A stretch of DNA of 64,000 nucleotides from the NCBI GenBank assembly GCA_963733375.1, contig CAVTDB010000006.1, positions 38,095-102,094 on the forward strand, in the 5' to 3' direction. The translations under genes and the position numbers were made by a program. The notes beneath the pieces were generated by a model that saw only the letters and a program-made list of their open reading frames with translations, did no database searches and was not told where the DNA came from. The stretch is from Nitrospirota bacterium (GTDB lineage Bacteria; Nitrospirota; JACRHJ01). This document shows positions 1 to 64,000 of the stretch, piece after piece (within the stretch, counting starts at the first letter, position 1; every line of letters starts with the position of its first letter).

Positions 1-2
1 TC

Positions 3-248
3 GCGCGCGCGCTTGTAAACGACCCGTCCGTCATACTCGCCGACGAGCCGACCGGGAACCTGGACAGTAAGACGAGCGTCGAGATAATGGACATATTCAC
101 CAGGCTGAACGTAGAGAAGGGGATAACCATCGTTCTGGTCACCCACGAACCGGACATTGCCTTGTTCGCGAAGAGGCAGATACATTTTAAAGACGGTAAA
201 ATCATCTCAGACGAGAAAACCGCGCCCTCCGCGAAGGCAGGTGCCTAA
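3..248 (+). CDS. ABC transporter ATP-binding protein (MacB/LolD-like), C-terminal part, truncated by the window start
   Basis: Manual translation gives [24 protein letters not shown]...IVLVTHE (Walker B, D-loop, H-loop); TAA at 246-248; lies upstream of a MacB-type permease. Confidence 0.9.
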
Positions 249-251
249 GCC

Positions 252-1467
252 ATGTTCATATTACCGACATTAAAAATTGCGTTCCGGGGTCTCCGGGTAA
301 ACAAAATGCGTTCCGCGCTTACTATGCTGGGGATAATAATAGGCGTGGCGGCGGTAATAACGATGCTCGCCGTCGGCGAAGGCGCGAAACAGTCCCTGGC
401 GCAGTCGATAGCGTCGCTTGGGAGCAACATGATACTGGTGATACCGGGGAGCACCACGTCCGGCGGGGCAAGGATGGGTACGGGTAATACGACTACCCTG
501 GTGCCCGAGGACGCCCAGGCGCTGACGAGTGAGAGCGCGATAGACTCCGCCGCCCCCCTGGTGCGCGGCACGGGACAGGTCGTATTTCAGGACAGGAACT
601 GGAGCACGTCTATAATGGGCACGACAGAGGATTACGAGTTCGTCCGGGAATGGCCGGTATCTAAAGGCAGGTTTATAATCAAGCAGGACGTGGACGGCAG
701 AACGAAGAACTGTCTTGTAGGCCAGACGGTCGTCGAGGAGATATTCGGCGACGAGGACCCCATAGGCAAGATAATCCGGATAAAGCAGGTGCCGTTCACG
801 GTGGTGGGCGTGCTTGAAAAGAAAGGCCAGTCCCCGATCGGGCCAGGACCAGGACGACACCGTGCTCGTGCCGCTCTCGACTGCCATGTCCAGGCTTTTC
901 GGGATAACGTCCGTGCACGCCATAATGGTCAAAGGAAAAAGCAATGACCAGATGGACCGGGCGGTGGACCAGGTGACGGCGCTCCTGCGGCAGAGGCATA
1001 AAATAACGGAAGGCGAAGATGACGATTTCTCCGTCAGGAACCTGTCCGAAATGCTCGCCACCGCGGAGGCCCAGACGAGGATAATGGCTATACTCCTGGG
1101 CAGCGTTGCCTCGGTTTCTCTTTTGGTCGGCGGCATCGGGATAATGAACATAATGCTCGTCTCCGTCACCGAGAGGACCCGCGAGATAGGCATAAGGATG
1201 GCCGTCGGGGCAAAGGAGAAGGACATCCTGCTTCAGTTCCTGGTGGAGGCGGTCGTGCTCTCGCTGATCGGCGGCATCATCGGGATAATGCTCGGGGTGG
1301 GACTCTCGACGGCTGTGGCGATGTTCTCGCAGTTTAAGACCAGCGTGTCGCTTTACAGCGTGCTTCTGTCGTTTCTCTTCTCGGCGGCGGTCGGGATATT
1401 CTTCGGTTTTTATCCCGCAAAGAAAGCGGCGGGGATGGACCCGATTTCAGCCCTGCGTTACGAGTAG
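252..1467 (+). CDS. MacB/FtsX-family ABC permease (one frameshift near 840)
   Basis: ORFs 252-947 and 814-1467 join; motifs RSALTMLGIIIGVAAVI, GGIGIMNIMLVSVTERTREIGIRMAVGA and the C-terminal DPISALRYE. Confidence 0.92.
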
Positions 1468-1506
1468 CGCCGGAATCGGCATTGGAGAGTGAAAAAGGGG
1501 GAATGA

Positions 1507-2340
1507 ATGAACGGCAAGCTCCGCATAGGCGAGATAAAATACGCTAACTGCACGCCGCTGTATTCGATGCTCAAAAGGTATTCCGACTGCTCTGACTTCG
1601 AATTCGTACCGGGCGAGCCGTCGGAGCTTAACCTGCTTCTCTCGAATGGCGGGATAGATATAAGTTCCTCGTCTTCCATCGAGTACGCGAGACACTGGCG
1701 GGAGTATCTTGCCGTGCCAGGCGTATCCATAAGCTCGCATGGCAAGGTCGGAAGCATCCTGCTTTTTTCAAGGAAATCCATAGAATCACTCGCGGGCGCG
1801 GAAATATCGGTGTCCTCCGCATCCGCCACCTCCGTCGTTTTGCTGAAGGCGCTTCTTAAGTTCAGGTATGGGATCGAAGTGAAGTTAGTCCCACGGAGGC
1901 CTGTCTTAAATGAAATGCTGGAGGGACGGCAGGCCGCGCTTCTGATCGGAGACGAAGCCCTGAAAGAAAACCTGGCGCTAGACCCGTCCCTGGGGCTTAA
2001 GGTATATGACCTGGGGACGCTCTGGCAGGAGTTTACAGGGCTTCCGTTCGTTTATGCGCTATGGATGGTCCGAGAGGACTCCGCAAAACGTCTTCCAGAG
2101 CTTGCAAGACTTTTTAAAACGGGAATAATCTCGGCGAAGGAAGCCGCCGCCGGCAGGTATGCCGAAATTGCGGCCTCTGCCCCGGAATCCGCCTGGATGG
2201 GCATCCCCAATCTGGTCGATTACTGGGAAACCATGTCTTACGAACTTTCGGATGAGCATATAGCCGGGCTTATGAAATTCTACGAATTTGCCAAAGAGCT
2301 CGGCGAGGTCTCAGACGTCCCTCGGCTCCGGTTCCTCTAA
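1507..2340 (+). CDS. mqnA: Chorismate dehydratase MqnA (futalosine menaquinone pathway)
   Basis: Motifs RIGEIKYANCTP, GKVGSILLFS, SATSVVLL, LLIGDEAL and DLGTLWQEFTGLPFVYALW. Confidence 0.85.
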   Translation: MNGKLRIGEIKYANCTPLYSMLKRYSDCSDFEFVPGEPSELNLLLSNGGIDISSSSSIEYARHWREYLAVPGVSISSHGKVGSILLFSRKSIESLAGAEISVSSASATSVVLLKALLKFRYGIEVKLVPRRPVLNEMLEGRQAALLIGDEALKENLALDPSLGLKVYDLGTLWQEFTGLPFVYALWMVREDSAKRLPELARLFKTGIISAKEAAAGRYAEIAASAPESAWMGIPNLVDYWETMSYELSDEHIAGLMKFYEFAKELGEVSDVPRLRFL

Positions 2341-2352
2341 AACCGTATTTAA

Positions 2353-2381
2353 TTGACTTTTTAGGCAATTTCCTGTAAATT
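2353..2381 (+). promoter_or_regulatory. sigma70-like promoter upstream of mobA
   Basis: TTGACT-17bp-TAAATT; the GTG start lies 6 nt after the -10 box. Confidence 0.55.
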
Positions 2382-2387
2382 AAATCT

Positions 2388-3104
2388 GTGGCCGACAGCC
2401 TGATTCCGGTAAGCGCCGTGATACTCGCGGGCGGTGAAAACCGCCGAATGAAAATCCCCAAGGCATTCCTTGTAATCGGGGGAATTTCCATAATCGAGAG
2501 GCAGGCTGCCGCCCTGACAGGTGGGACAACGGATGGCTGGCAGGGGCCGATTAGAGGCATGTCGAGACGACTTGCCGGACTGAACGCCGGGGAGTCGGAA
2601 GGCGCATTTTTTAATGAATTGATAGTCGTCGCAAATGACCCCGCACCCTATGAATCTCTTGGATTTAAGGCCCTGCCGGACGATCCGGAATTTTCAGGAC
2701 AAAAAGGTCCCTTAATTGGCGTTTATACAGGGCTTCAAGCGGCAAGGAACCAGACCATCTTCGTTGTTGCCTGCGACATGCCCTTCATCTCCGGGAAGCT
2801 TGCCCGCAGACTTGCACAGCTTAAGGGGGGCCATGACGCCGTGGTCCCGGTAATAAAGAGATACCCGGAGCCGCTTTTCGCGGTTTATTCCAAGACGGTT
2901 CTGAAATACGCCGGGAGTGCGCTGAGAAACGGCAGGCCGCGGCTTCAGGAGCTTTTCAAGGATCTGGACGTCTTGTTCGTGGATGAGAGCGAGGCCATGG
3001 AGTACGATCCGGGGCTTCTTTCTTTCATCAATGTGAATACGCCGGAAGAACTAAAAATGGCGGAAGGCCTGGCCAAAGGGCGGAAATCGCATTTGATTAC
3101 TTGA
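2388..3104 (+). CDS. mobA: Molybdenum cofactor guanylyltransferase
   Basis: Motifs AVILAGGENRRM, GPLIGVYTGL, VVACDMPF, EPLFAVY and FINVNTPEEL. Confidence 0.88.
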   Translation: MADSLIPVSAVILAGGENRRMKIPKAFLVIGGISIIERQAAALTGGTTDGWQGPIRGMSRRLAGLNAGESEGAFFNELIVVANDPAPYESLGFKALPDDPEFSGQKGPLIGVYTGLQAARNQTIFVVACDMPFISGKLARRLAQLKGGHDAVVPVIKRYPEPLFAVYSKTVLKYAGSALRNGRPRLQELFKDLDVLFVDESEAMEYDPGLLSFINVNTPEELKMAEGLAKGRKSHLIT

Positions 3105-3132
3105 CCGGGGAGAAAATTCCGGAGGTTGAAAA

Positions 3133-3296
3133 TTGTTCGGCGAGACGATAGGCATCGGTGAGTTGCTGCTCATCTTGCTGATAGTGGTGGTGGTATTCGG
3201 GGCGGGGAAGCTCCCCCAGATAGGCGAAGGGCTGGGGAAGGCGATAGCGAATTTTAAAAAATCCATATCCGGGAAAGACGAAGAAAAAAGAAGTAA
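3133..3296 (+). CDS. tatA: Twin-arginine translocase subunit TatA (stop apparently lost through a poly-A indel)
   Basis: [38 protein letters not shown]; adding one A in gaagaaaaaagaagtaa restores DEEKKK-stop. Confidence 0.85.
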
Positions 3297-3312
3297 AGGA
3301 AGGTTAAAAAAG

Positions 3313-5124
3313 ATGTACCTGAACAAACTTTTAAAGCTCCTCATGATCCCGCTTGCGCTTGCGCTCCTGTCCTCCTGCGCGGCGGCGGGCTCCTCCGTTA
3401 AAAATTCCACCGGGAAAATTGAAGCTGTTAAAAAGGAAAAGCCGCTCCCCGCGGGGATCGACCAGGCTTACCTGCACTATATGAACGCTGATATGGCCGA
3501 GAAAAAAGGAGATTATCAGACGGCGATGAACGAATACGCGGTTTCCCTGACCTACGACCCCGACTCCGCGCCGCTGCTTACACTTATCGCCAAGACTCAG
3601 ATGAAGCTTGGAAAGCTGGATGAGGCCCAGACGTCCGCGGAACTGGCGATCCGGAAAGATCCGACATACCAGCCCGCATACCTCTTCCTGGGCGCACTTT
3701 ATACCTCCTCGGGCAAGAATGATAAAGCAGCCGACGTATATAAAAAATCGATAGAGCTTGACCCGGAAAAGGAAGATTCTTACGTATATCTCTCAATCCT
3801 CTATGCCACCACGGGGAACTCTCAGAAATCTCTCGATGTCCTCCAGACTTTAACGAAAAGAAATCCGGAATCCGCTATGGGGTACTTCTACATGGGCAGG
3901 GTATATTCCGACATGAAGGAGTACGACAAGGCGATCGCGGCGTTCCAGAAGACGGCGGATTTAAAACCAGAGCTTGAGATGGCCCTGACCAGCATAGCCA
4001 TAGTCCATGAGATAAAAGGGGATATGCCCGCGGCCCAGAAGGAATATGAGAAGATTCTCCAGAACGACCCGGATAACCAGGAAGTGAGGAGCCGGCTGGC
4101 GCAGTTATATATTCACAGCAAATCCTATGACAGTGCCCTGGAACAGTATAAAGACCTGCTGAAGACGAACCCCGACAATTCAGACGCCATAACTAACATG
4201 GCGTACATTTACTTGGAGCAGAAGGAATACGACAAGGCTATCGAACAGTTCGATATCCTGGCCGCGCGGCACCCCGGGGACCCCAAACCGAGGTTTTATA
4301 TCGCGCAGATTTATGAAGACCAGGGCGAGTACGCGAAAGCGGCCGAGCAGTATAAGAAGGTGCTGGAGAAAAACCCGAAAGACGTGGACTCCATCATCCA
4401 TCTCGCCTATCTGAAAGAGAAATCGGAGGGGACAGCGGCGTCGCTTGAGTACCTGAAGGCCGCCATTAAGGAAAACCCCGGGCGCTACGAGCTGTACCTG
4501 TACGTGGGCGCAACGCTTAATTCGAGCGACAAGCCGTCGGAGGCGCTCCCTTATTTAGAGAAGGCCCTGGGACTGGCGCCGGACAAGGACGATGTATATT
4601 TCAACCTCGGCATCACCTACGACAAACTGAAAGACTGGGATAAAATGGTCGCCGTGATGAAGAAGGCCATCGCCCTCAATCCGAAGAACGCCGAGGCGCT
4701 CAACTACCTGGCATACAGCTACGCGGAGAAGGGCGTGGACTTGGACGAGTCCCTGGACCTGGCGCGGAAGGCGGCAACCCTGAAGCCGGATAACGGCTTC
4801 TACCTGGACAGCGTAGGTTGGGCTTATTTCAAGAAGGGCCAAATCCCTCAGGCGAAGGAATGGCTCGAGAAGGCCGTGAATGCGGAAGCTGGAGATGCGA
4901 CGCTCCGTGAGCATCTGGGCGACGTGTTATTCCAGGATAAAATGAAAGACGCGGCAAAGGCCCAGTGGGAGAAATCTCTGGAGCTGGACCCGAAAAACGT
5001 AGCCCTGGCGAAGAAGTTCAAGGACGCCGGTTTCGGCGATCCGCCGTCCGCGAATACCGTCCCTGATAAGGGAGAAAAAGTAATCAACAAAGCTCATACC
5101 GCGCCGAAAGGGATTCACAAATAG
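3313..5124 (+). CDS. Tetratricopeptide-repeat lipoprotein (resembles the TPR gene found upstream of ispE in Proteobacteria)
   Basis: ATG 3313 begins [22 protein letters not shown] (lipobox); many TPR repeats; [11 protein letters not shown] and [11 protein letters not shown] motifs. Confidence 0.85.
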
Positions 5125-5222
5125 CGTGAAATAACCCCTCCCCCAGTGGCCGGCAAGGGGTTAAGGATAAATTGCAGGGGCCGGCCGTGAAGCTATAAGT
5201 CTTTGGAACAAGGTTTTACGCA

Positions 5223-5257
5223 AAAAGCCCGCAACGAATGTTGCGGGCTTTTTTTTA
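5223..5257. terminator. Bidirectional rho-independent terminator
   Basis: AAAAGCCCGCAAC-gaat-GTTGCGGGCTTTTTTTT between convergent genes. Confidence 0.85.
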
Positions 5258-5265
5258 TTTCCACA

Positions 5266-5303
5266 CCTCCCGTTCCCCCTCTTATCTTAAGAGTTGGGAG
5301 AGA
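5266..5303. repeat. Palindromic REP-like element (CCCCCTCTTATCTTAAGAG family)
   Basis: Reverse complement of the core at 18481-18499 (CTCTTAAGATAAGAGGGGG). Confidence 0.55.
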
Positions 5304-5309
5304 GATGCT

Positions 5310-6704
5310 TTACTTTTTATGCGGCTTAAGCGGCGGGAGGTTCATTAGCTCCTTCATCTCGCGGAGGTACGTCTCGCTGTCCGTGCGTCCTTTTTTAACC
5401 GCGCGTTTTCCGTAGAGGCTTAGCATACCGCAATAGAAGTTGAACCTTGAGATGTGCCGGAAAATCTTGCTCCAGGAGTAGAACTTCGCCATCGCCTTGA
5501 ACGTCTCCCGCTGAAGCTCGGACGGCGACATCAGCGCCGGTCGATAGACCGTGTGCTGCGCGTCATACTTGCTCCAGTCCGAGTGCAGAAGCCTCCCCTG
5601 CTCCTTGAACTCATCATAGACCGGCGTTCCCGGCAGGGGCGTGAGTATCAGGAACTGCACGGACTCCAGATGCATCTTTCTGGCGAACAACTGAGTTTCC
5701 CTGATGGCGGCGGCGTCGTCCATATCCGAACCGAAGACGAACATGCCGTGGATGCGGATCTTGCGGGCGTGGAATGCCTCAACCGCCCGGATAATATCGT
5801 CCACCCCTTGCTTCTTATTGAAAAGTTCCAGAGTCTTTTCGTTTACGGACTCAAAACCGATAAACACGTTTTCGCAGCCTGAGCGCTTCATAAGGTCGAG
5901 CAGTTCAGGGTCCGCGGCGGCGTCGCTCCTTACCTGGGCACTCCAGTTGAACTTCAGCCCCAGGGCGATAATCCGTCGCAGTAGTTCCTTGGTCCTTTTT
6001 TTGTTCGCCGTGAAGTTGTCGTCTATGAAGAATACGAACGAGCCGCTCCTGGCCGCGCTTAGTTCCTCGATTATTTTTTCCAGGCTTTTGAACCGGTATT
6101 TCCTGCCGAACATATGGATGACCGAGCAGAACCTGCATTCGAACGGACAGCCGCGCGATGTGGCGATGGGTAGGATGACCTTCGGACTCCAGCCCTGGAC
6201 CAGTGAGAAGTCCGGCGCGGGGTAAGGGTCCAGGTCAGCGATTAATTCCCTGGCGGCGTTATGCACGGGACCGTCCGGGGAGTTAAAGGAAAGACCTTTT
6301 ATATCCTCGAAAGACGCCTTCTCTTCGATGGCGCGCAGGAGTTCCACGACAGTGTGTTCGCCCTCCCCGCGCACCACGAAATCACAGTGGCCAAGAGCCT
6401 CGTCCGGCATGAACGTGACATGGGGACCGCCCATGATTACGGTCTTGCCCCTGGCGCGAAGCCTGTCGGCAAGTTTGTATGCGCGCGGAGCGGTCGACGT
6501 AATAGTGGAAATCCCGATTATCTGATAGGAATCAACTTCCTTCCAGTCGGGAGGCTCCACGTCCTCGATGAATACACGGGTCCGGTATCCTATCCCTTTC
6601 AGGATCGTCGCGACCAACACAGTGCCCAGGCGCGGTATGGGGAACGCCGAGAATACGTGCGCGCCGGGCGATTTCGCCTCGATAAAACAGATTTCCTTTT
6701 GCAT
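5310..6704 (-). CDS. B12-binding-domain radical SAM protein
   Basis: GGPHVTF, VRGEGE, TSRGCPFECRFC (CxxxCxxC) and IDDNF; probable start is the ATG at 6704. Confidence 0.88.
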   Translation of the reverse strand: MQKEICFIEAKSPGAHVFSAFPIPRLGTVLVATILKGIGYRTRVFIEDVEPPDWKEVDSYQIIGISTITSTAPRAYKLADRLRARGKTVIMGGPHVTFMPDEALGHCDFVVRGEGEHTVVELLRAIEEKASFEDIKGLSFNSPDGPVHNAARELIADLDPYPAPDFSLVQGWSPKVILPIATSRGCPFECRFCSVIHMFGRKYRFKSLEKIIEELSAARSGSFVFFIDDNFTANKKRTKELLRRIIALGLKFNWSAQVRSDAAADPELLDLMKRSGCENVFIGFESVNEKTLELFNKKQGVDDIIRAVEAFHARKIRIHGMFVFGSDMDDAAAIRETQLFARKMHLESVQFLILTPLPGTPVYDEFKEQGRLLHSDWSKYDAQHTVYRPALMSPSELQRETFKAMAKFYSWSKIFRHISRFNFYCGMLSLYGKRAVKKGRTDSETYLREMKELMNLPPLKPHKK

Positions 6705-6904
6705 GTTATTGTAAAATATTAAACCCGGGCCGGACAATTGTCAAACTTTAAGTCGCGGTTCCACTTTCGAAAAAGGATGACGTGCGTTTATTTATCTAAA
6801 CTTTTAGAGCTAAAACTCGCAGAATTTGTGAGTGCTAACGCTTACCTTAACTGACAAGCTGTTTTCTTGACTTTTAATTTGAATGAATATAGACTCCAAA
6901 ACCT

Positions 6905-7810
6905 ATGAAAAAAGGGACTGAAATCATTATTAAAGCGCCGGCTAAGGTAAATCTGCGGCTGGAAGTCATCGGCAGGAGGCCGGACGGGTATCACGACATA
7001 AGAAGCGTGATGCAGGCGCTGGAACTCTCCGATGAGGTAAAAATTACTCTGACCGGAGGGGGTATCGAGGTCGCCTGCGACTCCGGCGAAGTGCCGGACG
7101 GCGAGTCCAATATAGCTTTCCGGGCGGCTAAGGCCATTATTGGCGAGGCTGGATACGACGGCGGCGTTAGGGTGGAAATAGCCAAAAAGACGCCGGTCGC
7201 GGCGGGGCTTGGCGGCGGCTCCAGCGATGCCGCGGCGGTTTTGAAGGGACTCAATATCCTGCTGAACCTGGATCTTCCCGATGAGCGGCTCCGTGAAATC
7301 GGCGCGGGGATAGGCGCGGACGTGCCTTTTTTCCTTTCGTGGCCTGTCGCGCTCGCGGAGGGGGCAGGGGAGAGGCTGTCCCGGCTTGAACCTCTCGGCG
7401 AAATATGGTTCGTGCTGTTAAAGCCAGACTTCGGGGTCTCCACGGCCTGGGTTTATTCGCAGTTAAATTTAGGGTTGACAAAACATTCCGATAATACTAA
7501 ACTTTTCCAGTTTAAGGAAGGGGCGGATGCCTTCCTTATCGCCTCATGCCTGAAGAACGACCTCGAGCGCGTGACGGTCGTAAGGTATCCAGAGATAGAA
7601 GTCCTGAAGAAGAGACTGGTCAAAGGAGGGGCGCTGGGCGCTTTGATGTCCGGGAGCGGCCCGACGGTTTTCGGCATTTTCAGGACTGAGGCGGCAGCGA
7701 AAGCCGCCGCGGCAAGCCTTACGGACTCCGGCTGCAGATTGATCGTTACGAGAAGTATCCCCAGTTGGCCGGCGCCTGTTCTTAGAGCCCCTTTAGTGGG
7801 GGACACCTGA
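6905..7810 (+). CDS. ispE: 4-diphosphocytidyl-2-C-methyl-D-erythritol kinase
   Basis: APAKVNL, RPDGYH, PVAAGLGGGSSDAA, GADVPF and MSGSGPTVF. Confidence 0.96.
   Translation: MKKGTEIIIKAPAKVNLRLEVIGRRPDGYHDIRSVMQALELSDEVKITLTGGGIEVACDSGEVPDGESNIAFRAAKAIIGEAGYDGGVRVEIAKKTPVAAGLGGGSSDAAAVLKGLNILLNLDLPDERLREIGAGIGADVPFFLSWPVALAEGAGERLSRLEPLGEIWFVLLKPDFGVSTAWVYSQLNLGLTKHSDNTKLFQFKEGADAFLIASCLKNDLERVTVVRYPEIEVLKKRLVKGGALGALMSGSGPTVFGIFRTEAAAKAAAASLTDSGCRLIVTRSIPSWPAPVLRAPLVGDT
7475..7503 (+). promoter_or_regulatory. Internal sigma70-like promoter within ispE
   Basis: TTGACA-17bp-TAAACT in an AT-rich patch of a GC-rich gene, upstream of spoVG/tRNA-Gln/prs. Confidence 0.55.
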
Positions 7811-7833
7811 GGGTAGAGCGAGAGGGGGAATTT

Positions 7834-8106
7834 ATGGAGGTAACTGAAGTCAAAGTATTTCCTGTTTCTGAAGACAAGCTGAAGGCATACGTCACGGTAA
7901 CGTTCGACAACTCCTTCGTGGTACGCGACCTGAAGATTATCCAGGGTAAATCCGGGACGTTCGTGGCGATGCCCAGCAAGAAACGCAAAGACGGGACCTA
8001 CCGGGACATGGCGCACCCGCTCAATACCGAGACGCGCGAGATGATAGAGCAGAAAGTCATGGCTGAATACGAGAGGGAGATGGCGGCCCTCCCGGCAGAA
8101 ACATGA
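7834..8106 (+). CDS. spoVG: SpoVG family nucleic-acid-binding protein
   Basis: MEVTEVKV, LKAYVTVTFDNSFVVRDLKII, FVAMPSKK and DMAHPLN. Confidence 0.95.
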   Translation: MEVTEVKVFPVSEDKLKAYVTVTFDNSFVVRDLKIIQGKSGTFVAMPSKKRKDGTYRDMAHPLNTETREMIEQKVMAEYEREMAALPAET

Positions 8107-8115
8107 CCTGACCGT

Positions 8116-8190
8116 TGGGGCGTCGACAAGCGGTAAGTCAGGAGACTTTGAATCTCCCATTCCCAGGTTCGAATCCTGGCGCCCCAGCCA
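8116..8190 (+). tRNA. tRNA-Gln(TTG)
   Basis: Cloverleaf TGGGGCG...CGCCCCA-GCCA; anticodon loop CTTTGAA; GGTTCGAATCC. Confidence 0.97.
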
Positions 8191-8227
8191 GGATTCTTTT
8201 TTATCTCTTTAAGAGGACCATCAAGGC

Positions 8228-9169
8228 ATGGCGCAAGAACTGAAGCTTTTTTCGGGTAACGCGAATATTTTCCTGGCGAAGGAAATAGCCGACCATCTGG
8301 GGATTCCCCTGGGCGACGCCTTCGTCGCTACGTTCTCGGACGGGGAGATAAACGTAAAGATAAACGAGAACGTCCGGGGCGGGGACATTTTCGTCGTTCA
8401 GCCGACTTCACAGCCGGTAAACAACCACCTGATGGAACTGCTTATAATGATTGACGCCTTCAAGAGGGCGTCCGCCAAACGCATCACCGCGGTTATCCCG
8501 TATTACGGCTATTCTCGCCAGGACAGAAAGGCCCAGCCCCGGGTGCCTATCACAGCGAGGCTGGTGGCGGACCTGATCAGCGCCGCCGGAGCGGACAGGG
8601 TCCTGACGGTGGACCTGCACGCCGGGCAGATACAGGGCTTCTTCAACGTCCCGGTGGACAACCTCTTCGCGACGCCCGTCCTCTTCGATTATCTGAAGGA
8701 TATCGGACTGAAGGACCCTGTCGTAATATCGCCGGACGCCGGGGGAGTGGAGCGGGCGAGGGCTTTCTCCAAGAAGCTGGGCGGGAGCATCGCGATAATA
8801 GACAAGCGCAGGAGCGCCCCGAACGAAGCCGAGGTAATGAACCTTATCGGCGAGGTGTCGGGGAGGGACGCACTTCTGCTAGATGATATGATAGATACCG
8901 CGGGCACCATCACCAAGGCGGTGGACGCGATAAAGAAGCATGGGGCGAAGAAGGTGATGGCCGCGTGTTCTCACGCCGTGCTGTCCGGCCCCGCGATAAA
9001 AAGGCTTAACGAATCCGAGCTGGACAAGGTAGTCGTGACCAACACCATAGCGATGGACGGAAAGCAGAAGGAGTGCCCGAAGCTCAAGGTGCTGACTGTG
9101 GCGCCGCTTCTGGGCGAGGCGATAAAGCGGATACATGAGGAGAGCTCGCTCAGCTCTCTTTTCATGTAA
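8228..9169 (+). CDS. prs: Ribose-phosphate pyrophosphokinase
   Basis: FSDGEI, IPYYGYSRQDRK, DLHAGQIQGFF and DDMIDTAGT. Confidence 0.98.
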   Translation: MAQELKLFSGNANIFLAKEIADHLGIPLGDAFVATFSDGEINVKINENVRGGDIFVVQPTSQPVNNHLMELLIMIDAFKRASAKRITAVIPYYGYSRQDRKAQPRVPITARLVADLISAAGADRVLTVDLHAGQIQGFFNVPVDNLFATPVLFDYLKDIGLKDPVVISPDAGGVERARAFSKKLGGSIAIIDKRRSAPNEAEVMNLIGEVSGRDALLLDDMIDTAGTITKAVDAIKKHGAKKVMAACSHAVLSGPAIKRLNESELDKVVVTNTIAMDGKQKECPKLKVLTVAPLLGEAIKRIHEESSLSSLFM

Positions 9170-9196
9170 ATAAAATTTCAGGAGGAACAAAGGCAG

Positions 9197-9862
9197 ATGA
9201 AAAAAACGGCACTTAAAGTCATGGTCCGCGAAGGAAGGGGAAAGGGTTCCGCGAGGAGCCTCAGGCGCGAAGGCAGGATTCCCGGGATAATATACGGCAC
9301 CGGCGGGTCCACCCCCATTTCCCTGGACAGGAAAGAGCTTTCCAAAATAATAAACGCGGGCGAAGGCGGAAGCCAGCTCCTCACGGTCATGATAGAGGGC
9401 ATGGGCGAGAAGATGGCCATCCTCCGCGAGTACCAGGTAGACCCGATCAAGAGCGTTCTGATCCACGCCGATTTCCAGGAAGTCGCCGAGAACAAGGTCA
9501 TACACGTGACCGTGGCGGTGGTGCAGGTGGGCGGCCAGCCGGTCGGGGTAAAGGAAGGCGGAATATTCCAGCACCCGGTCAGAGAGATAATTGTCGAATG
9601 CCTGCCTTCCACGATACCGGAGCATGTCGAGGTAGACTGCTCAGGGCTTAAGGTAAACGAAGCCGTCCACGTCGGCGACCTGAAACTCCCGGAGGGTGTC
9701 AAGGCCCTCACCGACGCTGGCACCGTGCTCTTTGCCATCGCCCCGCCGATATCCGCGGAGAAGCTGGATGCAATGCTTTCGAGCGAGGCTTCCGCGGTGG
9801 TGAAGGAGCCCGAGGTCCTGACAAAGAAGAAGGAAGAAGAAGAGAAGCCGAAAGCGAAATAG
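9197..9862 (+). CDS. rplY: 50S ribosomal protein L25/Ctc
   Basis: GKGSARSLRREGRIPGIIYG, HADF and GVKEGG; located after prs. Confidence 0.95.
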   Translation: MKKTALKVMVREGRGKGSARSLRREGRIPGIIYGTGGSTPISLDRKELSKIINAGEGGSQLLTVMIEGMGEKMAILREYQVDPIKSVLIHADFQEVAENKVIHVTVAVVQVGGQPVGVKEGGIFQHPVREIIVECLPSTIPEHVEVDCSGLKVNEAVHVGDLKLPEGVKALTDAGTVLFAIAPPISAEKLDAMLSSEASAVVKEPEVLTKKKEEEEKPKAK

Positions 9863-9864
9863 TC

Positions 9865-10423
9865 TTGAAAGTGATCGCAGGACTGGGGAACCCAGGTAGC
9901 GAGTATGCCGGCACCCGGCACAATATCGGGTTTATGGCGGTGGACGCCCTCGCCGTAAAGCTTTTGGGCGCTGGCTCTTACAAAAGCTCTTTCGGTGCGT
10001 TCACCTGCCGCGCGGATTTCGAGGGAGAAAACCTCCTCCTTATAAAGCCGCAGAATTTTATGAACAGAAGCGGCGAAGCAGTCGGGGAGGCAATCACGGT
10101 ACTATAAAGTGGCCCCTTCGGACTTGATGGTAATACACGACGACATGGACCTGCCCCTGGGCAGGATCAGGATACGCTCCACGGGAGGCGACGGCGGACA
10201 TAACGGCGTCGCCTCCGTCATTTCTCACGTAGGCCCGGATTTCATAAGAATAAAAATTGGGATTGGACGCCCGGACCCCCGGATGAACCCGTCGGATTAT
10301 GTCCTTTCCAGGTTTATCCAGGAAGAGCGGGAAAAGGTCGAAGAAGCCGTGGCAAAGGCGGTGGAGGCCGTGCTGGCAGTATTTAAAAAAGGTGTTCCAG
10401 CCGCAATGAACCTTTTTAATTGA
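9865..10423 (+). CDS. pth: Peptidyl-tRNA hydrolase (frameshift near 10100)
   Basis: GLGNPG..Y..TRHNIGF and KPQNFMNRSG, then HDDMDLPLG and GGHNG in the second frame. Confidence 0.93.
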
Positions 10424-10683
10424 AGATCGGCATTGTAATTAGTGCTTGATAAAATTATTCAGTTCGTTTATATTCAATCCCGCTCGTTTAGAAGCCCTTA
10501 TCATCATATTAATATTTGCATTAAATTTTTTAATTTGGAAAACCCTTGGTGAAAGAGTAAAATTCCCAAGTTTATAAAACGGCGTTTTAATATCCACATG
10601 CGTTAGGGAAGGGGGGGGACACCGCAAGAAATTTTGCCTCATATTATTTAACCGCGATCATTGAAAGGGGGTAGTTTAAAATT

Positions 10684-12796
10684 ATGGATACGAACGTTCT
10701 AATAGCTTTAGGCTGCAGCATTATCGCCGTGATATACGGCATCATCAGCATCGGCTGGATCATGAAACTGGGCCAGGGCAACGAGAAGATGCAGGCGATC
10801 TCGAAGGCCATTCAGGAGGGCGCCGGTGCATATCTTAAGCGCCAGTACACTACCATTGCAGTAGTCGGAGTAATCCTTGCGATAGTCATCGGTGTCTCGC
10901 CTGCCTCAATAGGCCTTGGGCCTCTCACGGCAATCGGCTTCGTCATCGGCGCCCTGGGCTCCGCGGCGGCCGGCATCATAGGAATGAACATATCCGTCCG
11001 CGCAAACGTCCGTACTACCGAGGCGGCGAGGACCGGTCTTAACGAGGCGATGAACGTCGCCTTCAGGGGCGGGGCCATCACCGGCATGCTGGTCGTGGGC
11101 CTTGGCCTCTTTACCCTGTCGGGTTATTTCCTCGTCCTCCAGGCGATCTCTCCGGGCGCGGTTCCGTCCGAGCTGGTCAGGCCGCTTGTCGGCCTTGGCT
11201 TCGGCGGCAGCCTTATCTCCATATTCGCCAGGCTTGGCGGCGGCATATTCACGAAGGGCGCTGATGTCGGCGCTGACCTCGTGGGCAAGGTCGAAGCGGG
11301 CATCCCCGAAGACGATCCCCGTAACCCGGCCGTCATCGCTGACAACGTCGGCGACAACGTCGGCGACTGCGCTGGCATGGCTGCCGACCTCTTCGAGACC
11401 TACGCCGTCACGATCGTCGCCTCCATGCTGCTTGGCGCGCTTCTCTTTAAGAACGCCGGGCCGGACGTTGTATCCAAGGCGCTCTCTTACCCGCTGATAT
11501 TGGGCGGCGTCTCCATAGTCGACTTCCATCATCGGCGTCTTCTTCGTGAAGATAGGCAAGAGCGGCAACATCATGGGCGCCCTGTACAAGGGCCTCATCG
11601 CGTCGGCGCTCCTTTCCGCTATAGCCTTCTTCCCCATCACAAAGCAGATGATGGGCGGGATATCCGCGACGCCCGGCCTTGAGCAGTACACCTGGGTGAA
11701 CCTCTACATATCCGCGCTGGTCGGCCTCGTCGTCACCGGCGGAATGGTTGTAATCACCGAGTACTACACCTCCACGGCCTACGCTCCGGTCAAGGCCATA
11801 GCTCAGGCCTCCACCACCGGCCACGGCACCAACGTTATTACCGGCCTTGCGGTCTCCATGAAGTCAACCGCCGCCCCGATAATCCTCATCTCGGCGGGCA
11901 TCCTGGTGGCCTTCAGCATGGCAGGGCTTTACGGTGTCGCGATGGCAGCGGTCTCCATGCTCTCCATGACAGGCATAATCGTCGCCATCGACGCTTACGG
12001 CCCCATCACGGACAACGCCGGCGGCATTGCCGAGATGGCTGATCTTCCGGATTCCGTCCGCGCGATAACCGACCCGCTCGACGCGGTCGGCAACACGACG
12101 AAAGCCGTAACCAAGGGATACGCCATCGCATCGGCGGCCCTCGCGGCCCTCGTACTCTTCTCCGCGTACACCCAGGAACTGGGCGACGCGCTCATAAAGA
12201 ACGGTCTGCCTCCGGTCACTTTCGACCTCTCTAACCCGCTGGTATTGATAGGCCTGTTCATCGGCGGCCTGCTGCCATACCTGTTCGGCGCGATGTCGAT
12301 GCAGGCAGTCGCGAAAGCGGGCGGCGAGATAGTCGACGAAGTCCGCAGGCAGTTCCGCGAGATCAAGGGCATCATGGAAGGCACCGGAAGGCCGGATTAC
12401 GCCGCGGCGGTTGACATCGTCACCAAGGCCGCCATCCGCGAGATGATGGTCCCGGCGCTCCTGCCGGTCCTTGCCCCGTTAGTCGTCGGGTACATACTCG
12501 GCCCAGTGGCTGTCGGCGGGATGCTCGTCGGCGCCATCGTAACCGGCCTCTTCGTCGCCATCTCCATGACCTCCGGCGGCGGAGCGTGGGACAACGCGAA
12601 GAAGTACATCGAGAACGGCAACTTCGGCGGCAAGGGTTCCGACGCCCATAAGGCGGCGGTAACCGGCGACACCGTCGGCGATCCGTACAAGGATACCGCG
12701 GGCCCGGCCATCAACCCGATGATCAAGATCATCAACATCGTGGCGCTCCTTATCGTTGGCCTTCTCGCTTCCGGTCACGTGCTGATCCACCTGTAG
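10684..12796 (+). CDS. hppA: Membrane-integral pyrophosphatase, probably a K+-independent H+-PPase (frameshift near 11520)
   Basis: [30 protein letters not shown]; GNTTKA has Lys at the K+-dependence determinant. Confidence 0.93.
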
Positions 12797-12808
12797 TAAG
12801 ATTAATTA

Positions 12809-12893
12809 GGCGAAACTGTAGGGGCCGACCTTCGTGTCGGCCCTTGCTTTTATAAATTGGGCGAAATGCAGGGGCCGACCTTCGTGTCGGCCC
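12809..12893. repeat. Tandem pair of GTAG-type REP hairpins
   Basis: GGCGAAA(c)TG[T/C]AGGGGCCGACCTTCGTGTCGGCCC occurs twice, 50 bp apart. Confidence 0.8.
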
Positions 12894-12922
12894 GTTTATA
12901 ATGCAGTCAGGAAGATAATACT

Positions 12923-14017
12923 ATGGGTTTCAACTGCGGCATAATCGGCCTCCCGAACGTCGGGAAGTCCACCATATTCAATGCCCTATCAAGCGCCGGG
13001 GCGCAGGCGTCAAATTATCCATTCACCACCATCGACCCGAATGTGGGCATCGTCGAGGTGCCGGACGAGCGGCTTATCAAGCTCAACGGGATGTATCACC
13101 CCAAAAAACTCACGCCTACGACCATCGAGTTCGTGGACATCGCCGGACTGGTCAAGGGCGCAAGCCGAGGCGAGGGCCTGGGCAACAAGTTCCTGGGCAA
13201 CATCCGCGAGGTCGACGCTGTCGCCCACGTCGTGCGGTGCTTTCAGGACCCGGACGTGGTGCATGTGGACGGCGATATCGGCCCGAAGCGCGATATCGAG
13301 GTAATCGAAGCGGAACTGATGCTCGCGGACTTAGACGGCGTGGAGAAGCGGCTTTACTCGCGGCAGAAGGTGGCGAAGGGCGGCGACAAGGCGGCGAAGG
13401 CCGAAGTGGAATTGCTGGAGCGCCTTAAAAATATGCTGGAGAAGGGCGAGCCGGTACGGACGGGGAATTTCAACGAGGAAGAACAGGCGCTGGTTAAAAG
13501 CTTCTTTCTCCTTACCGCAAAGCCTATCCTTTATGTCGCGAACGTCTCCGAGGAAGACGTCGAGGGGAAATCGCCGTTGGTTGCCGAGGTCAGGGAAATT
13601 GCGAAGACCGAGGGCGCGCCGGTGGTGGTGATAAGCGGGAAGACGGAATCGGAAATAGCCGCCCTTGCACCGGAGGAGCGCCCGGAGTTCCTTGAGAGCC
13701 TGGGGCTTAAAGAGCCGGGGTTAAACCGGCTTATCCGCGAGGGATATAACCTGCTCGAACTTATCACGTTCTTTACGGTGGGCGAGGACGAGGTCAAGGC
13801 CTGGACGGTAAGGAAAGGCTCCAAAGCGCCCCAGGCGGCGGGAAAAATACATTCCGATTTCGAGCGGGGATTTATCCGCGCGGAAGTAATCCACTATAAC
13901 GACCTGGTAACCTTGGGCTCCTGGCATGCCGCGAAGGAGAAGGGGGTCCTCCGGCAGGAGGGTAAGGAATACGTCGTCCAGGACGGGGACTGCATGCTGT
14001 TCAAGTTCAACGTCTGA
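12923..14017 (+). CDS. ychF: Ribosome-binding ATPase YchF
   Basis: [42 protein letters not shown] and [10 protein letters not shown]. Confidence 0.98.
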
Positions 14018-14094
14018 AATAACTTGATTATTTCGCAATTACGTGGTATTAAATACATCTTCTGCCCGCATTGAGGGCGGAAATTAAAGGTCGA

Positions 14095-14181
14095 ACTCCT
14101 TGCTCCCGGGGCCGGGCGGTTTAGTTTACGCTAATAAAGCCTGTGCAGGTCCGGGGGCCAAAAAAGTCCAGAAGGAGGTAA
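14095..14181 (+). promoter_or_regulatory. Probable S6:S18 ribosomal protein leader RNA
   Basis: CTCCTTGCTCCCGG...CCGGGGGCC...AAGGAG(GT): the 5' CTCCTT can pair with the rpsF Shine-Dalgarno; position matches the known rpsF leader. Confidence 0.55.
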
Positions 14182-14188
14182 AAAGCAA

Positions 14189-14635
14189 ATGAATGACTAC
14201 GAAAGCATCTTTATCCTTGCCCCGTCGATCGACGAGGCGGAATCCGAGAAAATCAACCAGAGGATGCAGGAGGTCATTACCGCAAACGGCGGTGAGATAG
14301 TCCGCGTCGAGAAATGGGGTAAGCGCAAGCTCGCGTACCCCGTGCGGAAGCACAAGAAGGGCGAATACGTCCTCTTGCAGTTCAAGGGCGGCGCCCCCGC
14401 CGTCTCCGAGCTCGAACGCAACTATAAAATGACTGATGCGGTAATAAAGTTCCTCACCATCAAACTCGATAAAGAAGCGCTGGCGCACTTGGCAAGGCAG
14501 CTTCAGGCCCAGCAGAAAGCCGAGGCGACCGCCGAGGCCGCCAGGGTCGAAGAGAGCCGCAAGGCGGAAGAACCGGCATCCGAAGCGGTATCTGGCGAAA
14601 CTCCGGAAATCCCGGAGAGCGCATCCGGCGAGTAA
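14189..14635 (+). CDS. rpsF: 30S ribosomal protein S6
   Basis: YESIFIL, WGKRKLAYPV and ELERNYK. Confidence 0.96.
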   Translation: MNDYESIFILAPSIDEAESEKINQRMQEVITANGGEIVRVEKWGKRKLAYPVRKHKKGEYVLLQFKGGAPAVSELERNYKMTDAVIKFLTIKLDKEALAHLARQLQAQQKAEATAEAARVEESRKAEEPASEAVSGETPEIPESASGE

Positions 14636-14727
14636 TAACAGCGCCCGCCACAAAGCCGTGGACGCATTCCCGGCGCGCTGACCGTCCGGGGCGGCAAATA
14701 AAACAGGGCAGTAAAAAAAGGAAACCG

Positions 14728-15111
14728 ATGGCAAGCTTCAACCGAGTAATTCTGATGGGCAACCTTACGCGCGACCCGGAACTTCGGTACAACCCGAACG
14801 GGACGCCGGTGGCGAACTTCGGCATCGCCGTCAACCGCAAATACCGCCAGGGCGAGGAGCTGAAGGAAGAAGTAAGCTTCTTCGACATCGTGGTCTTCGG
14901 CAAACAGGCCGAGAACTGCGGCCAGTACCTGGGGAAGGGCAATTCGGTGCTGGTGGACGGAAGGCTGCAGCAGAGGCGGTGGGAGGATAAGGACGGCCAG
15001 AAGCGGAACAAGGTGGAAGTGGTCGCGGAAAACATCACTTTCATGCCCAAGCAAAAGCCCCAGGACGAGACCGCCGGAGGGCCAGTGGACGAAGGGGACA
15101 TACCTTTCTAA
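14728..15111 (+). CDS. ssb: Single-stranded DNA-binding protein
   Basis: NRVILMGNLTRDPELRY; C-terminal GDIPF. Confidence 0.97.
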   Translation: MASFNRVILMGNLTRDPELRYNPNGTPVANFGIAVNRKYRQGEELKEEVSFFDIVVFGKQAENCGQYLGKGNSVLVDGRLQQRRWEDKDGQKRNKVEVVAENITFMPKQKPQDETAGGPVDEGDIPF

Positions 15112-15120
15112 GGAGAAAAG

Positions 15121-15357
15121 ATGCAGGAGAAGAAAAAACGTTTTCAAAGGAAGAAAGTCTGCCATTTCTGCGCGGATAAAATTCCTTTTATCGATTACAA
15201 GGACACAAAGACTTTAAGAAGCTTCGTGACCGACCGGGGCAAGATAGTCCCACGCAGGATATCCGGCAGCTGTGCCAAACACCAGCGGGAATTGGCCACG
15301 GCCATAAAGAGGTCCAGGAACATTGCTCTTCTGCCCTTCGTGGGCGAGAGATTCTAG
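15121..15357 (+). CDS. rpsR: 30S ribosomal protein S18 (Cys-containing, zinc-type)
   Basis: [26 protein letters not shown] and ALLPF. Confidence 0.97.
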
Positions 15358-15400
15358 TGGCTTGGGGGCCGGGTTTTTTCCGGCCCCCTCCAAACTTACC

Positions 15401-16337
15401 TTGCAGCATCCTTTCCATACAAGACTTAAAGGCCCCGCAGGCCCGGCGCTTATCGCGCTGGCCCTGACCGCGGCTTTTATATTCGTTCCGCTCCTTGGCT
15501 CCCTGACAGTCTTCATCCTGCCCGCGCCTCTCGCATACGCATATTACCGGCATGGCCAGGCCTCGTTTACCGTCACCTCCTTAATCGTCCTGGTGCTTGC
15601 CAGCATCTGGGGCTTCCCGGTGCTGACCTCGATGTTCCTTGGCCTTTGCCTGTGCGGACTGGCGCTGGGGAAGGCCGCGGCGAAAAAGATGACGGACGAC
15701 AAGGCAGTCTTCTGGGGGACGGTGGCGCCTCTCATCGTCCTCATCCCGTTGGCGGCCGCATATTTCGCGGTAGTCGAGGTTAATCCTATCCAGCTTTTGG
15801 CAAAGATAATAGACGAAGGAGTAAAACAGTCCCAGGATATTTATAAACAAATGGGCATGTCCCAGGCCAACATCGACATGATGATGCCATCCCTCAAGAG
15901 GATGGCGCAGATGATAAAAGATTATTTTCCCGCCTTGACTATCGCAAGTGCGGCGGCGACGAGCTTTACAGCCTGGGTAATTTTCAAGAAGTACGCCCTG
16001 AAGAGCGGCGCACAGTTCGCCGAATGGGATTTTGCCAAATGGCAGGCTCCCGGACCACCTTGTCTGGGGAATAATTGTTCCGGGCTTCCTGATGATACCG
16101 GACGTGCCCGTCCTCCGGATAATCTCTGGAAACCTGCTGTTTGTGTTCGCGATACCTTACGTCTTCCTGGGGATAGCGCTCTTAGTGCATATGTTCGATA
16201 AATACCGCCTCTCACCGTTTCTTCGCATCCTGATGTTCGTCGTCATCGCATTCCAGCCAATACTGGCGGTGCTATTATGGACGGCTGGATTCTTCGATAC
16301 CTGGGCGGACTTCAGGAAAATCAGAATCAAAAAATAG
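15401..16337 (+). CDS. YybS/DUF2232 family membrane protein (frameshift near 16050; start approximate)
   Basis: Polytopic hydrophobic ORFs 15323-16201 and 16032-16337; C-terminal GFFDTWADFRK; position after rpsR. Confidence 0.8.
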
Positions 16338-16510
16338 AAAACTGTTGCGTTAATGATACGGGATGTCCCGGTTTTTGTGGAAAAATTGCCACAGTTGTAC
16401 CCTCCACGCCACATAATTTTAATCCATTCAGGTAATTTTGATAATGGAAATACGCATTTTATGCTTAAACTATAGGCGTTTCGGGCCCATGCGCCAGTCC
16501 AGGAATTTAA

Positions 16511-16526
16511 TGGCACTAAATTTGCA
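16511..16526 (+). promoter_or_regulatory. sigma54-type -24/-12 promoter
   Basis: TGGCAC-TAAAT-TTGCA matches the TGGCAC-N5-TTGCW consensus. Confidence 0.6.
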
Positions 16527-16563
16527 ACTTCAAATAGAGTAAGGGGATTCCGGGAAAAATTGC

Positions 16564-16592
16564 TTGACAAGAAAAAAAACGAATGATATATT
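16564..16592 (+). promoter_or_regulatory. sigma70-type promoter for the porin gene
   Basis: TTGACA-17bp-TATATT. Confidence 0.7.
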
Positions 16593-16796
16593 CCCGGCAT
16601 CGTGGATTAAGCTTTTTTAATACTATTATTGGAGGTGGGGGGGAGTCGATTTCATAGTCTTATTCTTAAAATTCTGCAGGAAAGGAGGGGAGGATCTAAA
16701 CATACCAGCGCGTTTCATCCGATTCAAGCTGCACCGAGAAGTTTAGATGCATCATAGAATAAGCGGCAGGATTTTTCATAAGGGAGGAAAAATAAG

Positions 16797-18337
16797 ATGA
16801 AGAAATTAGTTTTAGTTTTGGCCATCGGCGCCATGATAATGGGCTTTGCCTCCATGGCGGCGGCGGAAGTGACGGTCGGCGGCAACGCCGAAATCCGTTA
16901 CGACCTTTGGAAGAACATCAACCTTAACACCGGCGCTTCGACCTCACAGACCACCAACTTCTTTGACGAGAGGGTGATGGTAAACGTCGACGCCAAAATA
17001 GCCGAAGGCCTTGAGGGCTTCGTCGAGTTCGACACCGACAACCAAAACTGGGGCCAGCCCAATGATGGGTTTGCTTCCAATGTCCCAACCTACCTGAATC
17101 ACCAGTTCGGCAGCACCGGCGGCGTCCAGGGTGCCGCAATCAACATCCGCCAGGCGTGGATTAACGCCATGGTCCCGGGCATCCCGGTCGGCGTGAAGAT
17201 AGGCCACCAGCCGTTAGCGCTGGGCCACGGCATCTGGCTTGATACACACAGGTACGGATCAGACGCGATACTCGTATATTCCAAGCCCATGCCGGCCCTG
17301 CTCATCGCGGGCGCGTATGTCCAGATGTCCCAGAGCGGGCCGACTCACTTGACGAAATGAACAACGGCGCGTTCAGCAGGATTCGCGCTCGTCTGGGCGG
17401 CATCACCCTCGACCTCGGTCAGGATAACGCCATACGAGCACAGCGGCGCGAATGCATATGCCGCACTGGCCAATTTCACCTGGATGGAGAACAACACCAT
17501 CGGCTTCAACGGCACCTACGTCCGTGACAATGGCTCGCTTAACGGCGTAACGCTTAATGGGCAGCGACCACAGGATATGGGCGACCAACGCCGCAATCGT
17601 AGCGGACGGCACCATCGCCGGCCTTACCTACAAGGGCGAGCTCGACTGGCTGCACACCGACACCGAGAACATATTCATCGACGGCCCCGAACTCAGCTAC
17701 ATAGTCAACGGCTATGCCGGTATGCTGGGCGCGAACATGAACGTCATGAACGTGGCGAACGTCGGCGCGGAAGTCGCATACGGCACAGGTAACTCCGCCG
17801 GCGAGCCGCAGATATTCTACAATCCGGGCGGCGCGAGCCTCGGGCGGCAGCAGGCACCAGGACCACGCGTATTACACCCCGTACAACAGCACGTCCTACA
17901 ACTACGCGTTCCTGTATAACGACAAGATCGGCCAGGGCCCGCTCGGCTCCGGCGGCGGCTTCGGGTTCGGCGACGGTTACGGCGGTTTCGGCCTTGCCAA
18001 CACCGGCTACATAAAGGTATCCGCCGGCTTTACCCCGACCGACAAGATGAAGATCGGTATCGACGGCCTTTACTTAAGGGCCTCCGAGTCGATGCTCCCG
18101 GGCCAGTCCCGCGACCTCGGCTGGGAAGTTGACGGCAACGTTGGCTACAAGCTCTATGACAACCTGAGCCTCGACGTGACCGGCGGCGTGTTCGTTCCGG
18201 GCGCGTGGTATGCCTTCCAGGGCCATGCTCCTGTTATTGCCAATGCGGCTATCCTCACCGACCCGACTGATTCTTCCAGCCCGGTCAAGAGGAACGTCGC
18301 TTGGGGCATGGAGACCAAGCTCAGCATGAAGTTCTAA
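16797..18337 (+). CDS. Putative major outer-membrane beta-barrel porin (several frameshifts, 17340-18000)
   Basis: Signal peptide MKKLVLVLAIGAMIMGFASMAAA; alternating beta-strand patterns (NIRQAWI, VKIGHQP, DLGWEVDGNVGYKLYDNLSLDV); C-terminal Phe; strong RBS. Confidence 0.75.
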
Positions 18338-18358
18338 GACTGCCGCACTATGGCAATC

Positions 18359-18390
18359 AAAACCCGGCCCTTTTGGGCCGGGTTTTTTTA
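18359..18390 (+). terminator. Rho-independent terminator
   Basis: AAAACCCGGCCC-tttt-GGGCCGGGTTTTTTT. Confidence 0.88.
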
Positions 18391-18391
18391 T

Positions 18392-18513
18392 GCCCTCACC
18401 CCCTGCCCCTCTGCCCGGAAGGCGAGGGGTTAAGGAACGCTATTATTGCAAAGCGAAAAAACTGCCTTCCTTCCCTCCCCCCTCTTAAGATAAGAGGGGG
18501 TTAGGGGGAGTTA
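18392..18513. repeat. Two REP-like palindromes (CCCTCACCCCCTGCCCCTCT...GAGGGG and CCCCCTCTTAAGATAAGAGGGGG)
   Basis: The first is a near-exact reverse complement of 47872-47918; the second is related to 5266-5303. Confidence 0.75.
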
Positions 18514-18531
18514 TGAGGTTATAATATTGAT

Positions 18532-20039
18532 ATGATCATCACCTTCGAACACCCTATCCTGCGCGCCCTTTCGGCCCTCCCGCATTTCCGCGGCGCATAT
18601 CTTGTCGGCGGTGCGGTGCGCGACCTGATCATGTCGCGTGATATCTCCGATATCGACGTCGTCGTCCCGGTAAATCCGGAAGAGGCATGCCGGGAGGCGG
18701 CCGCCGCGTTAAACGGCACGGCATTCGTCCTCGACAAAGAGAGGGGCGTATGGCGCGCCACGCTGCCCAAGGGCGCCCAGGTGGATATATCGAGAAGTCT
18801 ATTCGGGCAAAAAATCCTCCCATCTCGGGCGCATCGCATCTTTTCATCTTCGGAGCCGCCGGCTCCATAAGGATGCCGCAGGTGGGGAGGGGGTCAACAC
18901 GCCATCCTTCTCCCGCAATATTCAATGACCTCTCCGCGAGGGATTTCACCATTGATGCGATGGCGCTGCCTTTTCCGGATGGCGGGAGTGTATTAGACCC
19001 CTTCGGGGGTGCTGAAGACATCGGGAAAAAGTTGATCAGGGCACTTTCGAAAAGTGCTTTATCGGACGACCCGCTTCGTCTGATGAGGGCCTTCAGGCTC
19101 GCGCGGCAGCTTGATTTTCATATCGACGAGGAGACGCTTCAAGCTGTCCGGGAACTATCTCCGCTGATTAGCGGCATATCTCCGGAGCGTGTCCGGGATG
19201 AGCTGTACCTTCTGCTTGAGGGGACGGATTCCCACCAGCCTTTCCGTGCGATGGCCGAAGCCGGACTCTTGGAGCACGTCCTGCCGGAGACAAAGCCCAT
19301 GCGCGGACTGCCGCAGGGGGAGGCGCACCAATACGATCTCCTGGTGCATTCTCTCAAGGCGATGGAGTTTGCCGAGGACGTGATGTTCTATCCGGAAGAA
19401 TATTTTGGCGTCAGGGCGCCGGAGGTATCCAGGTATCTGAGTGAGCGGGCCGACGGCCGGCTAACGATGCGGGGGCTAATCAAACTCGCCGCGCTCCTGC
19501 ACGATTCCGGGAAACCATGCGCCATGAGCCGGGAGGCGGAGGGGGGCAGGATAAGGTTTACCGGGCACGACCTGAAGGGGGCGGAGCTAAACGAAACGGC
19601 GGCGGCGCGGCTGAAGCTGTCGTCAAAGGCGAAGGAATTGCTTTCGCTGACTGCAAGGCACCACATGAGGCCGCTCCACATGACAAAGGAGCGCATTACG
19701 CGCCACGCGATGTACAGGTACGTGCGGGACATGGATGGGCATCTGCCCGCCTCGCTGATCATTGCGCTCGCGGACGCATTCGCGACCAGAGAAAAGCCGG
19801 AGTCGGTATCCACGGACGTGGAGGGCGTGGCGCTGAAATTATCGGAATATTATTACGGAGAGTTCCTTAGCCAGGAGGAAGCGCCGCTTCTGAAAGGCCG
19901 CGACCTGATAAGCGAGTTTAAATTAAAACCGGGGCCGGTATTTGCCAAACTTTTAAATGAGGTCCGGGAGAAGAGGGCGGAAGGGAAAATCGGTACGCGG
20001 GAGGAGGCGCTGGAGTACGTGAGAGAAAAGCTGAAGTAA
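18532..20039 (+). CDS. Class II tRNA nucleotidyltransferase (CCA/polyA-polymerase family) with HD domain (frame change at 18800-18870)
   Basis: YLVGGAVRD, DIDV, RDFTIDAMA, DDPLRLMRAFR, ISPERVRDEL, LLHDSGKP and GRDLI. Confidence 0.88.
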
Positions 20040-20050
20040 CGCCGCCTCTG

Positions 20051-21880
20051 TTATGACCTTATCCTCTCCATCAACGTGCGCGACAGCCTGTTCTTCTCGA
20101 AATACTCGCGCTCCAGGTCCTCCACGTAAAAACGGTCCAGGCCCGAGTTCTCAAGGAAATCAGTCCGCAGTTTCGCGTTGCTCCCGGCTATTATCACTGG
20201 CAGGAGGTTGTGGAGGTAGAAAGCCTCTTTACGGATATTAATCACCGCGTCCCTGAAGACCTTCTCGTTTGCGGCGGCGTTTATCAGCCGCGAGTCCAGC
20301 ATCTCCTTCCAGACTTCCGAGATGAACTGGTCCTGCGAATCTCTGTCCGACAGGTCACTGTAGAAATTTTTGATCTTGTCCTTCATAAACAGATGGATTG
20401 CGGTATAGCTTTTTTCTTCCGCTATAATGAAGTTCAGGTCCTCGATTACGTCCTTTACGGAGGAATCCCCTTTTTCAATCGACGAGAGGCCGTGGAACAG
20501 GATATTGGATTTTTTGCGGCCGTAGGACGTGAGATATCTGTTCTTCTGCATGTCATCGAAGAAGAGTTCGCGGAAAAGCCCCGCCTTTACTTCCTCGAAG
20601 GCCTTTTTGTTCCCCAGCAGGCTCCGGATATTCTCTTCCGTGACCAAAGCGTCTTCCATGAAAGATATCCTGCTCATCATGGCGTAAGTGGTGTCAAACC
20701 TGTCGAAGTAGGTAACGATGCGCCCGAAGCTCTCAAGCAGGTCCATGTTGTCGGAACCTATCGAGCGCTCATCCGCCATGCGGCAGGTCTCAAGCAGAAG
20801 TTCCTCGAAAGAGTTGTCCCGGTTCAGTATCGCCTGGCGCTTGGCGCGGAGAAGCTTCACCAGGTCCTCCGAGTCCACATGCTTCTCCGCGTGCCCCTTA
20901 AGGAATAGCCCCTCGAATATCGCGCGGGATTCCCGCATATACTCCGGCTCGTCCACCTCTTTTATCTTCTTGCCCTTCAGGAGCAGTTCATCCAAGGTAT
21001 CGAACAGGTTCAGGGGAATCCTGTTTCGCAGAGAGAGCGTCCGAAGCCGGGCCAATTTAGCCATGTCCGTCGCGTCTATCTCGCTTTTGTGCGTGCAGCC
21101 TACCAGCACCCCTTTATACTCATCCACGATCCGTTTGTTTTCCGGGTGCTTGTACATCGAGTCTATTCTTATTCTTTCCTGCTGGTAGCGGTCCATCTCG
21201 TACAGGGACGCCAGCGCCTTAAGCTTCGCCGCCCCATCCTCGTCTATGGTCCTGTTCTTGTGGTAGACCTCACGGAAGAGCTTCTGATAATCATGGTGCT
21301 GCAGGTGCACCAGCCTGATGAGGAACAGGATGCTCTTCGTCTCCTTCAGCTCCAGAAAAAGCTCCCGGACAAGAACAGCGTCGTCTCCTTCGCCTGTCTT
21401 GGATGTATGCTTCAGGTATTTACCGACCTTGCGGAGTATCTCTTCCTGGCGAAGTTTAGGCGTTATGTTTTTATCCGAATGGACGAAGAAGTAGTAGTTG
21501 CTGACGGCGTTGCCGTCCATGAACACCCGGTCGAAGCCCTCTTCGCCGTAGTTCATGTCTGTAAAGGCTATCCCGCCTTCGGGTGAATAGACCGCGCCGT
21601 ACATTACCAGACGGTTAAGGACGTCGCGCTTTACAAGGTCCTTAATCGGCAGGTCTACGCCGAACATATACTCGCAGAAGCTCCCGCCGCATGCGTGGTA
21701 GGATATGCCGTCCGGGGTGATGGAGAATTCATTGCCGGAATAGAAGAAGCGTACGAACGTGCCTTTTTTTGTCTCTCCCGTCTCGTGGAAATACCTGTTC
21801 ACCACGTCCGGGCCGGCTACGGTCGCGTAATATTCTATCCGGTCGTTAATCCTGCCGTGAAGCCTTATGTCCTGTATCAT
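20051..21880 (-). CDS. Conserved hypothetical protein resembling the TIGR04442 family
   Basis: 609-aa ORF starting MIQDIRLHG with GGSFCEYMFG; family call is from recall, not a search. Confidence 0.6.
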   Translation of the reverse strand: MIQDIRLHGRINDRIEYYATVAGPDVVNRYFHETGETKKGTFVRFFYSGNEFSITPDGISYHACGGSFCEYMFGVDLPIKDLVKRDVLNRLVMYGAVYSPEGGIAFTDMNYGEEGFDRVFMDGNAVSNYYFFVHSDKNITPKLRQEEILRKVGKYLKHTSKTGEGDDAVLVRELFLELKETKSILFLIRLVHLQHHDYQKLFREVYHKNRTIDEDGAAKLKALASLYEMDRYQQERIRIDSMYKHPENKRIVDEYKGVLVGCTHKSEIDATDMAKLARLRTLSLRNRIPLNLFDTLDELLLKGKKIKEVDEPEYMRESRAIFEGLFLKGHAEKHVDSEDLVKLLRAKRQAILNRDNSFEELLLETCRMADERSIGSDNMDLLESFGRIVTYFDRFDTTYAMMSRISFMEDALVTEENIRSLLGNKKAFEEVKAGLFRELFFDDMQKNRYLTSYGRKKSNILFHGLSSIEKGDSSVKDVIEDLNFIIAEEKSYTAIHLFMKDKIKNFYSDLSDRDSQDQFISEVWKEMLDSRLINAAANEKVFRDAVINIRKEAFYLHNLLPVIIAGSNAKLRTDFLENSGLDRFYVEDLEREYFEKNRLSRTLMERIRS

Positions 21881-22020
21881 TCTCCCGGATTATAACATGC
21901 CGGAATAGTTAGATTCAAAAGAAAAAACGTAATGCCCGGCCCGGTATCCCTCTGAAGTATTAAATCTGTAATAAGAAACTGCATTCTGCTATAATCTTTA
22001 CTATAAAGGAGACTATCCGC

Positions 22021-23127
22021 ATGATAATCGGGATTTTGAAAGAGATAAAAGACAAGGAGTTCCGCGTGGGCATGGTCCCGTCCGGCGTGCGGGAGTTGAC
22101 GCTTGCCGGACACAGGGTGATCGTCCAGCGGGGCGCGGGGGAAGGAAGCGGCATCTCGGACGCCGAATATGACAGGGCCGGGGCGGCCCTCGCAGGCTCG
22201 GCCAGGGTGGTCTATGCCAAGGCGGAGCTTATCGTAAAGGTAAAGGAACCCCTGCCGCGGGAATACCCCATGCTCCGGGAAGGCCAGATAATATTTACTT
22301 TCCTGCACCTCGCTGCGGACAAGGGGCTTACGGAGGCCCTGCTGAAGCGCGGCATCATAGGTATTGCATACGAGACCATCCAGAGGACAGACGGCTCGCT
22401 CCCGCTCCTTATGCCGATGAGCCAGGTGGCGGGCAGGCTGTCAATCCAGATGGGGGCGACGTACCTCCAGGAGAATAACGGCGGACGGGGGATACTCCTC
22501 GGCGGAGTGCCGGGAGTGAAGCCCGCACGGGTCGTGGTTATCGGCGCGGGCACGGTGGGCCTGAACGCGGCCAAGATCGCGCATGGGATGGGGGCGGAGG
22601 TAACGCTCCTGGACCTCTCCGTGGACCGGCTCGATTATGCCGAGGATATTTTCCACGGCACGATAAGGACCCTCGTTTCAAACCGTCAGGTGCTGGAGGA
22701 TTCCCTTGCCGGGGCGGACCTGGTTGTCGGGGCGGTGCTGGTGGCTGGGGCCAGGGCGCCGAAACTGGCAGGCCGGAAAGCGATATCCAGAATGAAGAGA
22801 GGGTCCGTCATAGTGGACGTATCGATAGACCAGGGAGGGTGTTTCGAGACCTCCCGGCCGACGAGTTTTACCGACCCCGTATATGTCGTGGACGGCGTGA
22901 TACATTATTGCGTAACGAATATGCCGGGGGCGGTGCCGACGACGTCAACATTCGCGCTGACGAACGTTACGCTCCCGTATGCGATGAAGATTGCAAATAT
23001 GGGGGTGGAAGGGGCGCTCAGGTCGGACCCGGCGCTGATGCTGGGATTAAACCTCTGGAAGGGAAACCTTACTTCGAAACCCGTCGCGGAGTCATTCGAT
23101 ATGAAATGCCGGGAGCCGGAGTTTTAG
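22021..23127 (+). CDS. ald: Alanine dehydrogenase
   Basis: KEIKDKEFRV, VKVKEP, FTFLHLAA, PMSQVAGR, DVSIDQGGCFET and NMPGAVP. Confidence 0.96.
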   Translation: MIIGILKEIKDKEFRVGMVPSGVRELTLAGHRVIVQRGAGEGSGISDAEYDRAGAALAGSARVVYAKAELIVKVKEPLPREYPMLREGQIIFTFLHLAADKGLTEALLKRGIIGIAYETIQRTDGSLPLLMPMSQVAGRLSIQMGATYLQENNGGRGILLGGVPGVKPARVVVIGAGTVGLNAAKIAHGMGAEVTLLDLSVDRLDYAEDIFHGTIRTLVSNRQVLEDSLAGADLVVGAVLVAGARAPKLAGRKAISRMKRGSVIVDVSIDQGGCFETSRPTSFTDPVYVVDGVIHYCVTNMPGAVPTTSTFALTNVTLPYAMKIANMGVEGALRSDPALMLGLNLWKGNLTSKPVAESFDMKCREPEF

Positions 23128-23178
23128 GGCGCGCCTTGAATCACCCTCAGTCCGGCCCCTCATGCTGCGGCATCTCTT

Positions 23179-24018
23179 TCATTTTATTTTCATGGAGAGA
23201 TCCGCCGCCTTGGCGGAGTGGGTCAGCGCGCCGACGGAAATAAAGTCCACTCCGGTCTTGGCGACTTCTCCGACGCGCTCCAGGGTCATGTTCCCGGACG
23301 CCTCTATCAGCGCGCGGCCCGCTATCTCTTTCACCGCGGCCTTCATCGCCTTAATGTCCATATTGTCCAGCATTAATATGTCCGCCCCGTTAGCCAACGC
23401 CTCGCGCACGTCCGAAATGCTCTCGCATTCCACCTCTACCATCAGGGTATGCGGGATCTTTAACCTCGCTGACTCCACGGCCTCTTTTATCCCGCCCGCC
23501 GCCTTTATATGGTTATCCTTTATCAGGAGGCCGTCGAACAGCCCGAAGCGGTGGTTCTTCCCGCCGCCCACGGTCACGGCGTATTTCTCAAGTACGCGAA
23601 GTCCGGGAGTGGTCTTGCGGGTATCGAGTATCTGCGCCTTCGTGCCCGACACGGCCTGCACGAACTGAGAGGTCAGAGCCGCTATCCCGCACATCCGCTG
23701 GAGCAGGTTCAGCGCCACCCGCTCGCCCGTGAGAAGGATATGGAGCGGCCCCACGAGTTCCGCGATGACCTCGCCCTTTTTTATTACGTCCCCGTCGGCG
23801 AACCCGGTGGAGAAATCCACCGATCTCTCAAGGTAGAGAAATGTTTCCAGAAAAACCTCAAGGCCCGCGAGTACGGTATCTTCTTTAGCTATGACGGCGG
23901 CGACACCCTCTTTGTCCGGGTCCACGGTGGCAAATGTCGTGATATCACCGCCCGGCCCGAGGTCCTCCGCCAATGCGCGTTTTATTATCTCCCGTACGTC
24001 TTTTTCGTGCAGGTTCAT
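23179..24018 (-). CDS. nadC: Quinolinate phosphoribosyltransferase
   Basis: ERVALN, DTRKTTPG, IKDNH, LDNM, EASG and ISVGALTHS. Confidence 0.97.
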   Translation of the reverse strand: MNLHEKDVREIIKRALAEDLGPGGDITTFATVDPDKEGVAAVIAKEDTVLAGLEVFLETFLYLERSVDFSTGFADGDVIKKGEVIAELVGPLHILLTGERVALNLLQRMCGIAALTSQFVQAVSGTKAQILDTRKTTPGLRVLEKYAVTVGGGKNHRFGLFDGLLIKDNHIKAAGGIKEAVESARLKIPHTLMVEVECESISDVREALANGADILMLDNMDIKAMKAAVKEIAGRALIEASGNMTLERVGEVAKTGVDFISVGALTHSAKAADLSMKIK

Positions 24019-26670
24019 CTGAGTTCCTCCAGACGCCGGTAGCTCTCCCCCAGCTTCTCCTTTTTCTGGGTAAGCTCAGCAATTATCCCTTTTGTCTTCT
24101 CTAATACCTCCGGCGGGGCCTTCTTCACGAACCCCTCGTTCGCCATCTTCGCCTCAAACGGCTTTAAGCTCCTTATCCGTCTTCTCTATCTCTTTTTTAA
24201 GCCGGCGCGGTTTCGGCCTCTATGTCCACCACGCCCGAGAGGAGTATGTAAATTTCCGCGTCCGTGGTAACGGCTACCGCCGACATTTTGGGCTTATCGG
24301 CGGAAGCTGAAATTTTAACGTCATGAAGCCGCGAGAGCTTCATGAGGTAATCGGCGTGAGACTGTAAGAAATCCTGCGCCAGGGTAGACAGAGGCCGGAC
24401 CACCACGTCCAGTTCCACGGACGGGTTTATATTCATCTCGCCCCGTACGTTCCTTATTCCCATAACCGCGTCCATAAGGATTTTCATCTGGGCTTCAGCC
24501 CCCGGGTCCTTTAAATCCGCGACCGAAACGGGGAAGGGGGCAACCATTATAGAATCCGCCCTCTCAGCCATCGGCAGGCTCTGCCATACCTCTTCCGTAA
24601 TGAAGGGCATGAACGGGTGGAGCATACGAAGCGCCTGCTCGAAAACGTTTACCAGGATATTGAGCGTGGCGTCTTTCCTCGCCCCGGGCTCGCCGTAAAG
24701 AGCCGGTTTCGCCATTTCCAGATACCAGTCGCAGAACTCATGCCATGTGAAATGGTAAAGCGCGTTGGCCGCGTCGTTGAAGCGGTAATCGCTAAGTGCC
24801 TTGTCCACCTCGGCGGCGACGGTCTGGAGGCGGCTCACTATCCATTTATCCGGAAGGCTCCCGATATCCTCTTTTGCAAGCGGGCGGGCCTGGAACTCGC
24901 CCAGGTTCATGTGCAGGAACCGCGCCGCGTTCCATATCTTGTTGCAGAAGTTCCGGTAGCCCTCGATACGCTCCTCGGACAGCTTCACGTCCCGCCCCTG
25001 GGCGGCCATCGCGGCCATCGTGAAGCGGAAGGCGTCCGTGCCGTATTTCTCCACCATGATGAGCGGGTCGATTACGTTCCCCTTGGACTTGGACATCTTC
25101 TGGCCCTGGGCGTCACGGACAAGCGCGTGGATATAGACATCCTTAAACGGAGGTTGTCCCATGACCTTTATCCCCATCATTATCATGCGGGCGACCCAGA
25201 AGAACAGTATGTCGAACGCCGTAACCAGGACTGAAGTGGGGTAGTAGAATTTCAGTTCCGGCGTCTCGTCGGGCCAGCCCAGGGTGGAGAAGGGCCAGAG
25301 CGCGGAGGAGAACCACGTGTCCAGCACGTCCGGGTCCTGGATAATGTTCCTGCTCCCGCACGGGCAGACAACCGGGTCCTCCCTGGCCACTACCACCTCA
25401 CCGCACTCGTCGCAATACCATGCCGGGATACGATGGCCCCACCATATCTGGCGGGAGATGCACCAGTCGCGGATGTTGTTCATCCAGTCGAAGTAGGTGT
25501 TCTCCCATCCCTTCGGGATTATTCTGACCTGCCCCTCCTGCACCGCCTTTATCGCCGGTTCGGCCAAAGGCTTCATCTTCACGAACCACTGCTTGCTGAC
25601 TGCCGGCTCGATGACAGTCTTGCACCTGTAGCAATGCCCGACGGAGTGCGCGTAGTCCTCGATCTTATTGAGGAACCCGCCGTTGTCTAAGTTCCAGGAC
25701 AAGCTTGGAGCGCGCATCGAACCTGTCCATCCCCTTGTATTTTCCGGCCTCTTCGGACATCCTCCCGTCATCTTCCATTATCCGGATCAGCGGGAGGTTA
25801 TGCCGCCTGCCGAGTTCGAAGTCGTTCGGGTCGTGCGCCGGGGTTATCTTTACCGCCCCGGTGCCGAAGTCTTTGTCCACGTAGCTGTCTGCGATTATCG
25901 GGTATGCGCCGCCCCACGACCGGCAGTATGACGAACTTCCCGATAAAGTCCCTGTACCGCTCGTCGTCCGGGTTCACGGCTACGGCGGTATCCCCCAGCA
26001 TCGTCTCCGGCCTGGTGGTGGCGACGGTGATTTTTCCGCTGCCGTCTTCCAGGGGATAGTCTATGAAATACAGTTTTCCGGCCTTGGCCTCGAAATCCAC
26101 TTCGAGGTCGCTTAGCGCGGTCATGCACCGCGGACACCAGTTTATGATGTAGTCGCCCCGGTAGATGAGCCCCTCTTCATAGAGGCGGACGAACACCTCG
26201 CGGACCGCGCGCGAAAGCCCCTCGTCCATGGTAAACCGCTCCCGCTCCCAGTCGCACGACGCCCCCAGCCTTTTCAGCTGGTTGATTATCGTCCCGCCGG
26301 ACTGCTCGCGCCACTTCCAGACACGGGCTATAAACTCTTCCCTGCCGTAGGCGTGGCGGGTGGTCCCTTCCGCCGCGAGCTGGCGCTCCACGACGTTCTG
26401 CGTGGCGATGCCGGCATGGTCCGTGCCGGGCATCCAGAGCGTATTGCAGCCGCTCATCCGCTTCCAGCGGGCAAGGGCGTCCTGGAGGGTGTTGTTAAGC
26501 GCGTGGCCCATGTGCAGGACGCCGGTTACGTTGGGCGGCGGGATGACCATAGAGTACGGCCTGCCGTCGTTTGCCGGGTCGGCATGGAAATACCTTTTAT
26601 CTACCCAGAATTTATACCAGCGGTCTTCGACGTCCGCCGGTTCGTAGACTTTCGCGAGCTCCCTTGCCAT
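24015..26670 (-). CDS. valS: Valyl-tRNA synthetase (several frameshifts)
   Basis: [36 protein letters not shown] and KMSKS; the TGA overlaps the nadC ATG. Confidence 0.96.
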
Positions 26671-26773
26671 TAACGCCTCCGAATTATCAGATTGAGTATA
26701 GCAAAAAAGTATTCTAACCCATTTTTCCTTGACGCACCATAATTTTTTTGATAACTTAGGTAACTCGATTTTT

Positions 26774-26849
26774 GGGGCAGTAGCTCAGCTGGGAGAGCGC
26801 ATCCCTCGCACGGATGAGGCCGTCGGTTCGATCCCGATCTGCTCCACCA
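26774..26849 (+). tRNA. tRNA-Ala(CGC)
   Basis: Cloverleaf with G3:U70 pair; anticodon loop CTCGCAC; CCA end; upstream TTGACG-17bp-TAACTT promoter. Confidence 0.95.
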
Positions 26850-26910
26850 AAAACAGGACGGATTCCGCTATTCAGTGCGGCTTCCGTTAAATAGGGCGGG
26901 TCATCCCGCA

Positions 26911-26944
26911 AAAAAAAGGGCGGAAAATTCCGCCCTTTTTTTTT
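26911..26944. terminator. Bidirectional terminator
   Basis: AAAAAAAGGGCGGAA-aa-TTCCGCCCTTTTTTTTT. Confidence 0.85.
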
Positions 26945-26960
26945 GGAAAGTCAGCCGTTG

Positions 26961-27716
26961 TCAAGCGGCGCTCTTCCGCGCTTGAGTCTTCTGTTCCATG
27001 AATTCCAGCAATGCGCTGTTGACCTTCTCCGCATGGGTCCAGATTATGCCGTGCGGCCCTCCTTCACCACGACCAGGCGGGAACCCTTGATGCTCTTGGA
27101 AAGCGGGATCGCCGTCGAAGCGATCGGGAGTATCCGGTCGGCGTCGCCGTGGATTATCAGGGTGGGCACGTTTATGCGGGAGACGTCGCTCCGGAAATCG
27201 GTCAGCCACGCCGCTACGCAGTCGAGGGTGGCCTTGGCGCCCGCGGCGGCCGCGACGTTCCAGCTGTACTGAATGACCTGGTCGCTGACCAGCTTGCCGC
27301 CCAGGACGTCGGCGTTGTAGAAATCCGCCAGAAACGCCGAGAGGAACTTAAGACGGTCCGCGACGATCGCTTTCTGGATGCCCTCGAATATAGTTTTGTC
27401 CATGCCGCCCGGGTTGTCAGCCGTCTTCAGCGGAAACGTCGGGATTAGGACATGAAGACAGGCCTTGCTCACGCTGCTGGGCCTTGCAGTCAGGGCCATT
27501 TCACCCCGTTATCAAAGCCGACCACGCTTGCTGCCGCTGGGTCGGAGTGGATATAAGGCGATCGACCCGAAGCCAGTTGCGCCATGGCCTGCCTTCCCAG
27601 GAAGCGCCGCTAGCGGCATACAAGCCGTGGACCATCACGAGGGCTGCCCGCGCCGTGGTCCACGTAATAGGGGTCTATGGTGCCGAGTTCTCTTTACCGA
27701 CATGTATGTAGTTCAT
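26961..27716 (-). pseudogene. Non-heme haloperoxidase-like alpha/beta hydrolase, heavily disrupted
   Basis: Fragments MNYIHVGKENS, PFPLKTADNPGGMD, TDFRSDVSRINVPTLIIHGDADRILP and GPHGIIWTHAEKVNSALLEF in different frames. Confidence 0.8.
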
Positions 27717-27970
27717 TGGGATGCCTTCCCGTCGAGCGCTCAACGGTAAGTCGAGCCAGGGGCATCACCTTCTTACACGGTTTTACCCTCATACAATTAT
27801 ACCAATACGCTCGATACCTCGATAGCGGCGGCTTACAGTCGGTCTTACCTTGGCGGACTCGCCGCGCGGAGGTAGAATTGGCGCGTCTTCCATGAAGGCG
27901 GAGGCTGCTATAGAGGAAGGGGAGAAGAAGCTGCGCGAAGAGAGACGCGATTTCCCACGGGCCGCGTAAA

Positions 27971-28005
27971 TAAAAAAAGCCGGGTCGCATCGACCCGGCT
28001 TTTTC
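27971..28005. terminator. Bidirectional terminator
   Basis: AAAAAAGCCGGGTCG-cat-CGACCCGGCTTTTT. Confidence 0.85.
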
Positions 28006-28010
28006 TTGTT

Positions 28011-28638
28011 TTAATCTATGGAATCGGATGATCGGTGGCGGTCTTCTTCATGGGGCAGCAGGTGCAGTATCGCGTCTCCATGAACTGAGCTTATTGTGGT
28101 ACTGCCGCTGAATGTTGTTACGGTCACCTGCGAGGCCTGGATGTTAAAGACCTTGACCGCCGCCCGGGTGCCCCTCCTGTTTCCAATTACGCGTGACTAC
28201 AGCTGCGCCCGTAATCTTCAGCTGTGTTCCACTCCTGGGGTTGCCCGCCGGCGATATGAAAGTAAAGGCCGCGGAGCCGGAGGCCGCTCTGCCGTTAAAG
28301 CCGGGCAACAGGAAACCATCTATATCCAGTCTATCGCCGGTTCCCGGGAAGACAATAGTATCGGCGAACTGCCAGAAATTGTCGGAAGTGCTCTGGAATA
28401 GAAGGCCTTTGTCAGTGCCGTGTCTGTCGGAGATTCTCTGGATCCTGTCTGACGCACTGGTCACATATATTACACGCAGCTTCCTCGCAATGCCGGAGAG
28501 GTTGGAAAATGTGCCGCTGACGTTCGCGAAGATACTGGAATTGTTTGGGAAGGCAGGGAGGCAAGTCTGCGCCGCCGCGCCGCTGACAGCCGCAAAAACC
28601 ATCGCAACCGCAATTAGAATAACCATTTTGAAACGCAT
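28011..28638 (-). CDS. Exported hypothetical protein (probable frameshift near 28170)
   Basis: Signal peptide MRFKMVILIAVAMVFAAVSGAAA; RBS AAGGGGG; a second frame continues AAVKVFNIQASQVTVTTFSGSTTISSVHG to TAA at 28011; upstream TTGACA-17bp-TAGATT. Confidence 0.65.
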
Positions 28639-28844
28639 GTTACCCCCTTGTAGGTTTTGGCCGGGTCTTCCGGCGGTGTAAGAAACGCGTATCGGCTACA
28701 GGGTGAAAGGCTCGATAGGGGGATAGCTCTTTATTAGAATCTATAGCATGAAACAGCTTCTGTCAAATGACTGGCAGGCTTAACACTTTGAAAACATTAT
28801 TGAATAATATCCATAAAAAACGGCGTCTTCCTTGTTTTTAATTG

Positions 28845-29109
28845 TTGACATCTGCTTTCTGCAGTGGTATTATCCTTTCCAGAACGAAGAAAGAAGATAG
28901 GCCGTCCGATAGGCGGGAAGTTGTTCCCCGCCACATTTTAGATTTTCCGGAGCCGCCAGTTTTTTTCTTGACAACATTTGGCGGTTGTGGTAAATTTTGT
29001 TCTCTTTTGGCCGGTAAGCGTTTCAGTTTTAAGCTTGTAAATTTTAAAACTGGCTGCCGAAAAAAAGTAGAAAAAAAGTGTTGACATCGGATTTTGCTTC
29101 TGTTAAAGT
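28845..29109 (+). promoter_or_regulatory. Three tandem sigma70 promoters of the rrn operon
   Basis: TTGACA-17-TATTAT (28845), TTGACA-17-TAAATT (28968) and TTGACA-17-TAAAGT (29081); boxA-like GGTCTTTGAAAAC near 29197. Confidence 0.75.
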
Positions 29110-29307
29110 TCCGACCTCGTTGCCGGGGGAAAATTTAGAAGGCAGCCTTTAAGGGGCGCCTGGACATCCCGGCAGGGGGCGCGAAATAAAGCTTTCGGTC
29201 TTTGAAAACTAAATAGAGTGCATTAAAAGACGACGGGTTCTTTAGTCAATTAATGAAAATCCGGACTCGCGAATAAAATCGCAAGTCCTGGATCAGATAC
29301 TCCAAAT

Positions 29308-30876
<1,569 letters not shown>

Positions 30877-31031
30877 CGTGGGTCTGGTTTCCTTCGGGAA
30901 ACGCGGTTCCATAATTCTCACTAGGTCGGTAACTCGTCGTCGCACTCTATTTAGTTTTGAATGACCGAAAGGGGCTAAAGCCCCGCCTGACAATAGGCCC
31001 GATTAAGAGGGCAGGTGAGGTCTGAAAAGAC

Positions 31032-31108
31032 GGGCCTATAGCTCAGTTGGTTAGAGCGCGCGCCTGATAAGCGCGAGGTCGATAGTTCGAATCTATCTAG
31101 GCCCACCA
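31032..31108 (+). tRNA. tRNA-Ile(GAT)
   Basis: Cloverleaf in the ITS; anticodon loop CTGATAA; CCA end. Confidence 0.97.
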
Positions 31109-31132
31109 TAGCTTAGTGAGCCACGTAGGTTC

Positions 31133-31208
31133 GGGGATGTAGCTCAGCTGGGAGAGCACCTGCTTTGCAAGCAGGGGGTCGGCGGTTCGAGCCCGCTCAT
31201 CTCCACCA
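31133..31208 (+). tRNA. tRNA-Ala(TGC)
   Basis: Cloverleaf in the ITS; anticodon loop TTTGCAA; CCA end. Confidence 0.97.
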
Positions 31209-31369
31209 AGCCGGGAAATAAAGTCTGAGGCTTGATTGTGTTCGAGCCCCAAACCTTGAGCCCCGGCGGTTCAAGAATGCGTTCATTGAAAACTTAATAT
31301 GCGTCACGAGTAAATCGAGCGCTTGCCGAATTGAATGGGCCTTGAGTGCTCAAAGGCAAGTAATTTTAT

Positions 31370-34385
<3,016 letters not shown>

Positions 34386-34481
34386 TAATTTTAGCCTTTG
34401 AGCAGTCTAGGCCCAAAAGCTCGGCAAGTGCAAGAAACTCGTGACGCATATTAAGCATTCAAAAACGCAAGTTTTAAAGTT

Positions 34482-34598
34482 TCCGGTGGTTATTCCGGAG
34501 AGGCCACACCCGTTCCCATTTCGAACACGGAAGTTAAGCTCTCCAGGGCCCATGATACTGCCTTCGTAAGGAGGTGGGAAAGTAGGTCGCCGCCGGGA
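34482..34598 (+). rRNA. rrf: 5S rRNA
   Basis: CCGGTGG...CCGCCGG helix; CACCCGTTCCCATTTCGAACACGGAAGTTAAG; AGTAGGTCG. Confidence 0.97.
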
Positions 34599-34605
34599 TT
34601 AATTC

Positions 34606-34640
34606 AAAAAGCCCCAGAGAAATCTGGGGCTTTTTTTATT
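34606..34640 (+). terminator. rrn terminator
   Basis: AAAAAGCCCCAGA-gaaa-TCTGGGGCTTTTTTT. Confidence 0.9.
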
Positions 34641-34694
34641 TCTGATTGTTTGAGCTATACTTAAAGGTAGAGTTACATCCAAGGAAGTAGAAGT

Positions 34695-35045
34695 ATGAAA
34701 AGCCTCACGTTTGTAATTGCGGCTCTGGCGTTGTTCGCCGGTCTTGATGTCCTTTCCCCAGTTGCGCCCGCTTATCCGTCGGATAAAAATATCACCCTCG
34801 TCTCGACCGACTTCGACACTAACATCTATATCCCGCCTGCCCAAACTCAGTCGAAATTTGTCCTTGGCGTCCACAAGCCGGACGGGACCTGCTATATTAC
34901 CGAGACCTACGCGAACTCGCTGGACGAGGCGATGACTTCGATAACAAACAGCTGCCAGGACTGTGCAGTTGACGACATCACAAACGCCTATATGCCCGGC
35001 GCGCCGGATTTTAAAAATTACTGTCTGGCCGGGCCGGGCACATGA
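34695..35045 (+). CDS. Small exported Cys-motif protein, paralog 1
   Basis: Signal peptide; GVHKPDGTC-x20-CQDC-AVD-DIT...C; homologous to the next ORFs. Confidence 0.8.
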   Translation: MKSLTFVIAALALFAGLDVLSPVAPAYPSDKNITLVSTDFDTNIYIPPAQTQSKFVLGVHKPDGTCYITETYANSLDEAMTSITNSCQDCAVDDITNAYMPGAPDFKNYCLAGPGT

Positions 35046-35058
35046 GGAGGAATCGGCC

Positions 35059-35370
35059 ATGAAAGTTTTTAAAATATTTTTGATGGCGGCGGTCATGGCG
35101 CTGTCGTCCATGCCGGCAATGGGGGACGAGCTTCTCCTGCCCGGCGGCAGCGGGATGGGTGTGACGCATCCGGAGATGTATTATATCGGCGTCCATCGTC
35201 CCGACGGGAGTTGCGAGACCGTCCGCGTGCTCGCGGATAACGTGGACCAGGCGATGCAGACGGCGAAGAAAGACTGCGACATCTGCGTAACCGACGACTT
35301 AACCGATACGTTCCGGAACATGACGCCCGCGAAGAGGCTTGAGGTCGCGCGGACGTGTCCGAGGTTTTAA
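35059..35370 (+). CDS. Small exported Cys-motif protein, paralog 2
   Basis: RBS GAGGAGG then MKVFKIFLMAAVMALSSMPAMG; GVHRPDGSC-x20-CDIC-VTD-DLT...C. Confidence 0.85.
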   Translation: MKVFKIFLMAAVMALSSMPAMGDELLLPGGSGMGVTHPEMYYIGVHRPDGSCETVRVLADNVDQAMQTAKKDCDICVTDDLTDTFRNMTPAKRLEVARTCPRF

Positions 35371-35470
35371 ACCGTTACCTTTTTGGTAAAAAAAGGTAAC
35401 GCCAAAAACTTTTAAACTGTCCGGCTTTCTTTTGTGTTACTTTTCTTTCACCCGAAAGAAAAGTAACGGT
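35371..35470. repeat. Bipartite GTTAC...GTAAC palindromic repeat (copy A)
   Basis: GTTACCTTTTT...AAAAAGGTAAC plus GTTACTTTTCTTTC...GAAAGAAAAGTAAC; copies at 54594, 55872 and 56781. Confidence 0.85.
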
Positions 35471-35484
35471 CTTAGGAGGCTGTT

Positions 35485-35841
35485 ATGAAAACCTACAAAG
35501 TATTAATTGCCGCAATCTTCGCCGTACTGGCGCTGGCGGCATACGCGATCGCGGACAAGGGTTCCGTAAAGATAACCGGCACCCCCAGTCCAACCAGTGC
35601 GCTTGATATGAAGGACGCGAGCGGAGTCCTGCACGAATACTACATCGGCCTGCACAGCCCCGGAGAAAAATGCCTCACGAAGGTAATAAAGGCGCAGTCG
35701 CTGTCCGAGGCCGTGCGCAAAGGGATCCAGTCTTGCAGGGAATGCACGGTCTATGACCTGACTGACAACTTCACCGGAAAGGGCAAAAACACCTTTGCAT
35801 GGCAGACCATGAAGTACTGCCCGATAAGCGAGACGCCATAA
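35485..35841 (+). CDS. Small exported Cys-motif protein, paralog 3
   Basis: RBS AGGAGG; MKTYKVLIAAIFAVLALAAYAIA; GLHSPGEKC-x20-CREC-TVY-DLT...C. Confidence 0.85.
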   Translation: MKTYKVLIAAIFAVLALAAYAIADKGSVKITGTPSPTSALDMKDASGVLHEYYIGLHSPGEKCLTKVIKAQSLSEAVRKGIQSCRECTVYDLTDNFTGKGKNTFAWQTMKYCPISETP

Positions 35842-35899
35842 CGAGGGATGGAAATGAAAGCGAGGCCCTTCTACTAATGACTGAAGGGATTATATTTGA

Positions 35900-36291
35900 T
35901 CTAGAGTCTAAGGCAGGTGGCGGGATTTGTCCCTGCTCGGTTGGCGGTTTTCGGCATTCTTGATGGTCCCGTACGGGTTCTCGTACCTGCGGGCGGTCAG
36001 CTATGAAAACCCGGCTTCGGGCAACCGTTCCGGGAGTCCGGACCTTCAGGGTTCCGGGATCCCGATGAGCGACTACAGCATCGGATTCCGCGATAGCTTC
36101 CGGCAAGACTCCCTGCAAGGTCAGAGGATGTACGGGCGCAAAACTCGGAGCAGGCGCTTGCATTAGCGCAAGCGGAATGCCCCACCTGCCAGGTGCGGGA
36201 CCTGACCGGCAAGCAGGTGACGGCGGAGCGCTCCGTGGAATACCACGATGCCGATGTCTTTGGCCTTCTGCCAGATGGACCTGCCTGCTAA
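35900..36291 (+). pseudogene. Frameshifted paralog 4 of the Cys-motif family (start uncertain)
   Basis: Removing single bases near 36098 and 36123 yields DYSIGFRDSSGKTPC-KVEDVRAQNSEQALALAQAE-CPTC-QVR-DLTG...C-stop at 36291. Confidence 0.75.
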
Positions 36292-36330
36292 CCGGCAAGG
36301 GTCAATAATGCTGTTATAACCTGAAATTCA

Positions 36331-36360
36331 AAAGCCTCGCTTTAAACGGGGCTTTTTTTA
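36331..36360 (+). terminator. Rho-independent terminator closing the paralog cluster
   Basis: AAAGCCTCG...CGGGGCTTTTTTT. Confidence 0.65.
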
Positions 36361-36401
36361 TTTCCATATTTTGTTTGACAAAAAAGGTGCGCCCGCTATA
36401 A

Positions 36402-37894
<1,493 letters not shown>

Positions 37895-37953
37895 GCCATT
37901 TTCGAGAAACTTCGAGGCGAAACTTTTAAGGCAGCGCGTCAACCTTTTGAAGT

Positions 37954-37989
37954 TGTCGTCCCGAGCGTTCGACTACGCTCGGGATGACA
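37954..37989. repeat. GTC.TCCCG...CGGGATGAC palindromic element
   Basis: TGTCGTCCCGAGCG-ttcgacta-CGCTCGGGATGACA; related to 47808, 62187 and 62227. Confidence 0.65.
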
Positions 37990-38137
37990 GCTTTTTCTGA
38001 AATCATCCCTTCCAAAATCCTTGTAAAACAACGCTTATTTAACTTTTATGGTTTTTTTGCTCTTGCAATCTCTCCTTTTTTGATTTATTATGAATCCTTC
38101 AATTCCATAATCTTAAAATCAGGAGGTTTTTCTCTTC

Positions 38138-39771
38138 ATGAACAGAAGCCTTACGTGGAGGATGGTCTTAGTCGCGTCGGTCGTCGCCGTCGCTCTCATA
38201 ATATTTCTTCCCAGCCTGCCCGGCGTGCGAGGCAGTCTGCCTAAGTGGTGGCCAGGCAACAGGATAAATCTTGGACTCGACCTCCAGGGCGGAATGCACC
38301 TGATTTATCAGGTGGAGTCGGACAAGGCCGTCGAGTCTTTTACCGGCCGCTTGGCGACCAACATAAAGAATACGGCCGTTGACAAAAAAATCTCAGTCGT
38401 CGATGTCAAGCAGACCTCACCCACGACCATCGAGGCCACGCTTCAGAACCCGGCGGACATGGACAAGCTTCTGTCCGTGGCAAGCGACATGGGCGTACTG
38501 GAGAAGAAGTCCCAGGAGGGAAATACCGTCATCCTTTGCCCTCAAGGCTACGGAGGCGGAGAGGATCAAAACCAGCGCCGTCTCCCAGGCGCTTGAGACG
38601 ATAAGGAACAGGATTGACCAGTTCGGCGTGGCGGAGCCGGTCATAGTCCAGCAGGGCACGGACCAGATACTCATCCAGCTACCCGGCGTCCGGGACACCC
38701 AGAGGGCGCTTGACCTGATAGGCAAGACCGCCCAGCTCGAGTTCAAGATGCTGGACGAAACCACCCAGCTTACCCCGCCGCTCCCGGATACCATCCCCGC
38801 ATCCGAGACGGACGCACTTATGGCGCAGTACAAGGACAAGATACCCGCGGGCGACGAAATACTCTTCGAGCGCGTTGTCGACCGCTCCACCGGCGCGGTA
38901 TCGAAGAGGCCCTACCTCGTAAAGAAAGACGCCATAATGTCGGGCGACGTCCTGCAGGAGGCGAGGATGGAAATAAGCCCGCAGACCAAAGGGGCTGAAG
39001 TAGCCTTCAAGCTGGACCCGACGGGCGCCAAGATATTCGACCAGGCCACGGCCGCGAACGTCGGCAAGAGGATGGCCATCATCCTGGACAACGTCGTCTA
39101 TTCCGCCCCTGTCATCCGCGAGAGGATAAGCGGCGGGAGCGGCGTGATAAGCGGCCGTTTCACTGAGGCCGAAGCGAAGGACCTCTGCCATAGTCCTCCG
39201 GGCCGGCGCGCTGCCCGCGCCTTTAAAGCCCCTTCAGAACCTTACCGTCGGGCCGACGCTGGGCAACGACTCCATCCAGTCCGGACGCAAGGCGATAATA
39301 CTGGGCACTCTCCTGGTAGTGATATTCATGGCCATTTACTATGGCTTCTCCGGCGTGATAGCGGACTTCGCGATCATGTTAAACGTGGTCGTCCTGATAG
39401 GCGCTCTGGCCCTCCTTAACGCGACCCTTACCCTCCCCGGCCTTGCTGGCATCCTGCTCACCATCGGCATGGGCGTGGATTCCAACGTCCTGATATTCGA
39501 GAGGATACGGGAGGAGCTGCATCTTGGGAAATCGGTGCGGGCTGCGATCGACGGCGGATACGACAAGGCTTTCACCACGGTCCTGGACTCGCACGTCACC
39601 ACGCTTATCACGGCGGCGGTGCTCTTCCAGTTCGGCACGGGGCCGATTAAGGGTTTCGCGGTATCGCTCTCACTGGGTATTCTAATAAACCTGTTCACCG
39701 CGCTCGTCGGGACGAAGGTCGTGTTCGACCTCTGGACATCCAAGAAAAAACTCGAGAAGCTCAGCATATAA
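38138..39771 (+). CDS. secD: Protein translocase subunit SecD (two frameshifts)
   Basis: [32 protein letters not shown] and [17 protein letters not shown]. Confidence 0.96.
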
Positions 39772-39789
39772 ATTCGGAGGCTTTTTTAA

Positions 39790-40878
39790 ATGGAACTCAT
39801 CAAGAAAACGAATATTAACTTCCTTGGCCTGAGGAAGATAGCGTTCGGCATATCGCTCACCCTCTCGCTTTTGGGCGTTATCTGTCTCGTAATGATCGCC
39901 ACGGGCCGGGCCAACATGGGCATAGACTTCTCGGGCGGAGCATCAGCCGATTTAGTGTTCGCCAAGCCGGTGCCGGTGGATAAGGCGAGGTCCGCCCTCG
40001 ATGCCGCTGGATTCAAGGACGCGGAAATACAGTCGTTCACGGATCAGACGAAGCTCCTGATCCGGGTGAAGAAGCTGAACGTCCCGGTTGGGGACGTGAT
40101 CAACCGCATCCAGGCCGCGTTTACCAAGGCGTTCCCGGACAACCCCAGCCGCGTGGATTCCAGTTCCGCCATTGGGCCGACGGTCGGCAAGTCGCTCCAG
40201 AGAGACGCCCTTCTGGCCATAATCCTGTCCTTCGCGGGCATTATCATCTACATATGGTGGCGGTTCGAGTGGAAGTTCGGCATCGCGGCGACGATAGCGA
40301 CCCTGCACGACGTGCTCGCGGTGCTCGGCGTGTTCATGATACTGCATAAGGAGATAACGCTGCTGGTCGTGACGGCGCTGCTGACGCTCGCCGGCTACTC
40401 GTTAACCGATACCGTCGTCGTCTTCGACAGGATAAGAGAGAACCTGAAGATGCGTCAGAAGGACGGCCTGATGGACATCATAAACGAGTCTATCAACGAG
40501 GTCCTTTCCCGTACGGTCGTCACTTCGCTCACGGTCTTCCTGGCCGTGCTCTCGCTCTTCATCTTCGGCGGCGAGGTCCTGCACGACTTCGCGTTCGCCA
40601 TGCTTTGCGGTGTCGTAGTCGGCACGTACTCTTCGGTATTCGTGGCCAGTCCTGTACTATACGTCTGGAGGGGCAAGAAGGGGAGCCGCCTCATCAAGGT
40701 TTCCATGCTGACAAAGCAGCCGACGAAGGAAGGCTCCGCGAAAAGCCTTGCCGCCCAGGCCCCTGCGTCCGCCGCACCTAAAATAGCCGAGCCTAAAACC
40801 ACACTCCAGACGGCATCCGCCCAGTCCAGCCCCGACAAGTCAAAAAAGGGCAAGAAAGGCAAAAAGGCCAGGGCCTAG
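39790..40878 (+). CDS. secF: Protein translocase subunit SecF (with Ala/Lys-rich C-terminal tail)
   Basis: GIDFSGG, LHDV, GYSLTDTVVVFDRIRE and GTYSSVFVA. Confidence 0.97.
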   Translation: MELIKKTNINFLGLRKIAFGISLTLSLLGVICLVMIATGRANMGIDFSGGASADLVFAKPVPVDKARSALDAAGFKDAEIQSFTDQTKLLIRVKKLNVPVGDVINRIQAAFTKAFPDNPSRVDSSSAIGPTVGKSLQRDALLAIILSFAGIIIYIWWRFEWKFGIAATIATLHDVLAVLGVFMILHKEITLLVVTALLTLAGYSLTDTVVVFDRIRENLKMRQKDGLMDIINESINEVLSRTVVTSLTVFLAVLSLFIFGGEVLHDFAFAMLCGVVVGTYSSVFVASPVLYVWRGKKGSRLIKVSMLTKQPTKEGSAKSLAAQAPASAAPKIAEPKTTLQTASAQSSPDKSKKGKKGKKARA

Positions 40879-40907
40879 GCGCGATTTAAGTTCAGGAGAG
40901 AAAAAAG

Positions 40908-42633
40908 TTGTTAGAGAAGCGGTGGATAAGGCAGGAAGCGTCTCCGTCGGTTACGGAGGCCCTTTGCTCCGAGATGGGAATATCCCTCACCGCCGCCAGG
41001 ATACTCGCCAACAGGGGCATCACCAGCAGGGAAGACGCGGACAGCTTCCTTCGCTCCTCATTGGAAGACCTCAACGAGCCTTTCCTCCTCCCGGACATGG
41101 AAAAAGCAGTCCGCAGGATAATCCACGCTATCAGAAGCGATGAGATTATCTTCATTTACGGCGACTATGACGCCGACGGCATCACCGCGACATCCCTTCT
41201 CGTAAAATTTTTCCAGGATACAGGCAAAAAAGTAGAATACTATATCCCCAAGCGGCTTGAGGACGGCTATGGGATAAGCATCGGCGCCTTGAAAAAAATA
41301 AAGGCCGCCGGGGCGTCTCTCGTCGTCACGGTTGACTGCGGCATATCTTCCGTCCTTGAGATGGAGGCCGCGAGGGCTATGGGGCTCGACGTTGTCATAA
41401 CCGACCACCACGAGCCGCCCGAGACGCTGCCGGAGGCGCTGGCGGTGGTCAACCCGTGCCTGCGCGGCTGCGGATATCCCTTTAAGGGGCTTGCCGGGGT
41501 CGGTATTGCGCTGAAGCTGGCCCAGGCGGTAAAGGCAGGGCTGGAGGGCAAAGACAAGGCCGGGCCGGGCGTGGACGATGGCCTGCGGAAGTACCTGGAC
41601 CTCGTGGCTTTAGGGACGGTCGCGGACGTGGTGCCGCTTCGCGGTGAAAACAGGATACTCGTGAAGCACGGGCTGCAACTCCTTAAGGACTCTTCGCGGG
41701 TAGGGATCAAGAAGCTTAAAGAGGTGGCGCTGGTAAAGGATGAATATTTCAGCGCGGGCACGGTCGGTTTCCAGATGGCCCCAAGGCTGAACGCGTCCGG
41801 AAGGCTGGGTGAGGCGGAGGCCGGGGTCCGGCTGCTTTTGACGGAAGACCCTGATGAAGCCGCCGCGATAGCGTCAAACTTGGACGCGCTGAACCGTGAG
41901 CGCCAGGAGATAGAGGAGAAGATACTGGACGACGCCCGGTCGATGATAGTATGCGACCCGGACTACGGCTACTGCTCGATTGTCCTTCATTCCAGCGAAT
42001 GGCATCAAGGCGTGATAGGCATCGTCGCTTCCAAGCTCGTGGAGGAATTCTACCGTCCTACGGTATTGATATCCATGGTGGACGGGACCGGGAAAGGCTC
42101 CGCGCGGGGAATCCCGGGGTTCAACCTCTACCACGGGCTGGACAAGTGCAGGGAACACCTGGAGGCATACGGCGGGCATAAGTTCGCTGCGGGGCTTTCC
42201 ATTAAAAAGGAAAACCTGGAGGTATTCAAGGAGCGGTTCGAAGCGACGGTGAAGGACGCGCTTTCGCCGGAAGATTATATACCCTGGCTTAGAATCGACA
42301 ACGATGTCAAACTTAAAGACCTGGACTGGAAGGTCTATTCGGAGATAAAGGCCATGGCGCCTTTCGGGCCGGCGAACCCGGAGCCGGTGCTCACGGGCGG
42401 CCCTTTGCAGGTAATGTACCCGAAGATAGTGGGGAGGAACCATGTCCGGATGAAACTCGGTGCAGGATGGGTACTTCCTGAACTCCATCGCGTTCAACAT
42501 GGGGAACTCCTACCAGGGCTTAGCTCAGAAAAAAGTTTTCGTCAACGCCGCCTTCTCGCTCTCCGCATCCGAATGGCAGGGAGAGAAGAGCCTCCAGCTT
42601 AACGTTAAGGACCTTCATTTCAGGCGATGCTGA
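40908..42633 (+). CDS. recJ: ssDNA-specific exonuclease RecJ (frameshift near 42465)
   Basis: YGDYDADG, TVDCG, TDHH, GTVADVVPL, PRLNASGR, GGH and PFGPANPEP. Confidence 0.96.
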
Positions 42634-44783
42634 GGTTTGAAGACATACTTGAGAAGATACAGAGCTATCAGCCGGAAGCCGACCTGGATTTCCTGCGGAT
42701 GGCCTATATCTATTCCGCAAAGGTACACCAGGGGACAAGCCGCCTCTCCGGAGAACCGTACCTCGTCCACCCTATCGAGGTCGCCGGGATACTCGCCGAA
42801 CTGAAGCTCGACTACATCACGGTCGCCAGCGGACTCCTGCACGATACAGTTGAAGACACGGACACGACGGTCGAGGAAATCGCCGAATATTTCGGGGACG
42901 AGGTCGCCTCCATCGTGGACGGCCTGACCAAGATCGCGCGGATAGAGTTCAAAACTCGCGAGGAGGCACAGGCCGAGAACTTCCGCAAAATGATACTGGC
43001 GATGTCAAAGGACATCCGGGTAATCCTCATCAAGCTCGCGGACCGCCTGCACAACATGAGGACGCTCGAACACTTAAAGCCGGAGCGCAGGAAGGCAATC
43101 GCCCAGGAGACGATGGACATTTATGCGCCGCTGGCCAACCGCCTGGGACTTGGGCGCATAAAGTGGGAGCTCGAGGACTTATGCCTGAAGTACCTGGAGC
43201 CGCAGGTTTATGAAGACCTGGTAAGCAGGATAAGCCAGAAGCGCGAAGAGCGTGAGAAGTACATTGAGGACCTCATCGCCATCGTCAAGGCCCATATGGA
43301 CAAAAGCGGCCTGCCGTGCCGCGTCCTGGGAAGGCCCAAGCACTACTACAGCATCTATCAGAAGATGCTGAAGCAGGACATCACCGTGGACGAGATGTAC
43401 GATATCACCGCGCTTCGCATCATCACGGACACCAAGACCAACTGCTACGCTATCCTCGGCATGATACACTCCCTCTGGCTGCCGGTCCCCGGGCGGTTCA
43501 AGGACTTCATCGGCGTGCCGAAATCCAACCTCTACCAGTCGCTGCATACCACCGTCATCGGCCCGAAAGGCGACCGGGTCGAGTTCCAGATACGCACGGA
43601 GGAGATGCACCGGGTGGCGGAAGAAGGCATCGCGGCGCACTGGCAGTACAAGGAAAAAGGGCGTATAGCCGAAGTGGACGAAAAGCGCTTCTCGTGGCTT
43701 CGGCAGCTCGTGGAGTACCAGCAGGAGCTGACGGACTCGAAGGAGTTCCTGGATACCGTAAAGGTAGACCTGTTCCCGGAGGTGGTTTACGTCTTTACGC
43801 CGAAGGGCGACGTGAAGGAGCTTGTGAAAGGCTCCACACCCGTGGACTTCGCATACAGCATCCATACGGACGTGGGCAACCAGTGCGTCGGCGCGAAGGT
43901 GAACGGGAAGATGGTCCCGATACGTTATGAGTTCCAGACCGGCGACACCGTGGAGATAGTGACCCAGCCGGGGCATTTCCCGTCGCGGGACTGGCTGAAG
44001 TTCGTGAAGACCTCCAAGGCAAGGACCAGGATACGGCACTGGCTGAAGCAGGAGGAAGACAAGCAGAGCATGGCGCTTGGGAAGGACCTCCTGGAGAAGG
44101 AGCTGAAGAAGAGGGACATAAACGTCCAGAAACTTTACAAATCTCAGGACTTGAGCAAGATACTCGAAGCGGCGAAGGTCGAGGACCTGGACGAGCTATA
44201 CAGCGAGATCGGTTTTGGAAAAATATCTCCGCACCAGGCGATACACGTGATACTCCCGGAAGAGGCCGTTTCCGAGGAGAAGCGCGACGAGTCGATACTC
44301 AGGAAAGTGGCCAGAAAGATTACCGCCAAGAAGGATAAAGGCGTAAGAATAAAGGGTGTTGACGACATCATGATACACTTCTCGAAATGCTGTAATCCGG
44401 TCCCCGGCGACAAGATAATCGGCTTCATCACGCGCGGCAGGGGCGTCTCCATACACTCCACGGACTGCACGAACGTCATCGACCTGGAATCGGACCGGGA
44501 CAGGATGATACCGGTGGAATGGGACCTGGAGCACCCGGTCATGCACCCGGCCAAAATTTCCGTGGCGACGGTGGACAAGCCGGGCCTTTTAGCCAATGTT
44601 TCCACGGCGATAGCCTCCGCCGATTCGAATATTTCGAGCGCGGAGATATCCACTACCGAAGACAAGCGCGCGAGCCTGAACTTTACGATAGAGATAACCG
44701 ACACGGGCCACCTGGAACGCGTGATGAAGAGGATAACGAAAGTGGACGGGGTGATAAACGTGAAAAGGGTTAAGACATCGTAG
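42627..44783 (+). CDS. rel: Bifunctional (p)ppGpp synthetase/hydrolase
   Basis: SGEPY, LHDTVED, KLADRLHNMRTL, YQSLHT and EFQIRT; TGS and ACT domains. Confidence 0.97.
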   Translation: MLRFEDILEKIQSYQPEADLDFLRMAYIYSAKVHQGTSRLSGEPYLVHPIEVAGILAELKLDYITVASGLLHDTVEDTDTTVEEIAEYFGDEVASIVDGLTKIARIEFKTREEAQAENFRKMILAMSKDIRVILIKLADRLHNMRTLEHLKPERRKAIAQETMDIYAPLANRLGLGRIKWELEDLCLKYLEPQVYEDLVSRISQKREEREKYIEDLIAIVKAHMDKSGLPCRVLGRPKHYYSIYQKMLKQDITVDEMYDITALRIITDTKTNCYAILGMIHSLWLPVPGRFKDFIGVPKSNLYQSLHTTVIGPKGDRVEFQIRTEEMHRVAEEGIAAHWQYKEKGRIAEVDEKRFSWLRQLVEYQQELTDSKEFLDTVKVDLFPEVVYVFTPKGDVKELVKGSTPVDFAYSIHTDVGNQCVGAKVNGKMVPIRYEFQTGDTVEIVTQPGHFPSRDWLKFVKTSKARTRIRHWLKQEEDKQSMALGKDLLEKELKKRDINVQKLYKSQDLSKILEAAKVEDLDELYSEIGFGKISPHQAIHVILPEEAVSEEKRDESILRKVARKITAKKDKGVRIKGVDDIMIHFSKCCNPVPGDKIIGFITRGRGVSIHSTDCTNVIDLESDRDRMIPVEWDLEHPVMHPAKISVATVDKPGLLANVSTAIASADSNISSAEISTTEDKRASLNFTIEITDTGHLERVMKRITKVDGVINVKRVKTS

Positions 44784-44950
44784 TTTAGCCCACCGCGGCG
44801 CCCAGTGGTGACCCACCGGCAGTCCCCAGCCCCCTCTCCCAGAGGTGGGCGAGGGGGATTAGGTAGGAGATTAATTCGGGACGAGGTGGCTTGCGGAGCA
44901 TAAGGGAACGAAGAGATTAAGGGACTTCCCCCGTTGAACCTGGAGATTAT

Positions 44951-45361
44951 ATGCCCAGAGATATTATAAAAACACTCCGCGCCCCTGCCGCAATCGGCGC
45001 ATACTCCCAGGCGGTGCGGGCAGGCGATTTCGTGTTTGTTTCCGGGCAGATACCGCTAAACCCGGAGACGGGCGAGGTGGTATTTTCGGACATAAAGGAG
45101 CAGACCGAGCGCATCCTCGTGAACATCCGCAACATCCTCCAGGAGGCCGGGATGGGCCTTGAGGACGTAGTGAAAACAACGGTTTACCTGATGCTTATGG
45201 ACGATTTCTCGCGGGTCAACGAGGTGTACTCCCGGTTCTTCGGAGAGAATCCTCCCGCGAGGGCGGTGGTCGAGGTTTCGCGGCTTCCGAAGGACGTGGC
45301 GATAGAGATTGAGGCGATTGCGTATAAAAAACCGACGGTTATCCCGTGCGAAGTCGAGTAA
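44951..45361 (+). CDS. ridA: RidA family reactive-intermediate deaminase
   Basis: [26 protein letters not shown] and IEIEAIA. Confidence 0.93.
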
Positions 45362-45783
45362 TCCGCAAAATAGACCGTCATTTTCCGAAAAAGGCGTGAA
45401 TCCGGCGTTTTTCCCCAATTTTTGCCAAAAAAATACCTTTAGTTTTCAAATAGTTAGAAAATCAAAAACCGAATTTCCGGAAAAGGTCTGCAAATGGGCG
45501 TAACTCATTTTAAAATAAAGTAAAAAGTCCCTCCGGCCCCCTGAAATCGCATGTCTCGAAAACCCCTCCCGGACCCCCTTAAATGGCGTCGTTCCCCTGA
45601 ACAGCGTCACGAATTCGATACCGGATAAAATTTGTCGATTTTTTCGAGGATACTTAAATAAATGTGAGCCGATGATGGCTTGGCCGATTAAGCAGGAGGA
45701 GCTATTAAGAGAGAAAAAATATGGGATTTGTACTAACAAAAAAGGGGTGGAATGATATAATAAAAAAATTAACTGAGGCGACT

Positions 45784-46601
45784 ATGAATCATTCCAAAGG
45801 GAATAAAAAACCGGAAAAAAGAAAGCGCTACATTTTAATTGCATAATTGGAGAGCTAACGAAGAAGCTTTATTAATTATTGCATTTAATTTTTAAATGAT
45901 CTCAACTATCGGAATAATTCACGATCTACTTCAAAATTTATTAAATCGGCTGTTATGAATGTTACCACCAACGGTTGGAATTGACTTTCCCATAAAATAA
46001 ATAAGATGGCGGCGATTATAAAAAGAGCAGTAAAATATCTGAATGCAGCGATTTTTCTTAATCCTAAAAATGAACACGCATATCGTCAAAGGAGCTGATG
46101 ATGAAATCCACTTAGGTAATTATGGAATGGCCGTTGATGATTATAATAAAGCTATTCGATTAAATCCGGAAAATTTTAAAAGTTATGATGACAGGGGTAT
46201 TTTATACCTCTATATGCGCAATTATTCGGCGGCCATTGTTGATTTCAATAAATCCATTGAACTGAACTCGCAATATAGCAGAGTATATGTTGGAAGAAGT
46301 CGGGGCATATTATCAGATGGGCAATTATTCGGCTGCCCTTGCTGATGATAATAAAGCTCTTAAGATAGATCCACAATATGCTAAAGGAAATGCAGATAGA
46401 GGTTACACATATTTCGCCATGCAAAATTTTGAAAAAGCATTGCCCGACTTTAAGCAAGCCGTTGCTCTCGATCCGAGTCTGGGGGAGGAATGGAAAAGAT
46501 TGAATGTACGGATTATTGAAGCAGAAAAAAGACCCATTCTCGCGTGTGTACCAGCAAGAATCGGAAATAAAAAACCCGCCCCAAAATTGAGCGGGTTTTA
46601 A
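45784..46601 (+). pseudogene. AT-rich TPR-repeat gene, fragmented
   Basis: TPR repeats (GNYGMAVDDYNKAIRLNP, NYSAAIVDFNKSIELN, NFEKALPDFKQAVALDP) over ORFs 46043-46345 and 46287-46601; upstream ATG 45784 with early stops. Confidence 0.65.
46565..46599. repeat. Terminator-like repeat, copy 1
   Basis: AAATAAAAAACCCGCCCCAAAATTGAGCGGGTTTT. Confidence 0.85.
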
Positions 46602-46685
46602 TTTTTAAAGTCGTTAGGGTGATATACTTTAAGTAAAGCTGTTGTCCTGAAGCAAGTAAACGCGGGTTTCAGCGAGGGCATTATC

Positions 46686-46973
46686 ATGGACGAAGGACAA
46701 AGAAATAACATTACCATGGAGTCGCTGGCAACGGTGCTGGGCGGGGCATTTCTTATCAATGTTGCAATCGTGTTGTTGTGGTTTTGCTTGACAACATTCA
46801 TGCCGGAAGGGCTTTATAGCATAATTGAAAAGTGGTTCGCTGTTAACAGGCATGAGTTTGATTTGGTAAATTACGCCGGTATTGCATTTATGAAGTTACT
46901 CAATATTGTATTTTTTCTCTCTCCCTATCTGTCCATAAAGTTGTGGTTACGAAAGAAGAAACTGAATGGCTGA
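46686..46973 (+). CDS. Small membrane protein, DUF6868-like
   Basis: IN..I.LLWF...WF.V...FD..NY.GIA..K....VFF..PY pattern; family from recall. Confidence 0.65.
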   Translation: MDEGQRNNITMESLATVLGGAFLINVAIVLLWFCLTTFMPEGLYSIIEKWFAVNRHEFDLVNYAGIAFMKLLNIVFFLSPYLSIKLWLRKKKLNG

Positions 46974-46986
46974 GCCTCCTTTTTTC

Positions 46987-47030
46987 GGGAGCGACAAATA
47001 AAAAACCCGCCCAAAATTGAGCGGGTTTTT
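46987..47030. repeat. Terminator-like repeat, copy 2
   Basis: GGGAGCGACAAATAAAAAACCCGCCCAAAATTGAGCGGGTTTTT. Confidence 0.85.
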
Positions 47031-47133
47031 ATTTTGATTGACTACTTAAACTATTTATGAGCAAATACGTCTCGGATTTTTCTTTCATCCGGCAATAGCC
47101 CGGGGCAAGGCAAAAAAAAGGAAATAATTAAGC

Positions 47134-47760
47134 ATGGTGTCCCCGGTATCCCCAAAAGATTTTTCATATACAAAGACCTTCTGGTCGCCAAATAAGCTTT
47201 ACCGCGCCCTGGAGAAACATGCCAGGGAAAATAATCTGGCGGTCGTCGATGTAGGCTGCGGGCGGCGGAAGTTCCAAGGCGCAACCGGCATTGATATGCG
47301 TACAAACTCTTCTGCCGACGTACAGCACGACCTGAACACTTATCCTTATCCCCTGGAGAACGATGAATACGATATAGTGCTTTGCAGGCACGTCCTGGAA
47401 CATCTGGAAGACGTTCCGGCGGCCATCGAGGAGTTTTACAGGATAGCCAAACCGGGAGGGATAGTTTTAATCGAGGTGCCTCACTTCACGCATCCGGAGG
47501 CGTTCAGGCACTGGCAGCACAAGCACTTCTTTACGTTAGGATCGCTCGATTATTTCGGGCCTGGAAACCAGCACTACAAGACAAGCCTTCAGATGATAAA
47601 AAAATATATCTACATCCATGACCTGTTCAGGATGATCGGCCTGGAATGGCTGTTTAACAGGTTCTCGGGCTGGTACGAGAGACATGCGGCTTTTATCTTT
47701 CAGGCAAGCTGTATTTTGTACGTCATGAAGGCGGACAAAAGGACGGGGAGCGGCAAATAA
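47134..47760 (+). CDS. Class I SAM-dependent methyltransferase
   Basis: VVDVGCG, HDLN..PYP, HVLEHL and RIAKPGG.V.IEVPH. Confidence 0.88.
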   Translation: MVSPVSPKDFSYTKTFWSPNKLYRALEKHARENNLAVVDVGCGRRKFQGATGIDMRTNSSADVQHDLNTYPYPLENDEYDIVLCRHVLEHLEDVPAAIEEFYRIAKPGGIVLIEVPHFTHPEAFRHWQHKHFFTLGSLDYFGPGNQHYKTSLQMIKKYIYIHDLFRMIGLEWLFNRFSGWYERHAAFIFQASCILYVMKADKRTGSGK

Positions 47761-47789
47761 AAAAACCCGCCCAAAATTGGGCGGGTTTT
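47746..47789. repeat. Terminator-like repeat, copy 3 (also the likely rpmB terminator on the minus strand)
   Basis: GGGAGCGGCAAATAAAAAAACCCGCCCAAAATTGGGCGGGTTTT; supplies the methyltransferase stop codon. Confidence 0.85.
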
Positions 47790-47807
47790 GATTTATCTCT
47801 TGAATTC

Positions 47808-47918
47808 CTGGATTCCCGCCTACGCGGGAATGACGGTTAGAGCGGATTCTTAGCTTCGCTCAGAATGACACCTTCCTTGACCCCTCGCCTTCCGGGAGAG
47901 GGGCAGGGGGTGAGGGCG
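47808..47918. repeat. Stack of three palindromic repeat types (dRS3-like ATTCCC-N8-GGGAAT; GATTCT...CAGAATGAC; CCCCTCGCC...GAGGGG)
   Basis: Copies or relatives at 62187-62260, 37954 and 18392. Confidence 0.75.
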
Positions 47919-47919
47919 C

Positions 47920-48138
47920 TTATACCGTCTTCGGCGCGGGCTTTGACGATACCGCCTTCGTAACCTTGCCCGTCCTGATGCAACGGGTGCAGACCAGCGT
48001 CTTCATCGTGGAGCCGCCGTTATCTACCCTGACGGGCTGAAGGTTCGGCTTGAATACCCTCTTCGATTTATTGTTCGCGTGGCTGACTTTGTTGCCTGTC
48101 TGCTGAGTTTTCCCGCATACTGAACATGCCCTTGACAT
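47920..48138 (-). CDS. rpmB: 50S ribosomal protein L28
   Basis: [30 protein letters not shown] and VCTRC. Confidence 0.96.
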
Positions 48139-48286
48139 TTATATACCTCCGAAAATTTTAATATTGCAAGAAAAGAGGCGCCTATGTTAACATCCACGGA
48201 TGCAGTAAGGAACAGGAGATAAAAACGAAATGAGCGCCATGACGAAGGAAATGTCATTTTCTAACACGGTTTCCTGAGCCTACGCA

Positions 48287-50522
48287 ATGGAACTCACCAC
48301 AAAAGCGGGTTCCGTCATAAACCAGACAACTATCCAGGCATCCGGGGGCAGCCGTACTTTTCGAGCTGTCCCAACCCATCCAGTATTTGAAGGGCGTCGG
48401 GCCGAAACGCGGCGAGCTGTTCTCAAAGCTCGGCATCGCGACGGTGAAAGACGCCCTTTACTATTTCCCGTACAGGTACGAGGACCGGGGCAACTTTAAG
48501 AAAATCGCCCGCGTCTCGTACGGCTCCTATGAGACCGTCACGGGCACGGTAATCTCCGCCGAAAACGTCACCACCCCAAGGCGGCGGATGAAGATCTTCG
48601 AACTGACCGTGAAAGACGAAACCGGCTATGTCACGGGTATCTGGTTCAACCAGCCCTATATGTCCAGGGTATTTCAGGAAGGGGCCAGGGTAATCCTCTA
48701 CGGGCTGGTGAAGCAGGACCAGTACAAGCATTACCGCCCGGTGATGGAGAACCCGGAGTACGAATTATAGAGGAGAGGCGGAGAGCGGCGGCGAGGGCGG
48801 GGACGATACGGTGCATACCGGCAGGGTCGTCCCGATTTATAAGGCCACCGCGGGCTTAAGCGTCCGCCAGATACGCACTATCATCAAGAACGTGGTGGAC
48901 GAGTACGCGCCGAAGCTTGGCGAGTTCCTGCCGGACGAGATGCTCGTAAAATATAAAATACCGGCCCTGCCAATCGCCGTTAAAGAAGCGCATTTTCCTT
49001 CAGCCGAAGCGGACGTAACCCTCCTGAACGCGAAGGGGACCAGGGCGCAGAAGCGGCTGATATTCGACGAGTTCCTGCTTCTGGAACTTGGGCTTCTGGC
49101 GATGAAGAAGGGCCGGACTCACGTCTCCGGCAGGGTTTTGAAAGGGGACGGCGGTCTTACGGAGAGAGTTCCGGGACCGGCTGCCGTTCAAAGTTGACCG
49201 ATGCGCAGGAGAACGCCGTCCGGGAGATAAGCCGGGACATGGAACGGCCGGCCCGGATGAACCGGCTTCTGCAGGGGGACGTCGGCTGCGGCAAGACGGT
49301 CGTGGCGATGATGGCCGTGCTCCAGGCGGCGGAGGCGGGCGTGCAGTCCGCGCTCATGGCGCCGACGGAGATACTTGCCGAACAGCATTATTTAAACGTG
49401 AAGAAGTGGCTAGCCCCCTTGGGCTGCACGTCGCGCTCCTGACCAGTTCGTTAAAGAAGAAAGAAAAGGACAACGCGCTGAAGGAGCTGTCGGAGGGAAG
49501 GCCGTACTCGCCGTGGGTACCCATTCGCTCATACAGGAAGGGGTGGCTTTCAACGACCTGGGGCTGGCAATCGTGGACGAGCAGCACCGCTTCGGCGTCA
49601 TGCAGAGGGCCGGATTATCCGGCAAAGGTGGCAAGGGTGGCGGTGAGCCGGTGGTGAAGGCGGTACAAGGGCTGGCCCTCAGCCGGACGTTCTGGTCATG
49701 ACCGCCACGCCGATACCCAGGACGCTTGCGCTTACGGTATATGGAGACCTCGATTTTTCGACTATCGATTCGCTGCCGCCGGGACGAAGCCCGGTGCGGA
49801 CGAAGCTTTTCGACAGCTCCGGACGGGCGGAAGCCTATCGGCTGATGAAGCGCGAGCTTCAAAGGGGCGCGCGGGGATACGTGGTATATCCGCTGGTCGA
49901 GGAGTCCGAGAAAAGCGACCTGAAGGCGGCCAAAGAGGGGGCGGAAAAGCTTGCGGAGATTTTTAAGGAATACCCGGTAGGGCTGCTGCACGGCCGGATG
50001 AAGCCGGACGAGAAGGAGTCCGTGATGGAGGATTTCCGTTCCGGTAAAATCAGGCTGCTAGTGGCGACTACGGTCATTGAGGTGGGCGTGGACGTGCCGG
50101 AGGCGACGGTGATGATGATAGAGCACGCGGAGCGCTTCGGCCTCTCCCAGCTACACCAGCTCCGGGGCAGGGTAGGCCGTGGGGCAGAGCAGTCCTACTG
50201 CATCCTGATGGCGGAGAAAATGACTGAAAATTCGCGCGAGAGGCTCCAGGCGATGCTGAAGCATACCTCGGGTTTTGATATAGCGGAAGACGATTTAAGG
50301 CTCCGTGGGCCGGGCGAGTTCTTCGGGACGAAGCAGTCCGGGCTCCCTGAAATATCTTACGGCGACATAATCCGCGATTATAAAATTATCGAGGCCGCCC
50401 GGAAGGAGGCTTCAGCTATAATTGAAAAGGACCCGGAGCTTCAAACCGAGACGGGCAAGGCGCTTGGACTGGAGCTTAAGGATAAGTGGAAGGACAGGCT
50501 GGAGCTTATAAAAATCAGTTAG
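48287..50522 (+). CDS. recG: ATP-dependent DNA helicase RecG (multiple frameshifts)
   Basis: [57 protein letters not shown] and DLRLRGPGE. Confidence 0.95.
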
Positions 50523-50532
50523 AGGTAATTCT

Positions 50533-50859
50533 ATGGTACTCTGGGACCGGGTTAAGAAAAGCATGGACGGCGGGATAGAGAAGGTGATGAGGGTATCGAA
50601 GGTCATCTCGGAGAGGACGCGCATCGAGGCCGCGGTGGCGAGGCTCCTTATCGACAAGGGGAGCCTTGAGATAAAAGAGGAGAAGGCGTACAAGAAGCTC
50701 GGCGAGCGCGTCTATTTCCTCTGGGAGCAGAAGAGCCACGGCGTGATGAGGGACCAGGACGTGCTGCAGGCGCTAACTGAGATAACCGGGATCCGGGAAG
50801 AGATCGCCTCAATTAAACTGAATATTCAGAAGATATCGCTTGGGGAAGAGGAAGCTTAA
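50533..50859 (+). CDS. Hypothetical helical/coiled-coil protein
   Basis: 108-aa ORF with GAGG RBS tightly packed between recG and pilD. Confidence 0.7.
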   Translation: MVLWDRVKKSMDGGIEKVMRVSKVISERTRIEAAVARLLIDKGSLEIKEEKAYKKLGERVYFLWEQKSHGVMRDQDVLQALTEITGIREEIASIKLNIQKISLGEEEA

Positions 50860-51642
50860 GTGGAACTTTTCATCTATTTCGTCTATATCGAGGTTTTTAT
50901 AGTCGGGCTCGTCGTCGGGAGCTTCCTGAACGTCTGCATATACCGGGTCCCGAGGAGAAGGTCGATTGTAACCCCGCCGTCCGCCTGCCCGAACTGCGGC
51001 AATAAAATAAAGCCCTGGCACAACATCCCCGTCCTGAGCTATGTACTCCTGCGCGGGAGATGCGCCTACTGCGGCGCCGGGATTTCACCCAGATATCCCC
51101 TCATAGAGCTTTTGAACGCTCTGTTTTACGTCGCCGCGCTTTACCGTTTCGGGTTTCATCCGGCCAGCTTTTTGATAATGGCCCTTATTTCAGCTTTTAT
51201 TGTCGTAACCTTCATAGACCTGGACCACCAGATAATACCGGACGGGATAACCCTTCCGGGAATCGTCCTGGGGCTTATCCTGGGGCCGCTGGTACTCAGG
51301 AACCCCGCTATCCCCTGGCATACGGGTTTTATAAATTCCCTTCTGGGCATGGTGGTGGGCGGGGGGATATTCTATATAATAGCCGTCCTCAGCCGCGGAG
51401 GGATGGGCGGAGGCGACATAAAGCTCATCGCGATGATCGGGGCCTTCCTGGGATGGAAGGCGGTCCTCCTGACGATTTTCGTGGGTTCGCTGCTTGGCGC
51501 CGTCGTCGGCATCTGGCTTATGGTGTTCAAGGGAATGAAAAGGAAAACGCCCATACCTTTCGGTCCGTTCCTGGTCGCCGGGGCGATGGCGGCAATATTT
51601 TGCGGGTCGACTTTTTTAAAATGGTATGGCAGGCTGGTTTGA
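50860..51642 (+). CDS. pilD: Prepilin peptidase/N-methyltransferase
   Basis: GSFLNVCIYR, CPNC and CAYC, IDLDHQIIPD, GMGGGDIKL and IPFGPFL. Confidence 0.94.
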   Translation: MELFIYFVYIEVFIVGLVVGSFLNVCIYRVPRRRSIVTPPSACPNCGNKIKPWHNIPVLSYVLLRGRCAYCGAGISPRYPLIELLNALFYVAALYRFGFHPASFLIMALISAFIVVTFIDLDHQIIPDGITLPGIVLGLILGPLVLRNPAIPWHTGFINSLLGMVVGGGIFYIIAVLSRGGMGGGDIKLIAMIGAFLGWKAVLLTIFVGSLLGAVVGIWLMVFKGMKRKTPIPFGPFLVAGAMAAIFCGSTFLKWYGRLV

Positions 51643-51836
51643 CAGGACGAAGGCTGCGCGGAGAAGGTCAAAGACGAGCCGGCGCCGGTACTTCCCTTCC
51701 ATTAATTTACTTGACAACCTGATGGCCTGCTTGTATAATCCTTCTGTTTTTTTAGCTCTTTATGCCACTTCCCCAGAGGCTGTTGGCCCCTTGGGAAGGA
51801 TAGGTGTTTTTTTGCGCCCTTTTTCGGGAGAGGGTC

Positions 51837-52355
51837 ATGGAAATAAAGGTCGTTGACATCCCCGAGGAGGGTCTGAAGCTCGACCTGACCTACGAAGCCG
51901 CGGATTTCGAGGGCCTTGGCGAAGAGGTAAGAGTCTCCTCGCAGGTAAAGGCGGTTTTTTCGCTGAAGAAGATCGAGACGACGGTTTACCTTACCGGGGG
52001 CATGGAGGCCGATGTCGAGCTTGCCTGTTCCAGGTGCGGAAAGCCTTTCGAGGTCCACATGACGGCCCAGTTCAAACTGGACATGGTCCCGGCGGAGTCC
52101 CTGTCCCGCGAGGAGGAGAGAGAACTCCAGGCGGGAGACCTCGAAGTGGAGTTTTATAAAAACGGTGTAATCGACTTTAAGGATTTCCTGCGCGAGCAGG
52201 TCCTCCTGCAGGTCCCGATGAAGCCGCTTTGCGTGGAAGACTGCCGGGGGCTCTGCCAGTACTGCGGCCAGGACCTGAACTTAGCTCAGTGCGAGTGCGA
52301 ACCGCCGACGGGACATCCGGGCCTGTCGGGCTTGAAAGACCTTCTGGAAAAGTAG
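51837..52355 (+). CDS. YceD/DUF177 protein
   Basis: CSRC, PMKPLC.EDCRGLC..CG.DLN...C; lies upstream of rpmF. Confidence 0.9.
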   Translation: MEIKVVDIPEEGLKLDLTYEAADFEGLGEEVRVSSQVKAVFSLKKIETTVYLTGGMEADVELACSRCGKPFEVHMTAQFKLDMVPAESLSREEERELQAGDLEVEFYKNGVIDFKDFLREQVLLQVPMKPLCVEDCRGLCQYCGQDLNLAQCECEPPTGHPGLSGLKDLLEK

Positions 52356-52374
52356 AAAAAAGGAGAAGCTGTAG

Positions 52375-52557
52375 ATGGCAAACCCAACTAATAAAACCTC
52401 CAAAGCCAGGACAGGCAAGAGGAGGACTCACAAGATTCTTCATCCCCCGAACGTCGGGGTCTGTCCGCAGTGCCACGAACCGAAGCTGCCCCACCGCGTG
52501 TGCATGAGCTGCGGGACTTACAAGGGCCGCGAGGTCGTTAAAATCGAAGAGATCTGA
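52375..52557 (+). CDS. rpmF: 50S ribosomal protein L32
   Basis: MANP..KTSK, CPQC and PHRVC..CGTYKGR. Confidence 0.96.
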
Positions 52558-52570
52558 CGCTGGACCGCCA

Positions 52571-53612
52571 ATGAGGATAGCCGTAGATGCCATGGGGGGT
52601 GATTTTGCCCCAGAGGCAGCCGTAAAAGGCGCGGTGGAGGCGGCGCGCGAGCTGGGGGTCGGCATTATACTGGTCGGCGACCAGGCTAAGGTGAACCGCG
52701 AGCTTGCGCTTCTGTGACACCTCCGGGCTCGACATCCAGGTCCGCCACACCTCGCAGACAGTGGAAATGGGGGACCCGGCCACCGTTGTGCTCCGCAAGA
52801 AGAAAGACTCTTCGATAAGGGTTGCCGCCGAGTTGGTCAAGGCGGGCGAGGCGGTCGCGGTCGTCAGCGCGGGTAACTCCGGCGCGGCGATGGCTTCCGC
52901 CCTTTTCGTCCTCGGCACCATGAAAGGCGTGGAGCGCCCGGCGATAGCGGCGAGGCTCCCGAACATAAACGGCTTCTCGCTGGTCCTGGACGTGGGCGCC
53001 AACGTGGACTGCAAGGCCGTCCACCTCCACCAGTTCGCCGTGATGGGGGACGTGTTCTCCCGCAAGGTGCTGGGCGTGACGAAGCCGAAGGTGGGCCTTC
53101 TGTCAATCGGCGAGGAGGACACCAAGGGCAACGAGCTGACGAAAGAGACGTTCAAGCTGCTCAAAGGCAGCGGGTTGAACTTCATAGGCAACGTGGAAGG
53201 CAGGGACATCTTCAACGGCAGGACGGACATAGTCGTCTGCGACGGGTTTATCGGGAACGTGGCCCTGAAGATAAGCGAAGGCCTGGCCGAGGCCATGAAC
53301 GCGCTCCTCAGGCACGAGATAGAAGAAGCGATAGGCGGCCAGGTAGGGTATATGCTGCTTCGGGGAGCGTTCAGGAACTTCAAGAAGAAAATAGATTATT
53401 CCGAGTATGGAGGCGCTCCGCTTTTGGGCATCAACGGGATCTGCATAATAAGCCACGGCCATTCCACTCCCAAGGCCATAAAAAACGCTATAAAGGCCGC
53501 ACGGGACTTCCACGCGAAGCAGGTGAACCGGCACATCCAGGAGGACATCGAGCTGATGGTCGCCGGACTGCCTCCCGCCGCCGCCCACGAAAAAGAAGGC
53601 ATATATAAATGA
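52571..53612 (+). CDS. plsX: Phosphate acyltransferase PlsX (frameshift near 52710)
   Basis: [39 protein letters not shown] and GGAPLLG. Confidence 0.95.
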
Positions 53613-54590
53613 TAAGGTCCAAGGTTCTGGGGACCGGGTCGTTCGCGCCTGAAATGGTGCTTACCAACCACGACCTGGAGAAGATGGTGGATACCGACGA
53701 CGACTGGATTGTAGAGAGGACCGGCATCCGCGAGAGGAGGATAGCGGACAAGGACGTCGCCTCCTCGGACCTGGCATTCGAGGCGGCGAAGCGGGCGCTT
53801 AAGATGGCGGGTCATAAAGGCCTCCCAGTTAGACCTGATAATCGTCGCCACGGTAACGCCGGACATGCTCTTCCCCGCCACCGCCTGCATCCTCCAGGCG
53901 AAGCTGGGGGCCAGGAACGCCATCGCATTCGACATATCCGCAGCTTGCTCGGGCTTCATATTCGCGCTTGCCACGGCGGATAATTTTATAAAGGCCGGCG
54001 CATATAAAAACGCGCTGGTCGTCGGGACGGAGACGCTTTCCAAGATAACCGACTGGACGGACAGGAACACCTGCGTCCTTTTCGGCGACGGCGCGGGCGC
54101 CGCGATAATCGGCAAGTCGGAGGACGGGCGCGGCATTTATTCCACCCACCTGCACACCAACGGAAAGCAGGGAGACCTCTTGTTCATGCCCGGCGGCGGG
54201 TCGCTCCATCCCGCAACCCTCCACAGCATCGAATCGAGGATGCACTTCATCAAGATGCGCGGCAACGAGACTTTCAAGATAGCCGTCCGCGCCCTGGAGG
54301 ACGTCGTGAACGAGGCGCTCAAATGCAACGGGCTGAAGGCGTCCGATATCGACATGGTAGTGCCGCACCAGGCGAACCTCCGTATAATCCAGGCGACGGC
54401 GAAACGCCTTGGCATACCGATGGATAAGGTCGTGGTGACGCTCGACAGGTACGGCAACACCTCCGCGGCGTCCATCCCGATCGCGCTGGACGAAGCGGTC
54501 AGAGACGGCCGCATCGGCCCCGGAAAGAACGTGATCCTCGAAGCCTTCGGCGGCGGGCTGTCCTGGGCGTCGGCATTGATTAAATGGTAG
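53609..54590 (+). CDS. fabH: 3-oxoacyl-ACP synthase III (frameshift near 53820)
   Basis: [27 protein letters not shown] and GNTSAAS. Confidence 0.96.
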
Positions 54591-54593
54591 ATT

Positions 54594-54690
54594 CGTTACC
54601 TCTTAAAAAGGTAACACCAAGAACTTTTAAACTGTTTTTACTGTCCCGCTTTCTTTTGGTTACTTTTCTTTCTCGTGAAAGAAAAGTAAC
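54594..54690. repeat. Bipartite GTTAC...GTAAC repeat (copy B)
   Basis: Colinear with 35371-35470. Confidence 0.85.
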
Positions 54691-54709
54691 GAATTTGAGG
54701 AGGTCTTGT

Positions 54710-55870
54710 TTGGATTATTTCTTAACTGAGACGCAGCAGGAAATACAGAACCTCGCCCGGCAGATAGCACGGGAAAAGGTGAAGCCCGTAAGGGCGGAGC
54801 TGGACGAGAAAGAGGAATTTCCCTGGGAGATAATGAAGGTGCTGGCCCAGTCGGACCTGTTCGGCGTGTATATCCCGGAGGAGTACGGCGGCTTGGGCGG
54901 CGGGGCGTTCGAGAACTGCCTTGCGGTGGAAGAGCTCTCCCGCGCCTGCATCGGCGTCTCGGTCAGCTTCGCGGCCAGCGGCCTTGGCGCTTATCCCATA
55001 CTGCTGTTCGGCTCCGAGGAGCAGAAAAAGAAGTACCTGCCCCAGATAGCGTCCGGCGAGAAGCTCGCGGCCTTCGGGCTTACCGAAGCCGGCGCGGGCT
55101 CGGATGCCGGAGGGACTCGAACGACCGCCGTGCTGGACGGAAACGAGTACGTGCTGAACGGGACGAAGCAGTGGATAACCAACGGCGGCGAGGCGGAGAT
55201 TTATACAGTCATCGCCATGACAAACCCCGCTAAGGGCAGCCGGGGCGCATCCGCGTTCATCGTGGAAAAGGGCACGCCCGGCTTCTCGTTCGGCAAGAAA
55301 GAGAAGAAGATGGGCATCCGCGCTTCCGCGACCCGCGAGCTTGTGTTCGAGAACTGCCGGATACCCAAGGAGAACCTGCTTTCGAAAGAGGGCATGGGCT
55401 TCCTGGCCGCGATGAAGACGCTGGATAAGTCCCGCCCCGGCATCGGCGCGCAGGCGGTAGGCCTGGCCCAGGGCGCGATAGACGAGTGCGTGGACTATGC
55501 GAGGGAGAGGCGGCAGTTCGACCAGCCCATCATATCCTTCCAGGCCATACAGCACATGCTGGCGGACATGGACACGCAGACGGAGGCCGCGAGGGCGCTG
55601 GTATATGCCGTGGCGAGGTTTGTGGACTCGGACCCGAAAGACGTATCCAAGGCGTCGGCGATGGCAAAGCTTTTCGCATCCGACGTCGCGATGAAGGTGA
55701 CGGTGGACGCGGTCCAGATAATGGGCGGCTACGGCTACATGCGCGAATACCCGGTCGAGAAGATGATGCGCGACGCGAAGATCCTCCAGATATACGAAGG
55801 CACGAACCAGATACAGAGGAACGTTATCGGGACGGCCATAATTAAAGAAGCCGCGGCGAAGAAGAAATAA
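54710..55870 (+). CDS. Acyl-CoA dehydrogenase (Bcd/CarC-like)
   Basis: RBS GAGGAGG plus TTG; AFGLTEAGAGSD, NGTKQWITNG, KMGIRAS and RDAKILQIYEGTNQIQR. Confidence 0.95.
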   Translation: MDYFLTETQQEIQNLARQIAREKVKPVRAELDEKEEFPWEIMKVLAQSDLFGVYIPEEYGGLGGGAFENCLAVEELSRACIGVSVSFAASGLGAYPILLFGSEEQKKKYLPQIASGEKLAAFGLTEAGAGSDAGGTRTTAVLDGNEYVLNGTKQWITNGGEAEIYTVIAMTNPAKGSRGASAFIVEKGTPGFSFGKKEKKMGIRASATRELVFENCRIPKENLLSKEGMGFLAAMKTLDKSRPGIGAQAVGLAQGAIDECVDYARERRQFDQPIISFQAIQHMLADMDTQTEAARALVYAVARFVDSDPKDVSKASAMAKLFASDVAMKVTVDAVQIMGGYGYMREYPVEKMMRDAKILQIYEGTNQIQRNVIGTAIIKEAAAKKK

Positions 55871-55871
55871 A

Positions 55872-55969
55872 ACCGTTACTTTTCTTTCCGGTGAAAGAAA
55901 AGTAACCAAAAGAAAGCCGGACAGTTTAGCTTTTCTTTGGTTACTTTCTTTTCTCGAAAAGAAAGTGAC
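55872..55969. repeat. GTTAC...GTAAC repeat (copy C, two hairpins)
   Basis: The first half is a near-identical reverse complement of 35415-35470. Confidence 0.85.
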
Positions 55970-55982
55970 AAGGACTTTGACT

Positions 55983-56768
55983 ATGAACATTGCAGTCTGC
56001 GTAAAACAGGTACCTGACGCCTCCGACGTAAAGATAGACAAGGCCACCGGCACGATGGTGCGCGAGGGCGTGCCGTCCATCCTGAACCCGTTCGACGGTT
56101 ACGCCGTCGAGGAGGCCATACGCCTGAAGGAAAAGCATGGCGGTAAGGTCACGGCCGTGACGATGGGGCCGCCCCAGGCCGGCGATGTCTTAAGGCACGT
56201 CGTGGCGATGGGGGTGGACGAGGTCCTGCTTATCTCCGACCGCGCTTTCGCCGGGGCGGATACCTGGGCCACTTCCTATACGCTTGGGCTTGGGCTTAAA
56301 AAGCTCGGCCCGCTCGACCTCGTCATCTGCGGGAAGCAGGCGATCGACGGCGACACAGCGCAGGTCGGGCCGGGCGTTGCCGAGAACCTGGGACTGCCGT
56401 TCGTCGCATACGTCCGCAAGGTCGTGGAGGTATTGGACGGCAAGATGAAGGTGGAGCGGCTGATCGAGGACGGGTACGAAGTGGTGGAGGTGACCCTCCC
56501 CGCGGTGATAACCGTGGTGAAGGAGATCAACACGCCCCGGATGCCGTCCCTCAAAGGCAAGATGAAAGCGAAATCGATGGATATAAAACCGCTTGGCGCC
56601 GAAGCGCTTGGAGCCGAAGCGGATAAAATTGGACTCACCGGTTCGCCCACCAAGGTGATGAAAGTCTTCTCCCCGCCGCCCAAAGGGAACCGTGAAAAAA
56701 TAGAGGGCACGCCCCAGGAGCAGGCGGCGAAGCTTGCCGAAAAGCTGAAGGAATTAAAAGTTATATAA
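55983..56768 (+). CDS. etfB: Electron transfer flavoprotein beta subunit
   Basis: VCVKQVPD, DRAFAGADT, GKQAIDGDTAQVG and PRMPSL. Confidence 0.96.
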   Translation: MNIAVCVKQVPDASDVKIDKATGTMVREGVPSILNPFDGYAVEEAIRLKEKHGGKVTAVTMGPPQAGDVLRHVVAMGVDEVLLISDRAFAGADTWATSYTLGLGLKKLGPLDLVICGKQAIDGDTAQVGPGVAENLGLPFVAYVRKVVEVLDGKMKVERLIEDGYEVVEVTLPAVITVVKEINTPRMPSLKGKMKAKSMDIKPLGAEALGAEADKIGLTGSPTKVMKVFSPPPKGNREKIEGTPQEQAAKLAEKLKELKVI

Positions 56769-56780
56769 GTTCATTTAACA

Positions 56781-56818
56781 CAAAAGTTTTTGGCGTTACC
56801 TTTTTCCAAAAAGGTAAC
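56781..56818. repeat. GTTAC...GTAAC repeat (copy D, single hairpin)
   Basis: Reverse complement of the first half of copy A. Confidence 0.8.
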
Positions 56819-56841
56819 AAAGGTTTCAGGTAAGGATTTAA

Positions 56842-58033
56842 ATGGGAATCATAGTAAAAGTAGATCTCTGCGTCGGATGCGAAGCCTGCGTCAACGAATG
56901 CCCGTTCGGGGCAATCGAGATGAAGGACGAGAAGGCCGTCATCGGCGACAAATGCACGCTCTGCGGGTCCTGCGTGGACATCTGCCCCTCCTACGCCATC
57001 GAGATGGTCGAGGAGCTCAACAGTAAACCAGCGGCGGACCTTTCGGCGTATAAAGGAGTCTGGGTATTCGCGGAGCAGAGGAATAATAAAATAATCCCCG
57101 TGGCGTTCGAGCTTCTGGGCGAGGGACGGCGTCTGGCCGACTCTCTTGGCGAGGACCTCTCGGCCGTCCTTTTCGGGACCGGGATGAGCGAGAGCGCAAA
57201 GTCGTTGATAGAAGCTGGTGCGGACAAGGTTTACCTGATAGAAGACCCGCTGTTGAGCGAGTTCCATGAGGACGCCTACGCCGACGCGCTGTCCGGGCTT
57301 ATAGAAAAATACAAGCCGGAAATAGTCCTGGCGGGCGCGACTTCGATAGGCCGCGCATTCGTCCCCATCGTCGCGACCCGTGTACGCACAGGTCTTACAG
57401 CGGACTGCACGGCTCTTGGCATAGATGCGGAGAAGAAAATCCTGCTCCAGACCCGCCCGGCATTCGGCGGCAATATCATGGCGACAATCGCATGCCCCGA
57501 TAACCGGCCCCAGATGTCGACAGTGCGTCCCGGCGTGATGAAACGCCTGCCGGCGGACGGTGCAAGGACAGGGGAAATAATAAAGGAAACTCCGCCCCAT
57601 CCTTTTACCACGATGACGAAGCTCCTTGAGACGATAGAGGAAGCCGGGCACAAGATAAATATTTCAGAGGCGGAGATAATCGTCGCCGGCGGGCGCGGCA
57701 TGGGCGATAAGGGTTTCGAACTGCTGAAAGAAATCGCGGACATGCTTGGCGGAGTGGTTGGCGCGACGCGCGCGGCGGTGGACTCCGGCTGGGTGCCCTA
57801 CCCGCACCAGATAGGCCAGACCGGACGGACGGTAAGCCCGAAGCTCTATATCGCCTGCGGGATATCCGGCGCGATCCAGCACCTTGCGGGAATGCAGTCC
57901 TCCGATTTCATAATCGCGATAAACAAGGACCCGGACGCTCCGATATTCAACGTGGCCGATATAGGCATCGTGGGCGACGTTTTCGCAGGTGCTCCCGGCG
58001 TTCGCGAAGAAGCTTAAGGAGATGAGGGGCTGA
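56842..58033 (+). CDS. etfA: Electron transfer flavoprotein alpha subunit with N-terminal 2x[4Fe-4S] domain (frameshift near the 3' end)
   Basis: [12 protein letters not shown] and [12 protein letters not shown]; [21 protein letters not shown] and GISGAIQH. Confidence 0.95.
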
Positions 58034-59011
58034 TGGCACCGGTCGACCGGCTTCATATCCCGCTTTCATATTCCCCGGCCAGGGCTCGCAGTACGTCGGG
58101 ATGGGGAAGGGCCTGTATAACGAATACCCCGAGGCGCGTGCAATTTTTGACGAGGCGTCTGAGCGCTACCGGCGTGGACCTGGCGAAGCTTTGTTTCGAA
58201 GGGCCTGAGAGCGAACTGAACCGGACGGAGAATACCCAGCCCGCGATACTTACGGCGAGCCTGGCGGTCCTCTCCGTCCTTGGCGCAATGCACATAAAAC
58301 CGGTCGCGGCGGCGGGGCATTCCCTGGGCGAACTGACGGCGGTCGCGGCGGCAGGGGGCCTTACAGCCGGGCAGGCGGCGGCGATAGCCAAAAAGCGCGG
58401 GAAATACATGCAGGAGGCCGTGCCCGAGGGAAAGGGGCTAATGGCGGCGGTCCTGGGCCTCGATGCGGAAAAGATAAGGGAAGCCTGCGCCGAGGCGTCC
58501 TCTCACGGCATCGTCGCGCCGGCAAATTACAATTCTCCCGGCCAGGTGGTAATAGCGGGGGAGAGGGCGGCGGTGGAAAAGGCGTCGGAGCTTTGTCAGG
58601 CGATGGGCGCGAAGAGGGTAATCCCGCTTGCAGTGAGCGTCCCTTCGCACTGCCCGCTCATGGCGCCGGCGGCTGAAGGGCTTAAAAGCGTGCTTAAAGA
58701 CGCGGGTATCAGGGACCTCGATTACCCGGTCGCCTCCAATGCCTACAGGCAGGTTAATCCAGAAGGCCGAGGATGTGGAAGAGGCGCTGGTTAAGCAGCT
58801 TACGATGCCGCTCCTATGGGAGGACTGCGTTAACTCCCTGATAAAATACGGGGCCGATACGCTGATTGAAGTCGGGCCGGGCAAGGTGCTCTCCGGGCTT
58901 GTCAAAAGGATTACGAAAGAAGCCGAGATAAGGCATGTGGAAGATGCTGTTTCCCTCAACACCACCCTCGATTACTTAAGCATCGGCTGCAGGGTAGCTC
59001 CCAAGAATTAA
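58033..59011 (+). CDS. fabD: Malonyl-CoA:ACP transacylase (frameshifts)
   Basis: FPGQGSQ (alternate frame), [30 protein letters not shown] and EVGPGKVL. Confidence 0.94.
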
Positions 59012-59063
59012 CTTGACTTTTAAACGAGTATTTTTATAATCTGACTGCTACTTTAGGAGGCAT

Positions 59064-59804
59064 ATGCACTTACAAGGCAAGACGGCGCTCGTCACCGGGG
59101 CCGCGCAGGGCATAGGGAAGGCAATAGCCTTGGCGTTAGCTAAGGCCGGGGCGGACGTAGCCATTTCGGACGTGAACGGCGAGAAGGCGGCCGAAGCCGC
59201 AAAAGAGATCGAAGCCCTGGGCGTAAGGGCGTTCTCCATCACGGGCAACGTCGCGGACGGGGCGGCAGCTACGGCCATGGTGGACGAGGCCGTGGCCAAG
59301 CTCGGCAAGCTGGACGTGCTGGTGAACAACGCGGGCATTACCCGCGACAACCTCATAATACGCATGAAGGAAGAGGAGTGGGACCTGGTAATCGACGTCA
59401 ACCTGAAAGGCTCGTTCAACTGCGCGAAGGCGGCGATAAAGCACATGTCCAAGGCGCGCAGCGGGACCATAATAAACATCGCGTCAATCGTCGGCGCAAT
59501 GGGGAACGCGGGCCAGGCCAATTATGTCGCGTCGAAGGCGGGTCTTATCGGCCTGACTAAAACCATCGCGAGGGAGTACGCCTCCCGCAACATCACCGCG
59601 AACGCCGTCGCGCCCGGCTTTATAGACACCGCGATGACGCAGGCCCTTACGGAGAAGGTGCGCGAAGAGCTTATAAAGCAGATACCGCTGACAAGGCTCG
59701 GTACTGCGGAGGACGTGGCGGCGGCGGTGAAGTTCCTGGCCTCCGGCGCGGCGTCGTACATTACGGGCCAGGTTATCCATGTCAACGGCGGGATGTATAT
59801 GTGA
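59064..59804 (+). CDS. fabG: 3-oxoacyl-ACP reductase
   Basis: [16 protein letters not shown] and YVASK; upstream TTGACT...TATAAT promoter. Confidence 0.97.
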
Positions 59805-59942
59805 AACCGGGGCCGGGGATCAGTCGTCAGTGGCCGGCGGACATGAAGGTTCAAAGTCTCGCCGGTACCTGGCGCCTGGCCCCTGACACTGTTTTTTTAC
59901 CTGTAGTTACTTGAAATTGCCAATTAATACGGAGGTGAGATA

Positions 59943-60173
59943 ATGTCAGTTGACGCGAAAGTGAAGAAGATAATAGCCGAGCAGCTCGGTGTTGAAGAGG
60001 GCGAGGTAACTTCCCAGGCATCCTTTATCGACGACCTCGGCGCGGACTCTCTCGATACCGTTGAGCTGATCATGGCTTTCGAGGAAGAGTTCGGCATCGA
60101 GATACCCGAAGAAGAGGCGGAGAAGATAGCCACGGTCCAGAATGCGATAGACTACATCACGGGCAAGGTCTAA
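59943..60173 (+). CDS. acpP: Acyl carrier protein
   Basis: [20 protein letters not shown]. Confidence 0.98.
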
Positions 60174-60204
60174 AAACGCCCCAGCTATTAAACGGAGATT
60201 ATTT

Positions 60205-61449
60205 TTGGAGAAGAGAAGGGTAGTTGTAACTGGCATGGGCGCGGTAACTCCGCTCGGCATCGGGGTCGATGAGACATGGACTGCAATGCTGGAAGGGAAA
60301 AGCGGCGTAGGCCTCATCACCCAGTTTGACGCCGCGGCTTTCGCCACCAAGATCGCGGGTGAAGTGAAGGGGTTCGACCCCGCGCTCTATATCGAAGCCA
60401 AAGAGATAAAGAAGATGGACCGTTTCATCCATCTGGCTATCGCGGCTTCGAGGATGGCGATGGAACAGTCCGGGCTGCAGGTCACCGAGGCCAATGCGGA
60501 GCGTGTCGGCGTAATGGTCGGCTCCGGCATGGGCGGCCTTATCGCCATCGAAAAATACCATGCCATAACGCTTGAGAAGGGGCCCAGGAAGATTACCCCG
60601 TTCTTTATCCCGATGCTCATAGTGAACCTTGCATCCGGACATATATCCATCATGTTCGGCGCCAAAGGGCCGAACTCCGCCGTCGTCACAGCCTGCGCCA
60701 CCGGCACGCACAACATCGGCGACGCGTTCAAAATCATCCAGCGCGGCGACGCGGACGCCATGATAGCCGGCGGCACCGAGGCCTGCGTCACGCCGATGGG
60801 CATAGGCGGGTTCAACGCGATGAAGGCCCTTTCCACAAGGAACGACGAGCCCGAGCGGGCGAGCCGCCCATTCGACCTTGACAGGGACGGGTTTATCATG
60901 GGCGAGGGCGCGGGGCTTATGGTGCTCGAAGAACTGGAGCATGCCAAGGCTAGAGGGGCCAATATCCTGGCGGAGCTTGCCGGATACGGCCTATCCGGAG
61001 ACGCCTATCATCTGACCGCGCCGGCCCCCAACGGCGAAGGCGCGGCGAGGTGTATCAAAATGGCGATGAAGGACGCCTCTATGAACCCGGAAGATATAAG
61101 CTACGTCAACGCACACGGCACCTCCACCAAGTTCAACGACGAGTTCGAAACGATGGCCATAAAATCGGCGCTGGGAGAGAGGGCGTACAAGGTGCCGGTA
61201 AGCTCGACCAAGTCCATGACGGGCCATCTGCTCGGCGCGGCTGGCGGCGTGGAGGCTATAGTCGCAGTGAAGACCATAATGGAAGGGAAGATACCTCCAA
61301 CCATAAACTACGAGACCCCGGACCCGCTGTGCGACCTGGACTACGTCCCGAACACGGCGCGTGATATGATCGTTCAGGCCGCGCTGTCCAATTCCTTCGG
61401 GTTCGGCGGCACAAACGGCTGTCTTATCTTCAAGAAGTTCACGGGTTAG
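60205..61449 (+). CDS. fabF: 3-oxoacyl-ACP synthase II
   Basis: [32 protein letters not shown] and NSFGFGG. Confidence 0.97.
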
Positions 61450-61457
61450 TCCGGGCA

Positions 61458-62154
61458 ATGGTCTACGAGAAAGTCCGCGAACTGGAAAAGAGGCTGGAAT
61501 ATAATTTCCACCAGCCTTCCCTCCTGATCCAGGCCGTTGACGCACAAGTCGTACGCCAACGAGAACCGCCTTGGAATGGCCGGGCATAACGAGCGCCTGG
61601 AGTTCCTTGGCGACACCGTCCTCGATTTCATAATCAGCGATTTCATCATGAAGCTCTGCCCGGACTCCCCGGAGGGCGACCTCTCGAAACTCCGCGCGGT
61701 GGTGGTGAGCGAACCGAACCTCTTCAAGGTGGCGGCAAGGCTGGGCCTTGGCGAGTACCTGTTCCTGGGAAAAGGCGAGGAGCTGACCGGCGGACGCGAG
61801 AAGCCCTCTCTCCTGGCCAACGCGGTGGAGGCTATCATCGCCGCCGTTTACATGGACGCCGGGCTGGACGAAGCATATCATTTCATCCGGAACAACTTCG
61901 AGAAAGACATAAAGGCGATGGTCGCCGGCGGCATGGTGTACGATTACAAGACGGAGCTGCAGGAGGCCTGCCAGAGCAGGTTCGGCGAGCTGCCGAAATA
62001 TACGGTCGTGAACGAGACCGGGCCGGACCACCAGAAGGTCTTCGAGGTGGAGATAGAGGCCGAGGGGCGGGCGCTCGGCAAGGGCAGCGGCAAGAGCAAG
62101 AAAGAGGCCGAACAGCACGCGGCGCAGGTGGCGCTGGAAACCCTTAAAAAATGA
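61458..62154 (+). CDS. rnc: Ribonuclease III (frameshift near 61535)
   Basis: NERLEFLGD; dsRBD with DYKTELQE, GPDH and SKKEAEQ. Confidence 0.96.
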
Positions 62155-62186
62155 GCCTCTCTCTAAAATCATTTAGGTAATAAACG

Positions 62187-62260
62187 GTCGTTCCCGCGAA
62201 TGCGGGAATCCAGGAATTTTTAAACTCTGGATCCCCGACAAAATCTTTCGGGGATGACGG
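62187..62260. repeat. Inverted pair of dRS3-like palindromes
   Basis: GTCGTTCCCGCGAATGCGGGAATCCAG and CTGGATCCCCGA...TCGGGGATGAC. Confidence 0.75.
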
Positions 62261-62267
62261 AGCAAAA

Positions 62268-63235
62268 ATGATCATAGTACCCGTTTTCATCCCGCATATG
62301 GGATGCCCCCACCTCTGCGTTTTCTGCAACCAGAAAAATATCTCAGGCGCCTCTCACGCCCCGTCTCCCGAAGAAGTTGTAAATTATCTGGAAAACTCCC
62401 TCTCTCTTGATAGGCCCGAAGCCGTGATCGCATTTTACGGCGGCACGTTCACCGCGATACCGCTAGCTGAACAGGAAAAATATTTATCAATCGCCCAGCG
62501 CTTCATGGCCGAAAAGCGGGCGTCAGGCATCCGGCTCTCCACGAGGCCGGACGAGATGGACGCAGTGATGGCGCGGTTCCTTAAAGAGCGCGGCGTGCGG
62601 ACGGTGGAACTGGGCGTGCAGTCCCTTGACGACGGCGTGCTGAAAAAATCCGGGCGCGGACATACCGCCGATGACGCGATACGGGCCGCACGGACGGTGA
62701 AGGACGCGGGGCTGGAACTGGGAATCCAGCTGATGGCGGGGCTTCCGGGGGACAGCAAAGAAAAATTTTTGGAGACGGTATCAGGCACGGCGAGGCTCAT
62801 GCCTCATTTCGTGCGGATATACCCCGCGCTGGTAGTGGAGGGCTCGGGGCTGGCGGATATGTGGCGGCGTGGCGAGTACAGGCCCCTGACGCTGGACGAG
62901 GCGGTGGAGCTTTGCTCCGAGGCTTTGGAAATATTCGAGGCGGCGGGGATAAAGGTGATACGCCTGGGGCTCCAGCCGGGTGAGGAACTGGAAAAAACGC
63001 TCCTGGCCGGGCCGTACCATCCTTCGTTCGGGCACCTGGTGAAATCGAGTATTGCGCTGAAGAAAATGCTTGGAGCGTTGCAGGATTTGAGGGCGAGGCG
63101 GCTGAGATATTCGTTAATACGAAGGAGTTGTCGATTTACAAAGGCATCGGGGCTGGCAATGTCCGGGAACTATTTAAATCTACGGGTAAAGAAATAAAAA
63201 TATCCGCCGGGAGACGCAGCAAAGGGAACTTTTAA
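62268..63235 (+). CDS. Elp3-like radical SAM protein (frameshift near 63090)
   Basis: [36 protein letters not shown] and GPYHPSFG; follows rnc. Confidence 0.88.
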
Positions 63236-63284
63236 AATACAGTTATCCTTGAACTTAAATTTTTTTTATTCTATAATGAAAGCA

Positions 63285-64000
63285 ATGGAAAAACTGACAT
63301 ATAAATCCGCGGGCGTGGACATAGACGCCGGGAACAAATTCGTGGAAATGATAAAGCCGTTCGTGAAGTCCACTTTCCGCCCGGAAGTGCTGACGGACAT
63401 CGGCGGTTTCGGCGGGCTGTTCGGGCTTAAGGGCGGGTATAAAGAGCCGGTCCTGGTCTCCGGCACGGACGGCGTCGGGACGAAGCTTCGGGCCGCGTTC
63501 ATGGCGGACAGGCACGACACCGTCGGCATAGACCTTGTCGCCATGTCCGTGAACGACATACTTGTCACCGGCGCGGAGCCGCTTTTCTTCCTCGATTATT
63601 TTGCATGCGGGAAACTTGAGCCGGAGAGGCATTCTAAAGTCGTCTCCGGGATAGCCGAGGGATGCAGGCAGGCCGGGTGCGCGCTCATCGGCGGAGAGAC
63701 GGCGGAGATGCCGGGTTTCTACGCCGAGGGCGAGTACGACTTGGCGGGCTTCGCGGTCGGAATAGTCGAAAAATCAAAAATTATTGACGGGAGCAAAATC
63801 AAGCCGGGCGACATGTTAGTTGGCCTCGCGTCATCGGGCCTGCACTCGAACGGCTAGTCGCTCGCGAGGAAGGTCTTCTTCGACGCGGCTGGGCTGAAGA
63901 TTGATACATTCGTGCCGGAGCTGAACAAAACTGTCGCGGACGAACTGTTGACCCCGACCAGGATATACGTTAAAGAACATGCTCACCCTGATAAATGAGT
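63285..64000 (+). CDS. purM: Phosphoribosylformylglycinamidine cyclo-ligase (in-frame TAG at 63855; runs off the window end)
   Basis: [25 protein letters not shown] and [13 protein letters not shown]...[10 protein letters not shown]. Confidence 0.95.

Follow-up and report, generated by a model that had tools for sequence, protein, structure and literature searches.

A family of small, predicted exported four-cysteine proteins encoded beside the rRNA operon in one lineage of dsrA-bearing Nitrospirota

Background

Several described protein groups resemble the proteins reported here in size, fold, export or cysteine motif. PaaB is a cytoplasmic bridging subunit of the phenylacetyl-CoA oxygenase complex and is not known to have a four-cysteine cluster. 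The HMA domains, exemplified by MerP and CopZ, have the element order beta-alpha-beta-beta-alpha-beta and carry GMxCxxC between beta1 and alpha1, where two cysteines suffice; MerP is also exported to the periplasm by the Sec route. In the thioredoxin fold, the CxxC sits at the N-terminus of a helix. Zinc-ribbon and rubredoxin-type Cys4 sites are built from two CxxC knuckles.

The locus was analyzed in a window of 64,000 nucleotides from a Nitrospirota bacterium (contig CAVTDB010000006.1, positions 38,095 to 102,094 of the forward strand), and all coordinates refer to this window. A sequence-only reading had described a tandem array of small exported paralogs with a fixed cysteine motif, and had proposed it as an undescribed system.

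Organization of the locus

The array is located on the plus strand directly behind the rrn operon, as had been reported earlier. This operon contains the 16S rRNA gene (29309-30866), tRNA-Ile, tRNA-Ala and the 23S rRNA gene (31370-34386), and its last gene, for 5S rRNA (34482-34598; Rfam RF00001, 97.8 bits), forms the upstream border of the array. A terminator-like hairpin of 13 pairs with a T run (34606-34635) closes the operon. Three small ORFs follow at the positions given in the sequence-only reading: paralog A (34695-35045, 116 aa), paralog B (35059-35370, 103 aa from the ATG start, the most conserved type) and paralog C (35485-35841, 118 aa). The longest ORF of gene B opens at a GTG at 34963; its ATG start is preceded 8 nt upstream by GAGGAGG (35044-35050), which overlaps the stop codon of A. 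Gene C is preceded by AGGAGG at 35474-35479.

A decayed fourth copy, D, is present at about 35912-36291 (plus strand; family profile E 5.9e-7) and is a pseudogene in this assembly. Its in-frame part, 36097-36291, reads ...SEQALALAQAECPTCQVRDLTG...C and preserves CPTCQVRDLT, and the upstream parts lie in other frames. Relative to an intact copy from the same genus, the start region has been replaced and several indels have occurred. D is intact in two same-genus genomes (G002 and G001), with open frames of 152-168 aa. The array therefore reaches to about 36291 and not to 35841: its start and members A to C had been recognized correctly, and its end had been set too early since D had been missed.

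Downstream, the array is closed by a terminator-like hairpin (36330-36356, plus strand). A perfect promoter-like site TTGACA-16-TATAAT (36375-36402, plus strand; 12/12 matches) precedes tgt (36411-37535; PF01702, E 1.9e-171), which thus has its own start, and tgt is followed by yajC (37532-37894; PF02699, E 1.9e-29). Both genes are on the plus strand and are conserved downstream neighbors. Upstream of A, no sigma-70-like site passed the scan of 34636-34694. The sequence TTGAGC-17-TTACAT, spotted upstream of the array by eye, was rejected as a weak and unconvincing promoter. The locus may represent one transcription unit between two terminators, holding four putatively ancient paralogs of which A, B and C are intact and D has decayed.

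The spacer between B and C (35373-35482, plus strand) contains two strong RNA hairpins at 35373-35401 and 35422-35482; the Shine-Dalgarno sequence of C is paired within the outer stem of the second one. The predicted fold of the spacer had a minimum free energy of -44.6 kcal/mol (z -6.9), which was reached by 0 of 200 shuffled sequences, and the hairpins are kept in three same-genus sequences with compensatory pairs. Contigs from RNA libraries matched parts of A, of the B-C spacer, of C and of D at 90-97% likeness, with coverage of 34777-34895 in A and 35597-35854 at C. They stem from three or four studies; X18 and X19 appear to be a single data set deposited under two entries. Each of the four RNA runs covers a small share of the stretch, and the uncovered parts, including the coding region of B, are uninformative; the contigs are taken as a weak hint of transcription in relatives.

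Sequence features and predicted export

Pairwise BLASTP comparison of the three intact paralogs gave E values of 9e-13 (A-B), 6e-9 (A-C) and 3e-11 (B-C) at 31-36% identity. Judged by sequence, this likeness is far beyond chance, and A, B and C are significant paralogs. All three contain the core motif [YF]x[IL]G[VL]HxPxxxC-x6-A-x-[SN]-xx-[EQ]A-x7-CxxC-x3-D[LI]T and the late fourth cysteine that had been noted for them.

A, B and C each begin with M-K, followed by a hydrophobic segment and by small residues that resemble a cleavage site, as judged by inspection and a crude hydropathy script. An N-terminal hydrophobic stretch was found in 66 of 69 full-length family members, and the three exceptions look N-terminally cut. 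The family proteins are thus predicted to be exported with a Sec-type signal peptide, and the earlier description of real, strongly diverged exported paralogs holds with respect to both the BLASTP values and the predicted signal peptides. A simple pattern search for twin arginines detected RR in 1 of 69 N-termini (MRRYVLPL) and in none of A, B and C; assignment to the Tat-exported cofactor proteins was rejected on this ground.

Distribution, selection and gene neighborhood

Related loci were found with a six-row alignment of B-type proteins. The family is rare: among 1.84 billion cluster representatives, 41 credible ones were recovered; a further entry among the 42 listed (P0020, 824 aa) is a low-complexity repeat protein and was dropped as a false match. 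One representative has a tandem two-domain form, and no fusion to a known domain was detected among the 1.84 billion. A word-index search returned 19 proteins, which lack a Pfam domain and are all named 'hypothetical protein'. Homologs thus exist, and they retain the cysteine spacing. The family is present in 9 of the 11 other genomes of one Nitrospirota family, as against 0 of 389 other Nitrospirota genomes, and is confined, as far as searched, to this family-level lineage of dsrA-bearing Nitrospirota, whose habitats are peat, soil and sediment.

A tree of 64 of the 70 family domains resolved four clades, each comprising one copy of the window and members from other genomes: A (6 rows, support 100/97), B (9 rows, 98/96), C (12 rows, 95/90) and the D group (93/87). 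The dN/dS ratio was 0.09-0.39 and fell below 1 in nine of nine ortholog comparisons (0.21-0.32 for A, 0.09-0.22 for B and 0.15-0.39 for C). The paralogs are real genes under purifying selection.

The chromosomal place beside rrn and tgt is fixed across six genera. Among 29 neighboring ORFs at 8 loci, no recurring partner was found except tgt, yajC and secD. The proposal of a system was not supported in this respect: no partner gene travels with the array, and the constant neighbors are only the rrn operon and tgt.

Library searches and predicted fold

Searches of A, B and C against Pfam and NCBIfam at E up to 10 yielded sub-threshold noise only (DUF5795 with 13.1 bits, the PtrA N-terminus with 9.6 bits). 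When 42 members were scanned against Pfam with an E cut-off of 1, 21 families appeared with 1-2 members each, none of them consistently. DUF5795 (PF19108) was rejected, as the match of A (13.1 bits, E 0.1) compares with a gathering cut-off of 27 bits, and 2 of 42 members match it (best E 6e-4). The family profile gave 0 matches to PDB sequences at E up to 10.

The AlphaFold model of the B domain has the order beta-beta-alpha-beta-alpha-alpha (pLDDT 88.6, pTM 0.75), with elements E4-11, E17-24, H27-34, E42-45, H47-51 and H55-61. The CxxC (residues 38-41) falls in the loop joining the helix to beta3, where residues 35-41 are without secondary structure. An independent model of full-length C reached a pLDDT of about 90 in the core and has an identical topology. 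In each protein, an unstructured linker of 20-35 residues would accordingly lead into a compact domain some 65 residues long, in which a beta1-beta2 hairpin is followed by a helix, beta3 and two short helices.

Foldseek searches with the two models against the PDB gave best E values of 0.82 and 0.94, and against BFVD a best E value of 0.075, with uncharacterised matches throughout. VIA-align against 48,161 chains returned a single chain with Z of at least 5. In the ESM Atlas, C had no usable match, and B matched unnamed clusters at 0.80-0.81, which is within noise. PaaB (4iit_B, 3egr_A) was the best structural neighbor of both models (VIA-align Z 5.2; rmsd 3.1 over 57 residues and 2.5 over 55 residues), with a similar size and the common order of beta-hairpin, helix and strand. 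The value of 5.2, however, is under the tool's own noise level of 7-8, and identity is 10-15%. By Foldseek, the superposition on PaaB reached TM 0.62/0.66, rmsd 2.5 over 60 columns and a probability of 0.85, but an E value of 0.94. None of 42 members matched the PaaB profile (PF06243) in the scan with an E cut-off of 1, and paa genes were not found nearby.

With MerP and CopZ the family shares a small single alpha/beta domain with one CxxC, and a functional analogy is possible if the cysteines bind a metal. The family differs from the HMA domains in its beta-beta-alpha-beta-alpha-alpha order, in the position of the CxxC before beta3 and in two further invariant cysteines; assignment to PF00403 was rejected because the order of elements differs and no Pfam match was obtained. 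The HMA-containing entry 8r7a chain A scored Z 2.7-2.9 in VIA-align. DsbA, DsbC and ResA/CcmG are likewise exported with CxxC as the key motif, often as CPxC, and proline follows the first cysteine of the CxxC in 27 of 70 family domains. Compared with the thioredoxin fold, the family domain has about 65 residues, three strands and a CxxC after a helix instead of opening one. No thioredoxin-like match was obtained in Pfam or NCBIfam with the three intact paralogs (E up to 10) or in the Pfam scan of 42 members, which together with the fold confirms that these proteins are not thioredoxins. They share export and CxxC with the c-type cytochromes, and CxxCH occurs in 0 of 70 domains, in agreement with the former exclusion of that group. 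In zinc-ribbon and rubredoxin-type sites a second CxxC knuckle is present, whereas here an isolated cysteine lies 20 residues before the single CxxC and another 22-45 residues after it.

The earlier statement that the proteins could not be placed in a known family was upheld by Pfam, NCBIfam, the PDB sequences, Foldseek and VIA-align. In the part of the literature that was covered, nothing turned up on such a family. The four-cysteine exported proteins are an undescribed family.

Cysteine pattern and possible functions

The four cysteines are kept in 69-70 of 70 family domains, and the histidine in 24 of 70. The last cysteine is invariant and lies within 1-7 residues of the C-terminus, mostly in the context [YF]-C-P. 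Other conserved positions are G55 (66/70), A70 (69/70), A76 (70/70), D/N91 (70/70) and T93 (64/70), which look structural. Exactly four core cysteines were counted in 51 domains and four plus one extra pair in 18; the extra cysteines occurred together in all 18 cases and singly in none. In one domain (P0027), both cysteines of the CxxC have been lost together, and the first and last cysteine are retained. At the six cysteine columns, the number is consequently even in every domain. The few other cysteines outside these columns, examined by eye in some rows only, apparently belong to signal peptides or over-extended N-termini.

Paired gain and loss of cysteines is the classical mark of disulfide partners. 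On this basis we tentatively prefer the reading that the proteins are periplasmic binding modules stapled by their four cysteines, with disulfides favored over a metal-thiolate site. The invariant cysteines would act in pairs and form two disulfides as covalent staples, anchoring to the sheet both the C-terminal tail and the loop that precedes beta3. A small, rigid and protease-resistant scaffold would result, and its variable faces (the linker, the helix surface and the C-terminal segment) could allow the paralog types to bind different ligands in the periplasm or envelope. Disulfide formation, a role in binding and the ligands themselves are inferred here; binding is suggested by general experience with small stapled domains. 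The earlier alternative of disulfide-stapled or metal-binding proteins stood as far as the cysteines are concerned. Its histidine component, a Cys3-His metal site, was contradicted by the counts above, and the evidence is split between disulfide and metal.

That the four cysteines instead coordinate a single metal ion (Zn, Fe, Cu, Ni or Cd) as thiolates is unlikely on balance, and is the strongest of the competing explanations. One possibility is that such a site takes the place of disulfides as a structural staple in a reducing periplasm; the other is that it buffers metals or acts as a metal chaperone. Thiolates are favored by the redox setting, which also weighs against the disulfide reading. 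No canonical apparatus for forming disulfides in the periplasm was seen: DsbA, DsbB and VKOR were each found in 0 of 12 lineage genomes (of which 6 have a completeness of 90% or more and contamination of 5% or less), and Thioredoxin_4 gave marginal matches only, in 3 of 12. The window's genome encodes a CcdA/DsbD-type reductant exporter and dsrA, which point to a reducing, sulfide-exposed envelope. Even cysteine numbers were not in excess in the 250 proteins of this genome that are predicted to be exported (88 even and 100 odd), and the corresponding counts for the 1781 proteins predicted to be cytoplasmic were 703 and 803; this test is crude and covers this genome only. The B model places the CxxC in the helix-beta3 loop and the first cysteine at the start of beta2, a topology that would bring three of the four cysteines to one sheet edge. 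The residue four positions past the CxxC is always acidic or an amide (D in 58 and N in 12 of 70). The joint gain or loss of the extra pair and the removal of only the CxxC in one member, however, fit disulfide pairs better than a four-ligand site. Only one CxxC knuckle is present, glycine does not follow it, and the histidine is infrequent. No metal-binding Pfam family exceeded its threshold, and metal-resistance or transport genes were not found nearby.

It is improbable that the CxxC, placed on a fold other than that of thioredoxin, works in redox reactions or carries sulfur, so that the proteins would act as lineage-specific periplasmic thiol-disulfide or persulfide/polysulfide shuttles. 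They might then substitute for the Dsb proteins that the lineage lacks, or function in sulfur metabolism, with the first and last cysteine as a structural staple. The loss pattern of P0027 is what a C1-C4 staple with a separate C2-C3 site predicts, but this is a single sequence. The lineage carries dsrA and lacks the three oxidative-folding proteins named above, and the position of the last cysteine resembles that in sulfur carriers, which tend to have their active cysteine near the C-terminus. Against this, the CxxC is not located at a helix N-terminus, unlike that of known thiol oxidoreductases, no redox partner gene is linked, and four diverged paralogs exceed the need of a housekeeping shuttle. 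The evolutionary form of this proposal, in which a lineage free of DsbA, DsbB and VKOR evolved exported non-thioredoxin CxxC shuttles with the CxxC as the working site, is as doubtful. If it were true, the four paralog types would serve oxidative folding or the transfer of persulfide or polysulfide sulfur, each with different clients.

A tandem run of small, strongly diverged exported paralogs would also be expected of immunity-like proteins or inhibitors of periplasmic enzymes, with one toxin or hydrolase per paralog. Among the weak structural neighbors were the small inhibitor proteins encoded by phages T7 Gp2 (Z 3.5-4.0), Dmd (Z 3.7-4.0) and AcrIF9 (Z 3.3-3.5), all below the noise level of the tool. 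This explanation is very unlikely, since the array, unlike a mobile island, has a fixed place beside rrn and tgt in six genera, the 9 annotated neighborhoods contain no adjacent gene for a toxin, an effector or secretion, and each paralog type is under purifying selection instead of rapid turnover. The ORFs are short and lie beside rRNA genes, where spurious ORFs abound, but their being chance open frames in the post-rrn spacer is refuted by their paralogy, 41 homolog clusters, dN/dS well below 1, ribosome-binding sites and a confident fold.

Conclusions

In the terms of Pfam, the family would be a new domain of unknown function; it is well delimited, with a fold predicted at high confidence and a sharply bounded taxonomic range. 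Should its cysteines prove to be plain staples and its proteins minor constituents of the envelope, it would be a routine new family of small proteins. The puzzle is that the only invariant side chains are cysteines, even in number and paired, in a lineage where DsbA, DsbB and VKOR were not found. Either disulfides are formed in this envelope by an unrecognised route, or metal-thiolate staples are used where other bacteria use disulfides, and both outcomes would bear on how envelope proteins are stabilised in anaerobic, sulfide-exposed bacteria.

Paralogy, size and range of the family

The products of the three intact paralog genes A, B and C were compared pairwise by BLASTP (E-values 9e-13, 6e-9 and 3e-11; identity 31-36%), so their paralogy is not due to chance. 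The spaced core motif reported by the sequence-only reading is exact in their alignment, in which the fourth Cys that it had placed near the C-terminus is present as well; that observation is confirmed and extended here. A family profile built from A, B and C was searched against 1.84 billion cluster representatives, resulting in 42 proteins at E ≤ 1e-3, 10 at E ≤ 1e-10 and 2 at E ≤ 1e-30. One of the 42 (P0020) was dropped as a low-complexity repeat protein; the 41 representatives kept have 94-184 aa. Only P0007, a metagenome protein with a tandem of two family domains and eight Cys, exceeds a single domain, and none of the profile matches showed the family domain fused to a known one. In P0040, also a metagenome protein, a long Trp/Gly/Asn-rich repeat (WGNT-like units) separates the signal peptide from the domain. 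A word-index search across 5.8 billion clusters yielded 19 proteins, none of which carried a Pfam domain or any name besides 'hypothetical protein'; the proposal of an undescribed exported family was right in outline.

Of 11 further genomes in the GTDB family to which the window belongs, nine, from six genera, contain the family; the two genomes that gave no match are 87% and 75% complete. It was found in none of 389 Nitrospirota genomes from 43 other families, and a smaller sample agreed. The four-Cys exported family is new and narrow in range. Comparisons of A, B and C with their orthologs (three genomes) gave dN/dS values of 0.09-0.39 in 9/9 cases. A maximum-likelihood tree was calculated from 64 of the 70 family domains, leaving out six that were missed by the core pattern. 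Separate clades were obtained for A (support 100/97), B (98/96) and C (95/90), and the decayed fourth copy, D, fell into a group of 18 rows (93/87). Since each of these clades holds members from other genomes, the paralogs predate the genera.

Organization and context of the locus

The complete rrn operon consists of the 16S rRNA gene (29309-30866), tRNA-Ile and tRNA-Ala between 16S and 23S, the 23S rRNA gene (31370-34386) and, as its last gene, the 5S rRNA gene (34482-34598); it is closed by a hairpin of 13 pairs with a T run (34606-34635). ORFs of 50-122 aa on both strands of 32817-34458 were rejected as mechanical ORFs inside the 23S rRNA gene. Gene A (34695-35045, ORF of 116 aa), gene B (35059-35370, 103 aa counted from the ATG) and gene C (35485-35841, ORF of 118 aa) follow on the plus strand. 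The ribosome-binding site of B, GAGGAGG, lies 8 nt upstream of the ATG and overlaps the stop of A; that of C is AGGAGG (35474-35479). Two strong hairpins occupy the spacer between B and C (35373-35482; -44.6 kcal/mol, z -6.9), the outer stem of the second spanning the Shine-Dalgarno sequence of gene C. Conservation of the inner hairpin, with compensatory pairs, extends to the three same-genus sequences and is not clear in the other genus. The hairpins may act in processing or stability, or may exert translational control of C. The array ends after D with a terminator-like hairpin (36330-36356). A promoter-like site with perfect sigma-70 consensus, TTGACA-16-TATAAT (36375-36402), stands directly before tgt (PF01702, E 1.9e-171), which is followed by yajC (E 1.9e-29); the site is identical in the same-genus locus L024.

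A-B-C follows the 5S rRNA gene in all four loci recovered with a B-type profile (two genera), and a D-type gene lies directly upstream of tgt in the window's genus and in four related genomes (G005, G007, G008 and G010). The order rrn-A-B-C-D-tgt is joined only in the window's genus; in the sister genus g5, A-B(-C) after rrn (loci L054/L055) and the D-type gene before tgt (L056) are on separate contigs. A further 29 neighbour ORFs were scanned, including purA, gcvT, a KdpD/KdpE pair, transketolase, Ku and hemerythrin. None recurred, which leaves no partner gene from which a function could be argued, and the term 'system' used from sequence alone was an overstatement. At locus L053 of G008 (2983-7725, minus strand), a protein of 1581 aa with NHL repeats, laminin-G, bacterial Ig and beta-helix domains is encoded just upstream of the D-type gene; it was not seen at the other loci.

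Small shares of the stretch were found in 20 public runs, mostly from peat, soil and wetland samples, four of which are RNA libraries. Contigs from these four matched the locus at 90-97% likeness: over A (34777-34895), from the end of B through the spacer to the start of C (35365-35643), over C (35597-35854) and over D (35951-36185). As they derive from relatives, they give a weak hint of transcription of the locus.

The fourth copy

D (approximately 35912-36291) was detected as an additional match of the family profile at 36127-36213, and a wider profile matched 36127-36228 (E 5.9e-7). The frame 36097-36291 reads ...NSEQALALAQAECPTCQVRDLTGK...C, then stop; the N-terminal counterparts are spread over two other frames. 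In two same-genus genomes the fourth gene is intact at the same place, and its open frames are 163 and 168 aa long; one of these, in L024, is an ORF of 152 aa when counted from the ATG. In DNA alignments with an intact copy, the ribosome-binding site and start of D were replaced and several indels of 1-4 bases lay within it, with none in the flanking terminator or tgt promoter. D is read as a probable decaying pseudogene in the window's strain. The broken frame may alternatively be a local assembly fault; many frame-breaking extra bases of the window copy are absent from the RNA-library contig over D, which agrees with D being intact in relatives.

Protein architecture

A hydrophobic N-terminal stretch behind M-K/R was present in 66/69 full-length members, and the three members lacking it look truncated. 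Neither a twin-arginine motif nor a lipobox Cys was found in A, B or C. From these features we infer that the family proteins are exported. AlphaFold models were obtained for full-length C (42 aligned sequences; mean pLDDT 76.3, core blocks 89-94) and for the B domain alone (21 aligned sequences; pLDDT 88.6, pTM 0.75). The order of elements agreed between the two: beta1 and beta2, a helix, the CxxC loop, beta3, then two short helices before the last Cys. Confidence was low for the 20-35 residues behind the signal peptide. Among the 70 domains (numbering of C), C63, A76, D/N91 and C112 are conserved in all, A70, C84 and C87 in 69, Y/F52 in 68, G55 in 66, T93 in 64, Y/F111 in 60 and P113 in 42.

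Foldseek searches against the PDB gave best E-values of 0.82 (C model) and 0.94 (B model), and a BFVD search returned uncharacterised proteins only (E ≥ 0.075). In an exhaustive VIA-align search, PaaB (4iit_B) was the top match of both models (Z 5.2) and the only one of 48,161 chains with Z ≥ 5, a likeness under the tool's own level for a common arrangement; Foldseek gave the chain TM values of 0.62/0.66. Further down, at Z 3-4.5, came PurS, ribosomal proteins, ACT-like domains and small phage inhibitors. As modelled, the domain is a plain small alpha/beta arrangement without demonstrable relative.

Role of the cysteines

Disulfide staples come close to an even chance as the role of the four Cys. 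Exactly four core Cys occur in 51/70 domains. Another 18 carry two extra Cys, one in the N-terminal extension and one in the helix, always both and never singly (single, 0), and one member without both CxxC Cys has kept the first and last. The Cys columns behave as pairs, which was counted for disulfides. Counted against them was the lack of DsbB, VKOR and DSBA in all 12 genomes of the lineage (control genomes matched as expected; Thioredoxin_4 gave marginal matches in 3/12), as were a CcdA/DsbD-type membrane protein and dsrA (585.8 bits) in the window's genome. This genome also has a haem-copper oxidase homolog, so the organism meets oxygen at times. Even and odd Cys counts, a test whose logic is described in part of PMC2823432, were likewise counted against disulfides: by a crude script on this one genome with a rough signal-peptide rule, predicted exported proteins (n=250) gave 88 even vs 100 odd and cytoplasmic proteins (n=1781) 703 vs 803, the same ratio. 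The pairwise gain and loss of Cys was given a little more weight than the lack of Dsb genes.

A metal-thiolate site is possible and rather unlikely; the His ligand proposed from sequence alone was wrong, as this His occurs in 24/70 domains. In the models, the first Cys would open beta2 and the second CxxC Cys would directly precede beta3; because beta3 should be parallel to beta2, these two Cys should be neighbours, which would fit disulfide or metal chemistry alike. A working redox or sulfur-carrying CxxC is improbable.

The main interest of the family lies in its disulfide-like Cys pattern, set against the apparent lack of disulfide-forming enzymes in its hosts.
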